This document shows, piece by piece, positions 1-64,000 of a DNA stretch of 64,000 nucleotides (positions are counted from its first letter, which is position 1; each line of letters opens with the position of its first letter). This stretch comes from Candidatus Iainarchaeum sp. (lineage in GTDB: Archaea; Iainarchaeota; Iainarchaeia; Iainarchaeales; UBA10219): positions 27,163 to 91,162 of the forward strand of contig JAGVWE010000003.1 of NCBI GenBank assembly GCA_018304425.1, written 5' to 3'. The position numbers were made by a program, and so were the translations under genes. The notes below the pieces were generated by a model. It was not told the origin of the DNA. It did no database searches and saw nothing but the letters and a program-made list of their open reading frames with translations.

Positions 1-1
1 G

Positions 2-685
2 TCCGAGGCGTTCAGGGACGCGTTCGAGTGCGACCAGACGGCAGCCTTCGGAGGCGTCATTGCCTTGAACCGCGCGTGCGACGAATCAACTGCCAAACAA
101 ATCGCTTCCTTTTTCAACGAAATCGTGGCTGCCCCGGACTTCGAGCCGGCCGCCTTGGAAGCGCTGAAGGCAAAGCCCAACGTGCGGTTGCTGAAAGTGC
201 CGGGCCTTGAATCGGGAACGACTGCCAAACGGCTTTCCCTTCGGAAGGTGGCCGGCGGGCTGCTCGTGCAAGACGACGACCAAGTGGTGTTCGACCACAA
301 GACCTTGAAGGTCGTTACCCGGAAGGAGCCTGGCAAGGAACAACTGGACGCCTTGTTGTTCGCGTTCACGGTGGCCAAGCACGTGAAGAGCAACGCCATC
401 GTCTTGGCGCAGGGCACGAAGACCGTGGGCATCGGCGCGGGGCAGATGTCGCGCATTGACTCCACGGAAATGGCCGTCAAAAAGGCCGGGGAACGCGCCC
501 AGGGCGCGGTCCTGGCCTCGGACGCCTTCTTCCCCTTCCCCGACAACGTGGAGGCGACGGCCAAGGCCGGGGTTTCGGCCGTCATCCAGCCCGGCGGCAG
601 CGTCAAGGACCCGGAAGTCATCGCGGCAGCCGACCGACACGGCCTCGCCATGGTCTTCACCGGGCTGAGGCACTTCAAGCACTGA
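2..685 (+). CDS. purH: Bifunctional AICAR transformylase/IMP cyclohydrolase PurH, C-terminal part (5' end outside window)
   Basis: Open frame from the window edge; C-terminal PurH motifs (IQPGGSVKD, FTGLRHFKH); sits in a purine gene cluster. Confidence 0.8.
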   Translation, partial: SEAFRDAFECDQTAAFGGVIALNRACDESTAKQIASFFNEIVAAPDFEPAALEALKAKPNVRLLKVPGLESGTTAKRLSLRKVAGGLLVQDDDQVVFDHKTLKVVTRKEPGKEQLDALLFAFTVAKHVKSNAIVLAQGTKTVGIGAGQMSRIDSTEMAVKKAGERAQGAVLASDAFFPFPDNVEATAKAGVSAVIQPGGSVKDPEVIAAADRHGLAMVFTGLRHFKH

Positions 686-693
686 GGGCGAAG

Positions 694-1152
694 ATGACCA
701 AACCACAACTTCCCTGGCTAAAAGGCAGGCCCAGGCGCAGAGCGGACCCCCGGGCCCTGGTTGAAAACCTGGTTGCCAAACTCGCGCGTCTGGGAAGAAT
801 AAAACCGGATGAAACCATGGCGAAAAGGATGGGCCGCATGAAGTTACCGGATACGACGAAATTCGAGAAAATCATGTCTTGGAACCGGAGGCGAGATAAC
901 CGGACCGATGCGTTAATTGCCCGCTTGAGAAGCATGGGAGTCACGGAGGCTAAAATCGTTCGGCTGGTGCAAGCCGAGGGGTTACGCCAATTCACGGATG
1001 CGAGACAGCTGCTTGCAGATGAGCTCGGAGAGCTGCGGCTAAAACACGCAGGCAGGACCATCCACGCCATTCCAGAAACCGATTTGGCCCGCATGCTACA
1101 ATTAGGCAAGGAAATTCACAACATCGAAAAAGGGCTCAAGAAGAAGCCATGA
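694..1152 (+). CDS. Hypothetical protein (152 aa, basic N-terminus)
   Basis: ATG ORF 9 nt after purH; no recognisable domain. Confidence 0.4.
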   Translation: MTKPQLPWLKGRPRRRADPRALVENLVAKLARLGRIKPDETMAKRMGRMKLPDTTKFEKIMSWNRRRDNRTDALIARLRSMGVTEAKIVRLVQAEGLRQFTDARQLLADELGELRLKHAGRTIHAIPETDLARMLQLGKEIHNIEKGLKKKP

Positions 1153-1738
1153 TGACGCGTTCTTCGGTTACAATCTTTTCGACGCGCATGTCTTTTTGGG
1201 TCACGGGCACTTCCGCGAACAACTGGCACTCGAAGGCGAGGGCGAGGAGGGGCACGCGCTTGGGCAGATGGGAAATGAATTTGTCGTAGAAGGCCATGCC
1301 GAAGCCGAGTCTCCTCCCCTGTTCGTCGAAGGCCAGCCCCGGGGTTATGAGGACGTCAATCCGCGAGTCGGGAACCCGCACGTGGGTCTCGCGCACGGGC
1401 TCGGGGAAGCCAAAGGAACTGGTCTTGAGTTCGGCAAAGGACTTGAAGGCGTACATGCTCATGGACTTCAAGTCAAAGTCAACGACCGGCAGGCAAACGG
1501 TTTTGCCTTCCCGAACCAACTGCTCGATGAGTGCATGCGTGTCCACCTCCGACCCGAAACTACAGTAAATGGAGACCGTCTTCGCTTGGCTGACTTCGGG
1601 CAGGGCCAGCAGGCGCTGCGCGATTTGCTTGGACTTGACCGCACGCTCCCGCTCCGTCAAGGACGTCCGCCGCTTGGTGGCCAACTGGCGGAGCACGAAC
1701 TTGGCTTCCTTGATTGGCCGGTCCACCATGGAAGGCAA
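1136..1738 (-). CDS. 5-formyltetrahydrofolate cyclo-ligase (MTHFS family)
   Basis: 200-aa protein with 5-FCL-like core (GFGMAFYDKF); stop/start abuts purD on the same strand. Confidence 0.65.
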   Translation of the reverse strand: MPSMVDRPIKEAKFVLRQLATKRRTSLTERERAVKSKQIAQRLLALPEVSQAKTVSIYCSFGSEVDTHALIEQLVREGKTVCLPVVDFDLKSMSMYAFKSFAELKTSSFGFPEPVRETHVRVPDSRIDVLITPGLAFDEQGRRLGFGMAFYDKFISHLPKRVPLLALAFECQLFAEVPVTQKDMRVEKIVTEERVIMASS

Positions 1739-1739
1739 G

Positions 1740-3020
1740 TCAATGGCCTCCTGACTGCGGCAAAGCCGCTTTCCCGATGTCCCGGCGGAAATGCATGCCC
1801 TCGAAGTAAATCAAGGCAACGGCCTGGTACGCCTGGCCAATGGCTTCCCGGATGGTCTTCCCCAGCGCGGTGACGCCCAGCACCCTTCCCCCGCTGGAAA
1901 CGGTTTTGCCGTCCGCCAGCGAAGTACCGGCATGGAATACCAGGGTGTTCGGCTGCTTTCCGGCCCTTTCAAGGCCCGAAATTTCCTTGCCCTTCTCGTA
2001 GGCAGCAGGATACCCCTTGGAGGCCAGGACCACGCAGCAACAGGGCTGGCTGCCCCACCTCAATTCCACGGCATCCAGCCGGCCCTCGATGCAGGCCAAG
2101 GCAACCTCCACGAGGTCGGTTTCAAGCCGGGGCAAAATGACCTGGGTCTCCGGGTCCCCGAAACGGCAATTGAATTCAAGTACCTTTACCTGCGTGCCGG
2201 AAACCATGAGCCCCGCATATAAAACGCCTTTATAGGCCCGGCCCTCCTTGGCCATGCCCTCCAAGGCCCGGGCGATGACTTGGGCGTGCACGCGCCGCTC
2301 GAACTCCGGCGAAGCAAAGGGCGCGGGACTGTAGGCGCCCATGCCGCCCGTGTTCGGGCCCTGGTCTCCGTCGAACACGCGCTTGTGGTCCTGTGCGGAA
2401 ACCATGAGCCGCGCGGTCTTGCCATCGCAGAAGGCGAGCACGGAAACCTCCTGGCCTTCGAGGAGGTCCTCGACGATTACCTGGTTGCCGGCGTCCCCGA
2501 ACCTCTTTTCGACCAGGATTTCCTGGACCGCGGCCAAGGCCTCGGCAGCGGACTGGCAGACGTACACGCCTTTGCCGGCCGCGAGGCCATCCGCTTTCAC
2601 CACGCACCTTCCTTTCTGCTTGACAAAGGCCTGAGCGGCTTCGGCGTCCGAAAAAACCCGGAAGCCAGCCGAGGGAATGCCGTGGCGTTGCATGAATTCC
2701 TTGGCAAACGCCTTGCTGCCCTCGAGGACCGCGGCGTTCTTCCGCGGCCCGAAGACTTTCAGGCCGCGCGCCTCGAATTCGTCGACGATGCCCAGGGCCA
2801 ATGGGCCTTCGGGACCGACCACCGTCAAGTCAACCTGGTGGTGGACCGCGAACTCGGCCAGTCTGGGAAGGTCATCGGCCTGGATGTTCACGCACTCCGC
2901 GAGCTGCGCGATGCCGGGGTTGCCCGGCGCGCAGAAGACCTCACCCACCTGGGGCGACTGCCGAATCTTCCACACCAGGGCGTGTTCACGTCCACCAGAG
3001 CCAACCACTAAGACGTTCAA
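1740..3020 (-). CDS. purD: Phosphoribosylamine--glycine ligase PurD
   Basis: ATP-grasp PurD with the typical N-terminus NVLVVGSGGREHAL. The track ORF extends to 3050 (TTG). An in-frame TTG at 3020 gives the canonical start, with TTTAAA ~35 nt upstream on the minus strand. Confidence 0.88.
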   Translation of the reverse strand: MNVLVVGSGGREHALVWKIRQSPQVGEVFCAPGNPGIAQLAECVNIQADDLPRLAEFAVHHQVDLTVVGPEGPLALGIVDEFEARGLKVFGPRKNAAVLEGSKAFAKEFMQRHGIPSAGFRVFSDAEAAQAFVKQKGRCVVKADGLAAGKGVYVCQSAAEALAAVQEILVEKRFGDAGNQVIVEDLLEGQEVSVLAFCDGKTARLMVSAQDHKRVFDGDQGPNTGGMGAYSPAPFASPEFERRVHAQVIARALEGMAKEGRAYKGVLYAGLMVSGTQVKVLEFNCRFGDPETQVILPRLETDLVEVALACIEGRLDAVELRWGSQPCCCVVLASKGYPAAYEKGKEISGLERAGKQPNTLVFHAGTSLADGKTVSSGGRVLGVTALGKTIREAIGQAYQAVALIYFEGMHFRRDIGKAALPQSGGH

Positions 3021-3115
3021 GGCAAAAAACCCCTGAAAGACAGAGGGCAAAAGGGTTTAAATTCGACGCCCCTGGGCTTAGAAAAGATTTTATAGGCGGA
3101 AAGCATTGTCTTGGT

Positions 3116-4582
3116 ATGGGTCAGCCGATGGGAGGAAGGAGTTGGCGGATGCGGTTGCCACGCGGCGTGCGGCCCGCCATCCAGCCGAATTCCGTGTTCA
3201 TCCTGCATGCGTTGGATTCAAGTGTCCGCCCGAATGCGGCGCTGCTGCGAAAATGGGTTGCTGCAGGCCACGTGGTGCCGGTTGAACGCGTGGATGCGCG
3301 CGGTCGAAGGATTCACGGCCAGCGACGGCATTTCCTGGTGCCCATCAAGGTACCCGAAGCCAGCCGCGACCGCATGGGCATCGTGCACACCCATTCGCAC
3401 TCCGAGGCATCACTTGGAATCGCATTCGGTGACGGCCCCAACATCGCCACCACCACGCCGGCCACCTACACTAAAAAGAAATTCGTCGGAGGCCGGCGGC
3501 AAGCCGTCGGCCACCATTTCAAGCCCATTGAACAAGGCGAGTGGGCGAATACACGGAACCTCACCTTGAATGACGGTGAAAGCCCGCACCGTGTTCTGAA
3601 GGGAGCTGGCACGAAAACGGTGGTGGCGACTGTGCCCTTTGAGTTGCGGCCAAAGGAAAACGTTGGCGAGCGCAGGCTCTGGGGCGGAGCGCAGGCGGGA
3701 ACGACGCGCACGTCGGTGGAAAACGCAAGGCTCCTGCAAAGGGATTGGAACGAGGCCCGCCGTCAAAGGGACCCCGTCGTAATGGAAGCCGTGCGGGCCG
3801 GATTGGAGACCCCCACCCTCCAGCCGGTGGCCGTGTTCAAGCCCCTGCAAGTGCCCCTAGCTGTGACCGGGCAAACGGGGGCGCACCTTCGCAGTGGGCA
3901 CGTGAAAATAGTCAAACTCTCGCCGACCGCCGCCAACCGGGTGCTGGATGCGACCATTGAAAGGCGCTCCATCGAGGAGCGGGCGCAAGAGGCGCGCTTG
4001 GCCCGGAATTTCGCGGGCGTGCCGGGCATGGAGGTCGAGGAAAAGGTGGACCCGCTTCCGCGCTCCAAACGCCAACTCGCCGCCCAACGCGTGTTCGCCT
4101 ACGAGGTCGACCATGGCATGCGCGTGGAGGGTTTGCAGGTGTTCTCTCCGCAGGAACCCGTGTGGCAACTCCTCTTGGCTAAGAGCGGGTTCAAGGTGGA
4201 AGGCGGCATTGTCACGAAGGAATGCCGCGAGGTGCCCCTGCCGAAGGTGCGTAGCAAGCTGCTGATTGATTTCATTGCACGGATGGCGGCAACCTTTAGC
4301 CTGGTCAAGCGGAGGGGCGCCTCGTTGTCTTCCCGCAATGGCAGCTCGTTCTCCCCCCAAAACGTTTCCATCCTGGGACAGCCTCTTGACCTGGATACCG
4401 GGTTCTTGCGCGAAAAGGCTCGTGGGATCGACCACTTGACGGATTGGCGGGAGTGCCTGTCCACCCTTGCCATGTTCAGGGACAGGTTGGGAATCCAGCT
4501 ACCGAGAGAAAACCTGGCGCGGTTCTTCCTCGCCGACTTGAAGGGCAGCTTCCACCCCGAAGAGTGGTCGGAAAAGAAATAG
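3116..4582 (+). CDS. Hypothetical protein (488 aa)
   Basis: The long track ORF 2801..4582 is antisense to purD at its 5' end. The first ATG beyond purD is at 3116, with TTTTATAGG ~25 nt upstream. High GC3; no recognisable domain. Confidence 0.45.
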   Translation: MGQPMGGRSWRMRLPRGVRPAIQPNSVFILHALDSSVRPNAALLRKWVAAGHVVPVERVDARGRRIHGQRRHFLVPIKVPEASRDRMGIVHTHSHSEASLGIAFGDGPNIATTTPATYTKKKFVGGRRQAVGHHFKPIEQGEWANTRNLTLNDGESPHRVLKGAGTKTVVATVPFELRPKENVGERRLWGGAQAGTTRTSVENARLLQRDWNEARRQRDPVVMEAVRAGLETPTLQPVAVFKPLQVPLAVTGQTGAHLRSGHVKIVKLSPTAANRVLDATIERRSIEERAQEARLARNFAGVPGMEVEEKVDPLPRSKRQLAAQRVFAYEVDHGMRVEGLQVFSPQEPVWQLLLAKSGFKVEGGIVTKECREVPLPKVRSKLLIDFIARMAATFSLVKRRGASLSSRNGSSFSPQNVSILGQPLDLDTGFLREKARGIDHLTDWRECLSTLAMFRDRLGIQLPRENLARFFLADLKGSFHPEEWSEKK

Positions 4583-6178
4583 TCACTTGCACGCCATCAA
4601 TTCAACGGGTTGTTCGTACGTCCTTCCCTTGGACTTGCCCATGAGGGCCAGGGCCTTCTGGTAGCAGGCCTGGCCGCCGGGGGTGGGGTAACGTCCCGTG
4701 ATGCAGGCCATGCACAAGTCTTTCGCGCCGTTCTCGAGGCCGATGGCACGCACCAGGCCTTCCTTGGACTGGTAGACCAGCGAGTCGGCATTGATTTCCT
4801 TGCGGATTTTCTCGACCTGCTCGGGTTTCATGTCAATGGCGCCAATCCCGTCGTCGAGTTCCTCTCTTTGCAGGTGCCTGGAAGCAATCAATTCGTCCAA
4901 GGTGCTCATGTCGATGCCGTAAAAGCAGGGTGCGACGATGGGGGGACAGGAGACGCGGACGTGGATTTCGCGGGGATGCCCTTTCTCGCGGATGTAGGTC
5001 AGGAGCTCGCGGCTGGTCGTGCCCCGCACGATGCTGTCCTCGACGAGGATGACCTTCTTTCCTTTCACGACCTGCTTGATGACCATGTACTTTTCCTTGA
5101 CCCGTTCCAGGCGGTCGTGGGACTCGATGAAAGTCCGGCCCACGTAGCGGTTCCTGAGCAGCCCCTCCTTGGAGGGCAGGCCCAGGGTGTTGGCGTAGGC
5201 GTCCGCCGCAGGCTTCGCCGTGTCGGGAACCCCGACCACGACGTAATCGTCGTCGCTCTTGACGTCCAGGGGCTCTATTTTGGCGAGTTCCTGGCCCATG
5301 GCCCACCGCGCCTCGTACACGCTTCGGCCGTCCAAGACCGAGCCCGCGTTGGCGAAGTACACGTACTCGAACATGCAGTGCGCGTTGCGCGGGGATTTCG
5401 CGAAGCGCTTGACTTCCTTGGAACCGTTTTCGACCAGCAGCATCTCCCCGGGCTTCAGGTCCCTGATGCCGTTCTGCACGTAGTTCACCAACGCAACGGA
5501 TTCGCTGGCCGCGCCCGTGAAGCCCTCGTGGGAGGCGAACACGAGGGGCTTGATGCCGTAGGGGGCGCGCACGGCCGCGATATCGCCTTCCGCGTTGAGG
5601 TAGACGATGGAGTAGGAGCCGTCGAATTTCTCGGAGACGTTGGCGAAGGCGGCCGGGAGGTCCAGCTTTTGCTCGCCGATGAATTGCTTGGCGAGGAAGT
5701 GCTGGATGATTTCGGTGTCGGTGTTGAGCGTGATGTGGTATTTCTGGGCTTCAAGTTCGGCTTTGAGTTCCGCGTAATTCGCGAGGTTGCCGTTGAACGC
5801 GATGCTGAACCACTTCCACACGCGGCCGTGCTTGCGCTCGAAGGGCTGCGCATATTCCACGCTGTCCGAGCCGCAGGTCGCGTAGCGGATGTGGCCAATT
5901 CCTTTGGACCCGGAAAAGTCCCGCAGGAGGCGCAGCATCTTGTCGGGTTCCCTGGAGCGGAAGACCTCGTTGACGATGCCCAGGCGCTTGTGCGTGTTCA
6001 GGAGCAGGGGCCGCTCCGCGTTATAAGTCGTGATGCCCGCCGACAATTGACCGCGGTTCTGCTGGGCGAGCAGCATCTTGTACAAGTAGAAGGCCGCGCC
6101 TCCGGTGGGCCAGTCCTTGGGCTTGCCGCCGAGCGATACGGCTGCGACGGCACAGTTTTCCGTTGGCTCACCGGACAT
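4583..6178 (-). CDS. purF: Amidophosphoribosyltransferase PurF
   Basis: Ntn-glutamine amidotransferase N-terminus (propeptide then CAVAAV) plus a PRTase domain; 531 aa. Confidence 0.9.
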   Translation of the reverse strand: MSGEPTENCAVAAVSLGGKPKDWPTGGAAFYLYKMLLAQQNRGQLSAGITTYNAERPLLLNTHKRLGIVNEVFRSREPDKMLRLLRDFSGSKGIGHIRYATCGSDSVEYAQPFERKHGRVWKWFSIAFNGNLANYAELKAELEAQKYHITLNTDTEIIQHFLAKQFIGEQKLDLPAAFANVSEKFDGSYSIVYLNAEGDIAAVRAPYGIKPLVFASHEGFTGAASESVALVNYVQNGIRDLKPGEMLLVENGSKEVKRFAKSPRNAHCMFEYVYFANAGSVLDGRSVYEARWAMGQELAKIEPLDVKSDDDYVVVGVPDTAKPAADAYANTLGLPSKEGLLRNRYVGRTFIESHDRLERVKEKYMVIKQVVKGKKVILVEDSIVRGTTSRELLTYIREKGHPREIHVRVSCPPIVAPCFYGIDMSTLDELIASRHLQREELDDGIGAIDMKPEQVEKIRKEINADSLVYQSKEGLVRAIGLENGAKDLCMACITGRYPTPGGQACYQKALALMGKSKGRTYEQPVELMACK

Positions 6179-6275
6179 GAAGCAATGTCCCCGCGTATGG
6201 AACTGAGTGCAAACAAGTATTTATATTTATTATTCCAGTTGAATCTAGTACGGGTTGGATGTGGGGGAGAAATGC

Positions 6276-6758
6276 ATGCATTTCGTCGAGGTAGGGTGCA
6301 AGCCAGGGGTCAGGGACGTGCTGGGCCAGGCCGTCAAGGCCCGCCTCGAAGAAGACTTGTCCGCAGGAGTTAAAGGCCTCCGGAGGGTTGCTTTTATCGA
6401 CGTTTACCGCCTGGAATGCCTTTTGTCGCCCCAGGAAGCCGAAAGGATCGGGGCCGAGCTCTTGCGCGACCCCATTACCCAGGTGTTTGCCGTGGACCAG
6501 CCGGTGGAAGGGGGCTTTGACTGGAGTGTTACGGTGAGCCTCCACCAGAATGTTACGGACAACGTGGGCATCGCGGCCAGGGAAGGCATTGAAGACCTCC
6601 TGGGCCGGAAGCTGGACGAAGGCGAGCGCCTCCACTACGACCGGAAATACCTGTTCTGGGGCGACCTCACCGAGGCCCAGGTGAGGGACCTGGCTGGAAA
6701 GGCCTTGGCCAATGATTTCCTCGAGCATTGCCGGGTGGAGCGCGGCAGCCATGCCTGA
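6276..6758 (+). CDS. purS: Phosphoribosylformylglycinamidine synthase subunit PurS, fused tandem (two PurS-like halves)
   Basis: Both halves match the PurS pattern (KPGVRDVLGQAV...; VTVSLHQNVTDNVGIAAREGIEDLLG). ATG at 6276 is preceded by GGGGGAG. Its stop overlaps the purL ATG (ATGCCTGA). Confidence 0.65.
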   Translation: MHFVEVGCKPGVRDVLGQAVKARLEEDLSAGVKGLRRVAFIDVYRLECLLSPQEAERIGAELLRDPITQVFAVDQPVEGGFDWSVTVSLHQNVTDNVGIAAREGIEDLLGRKLDEGERLHYDRKYLFWGDLTEAQVRDLAGKALANDFLEHCRVERGSHA

Positions 6759-9144
6759 ACTTCGCGTGCTCGACCGGAAGCCCGCTGACCTGGTGCGGCT
6801 GGGCAAGGAAGCGCAACTCCACCTAAACGAAGGGGAGTTCGCCGCCATCCAGAAATACTTCGAGCGCCTGGGACGCGAGCCCACGCAACTGGAACTGGAG
6901 ACGATTGCCCAGACCTGGAGCGAGCACTGCAAGCACAAGGTGTTCAACGGCGTCATCGAGTACGTGGACGAGCGCGGCCACAAGGAAATCATCGACAACC
7001 TCTTCAAGCGCACCATCCGGAAGGCGACGGAGCGGGTGGCAGGGGAAGTCGGCTGGCTGGTGTCCGTCTTCAAGGACAACGCGGGCATCATTGCCTTCAA
7101 TTCATCCCACCACGCCTGCATGAAAGTGGAAACGCATAACCATCCCAGCGCCCTGGACCCCTACGGGGGAGCGAACACGGGCCTGGGGGGAGTCATCCGC
7201 GACGTGCTGGGCTGCGGCCTGGGCGCGAAGCCGGTCGCGAACACGGATGTCTTCTGCTTTGGGTTGCCGGACCTGGCCTACAAGGACTTGCCAAGCGGCG
7301 TCCTCCACCCCAAGCGCATTGCCAAGGGCGTGCGGGAGGGCGTGCGCGACTACGGCAACCGCATTGGGATTCCGACTGTGAACGGGGCCATCCTCTTCGA
7401 TGCCAGGTACACGTGCAATCCCCTGGTCTACTGCGGCACGGTGGGCGTGCTGCCCAAGGGCATGGAGTCAAAGCAGGCCAGGCCCGGCGACAAAATCGTT
7501 GCCATCGGGGGCCGGACCGGGCGCGACGGCATCCATGGCGCCACCTTTTCCTCCGCGGAACTGGACGAAAGTGTGTCCACCAGCGTGGTGCAAATCGGCA
7601 ACGCCATCGAGGAAAAAAAGTTCTTGGACGTCCTCTTGAAAGCACGTGACCTCCGCTTGTACTCGAGCCTCACCGACTGCGGGGCCGGAGGCTTTTCGAG
7701 CGCGGTCGGGGAGATGGGCGCTGATTGCGGGGCACGCGTCGACCTCGAAAAGGCGCCGTTGAAGTACGCGGGCATGCAGTCCTGGGAAATCTGGGTCAGC
7801 GAGAGCCAGGAACGCATGGTGCTGGCCGTGCCTCCCGGGAACGTCGAGCGGCTCGTGAAATTGTTCGCGGACGAGGACGTGGAAGCCAGCGTCATCGGCG
7901 AGTTCACGGATGACCGGTTACTGAGCGTCCACCATGGCGGGCAATTGGCCGGGCAACTGGACATGGCTTTCCTGCACCGGGGCAACCCGCGGCTCGAGCA
8001 GAAGGCATCCTGGAAGCCCAAGCCCTTCGAGGAGCCCGTCTTTTCGGAGCCCAAAAACCTGGGAAGCCTGCTGAAGCGATTGCTGGCCGCCCCGAATATT
8101 GCCTCCAAGGAGACGACCATCCGCCAGTACGACCACGAAGTGCAGGGAGGTTCCGTCTTGAAGCCGCTGGTGGGAGCGGACCTGGATGGCCCGGGGGATG
8201 CCGCCATCATGCGGCCCTTCTTCGACGGCTGGGCGGGTTTGGCGGTTTCCAATGGCATCAACCCCTTGTATGGGGACATCGACCCCTATTGGATGGCGGC
8301 TTCCGCGATTGACGAAGCCCTGCGGAACCTGGTCGCGGTGGGCTGTTCCCTGGAACGGGTGGCCTTGTTGGACAACTTTTGCTGGGGCAACCCAAAAGAC
8401 GAGGCAAAGCTCGGCGAACTCGTGCGCGCCGCGAAAGCCTGCCACGACGTGGCCGTGGCCTTCAAAACCCCTTTCATCTCGGGCAAGGACTCCTTCCACA
8501 ACGAGTACACGGTGGGAGGCAAGACCGTTTCCATTCCCTCAACCCTCTTGATTTCCGCGTTGGGCGTCATGGGGGACGTGCGGCAACGGGTGTCCATGGA
8601 CTTCAAGCAAAAAGGCAATCCCCTCTACGTCGTGGGAAAAACGTTCCAGGAACTGGGCGGCAGCCACTATTATCGGCTGCAGGGTGCGGTGGGGCGAAGC
8701 GTGCCCAGACTGGTGGTTGCCAGGGCCCGGAAACAGTATGCGGGGCTGGCGAAGGCTGCCGCAATTGGGGTGGGGAAGAAAAACCGCGACCGCGTGGTGC
8801 GCGCCATGCATGACTGCAGCGAGGGCGGCCTGGGCGTGGCATTGGCGGAGATGGCGTTTGCCGGCGGGCTGGGCTGTGAAATCGACCTGCGAAAGCTCCC
8901 ACGCGAGGGCGTGGAACGGAATGACTACGCGTTGTTCAGCGAGAGCAACGCGCGCCACCTCGTGGAAGTCAACAAGTCAAAGCGAACGGCCTTCGAGCGG
9001 CTGCTCAGGGGAACCGATTTCGCCTGCATTGGCCGGGTGACGGGCCCTGGGCGGCTGGTGGTAAAAGGCCTGCAGGGAGAAACCGTGCTGGACGAGGACG
9101 GCAAGGCATTGAAGAAGGCATGGAAGGGGACGCTGAACTGGTGA
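6751..9144 (+). CDS. purL: Phosphoribosylformylglycinamidine synthase II, PurL
   Basis: AIR-synthase-related PurL domains, ~798 aa (small-PurL type); start coupled to the purS stop. Confidence 0.9.
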   Translation: MPELRVLDRKPADLVRLGKEAQLHLNEGEFAAIQKYFERLGREPTQLELETIAQTWSEHCKHKVFNGVIEYVDERGHKEIIDNLFKRTIRKATERVAGEVGWLVSVFKDNAGIIAFNSSHHACMKVETHNHPSALDPYGGANTGLGGVIRDVLGCGLGAKPVANTDVFCFGLPDLAYKDLPSGVLHPKRIAKGVREGVRDYGNRIGIPTVNGAILFDARYTCNPLVYCGTVGVLPKGMESKQARPGDKIVAIGGRTGRDGIHGATFSSAELDESVSTSVVQIGNAIEEKKFLDVLLKARDLRLYSSLTDCGAGGFSSAVGEMGADCGARVDLEKAPLKYAGMQSWEIWVSESQERMVLAVPPGNVERLVKLFADEDVEASVIGEFTDDRLLSVHHGGQLAGQLDMAFLHRGNPRLEQKASWKPKPFEEPVFSEPKNLGSLLKRLLAAPNIASKETTIRQYDHEVQGGSVLKPLVGADLDGPGDAAIMRPFFDGWAGLAVSNGINPLYGDIDPYWMAASAIDEALRNLVAVGCSLERVALLDNFCWGNPKDEAKLGELVRAAKACHDVAVAFKTPFISGKDSFHNEYTVGGKTVSIPSTLLISALGVMGDVRQRVSMDFKQKGNPLYVVGKTFQELGGSHYYRLQGAVGRSVPRLVVARARKQYAGLAKAAAIGVGKKNRDRVVRAMHDCSEGGLGVALAEMAFAGGLGCEIDLRKLPREGVERNDYALFSESNARHLVEVNKSKRTAFERLLRGTDFACIGRVTGPGRLVVKGLQGETVLDEDGKALKKAWKGTLNW

Positions 9145-9149
9145 AAATC

Positions 9150-9914
9150 ATGGCGGAATTCAAGGCAATGGTGTTGAAGACGGCGGGAACCAATTGCGAT
9201 TTCGAGACGGCCGAGGCCCTGCGGTTGGCGGGTTTTTCGCCGGAAACCATGCACGTCAACGAACTCATCCGCGGCGGGAAAAACCTGCGCGACTACCGCT
9301 TCCTGGTGTTGCCGGGCGGCTTTTCCCACGGGGACTACATCGCATCGGGGAAAATTTTGGCCAATAAGCTCAAATACCGGCTCGGCGAAGACGTTCCCCG
9401 GTTCATCGAGGAGGGCAACCTCGTGCTGGGCATCTGCAACGGCTTCCAGACCCTGGTGAAGGCCGGGCTGCTGCCGGGCTTTGACGGGAACTACAAGCGG
9501 CAGGACGTGACCCTGACGTTCAACGACTCCGGGCACTTCCAGGACGAGTGGATCGAGTTGAAGAACGTGAACAAGGGCCGGTGCGTGTTCTCGAAGGGCC
9601 TCCGGAAAACCATCCACTGCCCCATCAACCACGGGGAAGGGAAATTCATTCCCGGAAGCCGGAAGGTGCTGGCGCGGCTGCACGAACAGGACCAGGTGGT
9701 GTTCAAGTACGCGGGCAGGAACCCCAACGGGTCTTTGGACGACATCGCCGGCATCTGCGACGAAACCGGGCGGGTGCTGGGCTTGATGCCGCACTGCGAG
9801 AAAAACCTTTTCTCCGTGAACGACCCGCGGAGCACGCGCCTGGACCTGCCAGTCGAGGGAGAGGGCACGGCGATTTTCAGGAAGGCGTTCGAGTTCGTGA
9901 AAAAAAGGAAATAA
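9150..9914 (+). CDS. purQ: Phosphoribosylformylglycinamidine synthase I (glutaminase) PurQ
   Basis: Class-I glutamine amidotransferase (GICNGFQ, HxE near the C-terminus); ATG 5 nt after the purL stop. Confidence 0.85.
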   Translation: MAEFKAMVLKTAGTNCDFETAEALRLAGFSPETMHVNELIRGGKNLRDYRFLVLPGGFSHGDYIASGKILANKLKYRLGEDVPRFIEEGNLVLGICNGFQTLVKAGLLPGFDGNYKRQDVTLTFNDSGHFQDEWIELKNVNKGRCVFSKGLRKTIHCPINHGEGKFIPGSRKVLARLHEQDQVVFKYAGRNPNGSLDDIAGICDETGRVLGLMPHCEKNLFSVNDPRSTRLDLPVEGEGTAIFRKAFEFVKKRK

Positions 9915-9928
9915 GCCCTGCCGTGAAT

Positions 9929-12124
9929 TCATTTCCGCAGCTTCAAGTCGAAGACCAGGCAGTCCACCTTCTTGGTTTTCTTCCCGAAGTAGAATACCAT
10001 GGACTTCCGCAGGTTCCGGTAGAGCCGGAAACCCATGTTCTTGCAGATGGCAATGCCTTCCGGGTTGTTCCCTTCAAAGCCCAGGGTGACCTTCTTGATT
10101 CCCTGTTTCCTCGCGAAACCAATGGCTTCCCGCAGCAGGGCGGTCGCAATGCCCTTGCCCCTGAACTCTGGCAGCGTGGCAGTGGAGGGGATGAACAGGA
10201 TGGGGCCATCTGGGACATGGGTCTGCCGCGGGTTGTCCGTAACGCAGTAGCCGTGCCGCTTCGTCCAGCGCTCGGTCAGGCAGTACCCGATGACCTGGTT
10301 GTTGACTTCGGCCGCAAAACAGCCGGCGGGGTGCAGTTCGAGCCTGGCCGCGTAATGGGACCTGGGGTCGCAGATTCCGCGGTTGAAAGCCTTTCGCTGT
10401 ATTTCCACGATGCGGTCCAGGTCCCCTGATTTCGCCTTCCGGATCCTGAACGAGGCAAAGTACTGGCGGACCAGGACGCGCACGATGTTGGACTTGAAGG
10501 AATCCCGCTCGGTTCTCGCCACCCGCCCAGCCGCCGCGGGGATGTGTCCGCCGGCGGAGCCCAGCTCCAGGCCCTGCACGGCTTCCTCCAGCAGGTCGTT
10601 GACCTTCACCTTGAAGTCCTGCCGCCGCCCCGAAAAGCGGAGCAGCTTGTCGCCCTTGTCCTGGATGAGGATGAGCGTCTGCCGGGGGAACAACTGGGTG
10701 CTGAGCTTGTTGACCAAGGCGGACTTTATCTCGTACCCTGACTTTATTTCGTAGAATATGAGGTCGAGTTCGGGGATGAATTCCGCTTTCTGGCGGACGC
10801 CCGAGTAAAGCCGCCCGATCTCGCGCTCGAAGGTCTTCTTGTACCGCATGAACTGGCTTCGCAGGACTTCCCGCCAGTTCCGCGCGCAATAGAATTCCCT
10901 GAACAGCCGGGGGAACTCCTTCGGGGCCAGGGACTCGACCGAGGAAATGAGTTCCTTGAGTTCGAGGAGCTTTTCAAGCGGCACCTTGTTCCGGTGGCAG
11001 GTGTCCTTGATGAACTTCCGCCAGGTGCGAAGGCCCATGTCCGCCAGCACGCCGATGGCCGAAATCCAGTCGGTTTCCCGCACGTCGATGACCTGGTTCA
11101 TGCAGTCGAAGACGAGTTTGGCGGCCGGGTACTTGCTGCCATCCAAAGCAGAAAGGTACTGGGCCTTGATGAAGATGACTCTTCCGGATGCCAGGTCCTG
11201 GTAGATTTTGTGGTGGTCGAAGACCACGAACTGGATGTTCTTCGGGGCCTCCTCGATGAGCACGGGGTTGGAGTCGATGCCGATGTCGGAAACAATCACC
11301 TTGTTGATGTCGTGCTTGACGAGGAGGGGGATTATCTTTTCCCGCGTCTCGCGGTCCGAGTAGCCGGAGGGAATCTCCAACTCGGCCGGCCTGCCCCGCA
11401 GTTTCTCGATGGCGCGGTTGAGGATGCAGGCCGAGGTCAGGCCATCCGCGTCCAAGTGGTGGACGAGCGCAATGCGGTCCTCCCGGCGGAGGTGGTACAT
11501 GAAGGTCGTGAGGCGCCCCAAGAGCTTCCGCGCATCCAGTTGCTTGGGAATCTTGTCCTTTATCTGGCTGCCCAGCCTCAAATCGAGTTCAAAGACCAGG
11601 CCGTCCACGGGCTCCCGGTGCAGGGGCTTGAAAAAACCGGGCACCGTTTTCTTGAGCTTGAACCGGAATTTCGAGTAAAACCCGTGCGCGCGCTTCTGCG
11701 TGCGCCGCGAAACCAGCAAGGCCTTCGAGCAATGGTGCCTGCGTGCAAGGTCCAGCAAGGCGTGCATGAGCTTGGTTCCAATCCCCTTGGCCTGGTGGTC
11801 GGGATGCACGGCCACCACGTGAATGTACATGATTTGGCCGCTGGAGACATGCCGGCCTCGAATGGGTTGGCCGGCTTCCAGGGGATGCATTTCATCCCAA
11901 AACTCGGCGCTGAGGTAACCCAAAATCTGGCCCTCCTCCTCGTATGCGAGGAAGCCATCCCGAAAGGCTTTAAGGCGCTTCCGGAGGGTTTCGCGGCTGT
12001 CGGCGATGCCAGGCGGAAAGATGAGGCGCTCGAGCCCGGCCAGTTGCTTCAAGTCCGTTTCCCGCGCCCGCCTCACCGGCGATACATAGGCGTATCCCGT
12101 TGCATGGTCTTTCAACTGGCTCAC
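9929..12124 (-). CDS. Multidomain protein: N-terminal GNAT acetyltransferase, DHH/DHHA1 phosphoesterase core, C-terminal GNAT acetyltransferase
   Basis: GNAT motif A twice (VAVHPDHQAKGIGTKLM; LPEFRGKGIATALL). DHH motifs (HHLDADGLTSA; VVFDHHK) and the DHHA1 GGGH motif (GSAGGHIPAAAG). GTG start. TTTTTTT tract after the stop on the minus strand. Confidence 0.75.
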   Translation of the reverse strand: MSQLKDHATGYAYVSPVRRARETDLKQLAGLERLIFPPGIADSRETLRKRLKAFRDGFLAYEEEGQILGYLSAEFWDEMHPLEAGQPIRGRHVSSGQIMYIHVVAVHPDHQAKGIGTKLMHALLDLARRHHCSKALLVSRRTQKRAHGFYSKFRFKLKKTVPGFFKPLHREPVDGLVFELDLRLGSQIKDKIPKQLDARKLLGRLTTFMYHLRREDRIALVHHLDADGLTSACILNRAIEKLRGRPAELEIPSGYSDRETREKIIPLLVKHDINKVIVSDIGIDSNPVLIEEAPKNIQFVVFDHHKIYQDLASGRVIFIKAQYLSALDGSKYPAAKLVFDCMNQVIDVRETDWISAIGVLADMGLRTWRKFIKDTCHRNKVPLEKLLELKELISSVESLAPKEFPRLFREFYCARNWREVLRSQFMRYKKTFEREIGRLYSGVRQKAEFIPELDLIFYEIKSGYEIKSALVNKLSTQLFPRQTLILIQDKGDKLLRFSGRRQDFKVKVNDLLEEAVQGLELGSAGGHIPAAAGRVARTERDSFKSNIVRVLVRQYFASFRIRKAKSGDLDRIVEIQRKAFNRGICDPRSHYAARLELHPAGCFAAEVNNQVIGYCLTERWTKRHGYCVTDNPRQTHVPDGPILFIPSTATLPEFRGKGIATALLREAIGFARKQGIKKVTLGFEGNNPEGIAICKNMGFRLYRNLRKSMVFYFGKKTKKVDCLVFDLKLRK

Positions 12125-12258
12125 CCCTCGCTCTCCAAGCCATCCATACTATGGTTTGAACCCCTATATAAACAATGGGTTGATTTCCTTGCCTTGCCCG
12201 GCCCAAGAAAACCTTATTAAGCTGAACCCCCATACGTTAAATCCGGTGGGTGCGGCAA

Positions 12259-12426
12259 ATGGCGTATGAACACCGGAACTCCAGGGGAAAAACCTATTAC
12301 CTGCACCAGAAGGGCAGGCTATACTACTTCGCATCCAAGCAGGGGCCCAACGCCATCGACCTTCCCGAAGGCTTCAAAGTCATCGAGAACCCGAAGACCG
12401 GGCTGCCCATGCTGAAAGGCAAATGA
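12259..12426 (+). CDS. Small hypothetical protein (55 aa, KTYYLHQKG...YYF motif)
   Basis: ATG ORF below the track cutoff; not supported by homology I can verify. Confidence 0.3.
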   Translation: MAYEHRNSRGKTYYLHQKGRLYYFASKQGPNAIDLPEGFKVIENPKTGLPMLKGK

Positions 12427-12433
12427 ATTACTT

Positions 12434-13261
12434 CTATTCGGCGACCTTGGAAGTGCCGAGTTCCCGAATACGCACCTCGCACAGTCTAGCCCAGGACGGC
12501 ATCAGTTCCCGGATGGTAAATTCGTCCTCGGCCGCTGGCCGGCCTGCAAGCCGCTTGCCCAATGCCCGGTAACCCGCCATGAGTTGCCTCCTCTGGTTTC
12601 GGGTCAAACCGATTTTCTGCACCCACGCGAGTTGCTCCACTTCGTAGAGCGCTCCCACCGATGCCGCCAACTCCCGGGCTTCCTTCAGCCTGGCTTCAGC
12701 CGCTTCCAGCTCCACCCGAGTCCGTGCAAGCGCCTTGGACAGTTTCGATTCGCTCAGGCGCTCGAACAACTTGTGCTTCAGGTTAAACTCCAGGGCCTCC
12801 CGTTGAACCTTGTAGGCGTTGATTCGCTTGCGCCATAGCTCCACGTGATTCAAGAAAAAATCCTTCATGGACTCTGGTGAGGAGCCGATGGTCCAAAAAC
12901 GGGAGAATTTTCGCCCAAATTCCCTGGCGTTGGCATCCGTTCCATTGTAGTCCGCCAACAGGCCGTTGGCCCTGCGCCGGAGTTGTTCCCGCGTCTCGCG
13001 CCGTTCCCGCCGCCGGCCCATGGCCCGCGCGCGGTACCGCACGTACTCTTCGTAGCCGGGCTCGAACTCGGAGTAGGCACGCGATTCAAAGGGCTTGGTC
13101 CGCAGGTCCTTGTACATGGGCCGCTTGGCCGGGGGAAGGCCTTGCTCCCGGCGCAACTGATACTGGGCGCGGTAACGGGCCAGCCTCCTGCGCTGCACGA
13201 GGCGAAAATAGTTGCCCCGCTCCATCAAGGTGGGCTTCCGCCTGGGTGCCGGGCTTACCAT
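12434..13261 (-). CDS. Arg-rich hypothetical protein, member A of a tandem triad
   Basis: ATG at 13261 (MVSPAPRRKPTL) with GTTTATAAAC 22-31 nt upstream on the minus strand; coiled-coil-like C-terminus. The track ORF extends to 13342. Confidence 0.5.
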   Translation of the reverse strand: MVSPAPRRKPTLMERGNYFRLVQRRRLARYRAQYQLRREQGLPPAKRPMYKDLRTKPFESRAYSEFEPGYEEYVRYRARAMGRRRERRETREQLRRRANGLLADYNGTDANAREFGRKFSRFWTIGSSPESMKDFFLNHVELWRKRINAYKVQREALEFNLKHKLFERLSESKLSKALARTRVELEAAEARLKEARELAASVGALYEVEQLAWVQKIGLTRNQRRQLMAGYRALGKRLAGRPAAEDEFTIRELMPSWARLCEVRIRELGTSKVAE

Positions 13262-13328
13262 AACCGATATACGGCGTTTCCGGTTTATAAACTTGCCTGG
13301 CCCCGTTCCTCGTCCATTGGCTGGAAGA

Positions 13329-13937
13329 TTACGCGGTGCCACTACTGAACTTTTTTATTTCCGAAGTTAGATAACCTTCAAGCAAGGCGAGCAAGCCGTG
13401 CGGATAGTCCGATCCACGGAGCCTCCCAGCATTGACTTCGGCGCGGTGTTGCCTGAATGCATTCAAGGCACGTTGAAAGAGTTCGGCCACGCTTTTTCGT
13501 TGTGGGCGAAGAAGCCCAGCTGGATCCAAGCCAGGGCCCTGTCGGAAATAGTCCAGGTCAGCAAATACCGCCTTCATTTCCCCTGCAAAGGCGGCACTTG
13601 CTCTTGCCATCGTTATGCCCTGCCTGGCTGCCTCAATTTCTGCTGGGGGGCGGCCCTCAAGGGATGCAAGCTGATTAAACAGCTCGGCTTTGGCCACTTC
13701 GTGTTCTCCTCTTATGCGCTCCATGTCGAAAAATTCGTGCCACATCACGGAATGCACGTTCGTTCCCGCTTGCAAAATGCCACTCGCAATGGATCCCGTG
13801 AGGTGCCTTGCATTGGCCAAGTCACGTTGAAGCCCGCCAACCGCACGCCATTTCTCATCAATCAACTGTTGCGTGCGAGGGTTAGCTCTTCTCGGCCTTC
13901 CCCTCCTTGGATCCTCAGGCCTCCGCTCTAACGGCAT
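13329..13937 (-). CDS. Arg-rich hypothetical protein, member B of a tandem paralog pair
   Basis: ATG at 13937 (MPLERRPEDPRRGRPRR) with TTTAAATA 22-29 nt upstream. Conserved blocks with the next gene (SVMWHEF/SVVHDFN; AFAGEMKAVFADLDY/AYAQEMKGIFFRLTDLD). Confidence 0.55.
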   Translation of the reverse strand: MPLERRPEDPRRGRPRRANPRTQQLIDEKWRAVGGLQRDLANARHLTGSIASGILQAGTNVHSVMWHEFFDMERIRGEHEVAKAELFNQLASLEGRPPAEIEAARQGITMARASAAFAGEMKAVFADLDYFRQGPGLDPAGLLRPQRKSVAELFQRALNAFRQHRAEVNAGRLRGSDYPHGLLALLEGYLTSEIKKFSSGTA

Positions 13938-13988
13938 AAAAGAATTGCCGCTGACCAATTTAAATAGTTTCCAGTCGCCGTAATCCGG

Positions 13989-14609
13989 TTAGCCGCCTTC
14001 AAATCTTCCAGCCACGACGCTCAAATGTCGCTCTAACAGCATTCGCACTTCCCGGTCATTGTCTGATTCATGGATGCTTCCGGCCGCGATTTGCCTACGA
14101 TGCTCGTCTAACAAACTCAGGGCACGCTTTAAAGCCCCTTGTACCTCGGCTCGTTGCGATGGTGAAAGCTTACTTGGAATCAAGCCAACCTTTGCATCCA
14201 AATCAGTTAGTCTAAAGAATATGCCCTTCATTTCCTGTGCATAGGCAGCCGCTGCCTTGGCCTGGTTAAGAACACTAGCAGCCTCCACCCTTGCCCCTGA
14301 TCCCATTTGTTTCAAGAGAGTCGCTCTACGAACCAGCTTTTCTCTTCCAACGTTAAAATCATGCACGACGGAAAGCGTAGCAAAATAATCAGCCCACGGA
14401 CGAGGGTTGGCAACATCCGCCCAGTTCCATACTTCAGCCTGTGCCAATTCAAGAGCCACCCGCATGGATTCCATCCTTCGGTTTTGCTCCCCAATGCCTT
14501 CCAGGGTTTGTCGATAAAGCTGTGCCCTGCGGGTTGCCCCCGCCGTTGGTTTCCCTTGACCCCGTCGTTCCTCAGGCCGCCGCCTGTCAACCCGCTTGTC
14601 AACCGCCAT
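13989..14609 (-). CDS. Arg-rich hypothetical protein, member C of a tandem paralog pair
   Basis: ATG at 14609 (MAVDKRVDRRRPEERRG). Promoter-proximal sequence CATAAAAGAA(C/T)T...ACCAATTTAAATA is duplicated with gene B. Confidence 0.55.
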   Translation of the reverse strand: MAVDKRVDRRRPEERRGQGKPTAGATRRAQLYRQTLEGIGEQNRRMESMRVALELAQAEVWNWADVANPRPWADYFATLSVVHDFNVGREKLVRRATLLKQMGSGARVEAASVLNQAKAAAAYAQEMKGIFFRLTDLDAKVGLIPSKLSPSQRAEVQGALKRALSLLDEHRRQIAAGSIHESDNDREVRMLLERHLSVVAGRFEGG

Positions 14610-14629
14610 AAAAGAACTATTCCTAACCA

Positions 14630-14640
14630 ATTTAAATATC
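14630..14640. promoter_or_regulatory. Single TTTAAATA TATA box shared by divergent genes (paralog C on minus, tldD on plus)
   Basis: TATA ~22-30 nt from both start codons (14609 minus, 14662 plus). Confidence 0.45.
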
Positions 14641-14661
14641 TTTACTGGCTGTTTAAAAGCA

Positions 14662-16236
14662 ATGCAAGCCAAACTACTGGGCATCGAGGCCTTGGAGCCG
14701 GCGAAGGACGTCATTGTCAAGGCCCTCGACGAGGCGAAGCGCAAGGCCTACCTCGCCTATGCGGATGTGCGCCTGGACTTGGGGGAAGGCAAAGCGGTTT
14801 TCGCCTTGCAAGGCAATGCCAAGGGCGCAACGGAAGACAATGAAATGAGTTGCGGGGTCCGCGTTTACGTTGAGAAGGGCGGCGTGGCCTCGGCGGGTTT
14901 TGTCGGCCGGAGCCTTGGCGAACAGGAACTGAACGGCCTGGCCCAGGTGCTCAAGGAGATGCACGGCCTGGCCTACAAGCGCGCCAGGGCGAACCAAGCA
15001 CATAAGCGAGCCCTGGCGAAGAAATACAAGTTTTTCGGGAAGAGCCTGACCGCGGGAAAGCTGGCCCCGGTCAAGGCCTGCGTGGACACGCTTAAGCCCA
15101 GTTTCAAGCGGAACCCACGCGACTACTCCTTCGAGGAACTGGTGCGGCGCACCGAGCGCTGCAGCCAACTGGTCCAAAAGCTGCCGGGCATGGCCTCGAA
15201 CAGCGTTTCCATCGTGACCGGCCTGGGAAGGCAATTGTTCGCCAGCACGGAGGGCGCGTTCATCGACGACTCCAATGCCCTAACCCAGGGATTCCTCTTC
15301 GTGACCGCGAAAGGCAAGGCAGTTGAAACCTTTTACGAGTGGAACGGCGCCTATGCAGGCCTGGAAGTGCTCGAAGGCGAGAACGGCTTCCGGATGAACT
15401 TCGAGGACTTCTGCCAATACATCGCCGAAGGCACCATCGAGGTCTCGAATGCACCCGCCATGAAGACCACGGAAAAGCCAATGACCGTCATCTGCGACCC
15501 GCGCTTCAACGCCCTGGTCTCCCACGAGATCTGCGGCCACCCCAGCGAAGCCGACCGCGCCCTGAAACGCGAGGCGGCCTGGGCTGGAAGGGCGTGGTGG
15601 TTCAGGGGCATGGACGACAACGAATTCGGGAAACCCGTGGCCTCGGAACAGGTCAGCGTCTTCTCGGACCCCAGCCTGCAAGGCTATGGCAATTACAAGT
15701 ACGACGACGAGGGCGTGCCAGCGAAGAAGGTCTACAACATCAAGGAAGGGCGGCTGAACGCGTTCATCAACTCAAGGGAAACGGCCACCATCCTGGGCCA
15801 GGAACCCAATGGCGGGATGAGAGCCGCGAGCGCTATGCAGGTGCCGCTCATCCGCATGAACAACACCTGCCTCGACAAGGGCGACTGGTCGAAGGACGAA
15901 ATCTTCAAGGACACCCGGGAAGGCTATTACCTGTTCGGCCAGAAAACGCCTTCCATTGGGGAGACGCGGCAGAACTTCAAGATCACCTGCTGGAAGCTGT
16001 ACAAGGTCGAGAACGGCGAATTGACGCAGCTCTACCGCATGGGCGGGATTACTGCCGACTCGGCGGCCTACCTGAAAAGCATCGACGCCGCTGCGGATGA
16101 CCTGCACGTGCACAACATCCCCAACTGCGGGAAGGGAACCCCCATGCAGAGCATGATGGTCGGGAACGGCGGCCCGCACACGCGGGGAAAGGCCATTGTC
16201 ACCGGCGCCCACGCCGAGGGAAGGGGCAGCCTATGA
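14662..16236 (+). CDS. tldD: Metalloprotease TldD
   Basis: TldD/PmbA fold with the HEICGH motif; ATG 26 nt downstream of the TATA. Confidence 0.85.
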   Translation: MQAKLLGIEALEPAKDVIVKALDEAKRKAYLAYADVRLDLGEGKAVFALQGNAKGATEDNEMSCGVRVYVEKGGVASAGFVGRSLGEQELNGLAQVLKEMHGLAYKRARANQAHKRALAKKYKFFGKSLTAGKLAPVKACVDTLKPSFKRNPRDYSFEELVRRTERCSQLVQKLPGMASNSVSIVTGLGRQLFASTEGAFIDDSNALTQGFLFVTAKGKAVETFYEWNGAYAGLEVLEGENGFRMNFEDFCQYIAEGTIEVSNAPAMKTTEKPMTVICDPRFNALVSHEICGHPSEADRALKREAAWAGRAWWFRGMDDNEFGKPVASEQVSVFSDPSLQGYGNYKYDDEGVPAKKVYNIKEGRLNAFINSRETATILGQEPNGGMRAASAMQVPLIRMNNTCLDKGDWSKDEIFKDTREGYYLFGQKTPSIGETRQNFKITCWKLYKVENGELTQLYRMGGITADSAAYLKSIDAAADDLHVHNIPNCGKGTPMQSMMVGNGGPHTRGKAIVTGAHAEGRGSL

Positions 16237-17687
16237 GAACCGTGAAAGAACTCCGGGACGCGGTAACGGAGGGCCTGCGCTGGGTGGAGAAGCAGCCGCG
16301 CGTGAAAGAAGCGGAAGTATACGCTTCGGCGACCTACCTCAACGTGCAGCGCATCTGTTACGCGACGAATGTTCCCAGCAATGGCCTCGAAGAGCCGAAG
16401 TCCGAGGAATCGTATGGCTTGAGCGTGCGCGTGCGGTTCGAGGACGGGAGACTCGGCTTCGGCAAGGAGGACAGTGCGCTGGACAGGCGGGGCTATGGCA
16501 ACGCGTTCCTCAAAGCCGAACGCAACGCGGTGCTGGACACGGATTTCCACTCGCTGCCATCACCCCTTCCCGCATCCCTGCGGGGCAAGGCGCGTGCGCC
16601 CAGGAACGCGTTCGCGGACAAGGCCATCGCGAACCTCGATGATGGGAAAGCCATCGACAAGGCCTATGACTGCCTGGGCGGGGCCTTCGAGGCGCTGGCG
16701 CGCGCCGAACGCGACCTCAACATCACGGGCGAATTGAATTTCACGGTCGAACGCATGGCGCTGGCGAACTCCAACGGCGTGAAAGCCGAGGAAGAGAACA
16801 CGCAGGCCCTGGCGGCTTTGACCACCCTCTTGGAAGGCAAGCCGGACATCGCCGGCATGGACTTCGACTCCAACACCCACTTGAAGGCCTTGAACGCCCG
16901 CAAAACCGGGTTTTCTTCGGCGGAGAAGGCCTTGGCCATGCGGGGGGCCAAGAGCATCGAGTCCGGTTCCTACCGGGCGGTGCTGGGACGGCTCGCGGTA
17001 ACCGACCTGCTGCACAGCCGCTTCGAGGTGGGCTTGAACGCGGTGGACGAGCAAGCAACTCCCTTCGTCGGGAAGCTGGGCCGGAAACTCTTCTCCACGC
17101 AACTCAACCTCTCGGACGATGCTTTGGTCTCCGGGGCCATCGGCTCCCGTGGTTACACGGACGAGGGCTTCGCGGCAGGAAAGACCTTGTTGGTAAAGGA
17201 CGGGGTGCTGGAGAATTTCCTGTCAAACGACTACTATTGCAAGAAGTTCCCCGACGAGAAAAGGTACAACCCCTTGAACGGCTACCGCAGGGGCCGCAAC
17301 TACGCCTCCGACCCGGGCATCCACGGCACCAACTTGGTGGTCGAACCAGGCAGCTTCTCGGACGAGGAACTCATCCGCGAAGTCAGGAACGGCATCTACA
17401 TCGGCCGCATCTGGTACACCTATCCGGTGAACGGCCTGGCGTCCAGTGATTTCACGACCACCATCCGGGGAGACTCTTACCTCATCGAGGACGGCGAAAT
17501 CAAGTCGGCTTTGACGCCCAACACCTGCCGGGTCTCGGACAACTTCGAGCGCGTGTTCAAGGGCGTGCTCGGCCTCGGCCGAAAACAACGGGTCACCTTC
17601 GCCTGGGGCCAGGAACCCGTCGTCATCACGCCCGAAACCGCGGTGGAAAGCGTGAAAGTGGAACGCATCGCCAAAGGGCTGTATTAG
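16233..17687 (+). CDS. pmbA: Metalloprotease PmbA/TldE
   Basis: TldD/PmbA family (IHGTNLVVEPGSF...GIYIGRIWYTYPVNG); ATGA start/stop overlap with tldD. Confidence 0.8.
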   Translation: MRTVKELRDAVTEGLRWVEKQPRVKEAEVYASATYLNVQRICYATNVPSNGLEEPKSEESYGLSVRVRFEDGRLGFGKEDSALDRRGYGNAFLKAERNAVLDTDFHSLPSPLPASLRGKARAPRNAFADKAIANLDDGKAIDKAYDCLGGAFEALARAERDLNITGELNFTVERMALANSNGVKAEEENTQALAALTTLLEGKPDIAGMDFDSNTHLKALNARKTGFSSAEKALAMRGAKSIESGSYRAVLGRLAVTDLLHSRFEVGLNAVDEQATPFVGKLGRKLFSTQLNLSDDALVSGAIGSRGYTDEGFAAGKTLLVKDGVLENFLSNDYYCKKFPDEKRYNPLNGYRRGRNYASDPGIHGTNLVVEPGSFSDEELIREVRNGIYIGRIWYTYPVNGLASSDFTTTIRGDSYLIEDGEIKSALTPNTCRVSDNFERVFKGVLGLGRKQRVTFAWGQEPVVITPETAVESVKVERIAKGLY

Positions 17688-17716
17688 GCCTTTGCCTGCG
17701 GCAAAAGGCGTTTTCC
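17688..17716 (+). terminator. Imperfect hairpin (GCCTTTGCC/GGCAAAAGGC) plus GTTTTCC after pmbA
   Basis: Inverted repeat overlapping the pmbA stop, followed by a T-rich run. Confidence 0.35.
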
Positions 17717-17769
17717 GCGCCGGACGCCGTGGTAGGCCTTTTAAAGGCTTGGCAGGAAAAGTGGGTACA

Positions 17770-18627
17770 ATGGTGTCTGCCTTGCTGACCGACCAAATGC
17801 AGAAAAAGCTCTTGCAGATTCTCAACGAGGACATCGGCTCGGGCGACATCACGGCCGCCCTGGTGCCCCGGAAAAAGTGCCGGGCCACGATTGCCGCGGG
17901 CGAGCAAGCCCGGGTCGCTGGCCTCGAGGAAGTGGCTTACTTGTTCGAGCAGGCAAAGGTTTCGGCCAAACTCCACGTCAACGACGGTGACCTGGTGGAA
18001 AAGGGCCAGATCGTCTTGGAAGCCGAGGGCGTCAACCAGAACGTGCTGGCCGTCGAGCGCACCGCGTTGAACATCCTGGGCCGGATGTCGGGCGTGGCCA
18101 CGAAATGCTGGCAGGCCGTGCAGGCCGCGAAAAACCCGGACATGAAAATCCTGTTAACCCGCAAGACCATGCCGGGCTTCAACGAATTCGACAAGAAGGC
18201 GTGCGCCTTCGGCGGGGTGGGACCGCACCGCATGAACCTCTCGGACATGGTGCTGGTCAAGGAAAACCACCTGGCCTTCTTTGAGACCCTGCCCGCGGCC
18301 TTGTTCCGCGCCAAGAAGTCCAAGTACCAGGGCCCCATCGAAATCGAGGTGCAAAACCTCCAGCAGGCCGTGCAAGCCATGCGGACCGGCATCGTGGACG
18401 TCGTCCTGCTGGACAACTTTTCCGTGGAGGACGCCAGGAAAGCCATTCCCTTGCTGAAGAAAATGGGCGAAGTCAAAATCGAGTTGAGCGGCGGCATCAC
18501 CCTGGCCAACCTGCGGGAGTACGCCAAGCTCGACCCGGACTTCCTCTCCATGGGCGAGCTCACGAAGGACGCAAAGACCGTGGACTTTTCCCTGGACATC
18601 GTGGAAGTCTTGGAGGGAGAGGCATGA
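17770..18627 (+). CDS. nadC: Nicotinate-nucleotide pyrophosphorylase (quinolinate phosphoribosyltransferase) NadC
   Basis: QPRTase family; ATG 25 nt downstream of CCTTTTAAAGG. The track ORF starts at 17692. Confidence 0.85.
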   Translation: MVSALLTDQMQKKLLQILNEDIGSGDITAALVPRKKCRATIAAGEQARVAGLEEVAYLFEQAKVSAKLHVNDGDLVEKGQIVLEAEGVNQNVLAVERTALNILGRMSGVATKCWQAVQAAKNPDMKILLTRKTMPGFNEFDKKACAFGGVGPHRMNLSDMVLVKENHLAFFETLPAALFRAKKSKYQGPIEIEVQNLQQAVQAMRTGIVDVVLLDNFSVEDARKAIPLLKKMGEVKIELSGGITLANLREYAKLDPDFLSMGELTKDAKTVDFSLDIVEVLEGEA

Positions 18628-19139
18628 GGGGCCTGGTAGTGGGGAGGTTCCAGCCCTATCATTCCGGGCACCACCAGGCCATCAAGAACATCCTGGGGGA
18701 AGTCGACGAGCTGGTCATCGTCATCGGCTCCACGCAGAAGAGCTATGAGCGGGAGAACCCGTTCACGGCCGGGGAACGGATTGAGATGATTTCCGAGGCC
18801 CTGAAAAAAGACAAGCTGTTCGGCGCCTGCTTCCTCGTGCCCATCGCGGACGTGGGCGAGAACGCGGTGTGGACGAAAAAGGTGAGGAGCCACTGCCCCA
18901 GGTTCGACGTCGTGTACTCGAACAACCCCCTGGTCAAGCAGTTGTTTGAAGGCGAGGGCATCCAGTCCAAGCCCATGGTCTCCAAGCTGAAGGACATCGA
19001 CTCCACCCAGGTGCGGAAGCTCATGCTCTCCAACGGCGAATGGCGGAAGCTGCTGCCCAAGCCGGTCGTGGACTACCTGTCCTCCATCAAGGCAGTGGAG
19101 CGGATGAAAGCCATCGCCAAGAACGAGGAAAAGTTCTAG
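18624..19139 (+). CDS. nadM: Nicotinamide-nucleotide adenylyltransferase, archaeal NadM type
   Basis: 171 aa with the GRFQPYHSGH nucleotidyltransferase motif; ATGA overlap with nadC. Confidence 0.85.
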   Translation: MRGLVVGRFQPYHSGHHQAIKNILGEVDELVIVIGSTQKSYERENPFTAGERIEMISEALKKDKLFGACFLVPIADVGENAVWTKKVRSHCPRFDVVYSNNPLVKQLFEGEGIQSKPMVSKLKDIDSTQVRKLMLSNGEWRKLLPKPVVDYLSSIKAVERMKAIAKNEEKF

Positions 19140-19151
19140 CCTGGGACCCGC

Positions 19152-20732
19152 ATGCAAGCAAATGCCCGCTTTCTCGCCGCCTTCGACTCCAAGGACCTTT
19201 CCACCGAAACCTTTGACCTCGTCATCGTCGGCACGGGCCTCGCCGGGCTTGCCACCGCTTATTACGCCCAGAAAGCCGGCAAAGACAAGAGCATTCTCCT
19301 GATTTCCAAGGCCAGGCAGAGCCAGATCAACTCCACCATGGCCCAGGGAGGCATCTGCTGCGCGCTGGGAAAGAATGACTCCTGGCGCGAGCACGCGAAA
19401 GACACCCTGGCCGCGGGCCGCGGCCTCTGCAACGAGAAGGCAGCCAAGACCTTGGCTAGGGAAGGCGTGGAACGCATCCGGGAACTGATGAACTTGGGCA
19501 TCCAGTTCGACGCGGGCGACACGAGCCTGCAGTTGGGGCTTGAAGGCGGGCACTCCAAGCGGAGAATCCTCCACATCAACGGCGACCGCACCGGCCTCGG
19601 GTTGAGCCAGTTTTACTTGGGCCTGGTGCGGGAGAGCCGCAACTGTTTCAGGTTGCCGGGAACCCAGGCCATTGACGTCCTGGCAAAGAACGGCCGCTAC
19701 ACCGGGCTGCTCGTGGAAACCGAGGGCGGGTTCAAGGTCTTGAAGTCAAGCGCGCTCGTCTTCGCTTCCGGCGGCTATTCCTCGCTGTACGCGCACACCA
19801 CCAACCCAGTGGAAACCATTGGAGAGGGCGCCAGCATCTGCTACCGCGCGGGGCTTCCCCTGATGGACCTGGAGTTCGAGCAATTCCATCCCACCACGCT
19901 GTCCGTGGAAGGGGCCGGCAACTTTCTCATCAGCGAGGCCGTGCGGGGCGAGGGCGCCCTGCTCGTGAACGACTCGGGCAAGCGTTTCATGGCGCACGAA
20001 CCCTTGAAGGAACTGGCTCCACGCGACGTGGTCAGCCGCGCGGTTTACGCGCAATTGCAGGCAGGCCGAAAGGTGTTCCTGGACGCGCGGCACCTCGGCG
20101 CCCGGTACGCGGCCCAACGCTTTCCCTTCATCTCCGAGCGGCTCCGGGAATTCGGGTTGAGCCTGGCCAGGGACTTGATTCCCATCGAGCCCGCGGCCCA
20201 CTTTTCTTGTGGCGGCATCCAAACGGATTTGCAGGCACGCACCCCCTTGAAGGGCGTGCTGGCGGTGGGCGAGGCGGCCTGCAATGGCTTGCATGGCGCG
20301 AACCGGCTGGCCAGCAACTCGCTGCTCGAAGCCATCGTCTTCGGTTACCGGGCGGCGGAGTCCGCGCTCAAGGAGAAGCCGAAGGCATCGGAACGGTTTG
20401 AGGTAAGGGCGTCGGATGGCAAAGGCAAGGCAGACTATGGCAGGCTCACGCAGGCGCTGCGGCAGCGGATGTGGGAAAAGGCCGGGATTATGCGCGAGGA
20501 AAGGGGCTTGAAGGAGCTGCAGGCATGGGTGCAGGCGGAGTGGAACGCGCTGGCGTGCGGGAAAACCCATGAATTTTTTTCGACCGCCAACCTACTGCAG
20601 CTTTCTGCGTTGATTACCGAGAGTGCCCTTGCACGAAAGGAGTCCAGGGGCGGCCATTACCGCCTGGATTACCCAGAGCCGAGAAAGGAATTAAAAAGGC
20701 ACTCCACCCTTAATAGGTATGGAAGCCAGTAA
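19152..20732 (+). CDS. nadB: L-aspartate oxidase NadB
   Basis: FAD-binding N-terminus (DLVIVGTGLAGL) of the succinate DH/fumarate reductase flavoprotein family; ~526 aa. Confidence 0.88.
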   Translation: MQANARFLAAFDSKDLSTETFDLVIVGTGLAGLATAYYAQKAGKDKSILLISKARQSQINSTMAQGGICCALGKNDSWREHAKDTLAAGRGLCNEKAAKTLAREGVERIRELMNLGIQFDAGDTSLQLGLEGGHSKRRILHINGDRTGLGLSQFYLGLVRESRNCFRLPGTQAIDVLAKNGRYTGLLVETEGGFKVLKSSALVFASGGYSSLYAHTTNPVETIGEGASICYRAGLPLMDLEFEQFHPTTLSVEGAGNFLISEAVRGEGALLVNDSGKRFMAHEPLKELAPRDVVSRAVYAQLQAGRKVFLDARHLGARYAAQRFPFISERLREFGLSLARDLIPIEPAAHFSCGGIQTDLQARTPLKGVLAVGEAACNGLHGANRLASNSLLEAIVFGYRAAESALKEKPKASERFEVRASDGKGKADYGRLTQALRQRMWEKAGIMREERGLKELQAWVQAEWNALACGKTHEFFSTANLLQLSALITESALARKESRGGHYRLDYPEPRKELKRHSTLNRYGSQ

Positions 20733-21780
20733 ACCCCCGTCCCGCCGCATTTTAATGGGAGAGGCGGCCTTGGCGAAAAGGCCGTTTTCCTCCGCCGAAA
20801 TCGAGGCCGAAGCCCGGCGGTTGCATGCGAAACTCCAAGCCGTTGGTTACCCGGTCGAGCAATGCCGGTTGTACGCGCCGCTCACCCTGGCCATCAACCG
20901 CTTGAAGAAGGAAAAGAATGCGGTAATACTCGCGCACAATTACCAGCGGGCCGAGGTCTTGTTCGGCATCGCGGACTTCATCGGGGATTCATTGGAGCTG
21001 GCGCGGAAGGCACGGGACACCCAGGCCGACATCATCTTGTTCTGTGGCGTCAAGTTCATGGCCGAGACCGCGAAAATCCTGACCCCGGCGAAGAAAGTGC
21101 TGATTCCGGATATGGAAGCGGGCTGCTCGCTGGCGGAAAGCATTTCCGCGGCGGACGTGAAAAAGCTGCGCGCCGCTCACCCGGAGGCCGCGGTGGTAAG
21201 CTACGTGAATACCTACGCGGACGTCAAGGCCGAAAGCGACGTGTGCTGCACGAGCGCGAACGCCTTGAAAATCGTGGAGGCGCTGCCGAACCAGGAAATC
21301 GTTTTCTTGCCCGACAACTACATGGCGCGCAACATCCAGGCGCAGACCCCTTTGGGGAAGAAAATCATGGCCTGGAAGGGCTTGTGCATCGTCCATGAAA
21401 CCTTTCGCGCCGAACAGATTGCCGTTTACCGGAAGACGTATCCCGGCATCCAGATTCTGGCCCACCTGGAGTGCCACCCGGACGTGGTGAAGCTGGCCGA
21501 TTACGTGGGCGGAACCTCGGGGATGGCCAAGTACGTGGCCGAAAGCCAGGCCAAGCAGTTCATGCTGGTCACCGAGTGCGGGATGTCCGATGTCCTGCGG
21601 GTGCAGTTCCCCGGCAAGCAGTTCATCGTGCCCTGCGCCTTGTGCCCGTACATGAAGAAAATCCACCTGGAAAAGGCGCTGGACGTGCTGATACGGGAAG
21701 CGAACGAGATAACGGTGCCGGAACCCGTCCGGGCAAAGGCGGAGCGGGCGCTGCAGAAAATGTTCGAGTTGACGTCCTGA
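20719..21780 (+). CDS. nadA: Quinolinate synthase NadA
   Basis: NadA family with conserved Cys ligands; 14-nt overlap with nadB. Alternative ATG at 20755. Confidence 0.88.
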   Translation: MEASKPPSRRILMGEAALAKRPFSSAEIEAEARRLHAKLQAVGYPVEQCRLYAPLTLAINRLKKEKNAVILAHNYQRAEVLFGIADFIGDSLELARKARDTQADIILFCGVKFMAETAKILTPAKKVLIPDMEAGCSLAESISAADVKKLRAAHPEAAVVSYVNTYADVKAESDVCCTSANALKIVEALPNQEIVFLPDNYMARNIQAQTPLGKKIMAWKGLCIVHETFRAEQIAVYRKTYPGIQILAHLECHPDVVKLADYVGGTSGMAKYVAESQAKQFMLVTECGMSDVLRVQFPGKQFIVPCALCPYMKKIHLEKALDVLIREANEITVPEPVRAKAERALQKMFELTS

Positions 21781-21783
21781 GGG

Positions 21784-22335
21784 CTAGTCGATTAAAAAAA
21801 CCCGCCGCACGATGTGACTCACCACCGCCCGCAGCGGCAATTTTCTTTGGGTTGCAATTTGGAGAATGATTTGGTTGGTGATTTGGGCCACTTTTCGCCC
21901 CAGGTTGCCAACATCCCCAAACGAGCCTATTTCCGCAAGGCTCTTCAATGGCACTTCATGGTCCCACCATTGCTGCACCCGTTCCGCTTGGCCGGGTTGC
22001 TTGAGGAACCGCTCGATTTCCGCTGAGGTCAGGGCAAGGCCGGTTTTTTGCCGAACCCTTTCCTGTTCTTCGGCCAGGGCCAGGCCCAGTTGATAGCCTG
22101 GCTCCCGTGACCGGAAACCATGGCCGGCGTTCAGCGTATTCGGGTAGTGGACCAGCCATTCCCTTGCCTGCTTGAGAACGCGCAGGCGATGCAGGCGGGC
22201 CAGGGTCACCTTGAGACGCGCCCGCACCTTGGGATCGGCCAAGGACCGACTGGCAGCCTTGCGCTCTTTTCTCTGCAGTCTTTTCTCTAACGTGTCAAGG
22301 CGCTGGGGGTCGAGGCCATATTTCCGCGCAACCAT
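21784..22335 (-). CDS. Hypothetical protein (183 aa)
   Basis: Real 3' part of the 560-aa track ORF; the upstream remainder is antisense to the M24 peptidase gene. ATG at 22335 with GTTTAAAAGG ~25 nt upstream on the minus strand. Stop is 3 nt from the nadA stop (convergent). Confidence 0.45.
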   Translation of the reverse strand: MVARKYGLDPQRLDTLEKRLQRKERKAASRSLADPKVRARLKVTLARLHRLRVLKQAREWLVHYPNTLNAGHGFRSREPGYQLGLALAEEQERVRQKTGLALTSAEIERFLKQPGQAERVQQWWDHEVPLKSLAEIGSFGDVGNLGRKVAQITNQIILQIATQRKLPLRAVVSHIVRRVFLID

Positions 22336-22398
22336 ACGCTCATACGCCGCGGAAACCCTTTTAAACCCCTTAAACCATTGTCTACCAGGGTCTGTGAC

Positions 22399-23481
22399 AT
22401 GAAGGAAAAGGCGCGCCAGTTGTTCGACCATGTGAACGTCGATGCCGTGGTGCTGGAGAACTGTGAGGAAGTCAAAGAATTGAACCTCTACTATTTCACG
22501 GGCCTGCCGAAGAAGATTACCGGCAGCCAGTTCCTCGTGCTGACGCGGGACAAGACCACGCTCTACGCCACCGTCCTCGAGTACGGGGCCATCGAGAAAG
22601 AGTTGAAGCAGAAATTCGTTGACCTGCGGCTGTTCAAAAGCGAAAAGGACTTGCTGGCATCGCTGGCCCAGGAATTCCATGCCGCGGAAGTGCTGGGCGT
22701 CAACTACTCGGTGCTGAGCAAGAAGTCCTACGACAAGCTGGCCAACGCGTTCCCAGGCAAGATCCTGGTCGACGTGTCGGGAACCCTCAACCGGGTGCGG
22801 GAAAAGAAGACCGAAGCCGAAATCGCGTGCATCAAAAAAGCCTGCAAGGCCAGCGAAGACCTCCTCAAAGAAATTCCCTCCCTGGCACGACCCGGCAAAA
22901 CCGAGTTGGACGTGCAGAAGGCCATGGACGCCTGGATGCGCGAGCGGGACTGCGTTCCCGCGTTCGAAACCATTGTGGCAAGCGGCGCGAACGCGAGCAT
23001 CCCCCACCACGTGGCGGGAAACACCAGGCTCCGCAAGGGCGATTTGCTCCTCCTCGACTTCGGTGCCGAGTACGCGAACTACGCTTCGGACCTCACGCGC
23101 ATGTTCGTCCTGGGCAAGGCCACCAAACGGCAGAAAGAGCTGTACAAGCTCGTGTTCGAGGCCAAGGAGCGCTCCCATGCCCAGGCGTTTCCCGGCAACC
23201 CGGCCAAGAACGTGTTCCTGGCCAGCGAAAACCACTTGAAGGCCCACGGCTTTTCCATGATTCACTCGATTGGCCACGGCCTCGGCTTGCGCGTGCACGA
23301 CTTCCCGCCCAGGATGGGCCTTGACGCGGAGTGGAAGCTCGAAGCCGGCATGGTGGTAACGATTGAACCCGGGGTTTACGACAAAGGCTTTGGCGGCATC
23401 CGCATCGAGGACGACGTGCTCGTCACGGAAAAGGGGCACACGCGGTTGACCAAGGCACCTAGGCAATTGACGGAACTGTAG
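22399..23481 (+). CDS. M24-family Xaa-Pro aminopeptidase/dipeptidase
   Basis: Pita-bread fold motifs (HHVAGN, HSIGHGLGLRVHD, GGIRIEDDVLVT). Confidence 0.85.
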   Translation: MKEKARQLFDHVNVDAVVLENCEEVKELNLYYFTGLPKKITGSQFLVLTRDKTTLYATVLEYGAIEKELKQKFVDLRLFKSEKDLLASLAQEFHAAEVLGVNYSVLSKKSYDKLANAFPGKILVDVSGTLNRVREKKTEAEIACIKKACKASEDLLKEIPSLARPGKTELDVQKAMDAWMRERDCVPAFETIVASGANASIPHHVAGNTRLRKGDLLLLDFGAEYANYASDLTRMFVLGKATKRQKELYKLVFEAKERSHAQAFPGNPAKNVFLASENHLKAHGFSMIHSIGHGLGLRVHDFPPRMGLDAEWKLEAGMVVTIEPGVYDKGFGGIRIEDDVLVTEKGHTRLTKAPRQLTEL

Positions 23482-23856
23482 TCAGGGCCCCGCGTATTTG
23501 GCCAGCAGGGCCTTCAACTCAGGCAAGTCAAAGGGCTTCATGATGTAGCCGTCCGCGCCCGACTTCTTGCATACTTCCTTGATGTTGACGTAGGCCGAGA
23601 AGAGGATGACGGGCAGGGCCTTCGTTTCCGGGCTGGACCGGAGTTCTTGGACGAGTTTCGGCACGTCCAGGTTGGGCATGACGACGTCCTGCAACAGCAG
23701 GGCCGGCTTGTTCTTCCGGACGGTTTCCACGATTTTCTTGGCGTCGTCCACGGTGACGGACGGGTAACCGAAGACCTGCAGCAACTGTTTGGCGGTTTCC
23801 AGGATGTCGGGCTCGTCGTCCGCAATCATCACGAGTTTCTTGGAAGCCATGCTCAT
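23482..23856 (-). CDS. Single-domain CheY-like response regulator
   Basis: Receiver domain (LVMIADDEPDIL...LLQDVVMP...KALPVILFSAY). ATG at 23856 with AAGGAGA upstream. The track ORF extends to 23958. Confidence 0.8.
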   Translation of the reverse strand: MSMASKKLVMIADDEPDILETAKQLLQVFGYPSVTVDDAKKIVETVRKNKPALLLQDVVMPNLDVPKLVQELRSSPETKALPVILFSAYVNIKEVCKKSGADGYIMKPFDLPELKALLAKYAGP

Positions 23857-23893
23857 TCTCCTTTCGTTCAATGAAAGACCGATGTCCTTAAAT

Positions 23894-25192
23894 TCAGCCA
23901 TCCTGCCGGAACGGCAAGGCAAAGGAAAAAGTGGTTCCCTCGCCCAGGACGCTCTCACACCAGATCCGGCCCTTGTGGGCCTCCAGGATGCCCTTCGAGA
24001 TGACCAGGCCTAGGCCGGAGCCCTTGACGTTCACGCTGGAAGTGGAACTGGCCTGGAAGAAGGGCGTGAACAGCTTGCGCTGGTCTTCCACGGAAATGCC
24101 AGGCCCGTGGTCGGAGACGCTGACCCGGACTTCGCCTTCCCGCTTCTCCAGGGAAACCAGAATCTCCGTGTCCCTGGCTGAGAACTTGATGGCGTTGTCC
24201 ACCAGGTTGGTCAGCACCTGCGTGATCCGGTCGGGGTCGAAGAAGAAGTCCGGGCAGTCCCCTGCTTTCACCCTGATTTTCACGTTCTTGACCGAGGCAA
24301 TGGGTTGCTCGATTTCCACCACGTAGTCGATGGCTTTCTTGAGGCTGGCCTTGACCGGGAGGGCGCTCATCTTGCCCGCGCTGATCTTGCTGACGTCCAT
24401 GATGCCGGCAATGAGTTTCTCGAGGCGCAGCAGGTTGCGCAGCACCATCTCCAGGCTGCCCTTCTGGTTCTCCGAGACGCTGCCCAGGTAACCGCTCATG
24501 AACATCTGGAGCTGCGCTTTCATGGGCGTCAAGGGCGTGCGCAGCTCGTGGGAGGTTACGCTCAAGAACAAGTCCTTGGCCTTGTCCAGGGCCTTCAACT
24601 CGGCCTGCTGCTTGAACAAAAAGCCGGCCAGGTAGTAGACGGCGAAGGCAATCAGGTAATTGAACAATAGCGTGGAAAACAGGTGGGTCAAGACGTACAC
24701 GGGGTTGTACACCAGCTGGGTTTCGACGACGAAGCCCTCGGCCGGCAACAGCTTCGTGTACTCCAAGGCAACCGCGAACAACAGGAAGGCGTTGGCCAGG
24801 CTCGCCGTGACCAGGGCACGGTTGCCACCCAGGGAAATGCCTTCCACGACGATCAAGAAGAGGTAGAGCCACAGGAACGGGCTGTTGAGGCCCCCACTCA
24901 AGTGGATGCCGCCCGTGGCCAGGATGAGCATGCTCACGCTCTGGATGTTGATGGCATACGACAGGTGCTTGCGGGGCTTGTAGAACTGCAGGTAATTGAG
25001 GCAGGCGATGCCCACCGCGGCCAGGTCCAGCAGCAACACCAGGATGAGGGAGTGCTTCTTGCTCACCACCCAGAGGAAAAACACCACCAGGGCAATGAAA
25101 GCCCCCAGCACCCAGACAAAGGTGAGGTTGTTCCGCAGGGCGCTGGCCAGCCGCTGCTGCTGTTCTGCCTCCGTTTCCTGCTCGCCGGGCAT
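23894..25192 (-). CDS. Membrane-bound sensor histidine kinase
   Basis: About 6 N-terminal TM helices, HisKA H-box (SHELRTPL) and HATPase_c (DHGPGI...GSGLGL). Confidence 0.85.
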   Translation of the reverse strand: MPGEQETEAEQQQRLASALRNNLTFVWVLGAFIALVVFFLWVVSKKHSLILVLLLDLAAVGIACLNYLQFYKPRKHLSYAINIQSVSMLILATGGIHLSGGLNSPFLWLYLFLIVVEGISLGGNRALVTASLANAFLLFAVALEYTKLLPAEGFVVETQLVYNPVYVLTHLFSTLLFNYLIAFAVYYLAGFLFKQQAELKALDKAKDLFLSVTSHELRTPLTPMKAQLQMFMSGYLGSVSENQKGSLEMVLRNLLRLEKLIAGIMDVSKISAGKMSALPVKASLKKAIDYVVEIEQPIASVKNVKIRVKAGDCPDFFFDPDRITQVLTNLVDNAIKFSARDTEILVSLEKREGEVRVSVSDHGPGISVEDQRKLFTPFFQASSTSSVNVKGSGLGLVISKGILEAHKGRIWCESVLGEGTTFSFALPFRQDG

Positions 25193-25215
25193 GCGTAGGA
25201 TTAACGGAAAACCCG

Positions 25216-25223
25216 TATATATA
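25216..25223. promoter_or_regulatory. TATATATA box shared by the divergent HK and nucS genes
   Basis: ~24 nt from the HK ATG (minus) and ~23-29 nt from the nucS ATG (plus). Confidence 0.4.
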
Positions 25224-25245
25224 CTTAAGCCTTTTTGCGGCAGGA

Positions 25246-26040
25246 ATGGGTATGGACCTGGTTCACGCGCGCAAGCTGGTGGCCGAAGCCATCCAGAACC
25301 AGGAAATGCTGATGGTCATCGGCGACTGTTACGTGGAGTACTGGGGGCGCGCGGCCTCCAAGCTGCCGCGGGGGAAAAGGCTGTGCCTCATCAAGGGGGA
25401 TGGCTCGTTCGGCATCCACCAGAACAAGAAGCTGCGGCCCGTCAACTACATGATGGGCGCGGCCATTGCCTCGGAAGTCAAGGACGGCTGCCTGCTCCTG
25501 AGCGCGAAAAAGGCCAAGCCCAAAGAAGAAATAAGGGTCCACTTTTACGCCGTGGACGGCGTGCACCGCTATGCCATGGACGACCGGGAAGACGTGCGGC
25601 TGTTCGGGAGCGAGCGGGAGCTGAGCGGCCAGCTGATGACGGACCTGAGCTTCATCGAGCCCGGCCTGACCCCGATGAAATCAGAGGCGCCCTTCCGCAA
25701 GGGCACGGTGGACATCCTGGCCGAGGACGGGAGGGGAAGACTCGTCGTCATCGAAGTCAAGCGCCGCAAGGCCGAGTTCGACGCCGTGACGCAGCTGGAA
25801 CGGTACATGAAGCAGGTGCGCAAGCTGAAGGGCCGCGAGACCAGGGGTTTGCTTATCGCACCCGAAATCAGCCCCCACGCCCTGGAGTTGCTGGAACAAT
25901 CGGGCCTCGAGTTCTACCAGTTCGACTACGAGGTGGGCAACCCCCGAGCCACCATCAAGGGCGTGCGGAAAAAGCAGCCCACCCTGAGCGAGTACCTGGG
26001 CACGCCAAGCGCACCGCTCCTCTCCCGGGGCAAGGATTAA
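25246..26040 (+). CDS. nucS: Endonuclease NucS (EndoMS, mismatch-specific RecB-like nuclease)
   Basis: NucS N-terminal domain plus a RecB-like D..E.K core (VDILAEDGRGRLVVIEVKRRKA). Confidence 0.82.
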   Translation: MGMDLVHARKLVAEAIQNQEMLMVIGDCYVEYWGRAASKLPRGKRLCLIKGDGSFGIHQNKKLRPVNYMMGAAIASEVKDGCLLLSAKKAKPKEEIRVHFYAVDGVHRYAMDDREDVRLFGSERELSGQLMTDLSFIEPGLTPMKSEAPFRKGTVDILAEDGRGRLVVIEVKRRKAEFDAVTQLERYMKQVRKLKGRETRGLLIAPEISPHALELLEQSGLEFYQFDYEVGNPRATIKGVRKKQPTLSEYLGTPSAPLLSRGKD

Positions 26041-26061
26041 ATTAGGGTGGGCGGTAAATGG

Positions 26062-26958
26062 ATGGGGAGCCTTCGCATGTACCCTGCCAGACCCGTCTTG
26101 AAGCCCAACCTCGTGCAGGTCGAGGGCATTGACTTCTGCAACGCCAAGTGCGGCATGTGCCCGGTGCCGGTGTTGAAGCGCGCCAAGGCCCTCATGAAGA
26201 TGGACTTGTTCCGAAAAATCATCCAGGACTGCGTGGAAGTGAAGCCCCTGCAGGTGATGCCGTTCCTCAACGGGGAGCCGTTCCTCGACCCCCTTATCTT
26301 CGAGCGGATTGCCTGCATCAACGAGTTGCTTCCCAACACGTTGGTCAAACTGATTTCGAACGCGGAATTGCTGGACGAACGCAAGCTGGACAAGCTCCTG
26401 GCCCTCAAGGTCGGCATGGTCTCCTTCAGCGTCAACGCGTACTCGGCCAAGGCCCACCGGGAAGTCATGGGCCTCGACCACGGGAAGGTCATGGCCAACA
26501 TCGACCGCTTCATCGAGAAGAGCCAGGGAAGAATCCCTTACAAGGTCACCTTTGTCTCGCAAAAAGAGAACCTGTTCGAGGAACAGGCCTTCAAGGACTA
26601 CTGGCACCAGCGGGGCGTGCGGGCCACGGCCCTGCGCCTCCAGGACTTCGGCGGCCACGTGGACCTGGGAAAAAAGGATTCCCTGCAGGGAAGAATTAGG
26701 AGACTCTTCTCCGCCTTGCAGGGCCAGTCCAACACGCATGCCTGTGGCAAGCTCTTCAACCACCTCACGGTGATGGCCGACGGGAGGGTGAACCTCTGCT
26801 GCTTTGACGCGGAAGGACAGGTTATCGTGGGCGATTTGAACGAACAGTCCGTCATGGAGGTCTGGAACGGCGAAAAACTCGACGGAATCCGGCGCATGCA
26901 CTTGGCGGGGAAAAGGCCGGAACTGCCCCTGTGCGGCACCTGCACGGCCATGTATTGA
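26062..26958 (+). CDS. Radical SAM protein with C-terminal SPASM domain
   Basis: CNAKCGMC (CxxxCxxC) plus a C-terminal Cys cluster (CCFDAEG...CGTC). Alternative starts at 26047 (GTG) and 26077. Confidence 0.75.
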   Translation: MGSLRMYPARPVLKPNLVQVEGIDFCNAKCGMCPVPVLKRAKALMKMDLFRKIIQDCVEVKPLQVMPFLNGEPFLDPLIFERIACINELLPNTLVKLISNAELLDERKLDKLLALKVGMVSFSVNAYSAKAHREVMGLDHGKVMANIDRFIEKSQGRIPYKVTFVSQKENLFEEQAFKDYWHQRGVRATALRLQDFGGHVDLGKKDSLQGRIRRLFSALQGQSNTHACGKLFNHLTVMADGRVNLCCFDAEGQVIVGDLNEQSVMEVWNGEKLDGIRRMHLAGKRPELPLCGTCTAMY

Positions 26959-26972
26959 GCAGAGCCACCCGG

Positions 26973-28400
26973 TTAAGCGGGAGTGCGTGCTCTTGAAAAG
27001 AACAGGCAGCAGGCGAGGTTGGCGGTCACGATGAACAGGGCCGCGCCCACGATGAGCACGGGGCTATCGACCAGGTTGCCGTAGACGAAGGCCGGGAGTC
27101 CGAAGAGCAGCGAGCAGCCCACGCCCCACAAGGCGCCCTTGGCCGTCAGCTTGTCCCAGTAGAGGCTGAGGATGGTGGGCACGATCATCGAGGAGGCCAC
27201 GGCCCCGAAAATCCAGAACAATTGCTTCAAGCCGAAGCCCGGCAGCCAGGCCGCGGCCAGGGCGACGAGGAAGCCCGCGGCAAGGATGAGGAGCATCCCC
27301 ACCTTGGGGTGGCGGAGGTCGTGGGAGACCACGTATTTTTTGGCGTCCACCGCGTACAGCGAGGAGAACGCGTTGAGCGCCGAGTCCATGGTCGAGGCCA
27401 GGCCGGCCAGCAACATCAGGAGGAAAGCAAGAAGGAAGCCGCTGGGCAGCAAGTGTGCGACCGCGAGGACGCCAATCAGGGAGGCGTCCGTGCCCTCTGG
27501 CAACGCGATTCCTGAGCCCGGCGCGGCCGCGAGGAATCCGAGCACGGACAAGGCGATGGGCACGATTCCGAACAAAAGCGCGCCCCCCATGAAACCTGGT
27601 ACCACGGACTTTTTCTCGAACGCGAACACCCGCTGCCAGAACTGCTGGTCGGATAGGGAGCCCGCGATGAGGCCAATGGAGGTCACCAGGCCGAAGGAAA
27701 AGGCGACGCCGGGGTCGAAGAGGTCGGAGTGTTTTCCCGTCACGCCGCCCAGGCCAGCCCAAACGGCTTCAAACCCGCCCCCTGCGGAGAGGGCTGAGGG
27801 AACTACGATGGCGATGCCCACGAAGATGACGGCCAACTGCACGACGTCCGTAACGATGGAGGACCGCAGGCCCGAGAGCCAGGAATAGGCGAGGACAATC
27901 GCGGCCAAGGCCAGCATGGCGGGCAGGAGCGGGATGCCTGTGAGCAATTGCACGAGGTTGCCGCCCGCGAACAATTGCACGGAGACGGCCATCAATTGGT
28001 AGAAGCTTTGGCCGAAAAAGTAGACCTTGCGCAGCCGCTGGTCGCCCAGCTTTTGGCCGATGAATTCTGCGAAGGTGTGGCCCTGTTGGAATTGTGCGCG
28101 GATTTTCGGCGCCAGCAGGATGAAGATGGCCACGGCGACGATGTTGGGCGCCGTGAACCAGAAGATGCCGGGCAGGCCAAGTTGGTAAGCCATCTGCGAG
28201 GAGAGGAAGAGCGCCGGGGCCCAAATCCAGGAGGCCGCAATGCTCGCGGCGCCCATCCACCAGGGAACGTTTCTTCCAGCCATCAGGAAGTCCTCAGTGG
28301 ACAGGCGCTCGTGCCGGGTGAAGAACCAGGTGATGAGCAGCATGGCGAGTCCGAAGACTGCCAAAACCAACCAACCATCGAACGCGGAAATGAAAGCCAT
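26973..28400 (-). CDS. Sodium:solute symporter family transporter
   Basis: Multi-TM SSF-like protein. ATG at 28400 (MAFISAFDGW); the upstream part of the track ORF lacks TM character. Confidence 0.75.
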   Translation of the reverse strand: MAFISAFDGWLVLAVFGLAMLLITWFFTRHERLSTEDFLMAGRNVPWWMGAASIAASWIWAPALFLSSQMAYQLGLPGIFWFTAPNIVAVAIFILLAPKIRAQFQQGHTFAEFIGQKLGDQRLRKVYFFGQSFYQLMAVSVQLFAGGNLVQLLTGIPLLPAMLALAAIVLAYSWLSGLRSSIVTDVVQLAVIFVGIAIVVPSALSAGGGFEAVWAGLGGVTGKHSDLFDPGVAFSFGLVTSIGLIAGSLSDQQFWQRVFAFEKKSVVPGFMGGALLFGIVPIALSVLGFLAAAPGSGIALPEGTDASLIGVLAVAHLLPSGFLLAFLLMLLAGLASTMDSALNAFSSLYAVDAKKYVVSHDLRHPKVGMLLILAAGFLVALAAAWLPGFGLKQLFWIFGAVASSMIVPTILSLYWDKLTAKGALWGVGCSLLFGLPAFVYGNLVDSPVLIVGAALFIVTANLACCLFFSRARTPA

Positions 28401-28472
28401 CTTTTGCAACCCCCTCACGGAGTAAAGTGAATCCTTAAATACTTGCAGCGGCCCCCTTAAAGTAAATATGTG

Positions 28473-28486
28473 GTGGCAATTGCCAC
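28473..28486. promoter_or_regulatory. Perfect 14-bp palindrome GTGGCAATTGCCAC between divergent transporter and TrmB-like genes
   Basis: Sits ~16 bp upstream of TTATATAG, the TATA of the TrmB-like gene; candidate operator. Confidence 0.4.
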
Positions 28487-28530
28487 CAAAAATAGATAGC
28501 GTTATATAGGGGTTTGAAGCCAATATACGC

Positions 28531-29268
28531 ATGTATTCCAAGGCATTGGGGGAACTTGGGTTGAGTCCCAACGAGGCCAAGGTCTACGAGGCCCTGCTCG
28601 ACCTGGGCCTTGCCTCCATTGACAAGCTAGCCGTGCAGAGCCAGGTACACCGGCGGAACGTCTATGACTCCGTGGAAAAGCTGGTGGCAAAGGGCCTTGC
28701 GAGCCCCGAGTTCCGGGAAAAAAAGCGGTTGTTCAAGGCCACGAATCCCAGGCGGTTGCTGATGCTGGTCAGGGAACGGGAGGCGCTCGTGGAATCGGTG
28801 CTGCCCGCGCTCGAGCAGAAGTTCCAGAAAGCCGTGGTCGAAGAAGAAGCCGTCATCTACCACGGCTTCGAGGGCGTGAAGAACTACTTGAATGACTTGC
28901 TGGAAGTCGGCGAACCCGCGTACTTCCTTGCGGCGAAAGGCTATTGGCTGCACCCAAAACTCAAATACTTCACGCCGAAATTCGACCGGGAACGCGTGAA
29001 GCGCGGCATTCCCATGCATCACTTGTTCGACGAGGAAGTCAAGACCCGGTGTCCGGAGATACTGAAACTGGAGCTCAACCACTACCGGTTCATCCCAAAA
29101 GAATTCGGCAGCCCGGGCCTGGTCGACTTCTTCGGCGACCACGTTTACCTCTTCCATGTCGTGGAAGACAACCCCGTGCAATTCAAAATCGTCTCCAAGC
29201 CCATCGCGGAAAGCTTCCGCACCTATTTCCGGTTCATGTGGCAATTCGCCGAGAAGGGAAACGAGTGA
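28531..29268 (+). CDS. TrmB-family transcriptional regulator
   Basis: N-terminal TrmB winged HTH (LGLSPNEAKVYEALLDLG); ATG 25 nt downstream of TTATATAG. Confidence 0.7.
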   Translation: MYSKALGELGLSPNEAKVYEALLDLGLASIDKLAVQSQVHRRNVYDSVEKLVAKGLASPEFREKKRLFKATNPRRLLMLVREREALVESVLPALEQKFQKAVVEEEAVIYHGFEGVKNYLNDLLEVGEPAYFLAAKGYWLHPKLKYFTPKFDRERVKRGIPMHHLFDEEVKTRCPEILKLELNHYRFIPKEFGSPGLVDFFGDHVYLFHVVEDNPVQFKIVSKPIAESFRTYFRFMWQFAEKGNE

Positions 29269-29289
29269 CGCCTGCAGCCAGGCCGCCGT

Positions 29290-30555
29290 TCACTTGAAGT
29301 AGTTTGTCTGGCCCCGGGCTTCCAGGCCTTCCTCGATGCGGAGCAACTGGTTGTACTTGGCGGTGCGCTCGCTGCGGCAGGGGGCACCCGACTTGATCTG
29401 GCCGCAGCCCAGGCCCACGGCAAGGTCCGCGATGAACGAATCCTCGGTTTCCCCGCTGCGGTGCGAGACCATGACCTTCCAGCCGTTTTTCCTGGCCAGG
29501 GAAGCGGCTTCAAGGGCTTCCGAGACCGTTCCAATCTGGTTGACCTTCAACAACAAGGCGTTACAGGCCTCCTCCATCAGCGCCTTGCGGATGCGCACCG
29601 GGTTGGACACCAGCAGGTCATCCCCGACCACCTGGGCCACGTTGCCCACTTCGGCCGTGAAGTCCGACCAGTTCAGCCAGTCATCCTCCGCGAACGGGTC
29701 CTCAAAGGAGTAAACGTCGTAGGTCTTCTTCAAGTCGAAGTAGACTTCCATGAGCTCGGGCCCGGAAAGCCGTTTGCCCGCCAACGTATAGGCTTCATCG
29801 GCGTAAAACCCGCTGGCCGCCGAGTCCAAGGCCAAGCGCACGACATCCGAGTAACCGAGTTCCTGCACGGCCGACAAAATCAATTCAATGGGCTCCCGGA
29901 CTTCCTTGAGAGGCGGAGCAAAGCCACCCTCGTCGCCCACATTGACTGCTTGCTTGCCGTACTTGGCCACTATTTTTTTCTTGAGCGTCTGGTAGATTTC
30001 GGCCACGATTTGGATGCCTTCCGCGAACGACTTGGCGCCCAAGGGCATGACCATGAATTCCTGGATGTCCAACTCGTTGCCGGCGTGCGCGCCTCCATTG
30101 ATGAGGTTGCTGGCAGGGCAGGGAAGCACGAACCGGTCGTTGGCGGCCAGGAAGCCGATGAACTCGTGCAAGGGAATGCCTTGCACCCGCGCGCTTTCCC
30201 GGCAGGCCGCCATGCTCGCGGAAAGAATGGCGTTCGCGCCCAGCCTCGACTTGTTGGGCGTGCCATCCAGGGCCAGCAAGGCATTGTCCACTACCCTTTG
30301 GTCGGTTACATCCAGGCCCACCAAGGCCTTCGCAATGGCCGTGTTCACGTTGGTTACGGCCATCGTCACGCTCTTGCCCAGGAAACAGTGGTCGTTGTCC
30401 CGCAGTTCCAGCGCCTCGTGAACGCCCGTGGAAGCCCCACTGGGCACCATGGCCCGCGAGAAGCCGCTGGATGTGTGCACCTCGCATTCAACGGTTGGGT
30501 TGCCGCGGCTGTCCAGGACCTGCCGCGCGAAAACCCGGGAAATCTTTTCAACCAT
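29290..30555 (-). CDS. eno: Enolase (phosphopyruvate hydratase)
   Basis: Canonical enolase; ATG at 30555 (MVEKISRVFARQVLDSRGNPTVE). Confidence 0.92.
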   Translation of the reverse strand: MVEKISRVFARQVLDSRGNPTVECEVHTSSGFSRAMVPSGASTGVHEALELRDNDHCFLGKSVTMAVTNVNTAIAKALVGLDVTDQRVVDNALLALDGTPNKSRLGANAILSASMAACRESARVQGIPLHEFIGFLAANDRFVLPCPASNLINGGAHAGNELDIQEFMVMPLGAKSFAEGIQIVAEIYQTLKKKIVAKYGKQAVNVGDEGGFAPPLKEVREPIELILSAVQELGYSDVVRLALDSAASGFYADEAYTLAGKRLSGPELMEVYFDLKKTYDVYSFEDPFAEDDWLNWSDFTAEVGNVAQVVGDDLLVSNPVRIRKALMEEACNALLLKVNQIGTVSEALEAASLARKNGWKVMVSHRSGETEDSFIADLAVGLGCGQIKSGAPCRSERTAKYNQLLRIEEGLEARGQTNYFK

Positions 30556-30599
30556 GTTTGGTCCGCCTAGATTGACGCCCACACTTAATTAAAGCTTAA

Positions 30600-31337
30600 T
30601 CAAAGTTTTACGCTGGCCTCCCCTATGCGGGGCAACCGGTTGACCAGGCCCGAGACAATCTTGTCGCCGATGAGCTGCTTGCGCATGCGGCCATAACAGA
30701 AGGCGTCAAACGCGCCATAGCGGGGTGCGGGAAACTTGCCCAGCACCAGCTTCCAGACGTCCGGCCAGGCGCGCTTGAGATAGGTCAGGCCCCCAATCAT
30801 TTCCTGGGGCGGCTGGTTGCGCTCGCTCAGGGAGTCCTTGACCAACGCGAAATCGATTTTCGAGACCAGCCGCGTGTAATAGCCGTCCGTCCACAGGTCG
30901 TGGCCAATGAGCACCATCCGCTCCCGGGGGATGCCGGAGACCGTCGCATAATTGGTTATCGCCACCTGCTTGAAGTACTCGTCCTTGAATTCGGGGTCTT
31001 TTTCCAGTTGCGTGAGGTAGCGCTGCCGGTCGAGCTTTTCCATGCCCTCGACGTAGCTGCCGGTAACCGAGTGGATGCGGGCCTGCCGGAAGTGGCCGGA
31101 AACCCCGGAAGCCGCCTGCAAGCGCTCCAGGGCCCGGGTCTGGCTGGAAGAAACGAGCAAGTGTTTTTCGAAGTCGAAGGCGTCCTCCAGGTGGGAAAGG
31201 TTTTCCAGAATTTCCCTGACCTTGCCGAAGGCATCCGCCTTGGACTGCACCTGGCCCGGCACCAGGACATCGCCCAAGCAGAAAAACAGGCATGTCTTCT
31301 TGAGCTGTTCCTGCCGGATGCCCTTCACCGAAAACAT
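30600..31337 (-). CDS. Hypothetical protein (245 aa)
   Basis: ATG ORF with the palindromic TATTTAAA ~25 nt upstream (box shared with prs). No confident domain: HAD-like motif IV is present but motif I is not canonical. Confidence 0.45.
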   Translation of the reverse strand: MFSVKGIRQEQLKKTCLFFCLGDVLVPGQVQSKADAFGKVREILENLSHLEDAFDFEKHLLVSSSQTRALERLQAASGVSGHFRQARIHSVTGSYVEGMEKLDRQRYLTQLEKDPEFKDEYFKQVAITNYATVSGIPRERMVLIGHDLWTDGYYTRLVSKIDFALVKDSLSERNQPPQEMIGGLTYLKRAWPDVWKLVLGKFPAPRYGAFDAFCYGRMRKQLIGDKIVSGLVNRLPRIGEASVKL

Positions 31338-31401
31338 GAACCATGAGAAGGCACAAACCTATTTAAACCCTTGACCACCCAAGTCTATTGTGTGGGATGG
31401 C

Positions 31402-32352
31402 ATGGCCGAACCGCTCCTGTTTTTCACCGGAAATTCGAACCCCGAACTGGCCAAGGAAATCGCTTCCCACTTGAAGGCGCGGCTCGGCGACGCAACTGTC
31501 ACCAAGTTCCAGAACGGGGAAACCTATGCCCGGTTCAACCAGAGCGTGCGCGGCAAGGACATCTTCATCCTGCAGAGCCTCTGCGAGCCCGTGAACGATA
31601 ACCTCATGGAGCTCCTGGTGCTGGCGGATGCGGCCAAGCGCAGCAGCGCCGAAACCATTAACGCGGTCATCCCCTGGTACGGCTACAGCCTCCAAGACCG
31701 GCAGACCCAGCCCAGGGAACCGATTACCGCGAAACTCGTGGCCAACCTCCTGCAGACCGCCGGAATCAACCGGATACTCACCATGGACCTACACGTCGGC
31801 CAAATCCAGGGCTTCTTCGACATCCCCGTGGACCACGTCACGGCAATTCCCTTGTTCGCCGACTACTTGAAGAAGCAAAAACTGCACAACCCCGTGGTGG
31901 TGAGCCCGGACGCGGGAGGCACGAAACGCGCGCGCATCCTGGCCAAGGAATTGAATGCCCCCATCGCCATGATTGACAAGCGAAGGCCCAAGCCCGGCGA
32001 AGCCGAAATCATGAACGTGGTGGGAGAGGTAAACGGGAAGACCTGCATCGTCGTGGACGACATCGTCAACAGCGGTTCCACGCTGGCCCCGGTATCGAAG
32101 GCGCTGCTGGCACGAGGGGCCACCGGCATCTACATCTGCGCCACGCATCCCATCCTCTGCGGACCCGCGGTCCAGCGGCTGAAAGAAACCCAGGCCAAGG
32201 AAATTGTTTTGACGAACACCATTCCCGTTTCCAAGGAAAAGCGCCTGCCAAACGTGCGCATCCTTTCCGTGGGCAAACTGCTGGCGGACGCCATCCAGAT
32301 GATGCACGCCCACAAGTCGTTGAGCGACAAGTTCGAGCAGCCCCTCCAGTAA
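31402..32352 (+). CDS. prs: Ribose-phosphate pyrophosphokinase (PRPP synthetase)
   Basis: Prs family (LLFFTGNSNPELAKEIA, PRPP-binding loop). The track ORF starts with GTG at 31390; the ATG is at 31402. Confidence 0.88.
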   Translation: MAEPLLFFTGNSNPELAKEIASHLKARLGDATVTKFQNGETYARFNQSVRGKDIFILQSLCEPVNDNLMELLVLADAAKRSSAETINAVIPWYGYSLQDRQTQPREPITAKLVANLLQTAGINRILTMDLHVGQIQGFFDIPVDHVTAIPLFADYLKKQKLHNPVVVSPDAGGTKRARILAKELNAPIAMIDKRRPKPGEAEIMNVVGEVNGKTCIVVDDIVNSGSTLAPVSKALLARGATGIYICATHPILCGPAVQRLKETQAKEIVLTNTIPVSKEKRLPNVRILSVGKLLADAIQMMHAHKSLSDKFEQPLQ

Positions 32353-32358
32353 TCGAGG

Positions 32359-32577
32359 ATGATGGACTTGACCAAGTGCGGTTTCTGTGGCGCTCTTGCG
32401 ACCAAGATGAGCGACGAGGGCTTCCCGTCCTGCGCGCGGCATTCGGGAAAAAAGGCGGCTGCGCCTTCCTGCCCTGACTGTGGTTCCGTGATGGCCCTGC
32501 GCAGGGGCAAGTTCGGGAGCTTCTGGGGCTGCATAACCTACCCCAACTGCATCGGCATCCGGAAGATGGGGGCATAG
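32359..32577 (+). CDS. Small topoisomerase-type C4 zinc-ribbon protein
   Basis: CPDCG...GKFGSFWGCITYPNC pattern; 7 nt after prs. Confidence 0.55.
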   Translation: MMDLTKCGFCGALATKMSDEGFPSCARHSGKKAAAPSCPDCGSVMALRRGKFGSFWGCITYPNCIGIRKMGA

Positions 32578-32582
32578 GCAGG

Positions 32583-33011
32583 CTAGGGCTTACAGTAAAG
32601 CCCTTTCAGCCCGGTGGCTTCCTCGGTTTTGCGGTAAACCCGGGCTTTGGACGCCAGCAGGGTTATCTCGTTGGTCACATGCACCACGGCATTGAATAAA
32701 TGGCCGCCCCAGGCCTTGTGACCCGAGTCCCCGATGCAGGCATGCAAGTGGAAGTCAAAGCCTTTTTCGGCGTTCCGCGAAAACAGGCCGGAGAGGGCCA
32801 CCAGTTCGACGGCTTCCTTCCACGTTCGCCGAAGATATTCGCCTTTTTTCACGAAATAGCCGAGCTCGCACTCGCCGAAGGCGCCTAGGCCTGAGGCAAT
32901 GACGGCTGTCCGGAGTTTGTGCTTCCGGCCCACGGCTTCAAGGGAGGCGTGCACGTTTTCCCCTGGAAACAAGCGCACGAAGACCAGGTTGCCTTGCATT
33001 TTGGACTGCAT
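32583..33011 (-). CDS. PPC/DUF296 domain protein
   Basis: 142 aa with DUF296-like conservation; CCTATTTAAGGG ~35 nt upstream on the minus strand. Confidence 0.5.
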   Translation of the reverse strand: MQSKMQGNLVFVRLFPGENVHASLEAVGRKHKLRTAVIASGLGAFGECELGYFVKKGEYLRRTWKEAVELVALSGLFSRNAEKGFDFHLHACIGDSGHKAWGGHLFNAVVHVTNEITLLASKARVYRKTEEATGLKGLYCKP

Positions 33012-33052
33012 CTAACCACAAGAAAAACGACGGATGCCCTTAAATAGGTTGC

Positions 33053-33102
33053 TAAAAAAAAGGCCGGGAAAAAAAGGTGCAAGTATAAAAACCTTCCCGG
33101 CC
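33053..33102 (-). terminator. Strong hairpin (GGCCGGGAA/TTCCCGGCC, 9-bp stem) followed by a T9 run on the minus strand
   Basis: Perfect inverted repeat flanked by an A9 run on the plus strand (a T-run for minus-strand transcripts). Confidence 0.5.
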
Positions 33103-33579
33103 TGTCGATGTAACAATCAATACAAAAAAAATTTTGTCACGCGGTTAACTTAACAACTCGTGCAAGTTTTACAAAGTCTTTTATAAAAGGTTGAACATAG
33201 TATTGGTCGAGGTGGTTAAACACAAAAAGTTTAACTAACTTAGTTCAATGGTTTGGAGGCAGGCTCACTCTGCTAATAGAGTAACATTGTTCTCATGGTC
33301 CAGTCCTCCAAACCATCCCATTTCTCCTGCTTCTTTCCCGTTGTTTCCGGGCCCCGCCTTGCGCGCTTTGCGGGTGGAAAGATTTTTTAATGCGAACAAC
33401 GTAGTTAATGGGTGAAACCGTGAGTGGAACCAGTAGTGCGGCCGCGATGTTCTTGATTGGCATGGTGGTGGGCAGGTTTTTGCCGGCGTTCCCCGAGCCC
33501 TTTGGGGTCGTGAACCAGTTCCTGCCCCTCCTCCTCATCGCCTTGGCGCTCTTGCTCTTCGTCCGGGGCTGAAACAGGC

Positions 33580-33999
33580 TTACCAGCGGCGTTTTCGGGG
33601 CTTCTTGGCCTTGCCCGGCCGCTTCCGGGCGGGCTTTTTGCGGGCGACCCCTCGGCGCCCCGCCTTCCGGGGGCGGGAAACCGGGCCCGGCTTCAAGCCC
33701 AGCGCGCGGGCGGACAACAGGCGAGCCAACTCCACGCTTTGCTCGTGCAGCGAGGGCGGAATCAATCCAATGGCTTTGAAGACCCCGGCCTTCACCCGGT
33801 AATGGCGTTCGAGGAGGCTGCCGAGTTCTTCGATGGAGGCACTGGACGCCTCGCCTTCGACGGCCAAGACAAACGAGTGAATGGCGTGACCCAACTCGGT
33901 TAAACCCTTTTTCCGCGCCTCGGCACCCCGCGCGGCCTTGACCGCTTCGGCCTGGGCCAAGGCCTTCCGGTCAACGGCTTCCGCAAGCAAACCCAACAA
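33580..33999 (-). CDS. Hypothetical protein with a highly basic C-terminal tail (KKPARKRPGKAKKPRKRRW)
   Basis: Starting at the track's upstream ATG would place the TATA inside the ORF, overlapping the divergent gene. An in-frame TTG at 33999 lies ~30 nt from the palindromic TATTTAAATA on the minus strand. Confidence 0.4.
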   Translation of the reverse strand: MLGLLAEAVDRKALAQAEAVKAARGAEARKKGLTELGHAIHSFVLAVEGEASSASIEELGSLLERHYRVKAGVFKAIGLIPPSLHEQSVELARLLSARALGLKPGPVSRPRKAGRRGVARKKPARKRPGKAKKPRKRRW

Positions 34000-34079
34000 A
34001 ACCCTCCAACCATTGAAGGCAATAAACGTATTTAAATAGATTCGCGTCCAAATTAACTCATTCAATCGGAGGTCATTCC

Positions 34080-34244
34080 ATGGGAAAAGAGCTTTCAAAG
34101 GAACTGCTGGAAGTCCTGGCCTGCCCGGCCTGCAAGGGAGACCTGGACTACCAGAAAGCAAAAGACCAACTGGTCTGCAAGAACAAGGCCTGCAAGCGCG
34201 CCTACAAAGTCGAAGACGGCATCCCGATCATGCTCGTGGAGTGA
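34080..34244 (+). CDS. Trm112-like small zinc-binding protein (54 aa)
   Basis: ATG ORF below the track cutoff: LACPACKGDL...CKNKACKRAYKVEDGIPIML. GGAGGT SD 6 nt upstream; TATTTAAATA ~45 nt upstream. Confidence 0.55.
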   Translation: MGKELSKELLEVLACPACKGDLDYQKAKDQLVCKNKACKRAYKVEDGIPIMLVE

Positions 34245-34932
34245 CCTTCCTTGGACGTCGGGTGCGCTGGGAAGCCAAGGACCTGATTAAAGGAGCGGAT
34301 TTCCGACCCGGGCTGTGCTTTTTTCTCGGTGCTTCAGGCGACAACACAAACCCTTCGGCCAATAAACTTTTCCGCAGCCGCTTACGGGCGCGCCACAAGC
34401 GCTGGTCAACTGCGTTTCTTTTCAGTCCGAGTACGGCTGCAATCTCTTCTGGTGTCTTATCGCCTTGAATGGACAACCGCAATACTGCCGCCTCCCTAGG
34501 GGGCAGCAAGCCAATCGCATTTTCAATTAAGGCAACGGCTTCACGGCTTTCCAGTGTATAATGGCGCGTTCTCCGCGCACGATAACGCTCTTCCGCATCT
34601 GCGGGAAGTTGGCGGAGCGGATGGCTACGTTGGGTACGCCATTCCAGTAAAAAAGTGTTCTTCACGCCGCGTGTCAAATATCCAATCAAGCCATCCTCCG
34701 TTTTGGCTACCAGTTTCCCTGTAACCCAATTCCATGCGACCTCGGCTGCCCGCGCACGCATCAGTTCACGCAAATGACGTGTGGAGAGATTGCGATATTC
34801 AGGCAGCAGGTGTCTGTAAAGGATCCGCCCCATGGCACTATCCCAACCCGGCCGCGTCCTGTCGAGCATGGCCAGTAAATCTTCTATCGCACGGTTGTCA
34901 CTAGCCGTATACCCGTGAACTGGACCTGACAT
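34228..34932 (-). CDS. Sigma-70/ECF-like protein (region 2 plus region 4 HTH)
   Basis: Region-4.2-like LPPREAAVLRLSIQGDKTPEEIAAVLGLKRNAVDQRLWRARKRLRK and region-2-like YLTRGVKNTFLLEWR. Start at MSGPVH (34932) ~27 nt from TTTTTATTT. Confidence 0.6.
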   Translation of the reverse strand: MSGPVHGYTASDNRAIEDLLAMLDRTRPGWDSAMGRILYRHLLPEYRNLSTRHLRELMRARAAEVAWNWVTGKLVAKTEDGLIGYLTRGVKNTFLLEWRTQRSHPLRQLPADAEERYRARRTRHYTLESREAVALIENAIGLLPPREAAVLRLSIQGDKTPEEIAAVLGLKRNAVDQRLWRARKRLRKSLLAEGFVLSPEAPRKKHSPGRKSAPLIRSLASQRTRRPRKVTPRA

Positions 34933-34985
34933 ACACCAGATACACACACGACCCCAAATAAAAAGGTTACCTTCCTTCCTCTGTC

Positions 34986-35465
34986 ATGGACCTCTTGTTC
35001 CACCTGCTCATCCCCTACACGCTTTTGCGGCTCCGGGGTTATGGCAACCGCTACCTGGTCCCGTTGGCGGTGCTGGCCGTCCTCCCCGACCTCGACCGGT
35101 TCGCGTGGCTGCGGCGAAGCTGGCACAGCCTCCTCCTGGGCCTTGCGCTGGTTGCCCTGGCCTGGTTCTTGGCGCGCAAGCGGGCGGACGGCAAACGCAT
35201 CACTTTCATCAGCGGGTTCTACTTCTTCTCGCACCTCGCCCTCGACTTGGGCGGGGAAATGGCGTGGCTGTGGCCCCTGGACTCCAGCTACTACGTGGTC
35301 ACGCCCTACGTGAAGCTCGTCAACCTCTGGCCGATTTTCGGCGTCGACTTCCAGGTGGTGCCAACCGTGGTCCAAGGCATTGGAACCGTGCTGAGCGCGG
35401 CTGGGTTTGGGGTGCTCGGGTTGCTACTGGGGTTGTGGACTGTGAACAGCCTGCGACGAAAATAG
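34986..35465 (+). CDS. Membrane-bound metal-dependent hydrolase-like protein (YdjM/DUF457-like)
   Basis: 159 aa, several TM helices, N-terminus MDLLFHLLIPYTLL; AAATAAAAAGG ~22 nt upstream. Confidence 0.5.
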   Translation: MDLLFHLLIPYTLLRLRGYGNRYLVPLAVLAVLPDLDRFAWLRRSWHSLLLGLALVALAWFLARKRADGKRITFISGFYFFSHLALDLGGEMAWLWPLDSSYYVVTPYVKLVNLWPIFGVDFQVVPTVVQGIGTVLSAAGFGVLGLLLGLWTVNSLRRK

Positions 35466-35466
35466 T

Positions 35467-35841
35467 TTAGGCGCCTGGAATGAATTCGGCGAACGGCTTG
35501 CCGGAAAAGTGCTGGTCGCCGGTGAGCAGTTTCTTCTCGGCGCTGGCATAGGAATAAATGATGGCGTCCGCCAAGTGCAGGCCCTCAGCCTCGCACAAGT
35601 TGCCGGCCTCTATGGCCCGCTCGGCAGTAAGGGGCAGCACGAGACTGTTCTGCATGACGTAATCAATGGCTTGATTCCGTTCAGCATCCGAAAATTTCCG
35701 TTTGACAAGGATTCTGGTGAGTTCACTTAGGACCAGGGTTGGCGTTTCGAGGTAGTTCCCTTCCAGCATGGACTTGAAGGGGGAGGCAGCATCCCCAAAA
35801 TAGGATACCCAAGCATAGGTGTCAACGATATAGGTCTTCAT
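35467..35841 (-). CDS. vapC: PIN-domain toxin VapC
   Basis: PIN acidic residues (IVDTYA, LSEL, LADAII, TGDQHF). Confidence 0.78.
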   Translation of the reverse strand: MKTYIVDTYAWVSYFGDAASPFKSMLEGNYLETPTLVLSELTRILVKRKFSDAERNQAIDYVMQNSLVLPLTAERAIEAGNLCEAEGLHLADAIIYSYASAEKKLLTGDQHFSGKPFAEFIPGA

Positions 35842-36031
35842 GAATTTCTTCCTCGACGATGTCCTTGGTCGAAATGCGCCCGGCTAAGAAACCGGCCAAG
35901 CTCTTTTTCTTCTTGAACAGGCCCTCAACCAGGATTTCGTTGGCTAATTTGGATAGGTTGTCGGGAGAACGTTGGCGGAGCTTGGCGAAGACCGCTTCAT
36001 CCAACACCAAGGTGGTGCGCACTTTGGACAT
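35822..36031 (-). CDS. vapB: VapB-like antitoxin
   Basis: Small ORF overlapping the vapC start (MSKVRTTLVLDEAVFAKLRQ); TTAAATAAAA ~30 nt upstream on the minus strand. Confidence 0.5.
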   Translation of the reverse strand: MSKVRTTLVLDEAVFAKLRQRSPDNLSKLANEILVEGLFKKKKSLAGFLAGRISTKDIVEEEIHEDLYR

Positions 36032-36107
36032 AGTACCAGCATATAGCATACAGCATACCTTTTATTTAAGCTTAATTGCTATAAGCTAGGCACCAAAAGC
36101 AATATAA

Positions 36108-36133
36108 AATAATTCGTTGATTGACGAATTATT
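36108..36133 (-). terminator. 10-bp inverted repeat (AATAATTCGT/ACGAATTATT) overlapping the pyrG stop, followed by a T-rich run
   Basis: Perfect inverted repeat with a 6-nt loop; downstream on the minus strand the sequence reads TTTTATATTGCTTTTGG. Confidence 0.4.
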
Positions 36134-37829
36134 GTAGACACGCCTTCACGAACCCCAAAAACAGGGGGTTGGGCTTCAGGGGCCGGGACGTGAACTCGGG
36201 GTGGAACTGCGTGCCCACGAAGAACTTGTGCACGGGCAACTCCATGATTTGCATGATGCGCTTCTGGGGCGCGCGGCCGGAGAACACCAGGCCCTTGGCG
36301 GTCAACTGGTCGATGTACTGGGTGTTGACGTTGAAGCGGTGGCGGAAGCGTTCCCGGATTTTCGCGGCGCCATACAGCTTGTAGGCCAGCGTGCCTTTTT
36401 CCACGAGGACGTCGTAGCCGCCCAGCCGCATGGTGCCTCCAAGGCCTTCAATATCTTCCTGCTCGGGGAGGATGCAGATGACGGGATGCGGGGTCCTCGG
36501 GTTCACCTCCGTGGTGTTTGCGTCCTTCAAGCCACAGGCATTGCGCGCGAACTCAATCGTTGCCAACTGCATGCCATAGCAGAGGCCGAGATAGGGGATG
36601 CCGTGGGTGCGCGCGTAGCCGATGCAGGAAATCTTTCCCTCCACGCCGCGCGAGCCGAAGCCGCCGGGGACGATGAGGCCGTCAACGCCGGCCATGGCTT
36701 CTTCAACGGAACGCTTGCCCTTCTCGAGGTCGGTTGTTTCAATCCACTTCACGTTGACCTTGGACTGGGTCACGGCCGCGCAGTGTTCGAGCGCTTTCAG
36801 GATGCTGATATAAGAGTCGAAGAGACCGGTGTACTTTCCGGCGATGCCCACGGTCACGGCTTTCACGGGCTTTTCGACGACGTTGGCCTTGGTCCACTGC
36901 TCGAGGGCTTTCTGCTGGCCGTCAAGCTTGAACTTCTGGTCCCAGCCGAAGTGGACCAGGATGGCGGTGTCGACTCCCAGGTTGCGGAGGAACAGGGGCA
37001 GGCTGTAAATGTTGTCCACGTTGTGCATGCCGAACACGCGGTTCATGGGCACGTTGCAGTTGAGGCTTATTTTCTCGGTCACCTTCTGGGTGATGGGGTG
37101 CTCGGAGCGGCAGATGACCACGTCGGGTTGAAGGCCCAGCTCCAGCATTTTCTTGATGCCGAGCTGTGCGGCCTTGGTCTTGAACTCGCCGACCGAACTG
37201 GGTTCCAGGATGTAGGTGAGGTTGACCAGGCAAACGTTTTCCGCGCCCTCCTCATAGCGGAGCTGCCGCATGGCCTCCATGATGTGGAGGTTCTCGTAGT
37301 CTCCCACCGTGCCGCCGACCTCGATGAGGAGCATGTCCGCCTTAGACTTCACGGCGAGGTTGCGGAGGACGTTTTTGACTTCGCCGGTCACGTGGGGGAC
37401 GAACTGCACGTCCCTTCCAAGATATTTTCCTTCGCGTTCCTTTTGGATGATGGACTGGTAGATGCGGCCGGATGTTACGAAGCTGTCCTTGTTGACGGTC
37501 AAGTCGAGGAACCGCTCGTAGCTGCCCAGGTCCATGTCGGTTTCCGTGCCGTCGTCCAAGACGAAGACTTCGCCGTGCCGGTAGGGGTTGAGGGTTCCCG
37601 CGTCCACGTTGAGGTAGGCCTCCATCTTGATGGGCACGACCCTGAGCTTGCGGTTGATGAGGCACTTGCCGAGCGCCGAGGTAAACGTTCCCTTGCCGAT
37701 GCCGGAGATGACCGAACCCGTTACAACCAGGTACTTGGTCTTGCCGGGCTTGTAGCCATCCGGGATGACGGAATAGAATTCCTCCGAGGAATGGGAGGCA
37801 ATCTCGTCAAACACTTTCCTGGTATCCAA
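36129..37829 (-). CDS. pyrG: CTP synthase PyrG
   Basis: Synthetase domain (VTGSVISGIGKGTFTSALG) plus a C-terminal class-I glutamine amidotransferase domain; 566 aa. Confidence 0.92.
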   Translation of the reverse strand: MDTRKVFDEIASHSSEEFYSVIPDGYKPGKTKYLVVTGSVISGIGKGTFTSALGKCLINRKLRVVPIKMEAYLNVDAGTLNPYRHGEVFVLDDGTETDMDLGSYERFLDLTVNKDSFVTSGRIYQSIIQKEREGKYLGRDVQFVPHVTGEVKNVLRNLAVKSKADMLLIEVGGTVGDYENLHIMEAMRQLRYEEGAENVCLVNLTYILEPSSVGEFKTKAAQLGIKKMLELGLQPDVVICRSEHPITQKVTEKISLNCNVPMNRVFGMHNVDNIYSLPLFLRNLGVDTAILVHFGWDQKFKLDGQQKALEQWTKANVVEKPVKAVTVGIAGKYTGLFDSYISILKALEHCAAVTQSKVNVKWIETTDLEKGKRSVEEAMAGVDGLIVPGGFGSRGVEGKISCIGYARTHGIPYLGLCYGMQLATIEFARNACGLKDANTTEVNPRTPHPVICILPEQEDIEGLGGTMRLGGYDVLVEKGTLAYKLYGAAKIRERFRHRFNVNTQYIDQLTAKGLVFSGRAPQKRIMQIMELPVHKFFVGTQFHPEFTSRPLKPNPLFLGFVKACLQ

Positions 37830-38164
37830 TCAAACCCCTACTTGAGATTATTTAACAAAAACAGACTAATTTATTGGCGCAACGGTTATTTAAACCTTTT
37901 TACAAACCCCGTTTGCGAAAAAAAGGCGAGAAAAGGCCCTAATTTGGGAAAAGCGTTCCACTGAAAAAACGATTTTACTTCGACTTTTTCCCATAATAGA
38001 TGACGCGATTAGAGTTTAAATACCTAACGGGCGCCAATCCTCTTTCCACGACAGACGGCGACTATTGAAGGACTACCGCCCCATCGAACCCTGCGGGTGA
38101 GATGGGGCACGTCCGCGATGTCAACCCCCATGGGGGCCTAATCGGCTGGCGCCTCGTCAGTTGT

Positions 38165-38237
38165 GGGGGTGTAGTCTAGCCTGGCAGGATTCGAGGTTCG
38201 GGACCTCGCGGCAGGAGTTCAAATCTCCTCACCCCCA
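38165..38237 (+). tRNA. tRNA-Pro (anticodon CGG)
   Basis: Cloverleaf fits: acceptor GGGGGTG/CACCCCC, D-arm AGCCTGGCA, anticodon stem CGAGG/CCTCG with loop TTCGGGA, T-arm AGGAG-TTCAAAT-CTCCT. CCA not encoded. TTTTTTT immediately 3'. Confidence 0.85.
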
Positions 38238-38242
38238 TTTTT

Positions 38243-39022
38243 TTATTGCAGGTCACGGATTTTCCCGAAGTAGTACGGCTGGTCCTCGATGACCCACACC
38301 TTGAAGTCGCCCAGCGGCTGTTTGAGGAACGGCGAAATCACTTTTTCCTTCAAGATGTTGGTGCCGATGGTGACCGCGTTGTGCGACGGGATGACGATGA
38401 GCTCTTTGCCCTTGAATTTCCCGTGCAGGAAGCACTTGAACAACTCGGCTTTCACGCCCTCGCGGATGGAAATCGCTGGATGCTCGTTGCCGATGACGAT
38501 TACTTTCGCTTTCCGGAATTCCTCGTTGTCGGGGACGAAAGCACCATGCGTGACATAGGTGCTGGTGGCAGGCAGGAAGAGGCCTTCCTCCAATACCTTC
38601 AAGCCCTTGAACCGGGCGATGGGGCCGAGAATCGTGTCATGGTTGCCCTTGACGAGCACGATTTCCCGGCAGTGCTGCTGCAGGAAGTCCAGCATGCCCA
38701 AAACCTCCTTCCACTCCTGCTCGGAGATGCCGCCGAACTCGTGCTTCAGGTCGCCATTGACGACAATCCGCTCGATTCCCTTGCCCTCGGCGGCAAGCGC
38801 CAGGAAGGCGAGGCCCAGCCGGCCGACGATGTCATGGAAGTTGAAGCGCGGAATCAGCACCCCCTCCCGGTTCAGCATCTCCTCATACCCGAGGTGCAAA
38901 TCGGAGACGACGAAGGCCTTCTCCCGGACGAGGTAGAGGCCCAACCCGTAAATCTCGCAGCCGGGCAACACCTCTTTTTGGGACATGCGACCCGATTCCT
39001 TCTTCGCCGCTTTTTTCGCCAT
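38243..39022 (-). CDS. Calcineurin-like metallophosphoesterase (MPE, partner of Lhr)
   Basis: MPE motifs (DLHLG, GDL, GNHD); its ATG is 2 nt after the stop of the upstream helicase gene. Confidence 0.78.
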   Translation of the reverse strand: MAKKAAKKESGRMSQKEVLPGCEIYGLGLYLVREKAFVVSDLHLGYEEMLNREGVLIPRFNFHDIVGRLGLAFLALAAEGKGIERIVVNGDLKHEFGGISEQEWKEVLGMLDFLQQHCREIVLVKGNHDTILGPIARFKGLKVLEEGLFLPATSTYVTHGAFVPDNEEFRKAKVIVIGNEHPAISIREGVKAELFKCFLHGKFKGKELIVIPSHNAVTIGTNILKEKVISPFLKQPLGDFKVWVIEDQPYYFGKIRDLQ

Positions 39023-39024
39023 GG

Positions 39025-41631
39025 CTACACGACCTTCTGCTTCTCCGCGATGCGCTGCATGACGCGCTCGTGAATCCGGCGGATGAACGCCAGCCTATCC
39101 TCCATCTTCATGACATCCCCGTAGCCCTGCAGCAACAAGTTGAAGGCAAAAGGCGAGGGCAGGGGCGTCGCGATTTTCCGCACCTTCACCTGCCCGCTTT
39201 CCAGCCACTGGACTACTTTTGCCGCGGAATCGATGTCCATGAGGTCCTCCAAGACTTCCCGCCTGGCCTCGCGGAGGATGCAGAAGTCGCGGGAAATGCG
39301 CCGGACCGCGCTGATGAGCAGCCTCGAACTCATCTGCTGCCGGCCCGCGCTCTTGGTCTTTCCGCGGTAGCTGCGCAGAATCATCAGGGCGCGCGTGGCG
39401 CAATGCCTAAACCTCCGGCTCAGCACTTCCGTGCGGTCCAGGGCCATTTCCAGGAGCATGCGCAGGTCCGGGCTCTTGACTATCCGTAAGGCGGTGTCAA
39501 TGGGCAGCTTCCCCTCCGAGGTAATCACGAAGCCGTTGTCGCCCATGCTCAACTCCACGTCCTTGTGCGTGAGCCGGGAGAGGGCATAGGCATATGCTTT
39601 GCTCAGGGCGTCGTTCGTCCTCCTCCCGAACAGGGAGTGGAAAATCAAATGAGTCAACTCGCCCTCGCAGTAGGCTTCAATCACCAGTTTCTTGTCGTGG
39701 GGGATTTCCGCGAACAAGAACTGCTCGTGGAAGTACTCGTAGATGGCGTTCGCGGAATTCTCGTCCACGTACAGGTATTCGTGCAGCCACTCGATGACCT
39801 CCGTCTTGGGCTTCCGGTAGACAAACTTTTCCTCCATGAGGCGCCGGAACCGCTGGATTTCCAGGGCCAGGTCGAAGGACAAGGGCAGCATCTCGCTCGC
39901 CCAGCTGGGAACCGTGGGAGGCCTTTTCTCGGCCGACCGCACCTGGATGGTCATGCCCCGGGAAAAGTTGAAGACATAGCTTTCCCCGCCCAAGACGAAG
40001 ACGTCGTTCTTTTTGAGGCGCTCCAAGAACATTTCGTCGATGGTGCCGATGGTCTGCTCGCCGAGCTTGACCTTTATTTTGGCCTCGTCCGGGATGGTGC
40101 CGACATTGGTCATGTAAATGATGCGCGCCATCTTGCCGCGCTTGCCAATCCACCCCGTTTCCCGGTCAAACCATATCTTGGCGTAGACATAGCGCAGCTC
40201 CAGGGAAGTGTACTCCCCGGCCAGATAGTCTATGACCTCGAAGAAATCGGTTCGCTTGAGGGAATGATAGGGAAAGGCACGCGTGACCAACCGGAACAGG
40301 TCCTCGACCTGGATCTTGTCCTCAATGGCTATTCCGAAAATGTGCTGGGCCAGCACATCCAGGCAGTTCAGGGGCACCTGGATCTTGTCAATCTTTTTCT
40401 CGAGCGCGTTCTTCAACAGGACCGCGCATTCCACGAGGTCATCGCGGTCGAGGACAATGATTCGGCCTTTCACCTGGTCATGGAGCTTGTGCCCGGACCG
40501 GCCCATGCGCTGGATGGCCCGCGCCACGCTCTTCGGGCTGCCCAGGAGGATTACCAGGTCGATGAAGCCGATGTCGATGCCCAGTTCGAGACTCGTGCTG
40601 CACACCACGCACTTGAGCTTGCCTTGCTTGAGCCGGTTCTCGATGTTCAGCCGGTGCTCGCGGCTCAGGCTGCTGTGGTGCGCGCCAATGTTCCCGGACA
40701 AATACTTTTTGGGGAACTTTTCCTTCAGGTGGTGCACGACCCGCTCCGTGGCCGAACGCGTGTTGGTGAACACCAGGGTGGTCTGGTGGCCCTGGATAAG
40801 CTTGTCCAGGGTGTCGTAGAGGGCGCGATGCACCTGTTCCGGCGTAACGTCAATGAAGTTGGGCAACGGAGAGAGGACTTTCAAGTCCATTTTCTTGAGG
40901 AACGAGACATCCACGATTTTGCAGGGGCGTTGGACGCGCTCGCTTTCGTAGCCCACCAGGTACTCGGCGACCAGCTCCAGCGGGGCCACGGTGGCACTCA
41001 AGCCGATGCGCGTCATTTCCGGGGCCAGCCGCTGCAGGCGCTCCAGGCTCAGGGCCAGGTGCACGCCGCGCTTGTTGCTGGCCAGGGCATGGATTTCGTC
41101 GACAATGCACCATTTGACTCCCCGGAGGTTTTCCCGGAACTTGGGCGCGTTCAAGAGGATGGCAATGGTTTCAGGCGTGGTGATCAGAATGTGGGGCGGT
41201 TTGCGCAGCATTTTTGCGCGCTCGGAAGTGGTCGTGTCGCCGGTTCTAACCGCCACGCGGATGCCCAGTTTCCGTTCCTTCTTCCCTTGAACGGCGGCAA
41301 TCTCTTCCAGGGGCTCCAGGAGGTTGCGCTGGATGTCGTTGTTCAGCGCGCGCAGCGGCGAGACGTAAACGCAGTAGACCTTGTCCTCGAGCTGGTTGCC
41401 CTGGGAGAGGTTCAACAGCTCGGAGATGACCGCGGTGAACGCGGAAAGGGTCTTGCCGGTGCCGGTCTCCGCGCTGACCAGGGTGTTCAACCGGGCATGG
41501 ATGTTGAGAATGGAATAGCGCTGGGGCTCGGTGAAGCTGCCGAACTTCTGCCTGAACCACGCCGAAAGCAAGGGGTTCAGGTTGCGGTGGATTTCTTCGT
41601 CCGAGTACTTCTCGGTCTGGCGTTCAATCAT
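39025..41631 (-). CDS. lhr: Lhr-type large superfamily-2 helicase (DEAH)
   Basis: Walker A (AETGTGKT), DEIH box and helicase C domain. ATG at 41631 (MIERQTEKYSDEEIH); the track's upstream extension lacks homology. Confidence 0.82.
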   Translation of the reverse strand: MIERQTEKYSDEEIHRNLNPLLSAWFRQKFGSFTEPQRYSILNIHARLNTLVSAETGTGKTLSAFTAVISELLNLSQGNQLEDKVYCVYVSPLRALNNDIQRNLLEPLEEIAAVQGKKERKLGIRVAVRTGDTTTSERAKMLRKPPHILITTPETIAILLNAPKFRENLRGVKWCIVDEIHALASNKRGVHLALSLERLQRLAPEMTRIGLSATVAPLELVAEYLVGYESERVQRPCKIVDVSFLKKMDLKVLSPLPNFIDVTPEQVHRALYDTLDKLIQGHQTTLVFTNTRSATERVVHHLKEKFPKKYLSGNIGAHHSSLSREHRLNIENRLKQGKLKCVVCSTSLELGIDIGFIDLVILLGSPKSVARAIQRMGRSGHKLHDQVKGRIIVLDRDDLVECAVLLKNALEKKIDKIQVPLNCLDVLAQHIFGIAIEDKIQVEDLFRLVTRAFPYHSLKRTDFFEVIDYLAGEYTSLELRYVYAKIWFDRETGWIGKRGKMARIIYMTNVGTIPDEAKIKVKLGEQTIGTIDEMFLERLKKNDVFVLGGESYVFNFSRGMTIQVRSAEKRPPTVPSWASEMLPLSFDLALEIQRFRRLMEEKFVYRKPKTEVIEWLHEYLYVDENSANAIYEYFHEQFLFAEIPHDKKLVIEAYCEGELTHLIFHSLFGRRTNDALSKAYAYALSRLTHKDVELSMGDNGFVITSEGKLPIDTALRIVKSPDLRMLLEMALDRTEVLSRRFRHCATRALMILRSYRGKTKSAGRQQMSSRLLISAVRRISRDFCILREARREVLEDLMDIDSAAKVVQWLESGQVKVRKIATPLPSPFAFNLLLQGYGDVMKMEDRLAFIRRIHERVMQRIAEKQKVV

Positions 41632-41704
41632 GGCGGGCCCCAGGAAAAGAGTCGAGCAAGGAATTGCGTCGGAATAGGAATAAAATACCTTGGCTCCCCC
41701 ACTT

Positions 41705-42076
41705 ATGCAAATGAAAGCGCCTTCCTTGCTTGCCCTGCTCCTGCTGACCCTGGTTTTGATTGGGTTGTCCGGCTGCCTTGCATCCGGGCCGCAAAAGTTG
41801 GACAAGGAAAAGCTGCCGCCCCTGCCCAACAACAAAACCGATTGCGAGGCAACGGGCGGAAGCTGGGGGCTGTTCTCCGGGGGCCCGGAGGAATCCTGTT
41901 TCCTGCGTACGACGGACGCCGGCAGGCCGTGCACGAACTCCGACCAGTGCGAGGGCGCGTGCGAAGCGGACCAGGAAGGCGCAACGACCGGCGCATGCAC
42001 CAAGAGGAGGCCCGTGATGGGCGGCTGCCACGCTTTCGTGGAAAACGGCCCGGCTCGCACGGTATGCATTAATTGA
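41705..42076 (+). CDS. Small Cys-rich secreted lipoprotein
   Basis: Signal peptide plus lipobox (LIGLSGC) and 10 Cys in 123 aa; GGAATAAAATA ~20 nt upstream. Confidence 0.45.
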   Translation: MQMKAPSLLALLLLTLVLIGLSGCLASGPQKLDKEKLPPLPNNKTDCEATGGSWGLFSGGPEESCFLRTTDAGRPCTNSDQCEGACEADQEGATTGACTKRRPVMGGCHAFVENGPARTVCIN

Positions 42077-42119
42077 AGGCCCACGCACACCGCTTTTAAA
42101 CCCTTTACAACCCCATTCC

Positions 42120-43274
42120 TTGGATTGCATGGAGCGCGTCTACTTCAAGGACAAGGAAATCGTTTTGGTGGGCACGGCGCACATCAGCCAGGCCAGCATC
42201 GACCAGGTCAAGAAGGCCATCGAGGAAGAGAAGCCGGACTGTGTGGGCGTGGAGTTGGACGCACAGCGGTTCGAACAGCTCCAGCAGGGCAGCCGCTGGC
42301 GGGAAATGGATTTGGTGAAGGTCATCCGGGAAGGCAAGGGCTACTTATTTTTGTTGAACATCTTGTTGGCGAACATCCAGCGGCAGCTCGGCGACCAAGT
42401 GGGGGTCAAGCCCGGCGAGGAAATGCTGGCAGCCGTGAACGCGGCCAGGGAAAAGAACATCCCGGTGGCGTTGCTGGACCGCGACGTACGCATCACCTTG
42501 AAGCGCGCCATGGCCCGGATGTCCGCCCTCGAAAAATTCAAGTTATTGTATGCGGTGTTGCTGGCCTTGTTCGAGATGCACGAGCCCCTCACCAAGGAAA
42601 AGGTCGAGGAGCTCAAGCAACAGGACACCCTGAACGCGTTGCTCAAAGAACTCGGGCGGGAGGCTCCCGGTGTCAAGCAGGTGCTGGTCGATGAAAGAGA
42701 CCAGTTCATTGCCAACAAGATTCTGGCGGCGAACGGCAAGAAGATTGTCGCGGTCGTGGGAGCCGGGCACATCGAGGGCATCCAAAAGCACTTGGCGCAC
42801 CAGATGCCGATTGCGCACTTGAACCTCGAGCCCACCAAGAACGTGTGGATGGAGTTCCTCAAATTCGTGGTGCCCGTGGTATTCATTGCTTTGCTGGCCT
42901 ATGGCCTGGTGAACAAGGGGTTTTCCACGGGCCTCGAAATGATTGGATGGTGGATTGCCATCACGGGCGGCTTGTCCGCCTTGGGCGTGCTGGTGGCGCG
43001 GGGGCATCCCTTCGCCATTGCCACGGCTTTCCTGGCCGCGCCCCTCACGACCTTACACCCCGCGCTGGCGGCCGGCTGGTTTGCCGGCCTCGTGGAAGCC
43101 AAGATCCGCATTCCCCTGGTGAAGGACTTTGAGGGGTTGAACAAGCTGAACAGCCTCTCGGACTTGAACAACAACCGCGTGACTCACATCCTGATGGTTA
43201 CTGCCCTGGCCAACCTGGGGGCCACGATGGGCACGCTTATTGCGTTCCCCTATCTCTTGAGCCTGCTGGGCTGA
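42120..43274 (+). CDS. TraB/PrgY (TIKI/TraB) family protein with C-terminal TM segments
   Basis: N-terminal TraB-like motif (GTAHISQASIDQV...VGVELD); C-terminal multi-TM region. Confidence 0.65.
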   Translation: MDCMERVYFKDKEIVLVGTAHISQASIDQVKKAIEEEKPDCVGVELDAQRFEQLQQGSRWREMDLVKVIREGKGYLFLLNILLANIQRQLGDQVGVKPGEEMLAAVNAAREKNIPVALLDRDVRITLKRAMARMSALEKFKLLYAVLLALFEMHEPLTKEKVEELKQQDTLNALLKELGREAPGVKQVLVDERDQFIANKILAANGKKIVAVVGAGHIEGIQKHLAHQMPIAHLNLEPTKNVWMEFLKFVVPVVFIALLAYGLVNKGFSTGLEMIGWWIAITGGLSALGVLVARGHPFAIATAFLAAPLTTLHPALAAGWFAGLVEAKIRIPLVKDFEGLNKLNSLSDLNNNRVTHILMVTALANLGATMGTLIAFPYLLSLLG

Positions 43275-43340
43275 TTTTTAAAGCCGCAAGCCAAGGAGAA
43301 ACGAATAAATACTTCGTGCGAGACAATATTAGTGGTTTGA

Positions 43341-43916
43341 ATGAAGTACTGGGCCTTGGTTTCGTTGCTGGTGCTGGCCGTTGTCTTGGCTGGCTGCACC
43401 TCAGGCACGGGCCAAGCCATTAGCGCGCCGCTGCTGCCTGACCGGGAGAACCGCACCTCGGTCTTTGTCATGGAAGACCTTGTCATGTACGGTTTTGGCA
43501 GCAAGAAACTGGAGGTAAACAGCGAGGGCCTCAAGATACTGCCCCAGTATGGAAAGCTGTTGGCCGGCGTCAGAGCCCAGTTCAAAGCAGCCAGGGACGG
43601 GGAAGCCGATACCTCGGGGAAAGCCGATAAGTCGGGTCACAAGTACACGGTGCACTTTTACTGCGACCGCTGCTATCTTGGACTCAACATGGCGTCCGAC
43701 ATTCGGGTCAGAATATACCCGCCATCCGTTAAGAAGGGAGAGAAGGCGACCGGAGAGGCCGGGGTCTGGTCGCTGCCCTACGCAAATCCCTGCGGGGAAA
43801 AAACCAAGATAAGGGCCGTATTGGAATTTGAGGACCTCAATACCAAGAAAATCACGGAACTCGAGTCCAAGGAAGTCGAATTCATTGTCCGGGGCTCGGG
43901 CACCTGCACTAAATAG
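43341..43916 (+). CDS. Putative lipoprotein
   Basis: Signal peptide with lipobox VLAGCTSGTGQA. Confidence 0.55.
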   Translation: MKYWALVSLLVLAVVLAGCTSGTGQAISAPLLPDRENRTSVFVMEDLVMYGFGSKKLEVNSEGLKILPQYGKLLAGVRAQFKAARDGEADTSGKADKSGHKYTVHFYCDRCYLGLNMASDIRVRIYPPSVKKGEKATGEAGVWSLPYANPCGEKTKIRAVLEFEDLNTKKITELESKEVEFIVRGSGTCTK

Positions 43917-43928
43917 GGAGAATGACAA

Positions 43929-44480
43929 ATGCAAAAACCAATCCTCGTTTTAGTTCTTGTTCTCGCCGTTGTCTTGGCGGGTTGCGCTTCTGGCACGGGC
44001 CAAGCCTATAGCGCGGATGATTTGCCAAGCGGAAAGAATGCCGCCGTCCAGTTGAGCGACAAAATCACGGTCAGTTACATTGACACCAAAAACCCCGATT
44101 ACAAGCCCTGGAACCCCGAAAAGTTCAGGGTTGAGGTGCCGGTGGGCGGCAGCCTCCTGAAATACGGGGCCTACAGCGACGTCGACATTGATGCGAAGAT
44201 TGTGGATGATAAACGGATGGACGAAGACCACCAGTACTGGATTCGGTTCAAGGTTGAGGGCTCGGGCATCACGCTGACGAACAGCAAGCCCTTTGAGGAG
44301 TTCCGGGTTAAGAAGTCCGTCCGGGGCACGAACATCAAGGGCAGCGTCTACTCGAATTTGATGGACTGCGGAAAACCCGGCACTATCGTGGTTCAACTCA
44401 TCTTCAGGAACCCGAAGAAAGGCCATGAAGTGGTGCTAAAGGAAATCCGCAGCGGAACCTATTACGGTAGCAACTGCTAG
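43929..44480 (+). CDS. Putative lipoprotein (paralog of the upstream gene)
   Basis: Near-identical signal peptide/lipobox (VLAVVLAGCASGTGQA); 12 nt downstream of its paralog. Confidence 0.55.
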   Translation: MQKPILVLVLVLAVVLAGCASGTGQAYSADDLPSGKNAAVQLSDKITVSYIDTKNPDYKPWNPEKFRVEVPVGGSLLKYGAYSDVDIDAKIVDDKRMDEDHQYWIRFKVEGSGITLTNSKPFEEFRVKKSVRGTNIKGSVYSNLMDCGKPGTIVVQLIFRNPKKGHEVVLKEIRSGTYYGSNC

Positions 44481-44520
44481 AACGCAGGCGCCCTATTCCA
44501 CTCTCGTGCCCGGGCTTTCT

Positions 44521-45195
44521 TCACTCTCTTTCACGGCCTTCTTTGAGGTAGGGCAGCAGCGCGCCCTTGGCTTCGGCTTCCTGGATGAGTTTTTTCGCGA
44601 ACTCCATGCGTTGCAGGCACCCGGCCAGGGCCAAAACCGCGATGAGGCCGAGGGCCAACTGCATGGGCTTGAAGCCCGCAAGGGAGGGGACGAAGGCAGA
44701 TGCCAGGAGGCCCAGCAGGAACACGAGCAGCCGCTCCGCGTGCTCGCCGATGCCTGGCCAGTCGCGGTTGTCGGTTACAATCACCAGGCCTGCGCGGGGC
44801 TTGGCGTAGCTGGCGATGAACGACAGGCCGATGGCCAGCGCGGTCTCGAGGGGAAACCGGGGGGCAAAGGCCGCGTAGAGGAACAGCTCGACAAATTTGT
44901 CCATCAAGGCGTCGAAGTAGTTGCCGAAAGGCGAGCGCTTGTTCAAGAGTTTTGCCACGCTGCCGTCAATCAAGTCCATGGAGGCCGCCAGCACGGCGAA
45001 GAAGAAGGCCAACAGATACCGGCCTTGGAAGACGAAGGCAGCCGCAACTAAGGCGAAGACCACGCCCAACAGCGAAACCTGGTTGGGGGAGATTCCAAGG
45101 GCGGCAAAGGGTTTGGCTAACGCAGTGCAAATCCCGCGCACCCGGTTGCGTGTAGCCTGGCCCAGCATGCCCATCAGCCTTCCTTGTGCCCGCAA
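44521..45195 (-). CDS. CDP-alcohol phosphatidyltransferase family protein
   Basis: Signature DGSVAK...G(NYF)D(ALM)D with multiple TM helices. The start may be the internal ATG at 45174 overlapping the upstream stop. Confidence 0.7.
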   Translation of the reverse strand: MRAQGRLMGMLGQATRNRVRGICTALAKPFAALGISPNQVSLLGVVFALVAAAFVFQGRYLLAFFFAVLAASMDLIDGSVAKLLNKRSPFGNYFDALMDKFVELFLYAAFAPRFPLETALAIGLSFIASYAKPRAGLVIVTDNRDWPGIGEHAERLLVFLLGLLASAFVPSLAGFKPMQLALGLIAVLALAGCLQRMEFAKKLIQEAEAKGALLPYLKEGRERE

Positions 45196-45785
45196 ACCCT
45201 TTTAAGGTCTGCTTTCAGTTGTTCCGGGGAATGAAAGTAAACCACTTGGAAGCCCAGCAGGGTTGCGGCCAAGACATTGTACCAGGAATCGTCGACGAAG
45301 AGGGTTTCATCCGCCCTTGCGCCCACGGCCTTCAAGGCGGCTTCAAAGGCGGCGGGAAAGGGTTTCATGGCCTTTATTTCGTTGGAGAAAACCAGGGCAT
45401 CGAAGCCGGCATAGCGCTTGAGCATGCGGTTGGTTGCAACCTGGTAGTCCGAGGTGTTGGTCAGCAGCACGCATTTCACGCCGTTCCGCCGGAGGCCCGC
45501 CACCGCATCCAGCACGCCGTAGAATGGTTTGTTGGCTTTGTAGGGCGCGGTCAGCAGCTTCTCGAATTCCCCACGGGTCAGGGGAGCCCTGCCGTTGTCG
45601 AGCACGCGCGACCAGAACGAAAAGGAATCCATTTTTCCCGTCAGGTGCGCGCAGTTGTGCAGGCAGTAGCGGAAGAAGAACAGGGACAGGGGCACGCCTC
45701 GGGCCCTTGCCGCCGCCTGGAAGGTTTGGAAGTCGTTGTTCTCAATCACGACGCCGTTGAAGTCCAGGATGGCTGCTTTAATCAC
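45174..45785 (-). CDS. HAD-superfamily hydrolase
   Basis: HAD motif I (AILDFNGVV) and later HAD motifs. Confidence 0.7.
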   Translation of the reverse strand: MIKAAILDFNGVVIENNDFQTFQAAARARGVPLSLFFFRYCLHNCAHLTGKMDSFSFWSRVLDNGRAPLTRGEFEKLLTAPYKANKPFYGVLDAVAGLRRNGVKCVLLTNTSDYQVATNRMLKRYAGFDALVFSNEIKAMKPFPAAFEAALKAVGARADETLFVDDSWYNVLAATLLGFQVVYFHSPEQLKADLKRVCGHKEG

Positions 45786-46243
45786 TCGCTCACGTCCTCG
45801 ACGGAGGCCTCGAAGGCGTACTCCAGCAACTCGGCAGGCGTTATTTCGAGGAGGTGCGCGTCATCGCCGCCCCCGGCGTAAACCTTTTCCTTTGCCATGA
45901 GCTTCTGGTCAACCAGGGTTTTCACGCCGTACACGCTGATGGGCGGAACGCCCCCGACTTCGTAGCCCGTCATTTCAAGGACCTGCTTGGGGTTGGCGAG
46001 TTGCAAAGCGGGGCCAAGGCCCATGGCTTTCGCGACCTTGGCCGGGCTGACCTTGTCGTCTCCCAGCAGCACCACCAGGACTGCCTGGCTGCGGTCGTAG
46101 ACGAATACAATGGTTTTGGCGATGTCGTTGACGTTAACCCCCAGCACATGGGCGGCTGCCTTGCAGTTGGGCACCTTGTCCACGCACTCGATGAGCTTGG
46201 CCTTCAAGCCGTTGGCTTCGATGAATTCGTCGAGCATAGGCAA
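45782..46243 (-). CDS. YbaK/ProX-type aminoacyl-tRNA deacylase domain protein
   Basis: YbaK/EbsC-like conservation (GGVPP); 4-nt overlap with the HAD gene. Confidence 0.6.
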   Translation of the reverse strand: MPMLDEFIEANGLKAKLIECVDKVPNCKAAAHVLGVNVNDIAKTIVFVYDRSQAVLVVLLGDDKVSPAKVAKAMGLGPALQLANPKQVLEMTGYEVGGVPPISVYGVKTLVDQKLMAKEKVYAGGGDDAHLLEITPAELLEYAFEASVEDVSE

Positions 46244-46277
46244 GAAAACGGGAAAAAAAGGTTAAAAAGCCAAGGCT

Positions 46278-47468
46278 TTAGGCCCTGGCTTTGACCGCTG
46301 CGCACTCCCGCTTCAGGAGTTCGGCCTTGTCCGTGCGCTCCCAGGTGAAGTCCGGGTCGTCTCGTCCAAAGTGCCCGTAGGCGGAGGTCTTGGCGTAAAT
46401 CGGGCGCCGCAGGTTCAGGGCCTTTATCATGGCTGCAGGCCGGAAGTCGAAGTGCTTGAGGACCGCGTTGTACAAGGCCTTTTTGTCGACTTTCTCGGTG
46501 CCGAAGGTGTCTACCATGACGCTGATGGGCTTTGCCCCGCCGATGGCATAGGAAAGCTGTATCTCGCACTTGTCGGCGAGGCCTGCGGCAACCACGTTCT
46601 TGGCCGCGTAGCGCGCCATGTAGGCTCCGGACTTGTCCACCTTGGACGGGTCCTTACCGGAGAATGCCCCGCCGCCGTGGTTGCCGATGCCGCCATAGGT
46701 GTCGACGATTATTTTCCGGCCCGTGCAGCCGGCGTCCGCAACGGGCCCGCCGAGAACGAACCGGCCCGTGTTGTTGATGAAGTACTTCGTGTCCGCGTCC
46801 GCCAACGCGCCGCAAACCGGCTGGATGACTTCGCGCTTGATGTCTACCCTGAGCTTGTCCAGGGAAACATCGGGGTCGTGTTGCGCGGCGATGACCACGG
46901 CTTCCACGCGCTTGGGCTTCCCGTTCGCGTACTCGATGGTCACCTGGCTCTTGCCGTCCGGCCTGAGGTAAGTGAGCACGCCTTTCTTGCGGACTTCGGC
47001 CAGCTTGTGGCAGAGCCGGTGGGCCAGCAGGATGGGCAGGGGCATCAGCTCCGGGGTCTCGTTGGTCGCGTAGCCGGACATCATGCCCTGGTCGCCCGCT
47101 CCGACTTCCTTGTCACCGCTCGCGTCCACGCCCAACGCTATGTCGGGGCTCTGCTTGTTGATGGAAGTCAGCACGCCGACGCTCTGCGCGTCGAAACCGT
47201 ACTCGGGCTTGGTGTAGCCGACTTCGCGGAGGACGTTGCGCACGATTTGCTGCACGTCAACGTAGGTCCGGGTCGTAATCTCGCCCGTGACCAAGATGAA
47301 GCCGTTGCCGGCCATGGTCTCGCAGCCGACCCGTGCCAGGGGATCGTCCTTGTAAATGGCGTCCAGGATCGAGTCGCTGATGCGGTCGCATACCTTGTCC
47401 GGGTGCCCTTCCGTTACTGCCTCCGACGTGAACAAAAAGTCTCCGTTGCGCATGGTGTTTCCTCCCAA
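46278..47468 (-). CDS. metK: S-adenosylmethionine synthetase, bacterial/eukaryal MetK type
   Basis: [25 protein letters not shown] and full MetK domain order. Confidence 0.9.
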
Positions 47469-47581
47469 GAAAGAAGTATTCCCTGGATTAGATAGGGACC
47501 GGTTTATATTAATAATTTCCTGCTGTAATTATTCGCATAAGAATAAATAGGGTTTTAAAGGGTTTGAGACAAGGGTATTTC

Positions 47582-48154
47582 ATGCTGCCGGAATTGGGCG
47601 ACATCAAGTTCAGGCGCAAGCAGTTCGGCTTGACGCAGTCCGAGCTGGGCCACCGCGCCGGGGTCTCCCAGTCCCTCATCGCGAAAATCGAGGCCGGCAG
47701 CCTCGTGCCGAGCTATGAGAACGCCAAGAAATTGTTCGACTTGCTGGACCAGCTGCACGAGGAAGTCAAGGTGAAGGCATCCGATCTGATGACGCACAAG
47801 GTGTTGAGCATCCCCAGCAACGCGAGCCTGGCGCGGGCCGCGAAGGCCATGAAGGAGAAGGGGGTGTCCCAGCTCCCGGTCATGGACAACGAAAAAATCG
47901 TGGGCACCCTTTCCGAGAAGGACATCCTGCAGCGCATCCATGACACGGATCACGCCATTGACCTGGGGCAGTTGACGGTTGCCGAGGTCATGGGCGAGCC
48001 GCTTCCCCTCATCCGGGAGGACACGACCTTCAGCCTTATCTCCTCCCTGCTGGAACACTATCCGGCCGTGCTCATCGGAAAGAAAGGCAAAGCGGTTGGC
48101 ATCATCTCCAAGTCCGACTTGCTGAAGGTCCTCCTTAATAGAAAGAAGAAATAA
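47582..48154 (+). CDS. Transcriptional regulator: N-terminal XRE-type HTH plus CBS domain pair
   Basis: HTH (LTQSELGHRAGVSQSLIAKIE) and two CBS motifs; ATG 25 nt downstream of GTTTTAAAGGG. Confidence 0.72.
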   Translation: MLPELGDIKFRRKQFGLTQSELGHRAGVSQSLIAKIEAGSLVPSYENAKKLFDLLDQLHEEVKVKASDLMTHKVLSIPSNASLARAAKAMKEKGVSQLPVMDNEKIVGTLSEKDILQRIHDTDHAIDLGQLTVAEVMGEPLPLIREDTTFSLISSLLEHYPAVLIGKKGKAVGIISKSDLLKVLLNRKKK

Positions 48155-48279
48155 TAGTAGGCAGGGGGCGCCGGAGCAAAGGTTTAAATACGTAAGCCGC
48201 ACATAGTAATGTAGGTAGTAACTTTTTACTACTAACGAGTGACAAAGGTTTCCACTCGGAAGGGAGGAGGGAGTATTGG

Positions 48280-48582
48280 ATGAATAAGGCAATGGCTTTG
48301 GCGTTGATTGCATTGTTTGCTTTGACCGCTTTGCCTAGCTTTGTCTCAGCCTATTATCCCTATGGGTATTATGGCGGCTACCGCCCCGGCGTTTATAACT
48401 ACGGGGCACCGTATTATGGCTCGTACTATAACTACGCGCCAGGCTCGTACTACAACTACGCGCCATTCGTGTACAGCTACGCCTACTACAGGCCGGCCGT
48501 ATACAACCGGTACTACGCCTACCCAATGGGTTACCCCTATCAGTATGGGGGATGCGGCTGGGGTCCATGCGGGTATTGGTGA
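48280..48582 (+). CDS. Secreted Tyr/Gly-rich low-complexity protein (100 aa)
   Basis: Signal peptide then YYNYAPGSYYNYAP-type repeats (~30% Tyr); strong SD (GGAGGAGGGAG). Confidence 0.5.
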   Translation: MNKAMALALIALFALTALPSFVSAYYPYGYYGGYRPGVYNYGAPYYGSYYNYAPGSYYNYAPFVYSYAYYRPAVYNRYYAYPMGYPYQYGGCGWGPCGYW

Positions 48583-48642
48583 AGGCAGTAACGGCATGAA
48601 GTCTTGCCGCCTAGCTTACAGCAGCGTTGAAAAGGGAAAAAC

Positions 48643-49170
48643 ATGCGGAAAACCATTTTACTGGCGGGAATGATGGTGCTTGCGTTTTTTGCAGGCAACG
48701 CCCTTGCCGCCCCGTTTTACTACTACGGCGAGCAACGGGCCACGCCTGACTACTTCAACAGCATCGACCCCTTGATCGGCTCGCCCTATTACCCGGAAAC
48801 CGCCCGGACCTATAGCCTGCGCGGCTACTTCTTCCACCGCAACTACCCGGTGAGCGCGCTCTCCATGGCCTATGAGCCGCTACGCTCCGAGGAACGGTTT
48901 CCCTATGGCAACGTCTACTCGTATGACCCGTTCACGGGCCTGACCTATCTCACGGGCAGCAAAGGCTACCGGCCATTCGACTACCGCTACAACCAAGGCC
49001 TCGGCAGTGCCTGGAACGGCCAAGGCCTTTCGGGCCGAAGCGCCGGCCGAGACCCCTCGGGTCGAGGCCAGGGCTACCAGTACCTGGACGGCGTGGCCTA
49101 TAAGCAGCCCGCGGCAGCCAGCCCGGGCTTTGACTTTGACACGTATGCCAGAGGGGTAACCTACAGGTGA
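48643..49170 (+). CDS. Secreted aromatic-rich protein
   Basis: Signal peptide (AGNALAAPFYYYG) and Tyr/Phe-rich composition. Confidence 0.5.
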   Translation: MRKTILLAGMMVLAFFAGNALAAPFYYYGEQRATPDYFNSIDPLIGSPYYPETARTYSLRGYFFHRNYPVSALSMAYEPLRSEERFPYGNVYSYDPFTGLTYLTGSKGYRPFDYRYNQGLGSAWNGQGLSGRSAGRDPSGRGQGYQYLDGVAYKQPAAASPGFDFDTYARGVTYR

Positions 49171-49174
49171 AAAC

Positions 49175-49975
49175 ATGAAAACCACTGCCTATCTTTTGGG
49201 AATAATCTTTTTGGCCTTGTTCGCGGCCAACGCGTTCGCGCAGGCCACGGTCCAACAGAACCCCATCGATTACACGTACTACGGTTACCCGACGGACTAC
49301 CCCCTTAACTATATCCTGAAGAATAAGTTCCAGTTGTCGGGACCGGCCATGTTCGACTTCCGGTTCCTCTCACGGTACATCCCCAACGGAAAGCCGAACA
49401 TCCTCGAAGAAGGCGTGTGCGTGGACGACGCCTGCTACTGCAAGGTGAGATACGGCTTGCACGACAACACGAGTCACGTGCTGCCGCGCGACTACCAGAT
49501 TTACATCACGCACCACAACAGCGCCAGCGACTACTCCGCGCCCAGGGGCTCACACAAGGGCTTGTACATGGACTGCGGGCAAAGCGTTTACCCTCCGAAC
49601 CCCTATTATCCCGGGGAACGGAAGCCGCCCTACGTGCCCCAGGCTTACACGGCTGAAACCCTGGGCTCCAAGTACGGGACTCCGGTCAGCTGGAGCGTGG
49701 CCTATGACTACGCGAAGAACCTGCTCAAGCAACAGCCGCAGTCGGCCTACACCTACCAGCAGTTCTACGGCTATGGGAACACAAGCAACCCGCAGTTCAA
49801 CCAGTACACGCGCCAGGGCGCCTACGACTGGGGGTATCCCATTAACACGACCTACAACCCCTACCAGACCGGAAGCTCTTACCAGGGGCCTACCAGCATT
49901 GGAGACCCCCTAGCGGGGGCAGGCGGCTATAGGACCACCTACCGGCCGGGGTATACCTATCCCTACAATGGGTGA
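49175..49975 (+). CDS. Secreted Tyr-rich protein
   Basis: Signal peptide (FAANAFAQA); Tyr/Pro/Gln-rich; AGGTGA SD. Confidence 0.5.
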   Translation: MKTTAYLLGIIFLALFAANAFAQATVQQNPIDYTYYGYPTDYPLNYILKNKFQLSGPAMFDFRFLSRYIPNGKPNILEEGVCVDDACYCKVRYGLHDNTSHVLPRDYQIYITHHNSASDYSAPRGSHKGLYMDCGQSVYPPNPYYPGERKPPYVPQAYTAETLGSKYGTPVSWSVAYDYAKNLLKQQPQSAYTYQQFYGYGNTSNPQFNQYTRQGAYDWGYPINTTYNPYQTGSSYQGPTSIGDPLAGAGGYRTTYRPGYTYPYNG

Positions 49976-49980
49976 AAACC

Positions 49981-52359
49981 ATGCTGTCGCACAAAACTGT
50001 CCTCGCACTGGCCTTGTTGGTCTTGCTCGCTTCGAGCGCACTGGCCCAGACCTACAACTATTATAACCAGCCCACGGTCATCCCCGGGCAGCAGACTTCC
50101 AGGATTTCGCAGGCCGACATCGAGAAGGCCTTGCGGGAAATAGCCCGTGTCTACGGCCAAGTCCAGGGCAGGTTCATTGCCGAACAGCAGACCGGCTACC
50201 AGCTTCCAACCGTTGCCCAGGGACAGCCTTCGCTGGCCGGGCAACTGCAGAAGTACCTGCCCCAACCCACTGCCGCTGCCCAAGGACAACAGGCCAACCC
50301 GTTCCTGACCTATGGCTTCCAGCAGGACGTGACTGACTTGTTCAGCCGGGACTTCGTCCGGCAGCAACAAGGCGAGAACCCCCTGTACTCGCTGCCCCAG
50401 TACAAGCAGGACCCCCAGGCCCAAGCCGCTTACCAGCAGGCGCAACTCCCCGATTACCGGGAAGTGCGGCTGGTGGAATTGCGGGAGCGCAGCGTGCTCC
50501 AGGGAAACATGGAGTTCTTTGACGTGGAAATCAGGAACACGAACTTCATGCCCCGGGCCTATGCCTTGCACGTTGAGAAAGAGGATGCTTCCCTGAAGAC
50601 CTCGCTGTCGGAGAGCGCGTTTTCGCTGGCTCCAGGCGAGGCCCGGACCGTGAAGGCCATCGTGGAGCCCACCAAGGAGACCAAGCCGGGCGCCAAGGCG
50701 GTTTACGTCGTGGTTACGAGCAGCCCCACCACGAGCGCCCCTACTGGCACTGGTTTGGGGCAACCCAGCTATTATGGCCAGGAATACGATTATGGTGGGG
50801 CCTCGGCTCTGGCCTCGGCTGCGGCCTCGGCTTTGCCCGCGCCCGTGATGGGGTTGCAGCGGCTGGTCGTTTCATTGGAGGACTTCCAGAAACCCGTCAA
50901 GGCCGAAACCGTCGTGTTGAAAGTCAACCGCCAGGAGTATGACGTGGGCGCGAAGGGCTTTGACGTCCAGGTCAGCCCGAACAAGGTGGGCGGTTCGGAC
51001 AAGGTAGAGGTCAGCATCGCTGAAGACTTTTTCGTGGGCAGCCAGCCTGCCGTGGTGGAAGTCCTGTTCATGGATGCGTTCGACAACGCGTACTCGCTTT
51101 CCTTTGAGTTGGTGCCCTCCAAGTACGAGGTCCAGGCCCGCAACCTCGAGTTCAAGGCCCAGGTCTTCAAGGCTTTGCAGTATGGCCGCGAGTTGCGGAA
51201 CGCTTACTTCCGCGCGAGGGCTTCGACCGGCAAGTACGTGAAGAACAACGCGTACCAGTTGCAGGGGCCCCGGGCGTTCGTGAAGCTGGAGGAAACCATT
51301 CCAGTGGGCTCGAAGAATAACTTCGAGTTTTATGCGGAAGACCAGTTTGGCACTTACTTCAAGACGGTGGGAAGCTTCACCATCCGGTTCCTCGTGGCTC
51401 CCCAAGGCATGGGCTTGCCCGAGCAGGGCTACCGGGAGTACGGCAACAAGCAGGAGTACCGGGAACCGCTGACCCTGAGTGTCGTGGAAAAGCCGGTCTT
51501 GGCGGACGTGCTGCAGATTACCGCTTATCCGGCTGAAATTAGCCTTAAAGGCGGGGAAAGCCGGGCTTTTGAGGTCAGCGTCTTGAATGCGGGCACGGAG
51601 CCGGCCAGGGACCTGGACCTGGCTTTGAGGGGGCTGCCGCAGGGCGTTGAATTCACGGCGAGCCAGGTGGATGAACTGCCGGCCGGAAAGTCCGCTGTGT
51701 TCAAGGCCACGCTGGCCACTGGTCTGGACGTCGAAAAATCGTTCAGCCTGGAACTCGAGGCAAACGGCCTGGGCTTGATTGCCGCAGGCAAGGCATTGAC
51801 CCTGAAATTGGAGCCCAAGCCACGGGTGTCCGAGCAGAACCTGGTCAGCGAAGTCGTTGAACGCGAGCTCTCAAAGACCACGGTGAAGAGCAAGGTCTCC
51901 GACGAACAAATCAAGGCCGAAGTCGAGAAGATGATTTCCGCCCTGCAGTCCGAGGGCTTGAAGAAGGAGTCCGCCGAAAAAATCAGGGAACTGATTCCGG
52001 TGGACTTCGCCGTGAAGGCGAACATCTTGAATGCCGAGGGTGAGAAGGTGGACGCGCTTTACGGGATCAAGAAGGGCAAGGACTTGTTTGTCACGCGCGT
52101 GTATGACGGCATCGTGAACTCGGAGGTCAACCTGGACTACGATACCTTGAACCGGTTGGCCGTGGAGAACATGGTGGGTTCCTTTGGCCAGGCGGGCCTG
52201 GTGGGCTTTGGGGTCAGCGACCAGGGAGTCGCAGTGGGTTTGGTCATCCTGGTGATTGGCCTGGTCGCCGTCATTTTGCTGTTCCGGGAAAAGCACAGTT
52301 CCAACGAGAAGTTCCTCCGCAAGCGGAACTTCGCCGTGATTAAGGCCAAAAACCATTAA
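49981..52359 (+). CDS. Large cell-surface protein: Tyr/Gln-rich N-terminal region, CARDB/NEW3-like beta-sandwich repeats, C-terminal TM anchor
   Basis: Signal peptide; repeats of ...LAPGEARTVKA.../...LKGGESRAFEVSV... type; C-terminus LVGFGV then a TM helix then a basic tail. ATG coupled to the upstream stop (GGGTGA SD). Confidence 0.6.
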   Translation: MLSHKTVLALALLVLLASSALAQTYNYYNQPTVIPGQQTSRISQADIEKALREIARVYGQVQGRFIAEQQTGYQLPTVAQGQPSLAGQLQKYLPQPTAAAQGQQANPFLTYGFQQDVTDLFSRDFVRQQQGENPLYSLPQYKQDPQAQAAYQQAQLPDYREVRLVELRERSVLQGNMEFFDVEIRNTNFMPRAYALHVEKEDASLKTSLSESAFSLAPGEARTVKAIVEPTKETKPGAKAVYVVVTSSPTTSAPTGTGLGQPSYYGQEYDYGGASALASAAASALPAPVMGLQRLVVSLEDFQKPVKAETVVLKVNRQEYDVGAKGFDVQVSPNKVGGSDKVEVSIAEDFFVGSQPAVVEVLFMDAFDNAYSLSFELVPSKYEVQARNLEFKAQVFKALQYGRELRNAYFRARASTGKYVKNNAYQLQGPRAFVKLEETIPVGSKNNFEFYAEDQFGTYFKTVGSFTIRFLVAPQGMGLPEQGYREYGNKQEYREPLTLSVVEKPVLADVLQITAYPAEISLKGGESRAFEVSVLNAGTEPARDLDLALRGLPQGVEFTASQVDELPAGKSAVFKATLATGLDVEKSFSLELEANGLGLIAAGKALTLKLEPKPRVSEQNLVSEVVERELSKTTVKSKVSDEQIKAEVEKMISALQSEGLKKESAEKIRELIPVDFAVKANILNAEGEKVDALYGIKKGKDLFVTRVYDGIVNSEVNLDYDTLNRLAVENMVGSFGQAGLVGFGVSDQGVAVGLVILVIGLVAVILLFREKHSSNEKFLRKRNFAVIKAKNH

Positions 52360-52459
52360 CCCCCTGGAAAGCCTTGATAAGGCCTGGGAGGCTTATTCTA
52401 GCCTCAATTGCCGCCAGAGATAGGTTTAAATACTACCTCGGCAGCATGGTATATGTAGC

Positions 52460-52475
52460 TTGTTCACATGAACAA
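52460..52475. promoter_or_regulatory. 16-bp palindrome TTGTTCACATGAACAA upstream of the second surface-protein operon
   Basis: Perfect 7+2+7 palindrome between TTTAAATA (52425) and the start at 52493/52496. Confidence 0.35.
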
Positions 52476-52492
52476 GTTAATCAAGGTGGGTT

Positions 52493-53029
52493 TTGGTGAA
52501 AAACACGGCAATCTTCCTGGCACTCTTGTTGGTGGTTACAACCATCCGGGCAGAAGTCCTTGAACTGCCTGCCGAAGTCCAGTTTAGCGGACAGCCGGTC
52601 GAACTCTCTTTTAAGGTACGCAATGAGGCCTTCCAGGCCCTGCCGGTGCAGGTCGACGTCCAAGTCGTTTCCTTCAAGGTCCTGCGCAAGCCCGACCTCG
52701 TCCAACCCGGGGAAGTCCAGGAAATCCGGCTGCAGCTTCAACCCAGGAACGACCTCCTCGGCTCAACCTACCAGTCCACTATCACGGTCAAGATGGGGGC
52801 CCAGGAAACCCGGAAAGAAGTCAAATTCGTTTTCGGGGAAGCCCCCAAGCAGGCCCCGAAGAAAAATGCCCTCCCTCCAGCCACTCCAAAGGCTCCCACC
52901 GCATTCGCGGTGCTGCCCCTGGCCTTCAACGAGTTCATGATGAACCTGGGGCTCGCGTTGCTGGCGGCCATTCTCTTGATTTCGTTCATTGCAAGGCTTA
53001 CCAAAAGATTCATGCAAAACAGGGGTTGA
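52493..53029 (+). CDS. Secreted protein with a C-terminal TM anchor (178 aa)
   Basis: Signal peptide, beta-rich region, C-terminal ...TAFAVLPLAF... TM helix plus basic tail. TTG/GTG start preceded by AAGGTGGG. Confidence 0.45.
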   Translation: MVKNTAIFLALLLVVTTIRAEVLELPAEVQFSGQPVELSFKVRNEAFQALPVQVDVQVVSFKVLRKPDLVQPGEVQEIRLQLQPRNDLLGSTYQSTITVKMGAQETRKEVKFVFGEAPKQAPKKNALPPATPKAPTAFAVLPLAFNEFMMNLGLALLAAILLISFIARLTKRFMQNRG

Positions 53030-53035
53030 AAAAAG

Positions 53036-54553
53036 ATGGACAAAGTCTTCCTCACGGGTTTGTTGATGGTCTTCCTGCTCGGATTGCCTGGTCTAGCCGG
53101 CGCCGTGACTTTCTCTGACCGGCTGCCAACAGGCGATAGCTCGAACGACCCCCTCCAAAAGATTGCCGTAACCCTTTCCGACCCGGACGGCATCAACAAG
53201 GACAAGGTTTACTTCGAAGTCGACGGCTTCAACTATGCCTTGAACGACCCCCGCATGAGCTATAACGAGGCCACGGGCCGCCTGGAATATACTCCCATCC
53301 GGGAGCGGGACGAACTCGACAAGGTGGACGTACTCGTTTCAGCCGAAGACACCCTGGGAGAAAAAGGCGAACTCCGGTTTTCCTTCACGATTAACTCCAT
53401 CGGCCCGGCACCCATTGACTTCCTTTCCTTCGAAGCCGGCGTGCTCCGGTGGGCAAAGCCCTTGTCCCTGGACTCGGTGGCCAAGTACAAAGTCTACCGG
53501 GACACTTCCAGAATCAAGGACAACGGCAAGTCAGCCTACTTCCTGGCCGAGGCTACGGGATTGAATTACACGGACTCCACAAGGGAAGAAGGAAAGAGAT
53601 ACTTCTACGCCGTTACGGCGGTGGACAACGCAGGCAGCGAAGGCCGGATTGCCTTGAACGTCTCCAGTGACGGACAGGTCTTCCCGGTCGGCCAGCCGGC
53701 TCCGGCTCCCCTGCCCCTGCCGTTCCCGGTTTACCCGGCACCCACTCCATTCCCTCCGACGGTGCCATACCCCGGCTTCGAAGGATTCGACCCTTACCCC
53801 CTGCCGAGCCCCAGCATCCCGTTCACGGGCCGCGTGGACTTCGCTCCGAAGGGAGAAGTCATCCAACTCGAGCGCGGCGGCATTTCAAAGGCCGACTTCT
53901 CGGTCTCCAACGGTTTGCCCGTGGAAGTCACGGTCCGCTTCGAGATGAGTCAGGCCTCCATCGGCAACGGAACCGTTTTCATGTTCCAGCCCCAGAGCCA
54001 GCAGCTCCGCTACGGCAGGGGCTCCGGCTTCAAGCTCGCACCCGGCGAGACCACGTTTATCAGCCTGCCCGTAAAGGCCTCCGAACAGGCGTTGCCAGGC
54101 ATTTACCTGCTGGGCATCGATTTAATCGCCTTGGACGAGGAAGGCCGCATGGTCTACTCGGACAGCTCCGGGGCGGAAGTGCAGGTATTCGCGCCCCTGC
54201 CCGAGCCTTTGGCTGCCGACCTGGTTCCCGCCAACTATTACCAAGAGCTGGCACCGGTTGAAGACAACGGCCGCATCGAGGCCAGAATCGTCGAAGCGCC
54301 TCAGCCACTTATCCGCATCGCCGTGGAAGACGCCCAGGTTGCGCCCAAGCAAAAGGCAGCCGAGGCCGCAGCCGAGGCCAGAGCCGAGGCCCGTCAACCG
54401 CTGACCCAGGTCGCAGTCAAAGAGGCAGGCAATGCCCCTGCCGGGTTCTTCAACCTGGCCGCCATGACCACCCTGAACATGGCCCTCGGCTTCCTGGTGC
54501 TGGCCTTGTTGCTGGTGTACGGTTTAATCAGGCTTTCAGTGGAGAGGCGGTGA
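53036..54553 (+). CDS. Cell-surface protein with an FN3-like domain, Pro-rich linker and C-terminal TM anchor
   Basis: Signal peptide; FN3-like YFYAVTAVDNAGSEG; C-terminus PAGFFNLAA then a TM helix then RLSVERR. Confidence 0.55.
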   Translation: MDKVFLTGLLMVFLLGLPGLAGAVTFSDRLPTGDSSNDPLQKIAVTLSDPDGINKDKVYFEVDGFNYALNDPRMSYNEATGRLEYTPIRERDELDKVDVLVSAEDTLGEKGELRFSFTINSIGPAPIDFLSFEAGVLRWAKPLSLDSVAKYKVYRDTSRIKDNGKSAYFLAEATGLNYTDSTREEGKRYFYAVTAVDNAGSEGRIALNVSSDGQVFPVGQPAPAPLPLPFPVYPAPTPFPPTVPYPGFEGFDPYPLPSPSIPFTGRVDFAPKGEVIQLERGGISKADFSVSNGLPVEVTVRFEMSQASIGNGTVFMFQPQSQQLRYGRGSGFKLAPGETTFISLPVKASEQALPGIYLLGIDLIALDEEGRMVYSDSSGAEVQVFAPLPEPLAADLVPANYYQELAPVEDNGRIEARIVEAPQPLIRIAVEDAQVAPKQKAAEAAAEARAEARQPLTQVAVKEAGNAPAGFFNLAAMTTLNMALGFLVLALLLVYGLIRLSVERR

Positions 54554-56382
54554 AACAAGTCATGAACACGAAAATCGTTTTAGCTGGACTGGTATTGCTG
54601 CTCGTGGCAGGCCTTGCCGCGTTCGCAAAAGCCGAACCCATGGTAATGGCAGGCCAGGCAAAAACCTTGACGGTGGAACTCACCAACACGAAGAGTGTGG
54701 CCGAGACCCTGGACTTGTCCATTGAAAACCAGAACACGGGCATCATCGCCGAAGTCGAGCAAAAAGCGCTGACGCTCAAGGCCGGCGAACGCCGGACCGT
54801 GAACGTGATAGTCAAGGCACTGCCGGACGCCAGGGAAGGAACCTATTCCATCCGCTTGGTCGGCAAAAAGATGGTAACAGTCCAGGCCCAGCCGCAACCC
54901 ATGCAGCCAGTAACGGCTCCCGGAGCGGTTCCAGCCATGAACCAGCCCATGATGCCCATTCCGCCTGTTTACGGCCAGGCACCCGCTTACAACCAGGCCC
55001 TCCCAGGGTTTTCACCCGGACAGCCTGGAAGGCCGGTGTTCTATCCAACCATTCCAGGCAGGCCCCCGCTCCTCGTCGACGAAGGCGAAATGGATGTGGA
55101 TGGCGCCCTAGCCATCGAAGCACATCTCTCCAATGCCGTGGACCCCGACAGCGTGAGGCTGGGCGTTAGGAACGAACTCTTTGACGCGAGCCGCAGGGAA
55201 CTCAACGTGAGAGGCATCCCCGGCGGCGCCATCGTGGAATTCGCAGATGATTTTTTCGAGAAAAAGGAAATCGTGCCCGTGTTCCTTGCCCTCGGCGACA
55301 GCCGCGGCAACGAGTACCGGTTTTCCTATGCCTTCAGCCCAGTGACCCTTGCCGTGGAAGACCCGCGGCTCTCGGTCCGGATCAACGAACTGGATGACGT
55401 GGACCCGACCTCGGTGCGGTTCGACCTCCGCGCCAACGACTTTGGCGGAACCTTCACCGCTGACGGGCCGGGCATTTCCCTGAACCCCGTGACCGGCGAG
55501 ATCGTGGCCGACCTGCGCGGCGCGCCGCTGCGGCTCGGCAGCCGGATTCCCTTCAGCGTGTACGCGAAGGACCTGGTGGGAAAGGAGTTCCGGGTCTCGG
55601 GAGACTTCGTGCTTGACTTTGACGACCGGCTTGCCGCCGCAGGCCAGGCAGTGAACAGCGGTGACACGCTCAAGGACTTCGTGGACTCGGTGGACCGGCA
55701 AAAGTACCGGGACTACATCCTCTACCGGAGGAACGTGACCGAACCCTACATCAACTCGAGGAACTACATTGACAGCGTGAACCGACAGATGGACATCGAC
55801 GCGGTAAGATACGGCGGGCCCATCTACCCGGCCAGCGAACCATTCCTGGTGCAGGACCGGGACCGCATCACGTACTTCCAGGACGCGGAAATGGATGGCA
55901 GCCCCTACGCGGACGCCATTCCATTCGGGCCCATGAACCCCTTCCTGGGGGACAGCTTCCCGGCACCCGAAGCAGGCCAGTTCGAGCCCAGGGAAACCGT
56001 GCGCGAAGAAGTGGTCTTCGAGAAAGCACTTTCCTTCCGAGTAGTGAACGAACGGGCTTCCACGGCCGCTCCATCCACGCGAGTAGCCGGGAAACCAGCC
56101 AAGCCCAACGCGGCCCAGGCTTTTGCCTCGCCCGTGCGGGTCACGGAAGCAGGGACCTCACCGGTAGCCGGCTTTGTTTCCTTCAGCTCCGTTGCCGCCA
56201 TCGGAACGATTGGCGCGGGCATCGTCGTGGTGCTCTTGCTGGCCTTCATCGTGGGCTCGCTGAGCCGGCCTACGGGCCAGCCAACGGTTCGACCGGCCAG
56301 AACCGGGAACCGTTTGCCCCGGAAAAGAACTGGAAACATTTCACCGGCCATGCACGTCATCCTCAACTACCGAAGCGGATGA
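54550..56382 (+). CDS. Cell-surface protein with a C-terminal TM anchor (610 aa)
   Basis: Signal peptide; C-terminus PVAGFVSFSS then a TM helix then a basic tail. Start overlaps the upstream stop. Confidence 0.55.
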   Translation: MKQVMNTKIVLAGLVLLLVAGLAAFAKAEPMVMAGQAKTLTVELTNTKSVAETLDLSIENQNTGIIAEVEQKALTLKAGERRTVNVIVKALPDAREGTYSIRLVGKKMVTVQAQPQPMQPVTAPGAVPAMNQPMMPIPPVYGQAPAYNQALPGFSPGQPGRPVFYPTIPGRPPLLVDEGEMDVDGALAIEAHLSNAVDPDSVRLGVRNELFDASRRELNVRGIPGGAIVEFADDFFEKKEIVPVFLALGDSRGNEYRFSYAFSPVTLAVEDPRLSVRINELDDVDPTSVRFDLRANDFGGTFTADGPGISLNPVTGEIVADLRGAPLRLGSRIPFSVYAKDLVGKEFRVSGDFVLDFDDRLAAAGQAVNSGDTLKDFVDSVDRQKYRDYILYRRNVTEPYINSRNYIDSVNRQMDIDAVRYGGPIYPASEPFLVQDRDRITYFQDAEMDGSPYADAIPFGPMNPFLGDSFPAPEAGQFEPRETVREEVVFEKALSFRVVNERASTAAPSTRVAGKPAKPNAAQAFASPVRVTEAGTSPVAGFVSFSSVAAIGTIGAGIVVVLLLAFIVGSLSRPTGQPTVRPARTGNRLPRKRTGNISPAMHVILNYRSG

Positions 56383-56434
56383 CGTCCCCTATTTTTCTTT
56401 CAACCGCCCAGCCCGCGCTTGACCACCGGCACGT

Positions 56435-58294
56435 TCAACGCTCCTTTCGAACCCAGGCCAGGGCAGTCAACAGCAGGGCATAGCCCCCTAACAAGCCCAG
56501 TAAAGGCGTGAGCGCGGCCAGGGAGAGGCCTTTCACCATCAAGGCCAGCAGGACCTCTTTTGCTGCAGTCAAGGGCAGGAACCTGCTTATCGTGGCAATC
56601 CCGGCCGGCATGAACTCGAAGGGGAAAATCGTTCCGCTCAGGAACAGCATGGGAATCATGGCCAGCAACGAGCCAAGGATGGCCGTGGACAGGGTTTGCG
56701 TGAACTGGGCAATGAACAAGCCCAGCGCCGAAAAGGCGAGCGCGATGACGACCAGCACGGCCAACAACTCCAGGGGCTGCGCGTGCAGGGGCACGTTGAA
56801 GGCGAACACGGCCAAGCCCAGCACGATGCCGGCCTCCACCAAGGCGAACGCGAGTTGGCCGAACAGTTTGCCCGCCAGCCAGGTTCCCCTCGAGACGCTG
56901 GACAAGGCCACGCGTTTGGAAATCCCGGCATTGCGTTCGAGCACGACCGACAACGCGGTCAAGAGGATGCAGGTCAAGAGCAGGACAATGGCCACCCCTA
57001 CGGGGGTCACCACCGCCAGTTGGCTGGCCTGGAACGCCTCTTTTTCCGTGACCTCGACTGGCGTCACCAGGTACGCGGGCTGGTAGGCCTTGAAGCCGTG
57101 CACGTTTTCCAGCATGCCGTCCATCAAAGCGCGCGTTTTCTTGACGTCCTCGTTGAGTTCGGCCTGGGATTCCTTGGCCTCGAAAACGGTTGGCTTGCCT
57201 TCGGCGACCGTTTGCTCGAGCGAGGAAACGCTGTCCTCGAAGCCGCCCAGCGATTTCCTGGCGTCCTCGAGCCCGACCTCAGTGGCGTCAACGCCGGAAA
57301 GGGCTCCTTCGACGCGCGCGGCCGTGGAATCGATGTCCACCAGGACGCTGCGCAAGTCCGTGGAAACCTTGTTCATGGAATTCACCTGCACGGCCAGGCT
57401 GTTCTGCATCTGCTGGAGCTGCGAGCGCAGGGGTTCCGCGGTGTAGGCCTGCATCTGGGCCAGGTTTTGCCGCATGCGGAGCAATTCGCTGGTCTGCGCG
57501 CCCGACGTGTTCTGGGCGTCGAAGACTTTTTTCTTGTAGCCGGTGAGCAGCGCGCGCGTGTCCTCCAGGCCGGAACGCGAGGACTCCAGGCGGGTCTTCG
57601 TGTCGCCATAGAACGAGTTGAAGGCGTCCAGGTCACCGGTTTCCTTTTCCAGGTCAATGGAATCGAATTGTTGGCTGAGCTTTTCCAGTTTTTCGCGGGT
57701 GCGCGCCAGGGTCTCGGAGAACGAGAGCAGCTTCTGGTTCTCGCTGTCCAAGTCGGCCTCGATTTTTCCCAGGTCGGACCAGATGTCGCCCAGGAGCTCG
57801 GTCGCCGTCTGGTAGGCCACGCCGCGCACGGCCGCACTGACCTGGGCGGCAACGGCTTTGCCGGCCACGACCGAGGAATTGTCGTACACGACTTCCACGG
57901 AAACCGGCTGGTTCTTGGCCGAGGGCCGCTGCACCAGGATGGCCACCGTTTTTTGCCCGGAGGCGACGGCTTGCCGTGCCGCTTCCGGCGTGGAAACGAA
58001 TTCGAGTTTCAACGCGTTCTGGTCCGAAATCTTTTCCAAAAAGCTTTCGCGGTCAAAGCCTTCCCCGGATTCAGGGAGGTAGAGGGCGGCCGAGACGCTT
58101 TCGATGGCCGGCTTTCCCAGGGCTTCCGCGTACGCCGTGCCCTGCCCAAAGGCGAGGGCCAGGGAGAGCATGACCAGCGCAGGGTAGACCAGCACCAGGG
58201 CCAGGGCAATCCGTTGCGCGCCGATGAGCTTGACTTCCTTGGAGGCGATGGCGCCCAGTTGGAGCAGGGGCTGGAAGGGGCTAGGGCTTGGCAC
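56435..58294 (-). CDS. ABC-2 type transporter permease with a large extracytoplasmic coiled-coil domain (YhgE/Pip-like)
   Basis: N-terminal TM helix, long coiled-coil region, C-terminal 5-6 TM ABC-2 core. Confidence 0.7.
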   Translation of the reverse strand: MPSPSPFQPLLQLGAIASKEVKLIGAQRIALALVLVYPALVMLSLALAFGQGTAYAEALGKPAIESVSAALYLPESGEGFDRESFLEKISDQNALKLEFVSTPEAARQAVASGQKTVAILVQRPSAKNQPVSVEVVYDNSSVVAGKAVAAQVSAAVRGVAYQTATELLGDIWSDLGKIEADLDSENQKLLSFSETLARTREKLEKLSQQFDSIDLEKETGDLDAFNSFYGDTKTRLESSRSGLEDTRALLTGYKKKVFDAQNTSGAQTSELLRMRQNLAQMQAYTAEPLRSQLQQMQNSLAVQVNSMNKVSTDLRSVLVDIDSTAARVEGALSGVDATEVGLEDARKSLGGFEDSVSSLEQTVAEGKPTVFEAKESQAELNEDVKKTRALMDGMLENVHGFKAYQPAYLVTPVEVTEKEAFQASQLAVVTPVGVAIVLLLTCILLTALSVVLERNAGISKRVALSSVSRGTWLAGKLFGQLAFALVEAGIVLGLAVFAFNVPLHAQPLELLAVLVVIALAFSALGLFIAQFTQTLSTAILGSLLAMIPMLFLSGTIFPFEFMPAGIATISRFLPLTAAKEVLLALMVKGLSLAALTPLLGLLGGYALLLTALAWVRKER

Positions 58295-59273
58295 TGGCCT
58301 TCACCCCCGCAGGGGGCAGGTGCCTTTCCCCCGTCAAGTGGATGAACACGTCTTCGAGTTCGGGTTCCTTCAACTGCTGGCTCAACACCTTGATGCCCTT
58401 GCCTTCCACCAGGGAAACGATTTTGCCAGCGGCCTCAACCTGATTCCTTTCAGGCAGGGAAACGAAGAGGAAGTGGTGCTTCCACTGGACGCCGGCCTTC
58501 GGGTAGAGTCGGTGGATGCCGGCCAGCAGCTCTTTTTCGCGTTCCAGGTCCGTGCCTTCCGCGGCGCGGAGGGCCAGGATTTTTTCCCCGCCAAAGCGCG
58601 CGATGAGTTCCTTGGGGCTGCCGTGGGCCAGGATTTCCCCGTGGAACAGGATGGCCAGCTCGTCGCACAGCTTCTGGGCTTCCTCCATGTAGTGGGTGGT
58701 CAAGACAATGGCTTTGCCCTGTTTTTTGAGTTCCACGATTTTCTTCCAGAAGGTGTGCCGCACGTTGGGGTCCAAGGCAACCGTGGGCTCGTCGAAGAAA
58801 ACGAGGTCGGGGTCGTGGACCAGCGAGCACGCGATGTTCAGCAGGCGGCGGTAACCGCCCGAGAGTCGCTCGGCGCGCGTTGCCGCAAAGGGCCTGAGTT
58901 CCAGCCACCCGAGGAGGGCGGACACGCGTTCATTCAATGCCGCGCCGCCCAGGCCGTTGAGGCAGCCGAAGAAGCGGAGGTTTTCTTCCACGGAAAAGGA
59001 GGGGTAAAAGCATTCCTCCTGGGGCACGACTCCGAGGAACGCGTGCAGGTCCTTGCCGTATTCCTTCAAATCGCGGCCGCGGATTTTCACGTGGCCGGCA
59101 TCGCTGGGGTAGAGGCCGGAGAGGATGCCGAGCAGGGTGGACTTGCCCGCGCCGTTCGGGCCCAGGAGGCCGAAGACCTGGCCGTTTTCCACGGCAAAGG
59201 AAACCCCTTTCAACAAGGCCCGGCCCTGGAAGGACTTGCCAATGCCCTGTGCCTCTAACGCCGATTTCATCAT
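58281..59273 (-). CDS. ABC transporter ATP-binding protein
   Basis: Walker A (GPNGAGKST), signature (LSGGYRR) and Walker B (LVFFDEPT). ATG at 59273 (MMKSALEAQGI); 14-nt overlap with the permease gene. Confidence 0.88.
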   Translation of the reverse strand: MMKSALEAQGIGKSFQGRALLKGVSFAVENGQVFGLLGPNGAGKSTLLGILSGLYPSDAGHVKIRGRDLKEYGKDLHAFLGVVPQEECFYPSFSVEENLRFFGCLNGLGGAALNERVSALLGWLELRPFAATRAERLSGGYRRLLNIACSLVHDPDLVFFDEPTVALDPNVRHTFWKKIVELKKQGKAIVLTTHYMEEAQKLCDELAILFHGEILAHGSPKELIARFGGEKILALRAAEGTDLEREKELLAGIHRLYPKAGVQWKHHFLFVSLPERNQVEAAGKIVSLVEGKGIKVLSQQLKEPELEDVFIHLTGERHLPPAGVKASAKP

Positions 59274-59305
59274 AGAATTGGGGCCTATGGGGTTAAAATG
59301 CGTTT

Positions 59306-59315
59306 CCAAGGCGTT
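59306..59315. repeat. 10-bp direct repeat CCAAGGCGTT (left copy) flanking the low-GC Fic segment
   Basis: Identical 10-mer at 60894..60903; the intervening ~1.6 kb is ~40% GC against ~60% for the flanks. Confidence 0.35.
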
Positions 59316-59441
59316 GGCTTTGCTCTTAAAGTCGCTTTCGCTCCTTAAGTCGGGGTCTGCTCAGGTAGCCCCCCTGTTCGAATTAAGGCCCAATCAAGGC
59401 CAATAGGAAATAATGCCTGTTTCAGCACAACTACTAATTAC

Positions 59442-59515
59442 TACTAATTTAGTTAAAATTAGTAATATCGATAGGTTTTTATTACTAACATTTACTAATT
59501 TAGTTAAGATTAGTA
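59442..59515. promoter_or_regulatory. Two copies of a 23-bp palindromic site (TACTAATTTAGTTAAAATTAGTA / TACTAATTTAGTTAAGATTAGTA) upstream of fic
   Basis: Two near-identical palindromes ~50 bp apart in an AT-rich leader, plus the adjacent direct repeat CTACTAATT x2. Confidence 0.45.
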
Positions 59516-59529
59516 ATTGAGTTGTTCGT

Positions 59530-60888
59530 ATGAAGACCCCTGAAAAACCGCCGAGCTGGCCTAGTGAATTACGTACTTTCGTGAAAACAAACGATTTGCC
59601 AAAAATGCTTCAGGACAGCGAATTGTCCGGCATAATCAAGGAGAGCCAGAGAAAATATCTGTATTGGGAGGAACTCAGGCACCGCTACCCTAACCCGTCT
59701 CATCCCCACAAGTCCATCTGGGCGATTATCAAGCTTTTCAGGGTACAGCAATACAAGTCCATTGTGATAGGGGGTCGAGTTTTCAATTACTTTCTCACAG
59801 AGTCAGCACAAGAAAAACTTCGTTACGCTGATTCGCATGCCGGACAAATAATTGGTTCGGAATCTCCCCGCGATAAGTTTCAGGGCGGGGAAAGGAAGCG
59901 CTACCTGATTAATTCCCTGATGGAGGAAGCCATTGCTTCAAGCCAATTGGAGGGGGCAATGACTACTCGCAAGGTCGCCAAAGAAATGCTTAGAACAAAA
60001 CGCGAGCCAAGAAGCAAAAACGAGTTAATGATTTACAACAACTACCAAACAATTAAATACATTAAAGACCTTTTTGAGACCTCAAACGCAGGGGACAGCA
60101 AACTAACGTCTTCCTTGATTTTATCATTGCATAAGCTCATAACTAAAGGCACGCTTAAGAACCCGCGAGCCGAAGGAAAGTTCAGGGGCACGGATGACAT
60201 AATAGTCCGAGATGATGCCAACGAAGTAGAATACGTTCCCCCACCACATAATCAAGTCCCCACCCTAGTCAACGACTTATGCGATTTTGTGAATGCTCCA
60301 GCCCTCCCGTTCATTCACCCGCTAATTAAGGCCATAATACTCCACTTTCTGGTTGGATATATTCATCCATTTGAGGACGGCAACGGCAGGGCTGCGAGAG
60401 CCTTATTTTACTGGTTTTGCTTAAAGTCCGGTTACTGGCCCTTTGAGTTCATGCCCATTTCAAGGATAATAAAGAAAGCACCGGCAAAGTACGCGAGAGC
60501 ATTTCTTTTCACGGAATACGATGACTTGGACATGAATTACTTCATTGAATTCAATTTAGACGCGATAAAGCAGGCAATCGTTGAACTTGGCGCTTACCTG
60601 AAGAAAAAACAAAAAGAAAAAAACGAGGCGCTACAGTTAATGACTAAATTGGCCAAGGACCTTAATCTACGCCAATCCCTTATATTGAAGGACTTAGTGG
60701 AAGAACCTGAAAAAGCTCTCTCAATAAAAGAAACAAGTGCGAAATACAATGTAACCTATCAAACAGCGAGAACGGATTTATTGGAACTCTCAAAAAAAGG
60801 CTATCTTGGCCTACACAAGAAACGAAAGCAGTTCGTGTTTTATAAATCAGACAAATTCGACGAAAAAATAAGAACGGACAAAAACTGA
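59530..60888 (+). CDS. fic: Fic-family protein (AMPylation/phosphocholination fold) with C-terminal winged-helix region
   Basis: Fic motif HPFEDGNGRAARAL; 452 aa; low-GC gene. Confidence 0.88.
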   Translation: MKTPEKPPSWPSELRTFVKTNDLPKMLQDSELSGIIKESQRKYLYWEELRHRYPNPSHPHKSIWAIIKLFRVQQYKSIVIGGRVFNYFLTESAQEKLRYADSHAGQIIGSESPRDKFQGGERKRYLINSLMEEAIASSQLEGAMTTRKVAKEMLRTKREPRSKNELMIYNNYQTIKYIKDLFETSNAGDSKLTSSLILSLHKLITKGTLKNPRAEGKFRGTDDIIVRDDANEVEYVPPPHNQVPTLVNDLCDFVNAPALPFIHPLIKAIILHFLVGYIHPFEDGNGRAARALFYWFCLKSGYWPFEFMPISRIIKKAPAKYARAFLFTEYDDLDMNYFIEFNLDAIKQAIVELGAYLKKKQKEKNEALQLMTKLAKDLNLRQSLILKDLVEEPEKALSIKETSAKYNVTYQTARTDLLELSKKGYLGLHKKRKQFVFYKSDKFDEKIRTDKN

Positions 60889-60893
60889 AACGC

Positions 60894-60903
60894 CCAAGGC
60901 GTT
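60894..60903. repeat. 10-bp direct repeat CCAAGGCGTT (right copy); also part of the hairpin AACGCC-caa-GGCGTT plus T5
   Basis: Matches 59306..59315; embedded in a terminator-like hairpin between the convergent fic and trmB-like genes. Confidence 0.35.
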
Positions 60904-61592
60904 CAAGGCTTTTTAAGGGGGTGCAGGTGGGCCGCGAGGAACGGGCTTTCCAGGAAGAGCGCGCGCTCCTTGCGGGGGTCTTCCAGGGGCGGGTGCAAGA
61001 ACAAGAGCACGCGTTTTTGGTCGAAAACCGCATATCTCCCGGTCGGGCTTGCCTTATAATGGACTTTAACGCCTTTCCTGGCCAACTTATCGTTTTTTGC
61101 AGACAAGACCCCTTGTTTTCGCTTGATTCCCTCCCGGTCCGAGCAAATTACCACGCTTTCCCTGCAATTATCCGTTTCCTCGGCGATACGGTTGTAGATG
61201 GTGTGCCGGCCGGTGAGGATGACTGCGTCCTCGGCAACGCCTTGGCGTTCCTCTTTGGCGCCCTCGAGGAGGCTGGACAAGGAGAACGCAATGGTCTTCA
61301 ATTCCTGCAAGTCCTTGTGGTGGCGCTCCGTTTTGTCCAGGGCCAGGTTCTTGTACACGGTTTCCAGGCGAAGGGCCTTGAACTCCACGGGCTTGCTGGG
61401 CCTCCGCACCACGAAGCCCTTGGCCTCCAGGGAGGAAAGCACGTCATAGATGCGCGCCCGGGGAATGCCCGCGTCCTTCGACAACACCGCCGGCGTAGCG
61501 GACCCGAACCGCGAGAGCGCGGAATAGGTCTTGGACTCGTACTCGTTCAAGCCCAACCGCTTCAAGGAATCCAGGAGCTCGTGTCTAGGCAT
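60903..61592 (-). CDS. TrmB-family transcriptional regulator
   Basis: N-terminal TrmB HTH (LGLNEYESKTYSALSRFGSATPAVLSKDAGIPRARIYDVLSSLEAKGFVVR). Confidence 0.72.
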   Translation of the reverse strand: MPRHELLDSLKRLGLNEYESKTYSALSRFGSATPAVLSKDAGIPRARIYDVLSSLEAKGFVVRRPSKPVEFKALRLETVYKNLALDKTERHHKDLQELKTIAFSLSSLLEGAKEERQGVAEDAVILTGRHTIYNRIAEETDNCRESVVICSDREGIKRKQGVLSAKNDKLARKGVKVHYKASPTGRYAVFDQKRVLLFLHPPLEDPRKERALFLESPFLAAHLHPLKKP

Positions 61593-61695
61593 TCACCATC
61601 GACTAGTAGTAAGTCGTTACTAGAATAAATAGGTTGCGCGCCCGGGCAAGCCGTGGTTGCCACGGTTTTTAAACCCCTGCCCAGTCATTACCGCT

Positions 61696-62313
61696 ATGTG
61701 GGGGCCCGTTCGCAACCTGTTTTACTTTTTCTTCGACCTGCTCTCCAACCCGGCCAAGTGGTCGGTGTACCAATTCCTCCACCACCCCCTGCCGCCCTAC
61801 CAGGTCAACGTGGGCTGCAACAAGAACCTGGTGAGCGGCTGGATCAACGTGGACCGGGGCGGCAACGCCCGCCGCGCGCTGCGCATCGACATCCTGGGCG
61901 GCCTGCCCTTTGAGAATAACTCGGTCCGGTTCATGGCCAGCAGCCACTTCCTCGAGCATTTGACGCGGGCGGAAGCCAGGCAATGGTTCCGGGAAATCCA
62001 GCGCGTCCTCCAACCAGGGGGCGTTGCCCGCTTCGCCTTCCCCGAACTCGGCTACTTCGTGCGGCAATACGCGGCAGGCCGGATGCAGGCCTTCCTCAAC
62101 GACCCCGACACCAATGGAGACAAGTTCAACCACTTGTTCTACGACTACGAGCACCGCTATATCTACGACGAGGAAACCCTTCGAAAGGACCTCACGACAG
62201 CCGGTTTCAGGGAAGTCCGCTCCGCGTCATGGAACCAAAGCCAGTGCAAGGAATTGCAGGGCCTCGAAGGGGACAACCCCTACAAGGTTCCCTGCTACGA
62301 GGCCGTCAAGTGA
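61696..62313 (+). CDS. Class I SAM-dependent methyltransferase
   Basis: Methyltransferase fold motifs (VNVGCNKNLVSGWINVDR; LPFENNSVRFMASSHFLEHL). ATG at 61696, ~25 nt downstream of TTTTTAAA. The track ORF starts at 61657. Confidence 0.65.
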   Translation: MWGPVRNLFYFFFDLLSNPAKWSVYQFLHHPLPPYQVNVGCNKNLVSGWINVDRGGNARRALRIDILGGLPFENNSVRFMASSHFLEHLTRAEARQWFREIQRVLQPGGVARFAFPELGYFVRQYAAGRMQAFLNDPDTNGDKFNHLFYDYEHRYIYDEETLRKDLTTAGFREVRSASWNQSQCKELQGLEGDNPYKVPCYEAVK

Positions 62314-62341
62314 ACCCCGGCCGTCAAATGAGCCCGTTGCT

Positions 62342-62965
62342 TCACATCGTGGCCAGGAAGGCGGCCAAGCCGTTCGTCACCAGTTGCACGGCGAGCGCGG
62401 CCAGGAGCAGGCCCATGACGCGGGCAAAGGCCTTCAACGCCAGGTGGGGCACGCGTTCCTGGAGGGCCGCTCCCCGGGAGAGGATGAGGTAAGCCAGGAC
62501 AAAGGCCAGCACCGTGGCGCCGAGGAATTCAAGGGCCAGTTGAGGGGAACCGGCTTGGTTGGCCAGGACAACCCCGGTTGTGATGGCGCCTGGCCCGACA
62601 ATCAGGGGCATGGCGAGGGGGAAGGCGGCGATGTCCTCCATTTGAAGGGCTTTTTCCCGCTCGTTTTCGCTGAACTCGGTCTGGGTCTTCAAGCCGAACA
62701 GCATCTCCAAGGCGATGACGAACAAGAGGATGCCTCCCGCGATTTCAAAGGAATACATCTTGATGTGCAGGTAGTCGAAGACCAGGTTGCCGAAGAACGA
62801 GGCCAGGACGAAGACCGTGAACGCGATGAGCACGGCCTTGCGCACGATGTCCGTGCATTCCCCGCCATTGCACTTGTTGAGGAGGGCCACGAAGATGGGC
62901 ACGTTCGCGAACGAGTCTAGGATGATGAAGATGGAGACGAAGGCCAGCAGGAGGAACTCGAACAT
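62342..62965 (-). CDS. MarC-family (UPF0056) integral membrane protein
   Basis: 207 aa with six predicted TM helices and a MarC-like pattern. Confidence 0.7.
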   Translation of the reverse strand: MFEFLLLAFVSIFIILDSFANVPIFVALLNKCNGGECTDIVRKAVLIAFTVFVLASFFGNLVFDYLHIKMYSFEIAGGILLFVIALEMLFGLKTQTEFSENEREKALQMEDIAAFPLAMPLIVGPGAITTGVVLANQAGSPQLALEFLGATVLAFVLAYLILSRGAALQERVPHLALKAFARVMGLLLAALAVQLVTNGLAAFLATM

Positions 62966-63020
62966 GCTTCAACTAACAGGGAGTATGGAATATTAATACG
63001 TATCGGAATCAGTTTAGTGG

Positions 63021-63718
63021 ATGCAGGGAATCCACCCACGGATATGGTTTTGGCGCCTGGAGGGGAAAGTCAAGCACCTACTTTTGCCGAGCCGGTTCAA
63101 AGAGCTATACAAGAAGTCAAGGCCATTGATGACTATTCTGGAGGCCAAACAACTGTACGACCTCGCGAAAAAGAATGCCCGCCAAGGCATCCTCGTCGAA
63201 ATCGGGAGCGCCTGGGGCGGAAGCGCGTGCCTCCTCTCCCAAGCCTCGAAGGAAGCCAGCAGAAATAAAGTGTACTGCGTCGACTCCTGGTCCAGCCCGG
63301 AAAAAAGCATTGAAACCCTCTGGAACAAGGAATCGTTGGGGGTGGGGGGGGGGGCAAACCACTCACAAGCGACTCCTTCTACGGCAAGTTCCTTGCCAAC
63401 ACCCGCGAAAACGGCGTGCCCGGACTGATTGAACCCATCCGCGGGAAGTCGGTGGAGGTCGCAAGACATTGGGACAAACCCATCCAGTTGCTTTTCATTG
63501 ACGGAGCACACGAATACGAGGACACCAAAGCCGACTTCACGGCCTGGGAACCCTTCCTCGCCAAAGGAGGCACCATCGCGTTCCACGACTATGAGCTCTC
63601 GCCGTGCCCGGTGTACGGCGTCACGCAGGCGGTCAATGAACTGATTGCGCCGTCAAAAAGGTTTTCAAAACTCGAAAGAATAAATTCCCTGGTTTGGGCG
63701 ACGAAAATAGCGGAGTAA
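63021..63718 (+). pseudogene. Class I SAM-dependent methyltransferase (Methyltransf_24/O-MTase-like) interrupted by a frameshift in a poly-G tract
   Basis: The N-terminal part in frame 0 (ORF 63021..63428) and the C-terminal part in frame 2 (ORF 63416..63718) are contiguous across the G-run at ~63338-63354. Likely start is the ATG at ~63129 (MTILEAKQLYD). Confidence 0.55.
63338..63354. repeat. Homopolymeric G tract (G5-T-G11) inside a coding sequence
   Basis: Read directly; coincides with the frame switch of the methyltransferase. Confidence 0.6.
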
Positions 63719-63747
63719 GCCCGGAAAGAGGGCCGGAAAACTCACTA

Positions 63748-64000
63748 ATCCTTTTCCCAGAACGTCTTAATATACTTTTCCGGTTCCTCTGTGACGATCG
63801 GGGCAAAGCCCTTGGGGAAGCAGTTGCGGTAATTGTCCCAGGTGTAACGCTTGTCCAGGAACACGACAATGCCCTCGTCCGTGGGGCTGCGGATGACCCT
63901 CCCAGAGGCCTGGATGGCCTTGGTGATGGCGGGATACAGGTAACCGTAATGCCAGCCGCGCGCGAATTTCTCGTCAAAGTAGTCGATGAGGCACTGGACT
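63748..64000 (-). CDS. 3' end of an XPD/Rad3/DinG-family helicase gene (C-terminal part; gene continues beyond the window)
   Basis: Open minus-strand frame to the window edge ending ...AIQASGRVIRSPTDEGIVVFLDKRY...; typical XPD/DinG C-terminal helicase motif region. Not in the track because its start codon lies outside the window. Confidence 0.5.

Follow-up and report, generated by a model that had tools for sequence, protein, structure and literature searches.

A fic gene of low GC content was horizontally acquired as a single-gene cassette and sits between two neighbouring host genes, as supported by empty sites in related archaea. In our best model, to which we assign a probability of about 70%, the encoded protein is an autoinhibited class II Fic protein similar to SoFic and CccR that was inserted from a low-GC archaeal donor and represses its own promoter. 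The window (the whole stretch of 64,000 nucleotides that was analysed) is from a groundwater Diapherotrites-like (DPANN) archaeon with 59% GC. The features in and around the cassette are:

58281..59273, minus strand: ABC transporter ATPase gene (Pfam ABC_tran), a host gene that directly followed TrmB before the insertion
59306..59315, plus strand: left copy of the 10-bp repeat, CCAAGGCGTT, of host origin, about 33 nt before the start codon of the ABC ATPase gene
59316..59431, no strand: left insert segment, 116 bp of intermediate GC between the junction and operator unit 1
59432..59464, plus strand: putative operator unit 1, TACTAAT-TAC-TACTAAT-TTAGTTAAA-ATTAGTA, with the first two half-sites direct and the third inverted
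59476..59483, plus strand: TATA-box-like element TTTTTATT between the units, preceded by GATAGG, the presumed archaeal core promoter
59483..59515, plus strand: putative operator unit 2, TACTAAC-ATT-TACTAAT-TTAGTTAAG-ATTAGTA, abutting the TATA-like box
59530..60888, plus strand: fic gene, 452 aa, the only long ORF of the low-GC segment (Pfam Fic, E=2e-19)
60888..60904, minus strand: hairpin AAACGCC-CAA-GGCGTTC at the right junction, 7 pairs, with a T-run after the stem
60894..60903, plus strand: right copy of the 10-bp repeat, overlapping the last base of the TrmB stop codon
60903..61592, minus strand: TrmB-family regulator gene (Pfam TrmB, E=1e-19), host-like GC3 of 0.78, outside the cassette
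61602..61622, minus strand: TrmB promoter palindrome, CTAGTA-N9-TACTAG, or TAGTAA-N4-TTACTA (61607..61622), directly downstream of a TATA-like box

Insertion, junctions and donor

The GC content of 59400..60890 is 0.417, compared to 0.595 in the remainder of the 64-kb window, and this minimum is unique: every other 1-kb bin has at least 0.53. Both the fall in GC and fic being the only gene within it had been noticed in a sequence-only reading of this DNA and are confirmed. The GC3 of fic is 0.50 and that of five neighbouring genes 0.78-0.86.

Three Diapherotrites-like contigs (L121, L122 and L123) with a TrmB protein 62-65% identical to the TrmB of the window have no fic: the TrmB stop codon is only 45-85 bp away from the ABC ATPase start. 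The ABC ATPase gene adjoins TrmB in L121; in L122 and L123 the adjacency is by sequence, and the L123 contig breaks off shortly past the putative start of the ABC gene. TrmB lies beside MarC in L121 and L123 and beside ABC genes in L121 and L122. When 59316..60903 is deleted in silico, the window is collinear with the spacers of all three contigs and the sole difference is a one-base gap; thus, the 10-bp repeats lie exactly at both junctions, and the insert, counted with one repeat copy, is 1588 bp long. The sequence-only reading had proposed a single-gene cassette and a comparison with related genomes; the empty site found by this comparison bears the proposal out. We propose that the foreign DNA entered a spacer of about 40 nt between the TrmB stop codon and the promoter of the ABC-transporter operon. 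With its empty site, precise junctions and a promoter of donor type, the cassette is a clean and datable case of one gene transferred to a DPANN archaeon.

All 22 examined contigs with identical TrmB, which are from many samples, have fic at this site, indicating that the arrangement is fixed in the sampled population, and exact-protein look-ups of TrmB and the ABC ATPase, aimed at an empty site within the same population, returned fic-carrying contigs only. Such constancy would also be expected of a native gene of the lineage that merely has an unusual composition, but this is extremely improbable given the three relatives with TrmB beside the ABC ATPase and no fic, the low GC3 in comparison to the neighbouring genes and the position of the nearest fic genes, which are in unrelated contexts of other archaea.

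These closest fic genes, whose products are 55-72% identical, belong to archaeal genomes of low GC, where their neighbours are genes for eRF1, diphthamide synthase, Hjc or a PAN-like ATPase, and have GC contents of 0.36-0.40 themselves; the nearest named Fic homologues are assigned to 'archaeon' and 'Diapherotrites'. Homology at this level in archaeal contexts, the low GC of the genes and the same promoter layout (see below) support a low-GC archaeal donor. Of the low-GC bacterial origin suggested by the sequence-only reading, the low GC therefore stands and the bacterial part does not: the nearest Fic relatives, which it had expected among bacteria, are archaeal. Bacterial Fic homologues with units upstream (Hymenobacter, Omnitrophica, Isosphaeraceae) are about 40% identical. 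No close relative of this fic, as a possible viral carrier, was found in IMG/VR. Two of the archaeal loci have conspicuous neighbours: in L045, fic adjoins an IS200-like transposase gene, and in L127 it adjoins a tRNA-Ser gene and a fragment that on visual inspection looks like the 3' end of a tRNA.

The 10-bp repeat, which reads AACGCCTTGG on the strand of the host genes, is present at both boundaries (59306 and 60894), as previously seen; a third copy on the minus strand (61236..61245, inside the TrmB gene) had been overlooked. A frequency check of the 64-kb window thus gives 3 copies, with 0.32 expected. Exact 10-mer repeats are not rare in this region, with 4 pairs within 59200..61000; what is unusual about CCAAGGCGTT is its position at both junctions, and these junctions are set independently by the empty site. 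The probability that one of the six possible 10-mers of the 15-nt right junction recurs in the left junction of about 120 nt is ~0.0007 when calculated analytically and ~0.004-0.008 after correction for host composition. The left copy aligns with the empty-site spacer once 59316..60903 is removed, and as this deletion restores a collinear spacer, the 10-mer behaves like a target-site duplication.

No pair of terminal inverted repeats joins the two insert ends, no transposase or recombinase gene is encoded between the repeats, with fic the sole gene, and the context is not that of an integrase-type att site: the target is an intergenic spacer and the only tRNA gene of the window is at 38165. 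It is quite possible, even if not our preferred explanation, that the 10-bp repeat is a chance match or the microhomology of illegitimate recombination or repair rather than a transposase-type target-site duplication. An insert with neither terminal inverted repeats nor a transposase would fit this, as would the 4 exact 10-mer pairs in 1.8 kb and the third CCAAGGCGTT copy in TrmB; moreover, the cassette of L124 is flanked by an imperfect direct repeat of more than 100 bp, which suggests duplications of variable length and not a fixed stagger. The 10-mer would then possibly be what is best preserved of a longer duplication of the TrmB 3' end that has since decayed, as 59316..59365 is weakly collinear with 60904..60987. 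The match is reached by 10 of 1000 shuffles and by 69 of 1000 random host segments, and a longer duplication was rejected as not significant against these host-composition controls. Also against chance or microhomology are the copies lying exactly at both empty-site junctions, the restoration of the spacer to within one base and a positional p of about 0.001-0.008. We favour a target-site duplication.

The 116 bp at the left end of the insert were compared with all loci of this study and with the rest of the window by blastn-short, which returned matches of 12-13 nt and one of 25 nt at 92% (E >= 0.39); elsewhere, the segment is matched only in identical population contigs. At the right end, the left arm of the hairpin is the end of the insert and the right arm is the host repeat copy, as defined by the empty-site junction. 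The hairpin had been described as a bidirectional terminator: it exists, but is terminator-like on the minus strand only (the TrmB side), as the T5 run of the plus strand begins 6 nt past the stem.

The Fic protein and its promoter

[quoted passage not shown] The inhibitory motif (S/T)xxxE(G/N) is present as S137-S-Q-L-E141-G142, N-terminal to the Fic core on the same chain, and is invariant or nearly so in the 48 homologues. The structure model (pLDDT 86.8) has a helix at 119-140 in which the inhibitory motif lies, the Fic fold of class II Fic/Fido AMP-transferases and the wHTH at 380-439; its best structural matches are Fic proteins (4rgl, SoFic, 7cb8, CccR and Coxiella Fic2), most of which have a C-terminal winged helix. 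Residues 394-426 give a weak match to HTH_DeoR, and the recognition helix, with TYQTARTDL, is at about 410-422. The N-terminal domain has no significant sequence match in the PDB. We predict from these features an AMP-transferase of Fic class II that is inhibited by a helix of its own chain and has the SoFic/CccR architecture, extended by the N-terminal domain. More than 6,900 Fic homologues were found at E <= 0.001.

The two 23-bp palindromes upstream of fic that had been reported previously (59442..59464 and 59493..59515; none is expected by chance) are the 3' parts of a 35-nt direct repeat (59432..59466 and 59483..59517), which adds a third half-site, TACTAAT or TACTAAC, to each palindrome. 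The consensus of the resulting 33-nt unit is TACTAAT-N3/4-TACTAAT-N9-ATTAGTA. Unit 2 covers the predicted transcription start of fic and, as in CccR, palindromic sites in the gene's own promoter overlap core promoter elements. A literature search for the TACTAAT motif returned nothing relevant.

The units are inherited together with fic: they precede the gene in seven archaeal contexts with unrelated neighbours. L045, L046, L124 and L125 have an equivalent of unit 1 equally far from fic on its upstream side, and L127 and L128 show variations on this; unit 2 has its place at -37/-38 from the start codon in the relatives as well. All six archaeal relatives have a TATA-like box between the units, with GATAGG/GATGGG and TTTWTATT in L045, L124 and L125 and variants in L046, L127 and L128. 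In the bacterial locus L047, the order unit 1, core promoter, unit 2 is kept and a -35/-10 promoter takes the place of the TATA-like box; in L048, also bacterial, the -35 box directly follows unit 2.

Presence of the units also co-varies with the recognition helix of Fic: all 15 loci with the helix (T/V)Y(Q/E)TAR have at least three TACTA/TAGTA pentamers upstream, compared to at most one in 29 of 30 loci with other helices (the exception, L038, has three), a correlation that is partly phylogenetic and between loci that are not independent. Loci with other helices have different long palindromes in their own promoters. TACTA/TAGTA pentamers occur 33 times in the 64 kb, and most of those outside the fic and TrmB promoters stem from Tyr-Tyr codons. 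A cluster at 48155..48721 was considered as a set of fic-type operators and rejected, as it consists mostly of Tyr-Tyr codons of small Tyr-rich proteins.

We propose that the gene arrived with its own control region, the two 33-nt units that bracket an archaeal TATA-like box. Fic dimers would bind these units via the C-terminal winged helix (TYQTARTDL) and switch off their own promoter, keeping the level of the enzyme low until repression is relieved. Fic that is in excess or activated may then AMPylate some target in the cell, in the way that SoFic modifies EF-Tu, and probably as an antiviral or stress response. The earlier notion of a potentially toxic Fic under repressor control is thus retained in modified form: the protein carries its own inhibitory helix (S137xxxE141G142), and the repressor is most likely Fic itself. 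The operator sequence and the candidate recognition helix are specific enough for autoregulation to be tested directly.

The sequence-only reading had instead assigned repression of fic to the neighbouring TrmB-like regulator, acting through the TACTAAT palindromes. The palindrome at the TrmB promoter on which this was based is real (a second TAGTAA-N4-TTACTA is at 48216..48231); TACTA/TAGTA pentamers are shared by both promoters and rare in the genome, and in L045 a small TrmB-like gene immediately precedes fic. However, the TrmB gene and its palindrome are found at the same place in the Fic-less relatives L121-L123 (there as CAGTA-N9-TACTG) and both therefore predate the insertion. The TrmB site, (C/T)AGTA-N9-TACT(G/A), has everted half-sites (TAGTA..TACTA), oppositely oriented and differently spaced to those of the fic units (TACTAAT-N9-ATTAGTA). 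No TrmB-like gene is called beside fic in the Pfam tables of L124, L125, L127 and L128 and none is among the four L046 neighbours scanned, and unit presence follows the recognition helix of Fic itself. Control of fic by TrmB is thus very unlikely, and the palindrome is probably TrmB's own operator and unrelated to the cassette.

Simple autorepression leaves two observations unaccounted for: unit copies downstream of fic and solitary copies in viruses. Of the 7 archaeal loci, 5 have a further unit-type copy shortly after fic, as do several bacterial ones. In the archaeal loci L045, L046, L124, L125 and L127 this third unit is directly oriented and lies at the fic stop codon or closely follows it; the window has no such downstream copy. 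A second operator class has a copy 5-35 nt past the stop codon in L025, L030, L036, L043 and L055. The units could serve, primarily or additionally, for attachment or recombination at the ends of a mobile fic cassette; solitary copies would then be empty sites or scars and the 10-bp repeat would be secondary. The downstream copies of both classes fit this idea, as do the strongly intergenic solitary copies in viral contigs (see below), the tRNA-Ser gene and apparent tRNA 3'-end fragment at L127 and the IS200-like transposase at L045. Nevertheless, we regard it as unlikely: no recombinase is linked to the units, the viral contexts have no gene family in common, and the window has no downstream unit, its junctions being at the stop codon and 116 bp before unit 1 rather than at the units themselves. 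In both bacteria and archaea the units hold a fixed place around the core promoter, which rather fits operators, as do the unit directly before the -35 box in L048 and the match to the recognition helix.

Solitary copies of the units in viral contigs

The exact tripartite unit is found alone in 76 viral contigs, compared to none for a composition-matched control and three when the first half-site is flipped. The second operator class, a palindrome of Bacteroidales-type fic genes, is found in 73 viral contigs, which form about 14 groups by flank similarity; in 72 of these 73 it is away from any Fic gene. Solitary viral copies of both classes, hundreds altogether, are strongly intergenic. The 80 best Fic-encoding viral contigs by the family profile include none of the 76 contigs with a unit, and tblastn and HMM searches for a Fic/wHTH homologue beside the viral units yielded a single fragment, in L160. 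The neighbours of the viral units have no gene family in common, and an association with tRNA genes is restricted to few contigs (L144, L147, L162/L163). The flanks of the sites in gut phages match only unannotated faecal phage records and the genes beside them, for a Xis-like HTH_17 protein and an endolysin, are unrelated. BLAST searches of the fic leader against cultured phages gave chance-level matches only.

The mobility of fic together with the viral operator copies is only suggestive of an antiviral role. A direct interaction between virus-borne operator copies and SoFic-type defence genes is a doubtful proposition. It could take two forms: either replicating viral DNA titrates Fic off its promoter or alters its oligomeric state, and defence is switched on, or the viral site is a decoy that keeps the enzyme DNA-bound and harmless. 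One and the same pair of operator and recognition helix would work in bacteria and archaea, with the core promoter alone exchanged. We found no mention of solitary viral operator copies in the SoFic literature (bioRxiv 10.64898/2026.07.09.737422; PMC12249575) or by literature search. If the viral copies are indeed partners of Fic, they would provide a clue to virus sensing by, or evasion of, SoFic-type defences.

Comparison with known systems

The closest mechanistic parallel is CccR of Yersinia pseudotuberculosis (PDB 7xux), which represses its own promoter by binding of its C-terminal HTH to palindromes (PMC9755527). CccR shares with the archaeal protein membership of Fic class II, the N-terminal motif of the inhibitory helix, the C-terminal HTH and palindromes in its own promoter, and its binding as a dimer with self-repression is the mechanism that we propose here. 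Unlike the archaeal Fic, with which it shares 16-18% identity, CccR has 380 aa and no equivalent of the 110-aa N-terminal extension. A T6SS secretes it, its target is FtsZ, for which there is no archaeal counterpart, and its operators are of another sequence and layout than the pair of tripartite units that flank the TATA-like box.

SoFic of Shewanella oneidensis (PDB 3eqx/3zcn; PADLOC PDLC03963) is a reported anti-phage system (bioRxiv 10.1101/2022.05.11.491447; PMC12249575). It binds its own promoter, in the 100 bp that precede the gene, which requires dimerisation, and AMPylates EF-Tu (bioRxiv 10.64898/2026.07.09.737422). Both are stand-alone genes for a Fic protein with a wHTH: the PADLOC SoFic model matches residues 126-438 of the archaeal Fic (E=6.6e-47) and the cassette has no second gene. 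The two proteins are, however, only about 20% identical (16-21% across SoFic and CccR), and the score of 43.8 bits against NCBIfam NF046030 (SoFic equivalog) is far below the cut-off of 550; by sequence, the archaeal Fic belongs to a subfamily distinct from the SoFic equivalog. It further differs by its N-terminal domain, its archaeal host, a TATA-like box in place of a bacterial promoter and the lack of a conserved AS1-like small gene downstream: there is none in the window and nothing consistent in the relatives. If our model is correct, the self-repressing Fic-HTH design of CccR and SoFic extends to archaea and to a large uncharacterised subfamily.

Type II toxin-antitoxin systems (class I FicT/FicA, Phd/Doc) and AbiEi-type wHTH autorepressors likewise combine autoregulation at inverted repeats of the promoter with a potentially growth-arresting enzyme that is held low. 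Unlike in toxin-antitoxin systems, there is no separate antitoxin gene here: the Fic polypeptide itself contains the inhibitory helix as well as the DNA-binding domain. With insertion sequences and MITEs, finally, the cassette shares a discrete insert, a short direct repeat of host sequence as in target-site duplications and an empty site in relatives. It differs from these elements in having no transposase, no terminal inverted repeats and no further copies in the window, and in its passenger, which is a complete regulated gene.

Insertion site of the fic cassette

The GC content falls to 0.417 at positions 59400..60890 (window mean 0.59; all other 1-kb bins of the window have at least 0.53). 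[quoted passage not shown] The features of the window are:

59306 and 60894, + strand: 10-mer CCAAGGCGTT, 10-bp direct repeat at the cassette junctions
59432..59466 and 59483..59517: 35-nt direct repeats
starts 59442 and 59493: 23-bp palindromes, each forming the 3' portion of one of the 35-nt direct repeats
59530..60888, + strand: fic, 452 aa, sole long ORF of the low-GC stretch
60888..60904: junction hairpin followed by a T-run, terminator-like score on the TrmB strand only
61236, - strand: third copy of CCAAGGCGTT, inside the TrmB gene
61607-61622: TAGTAA-N4-TTACTA before the TrmB gene, just after a TATA-like box
48216..48231: TAGTAA-N4-TTACTA before genes of small Tyr-rich proteins, just after a TATA-like box

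The empty site was defined by three short contigs of Fic-less relatives (L121, L122 and L123), with TrmB homologues of 62-65% identity. The called genes of L121 are, in this order, MarC, TrmB, ABC ATPase and permease; in L122, TrmB is followed by a gene of uncalled family that is almost identical at its 5' end to the ABC ATPase of L121, and L123 (MarC - TrmB) ends just inside the putative ABC start. All three have no fic and only 45-85 bp between TrmB stop and ABC start. When 59316..60903 is removed from the window, the remaining spacer matches L121 and L122 column for column with one single-base gap, in an alignment spanning the TrmB stop, a TTTTAA box and the ABC start codon. Since the deletion restores a collinear spacer, the cassette is a true insertion, with the 10-mer exactly at both junctions. 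On the host-gene strand, the right junction reads ...AAAAAGCCTTGA|ACGCCTTGG|GCGTTTCAG[fic...] and the left junction reads ...AGCC|AACGCCTTGG|AAACGCATTTTAACC...ATGATG(ABC). Both the identical boundary 10-mers and the single-gene cassette proposed earlier are thus borne out, the former by their position at the junctions defined by the empty site, the latter by the TrmB-ABC adjacency in Fic-less relatives and the collinearity after deletion. Neither a recombinase gene nor terminal inverted repeats were found in the cassette. What moves is one gene, with no recombinase linked to it.

The 10-mer has three copies in the window vs 0.32 expected. Exact 10-mer pairs are common (four within this 1.8 kb); there is room for only six 10-mers between fic stop and TrmB stop, and the chance of one of these six recurring in the ~120-nt left junction is ~0.0007 by analytical calculation and roughly 0.004-0.008 once host composition is taken into account. 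The third copy, in the TrmB coding region, lies within a perfect palindrome, AACGCCTTGGCGTT (61232-61245), similar to the junction hairpin AACGCC-CAA-GGCGTT. The junction created this hairpin at the TrmB end, with one arm from the insert end and the other from the host repeat; it had been described as a bidirectional terminator, which by score holds for the TrmB strand only.

Many assemblies of groundwater metagenomes contain an identical locus, as does one NCBI genome assembly, GCA_013331455.1; the NCBI source name of the TrmB protein is Candidatus Diapherotrites archaeon. All 22 inspected contigs encoding the exact TrmB have fic, so that within the sampled population the insertion is fixed. 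A methyltransferase gene between TrmB and MarC (61657-62313) is missing from L121 and L123, where TrmB directly follows MarC; its GC is host-like (GC3 0.83), and it is possibly an old insertion in the window lineage or a deletion in L121/L123.

Archaeal relatives and donor of fic

The best Fic homologues have 72, 71, 71, 70, 69, 65, 63 and 55% identity. Gene context was inspected for six of them and is archaeal in all six, each different from the others:

L046: GTPase, Hjc resolvase
L128: eRF1, amino-acid kinase, diphthamide synthase
L125: M50 peptidase, PAN-like AAA ATPase
L127: HIT/Maf genes, tRNA-Ser
L124: AAA_14 and HAD genes
L045: IS200-like transposase, small TrmB-like gene

The GC of archaeal fic genes is steady at 0.36-0.40 with flanks from 0.42 to 0.58; L125 resembles the window, with a fic of 0.40 within a 0.58 host. 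These contexts and GC values indicate repeated transfer of fic among archaea and a low-GC archaeon, not a bacterium, as the proximate donor. Of the low-GC bacterial origin proposed from sequence, the low-GC donor therefore stands and the bacterial one does not, as the nearest homologues (55-72%) are in archaeal neighbourhoods. Family members at 35-42% identity are bacterial, bar one weak archaeal match (Woesearchaeota, L044).

Three loci have further features around fic. L045, the sole one of the six inspected relatives with a TrmB-like neighbour, has an IS200-like Y1 transposase gene (1433-1978) and a 169-aa TrmB-like gene (2088-2597) directly upstream of fic. In L127, a tRNA-Ser gene (4704-4790) lies ~210 bp upstream of fic; the ~60 bp after the tRNA gene include, by eye, a piece similar to the 3' end of a tRNA, such as is seen where mobile elements integrate. 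In L124, an imperfect direct repeat of >100 bp lies on either side of the cassette (4601-4744 and 6431-6534, the contig ending inside the right copy); by eye, it includes the promoter and first codons of a neighbouring gene. This repeat suggests that fic insertion comes with target duplications that vary in length.

Putative operator units and the likely regulator of fic

The two 23-bp palindromes reported in the leader are present, though each is part of a larger unit: as the 35-nt repeat extends the palindrome, the real unit has three half-sites, TACTAAT-N3-TACTAAT-N9-ATTAGTA. The units travel with fic: all six archaeal relatives have two of them, spaced by ~51 bp, of which the second ends ~15 nt short of the ATG, and between them a T/A-rich TATA-like box (GATAGG/GATGGG then TTTWTATT in L045, L124 and L125; variants in L046, L127 and L128). 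Units of the same type precede ~40%-identity homologues of Hymenobacter, Isosphaeraceae, Omnitrophica and several metagenome contigs. The bacterial locus L047 has a sigma-70-like -35/-10 promoter where archaeal loci have the TATA-like box (unit 1 60-93, TTGACT 100, TATACT 128, unit 2 134-167), and in bacterial L048 TTGACA directly follows unit 2. Copies upstream of the -35 box (both units in L048, unit 1 in L047) are not transcribed, and the element therefore acts as DNA, not RNA.

For 45 loci, the recognition helix was compared with the number of TACTA/TAGTA pentamers within 300 bp upstream. All 15 loci with the helix (T/V)Y(Q/E)TAR(T/R/K)DL have at least three pentamers; in the remaining 30 the helix is a different one (for example TPTTAKSDI or TQPTAKKDL), and of these loci 29 have no more than one pentamer and one has three. 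Loci with other helices have long promoter palindromes of their own that sort with helix type, for example AATTCTTTCCAAT-N9-ATTGGAAAGAATT and AAACTATRAAAAT-N9-ATTTTYATAGTTT. This co-variation, and the lack of any other conserved neighbouring gene, point to the winged helix of Fic as the likely binder; judged from sequence, fic is most likely regulated by its own product and not by TrmB. Self-binding agrees with experiments on two distant relatives: CccR represses its own promoter via palindromes, its C-terminal HTH binding as a dimer (PMC9755527), and the SoFic dimer binds to the 100 bp that directly precede its own gene (bioRxiv 10.64898/2026.07.09.737422).

The suggestion that the TrmB regulator controls fic is unsupported on two counts. 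The palindrome of the TrmB promoter, directly after the TATA-like box, is found at the same place in Fic-less relatives (CAGTAC..TTACTACTG) and is thus ancestral host sequence, and its half-sites have the opposite orientation to those of the fic units. It is probably TrmB's own operator. TAGTAA-N4-TTACTA after a TATA-like box, as at 61607-61622 and 48216..48231, is not expected by chance and suggests a small candidate TrmB regulon unrelated to fic. The Tyr-rich cluster (48280..49975) encodes small, apparently secreted proteins; the TrmB site of Fic-less relatives has its changes symmetrically on both arms.

In the proposed mechanism, Fic dimers would sit on unit 1, which lies upstream of the TATA-like box, and on unit 2, which adjoins this box and covers the predicted start near 59505..59510. 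Bound Fic would block TBP/TFB or RNA polymerase, resulting in negative feedback, and basal enzyme would be held inactive by the intramolecular inhibitory helix; relief of repression or autoinhibition would free the enzyme to AMPylate a target in the cell. EF-Tu is AMPylated by SoFic (bioRxiv 10.64898/2026.07.09.737422) and SoFic-type genes guard bacteria against phages (PMC12249575; bioRxiv 10.1101/2022.05.11.491447); by this analogy, our best guess is a defence or stress role for this Fic subfamily.

Some units are outside what autorepression explains, namely one downstream of fic and solitary viral copies. In five of seven archaeal cassettes (all but that of the window and L128), the fic stop coincides with, or is closely followed by, a third unit in direct orientation, which places fic between direct repeats of its operator. 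The positions of these third units and of examples from viral contigs are:

L045:4074-4096 and L046:7360-7382: third unit
L124:~6369-6391, L125:~6369-6391 and L127:~6375-6397: third unit
L131:1832-1864, L144:11978-12010, L147:188-221 and L162:2799-2832: viral units (examples)
L211:811-841 and L229:1794-1824: Bacteroidales-type viral palindromes (examples)

TACTAAT-N3/4-TACTAAT-N9-ATTAGTA (21 fixed bases) occurs once per contig in 76 IMG/VR viral contigs (L131-L206; GC 0.29-0.62, 66 unique in sequence); a composition-matched permuted pattern had no matches and one with the first half-site flipped had three. The flanks are unrelated to one another and the units are largely intergenic, only 9 of the 76 falling within ORFs of at least 100 aa (79% of bases are in such ORFs). 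Apart from a fragment in L160, no Fic or wHTH homologue was found within ~5 kb either side. Four contigs have a phage tRNA array in which the unit takes up the whole gap between two tRNA genes, on the strand opposite to theirs. The L160 fragment (48 aa, 4429-4572) matches the Fic C-terminal winged helix (E=4.5e-9) and lies 58 nt from the unit (4630-4663); an ORF ~2.6 kb off contains a stretch that resembles the Fic motif weakly and without significance (tblastn E=0.32; core-profile E=0.73), and a strict Fic motif scan of L160 found none. L160 may be a decayed fic cassette.

A second operator class, TTCTTTCCAAT-N9-ATTGGAAAGAA from Bacteroidales fic promoters, likewise has a copy at or just after the fic stop (L025, L030, L036, L043 and L055) and occurs in 73 IMG/VR viral contigs (L210-L282; ~14 groups by flank similarity). 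Only 12 of these 73 palindromes are inside ORFs and only one (L213) adjoins a Fic gene; the genes beside them are unrelated, for example Xis-like HTH_17 and endolysin. The downstream and viral copies are compatible with three readings: cassette ends or scars, decoy or trigger copies of a defence gene's operator carried by viruses, or sites used by some unrelated protein.

The Fic protein and known systems

Across 48 aligned homologues, neither the Fic motif H279PFEDGNGRAAR290 nor the class II inhibitory motif S137xxxE141G142 varies. The AF2 model (pLDDT 86.8) has four parts: an extra N-terminal domain (1-110) of helices and a beta hairpin (76-87), the inhibitory helix, the Fic core and the C-terminal winged helix (380-439). 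Residues 1-110 (window 59530-59860) have conserved MKxPEKPP, Y43, W46 and W64; a sequence search found no PDB relative of this domain, which could be a second DNA-binding module. The protein matches the PADLOC SoFic profile (E=6.6e-47) and scores below the NCBIfam SoFic equivalog (43.8 vs 550 bits).

SoFic and CccR do not have the extra N-terminal domain. We conclude that the system is probably a variant of the known self-repressing Fic-wHTH design, and that its Fic belongs to a distinct subfamily with the added N-terminal domain and with tripartite operators around a putative archaeal promoter.
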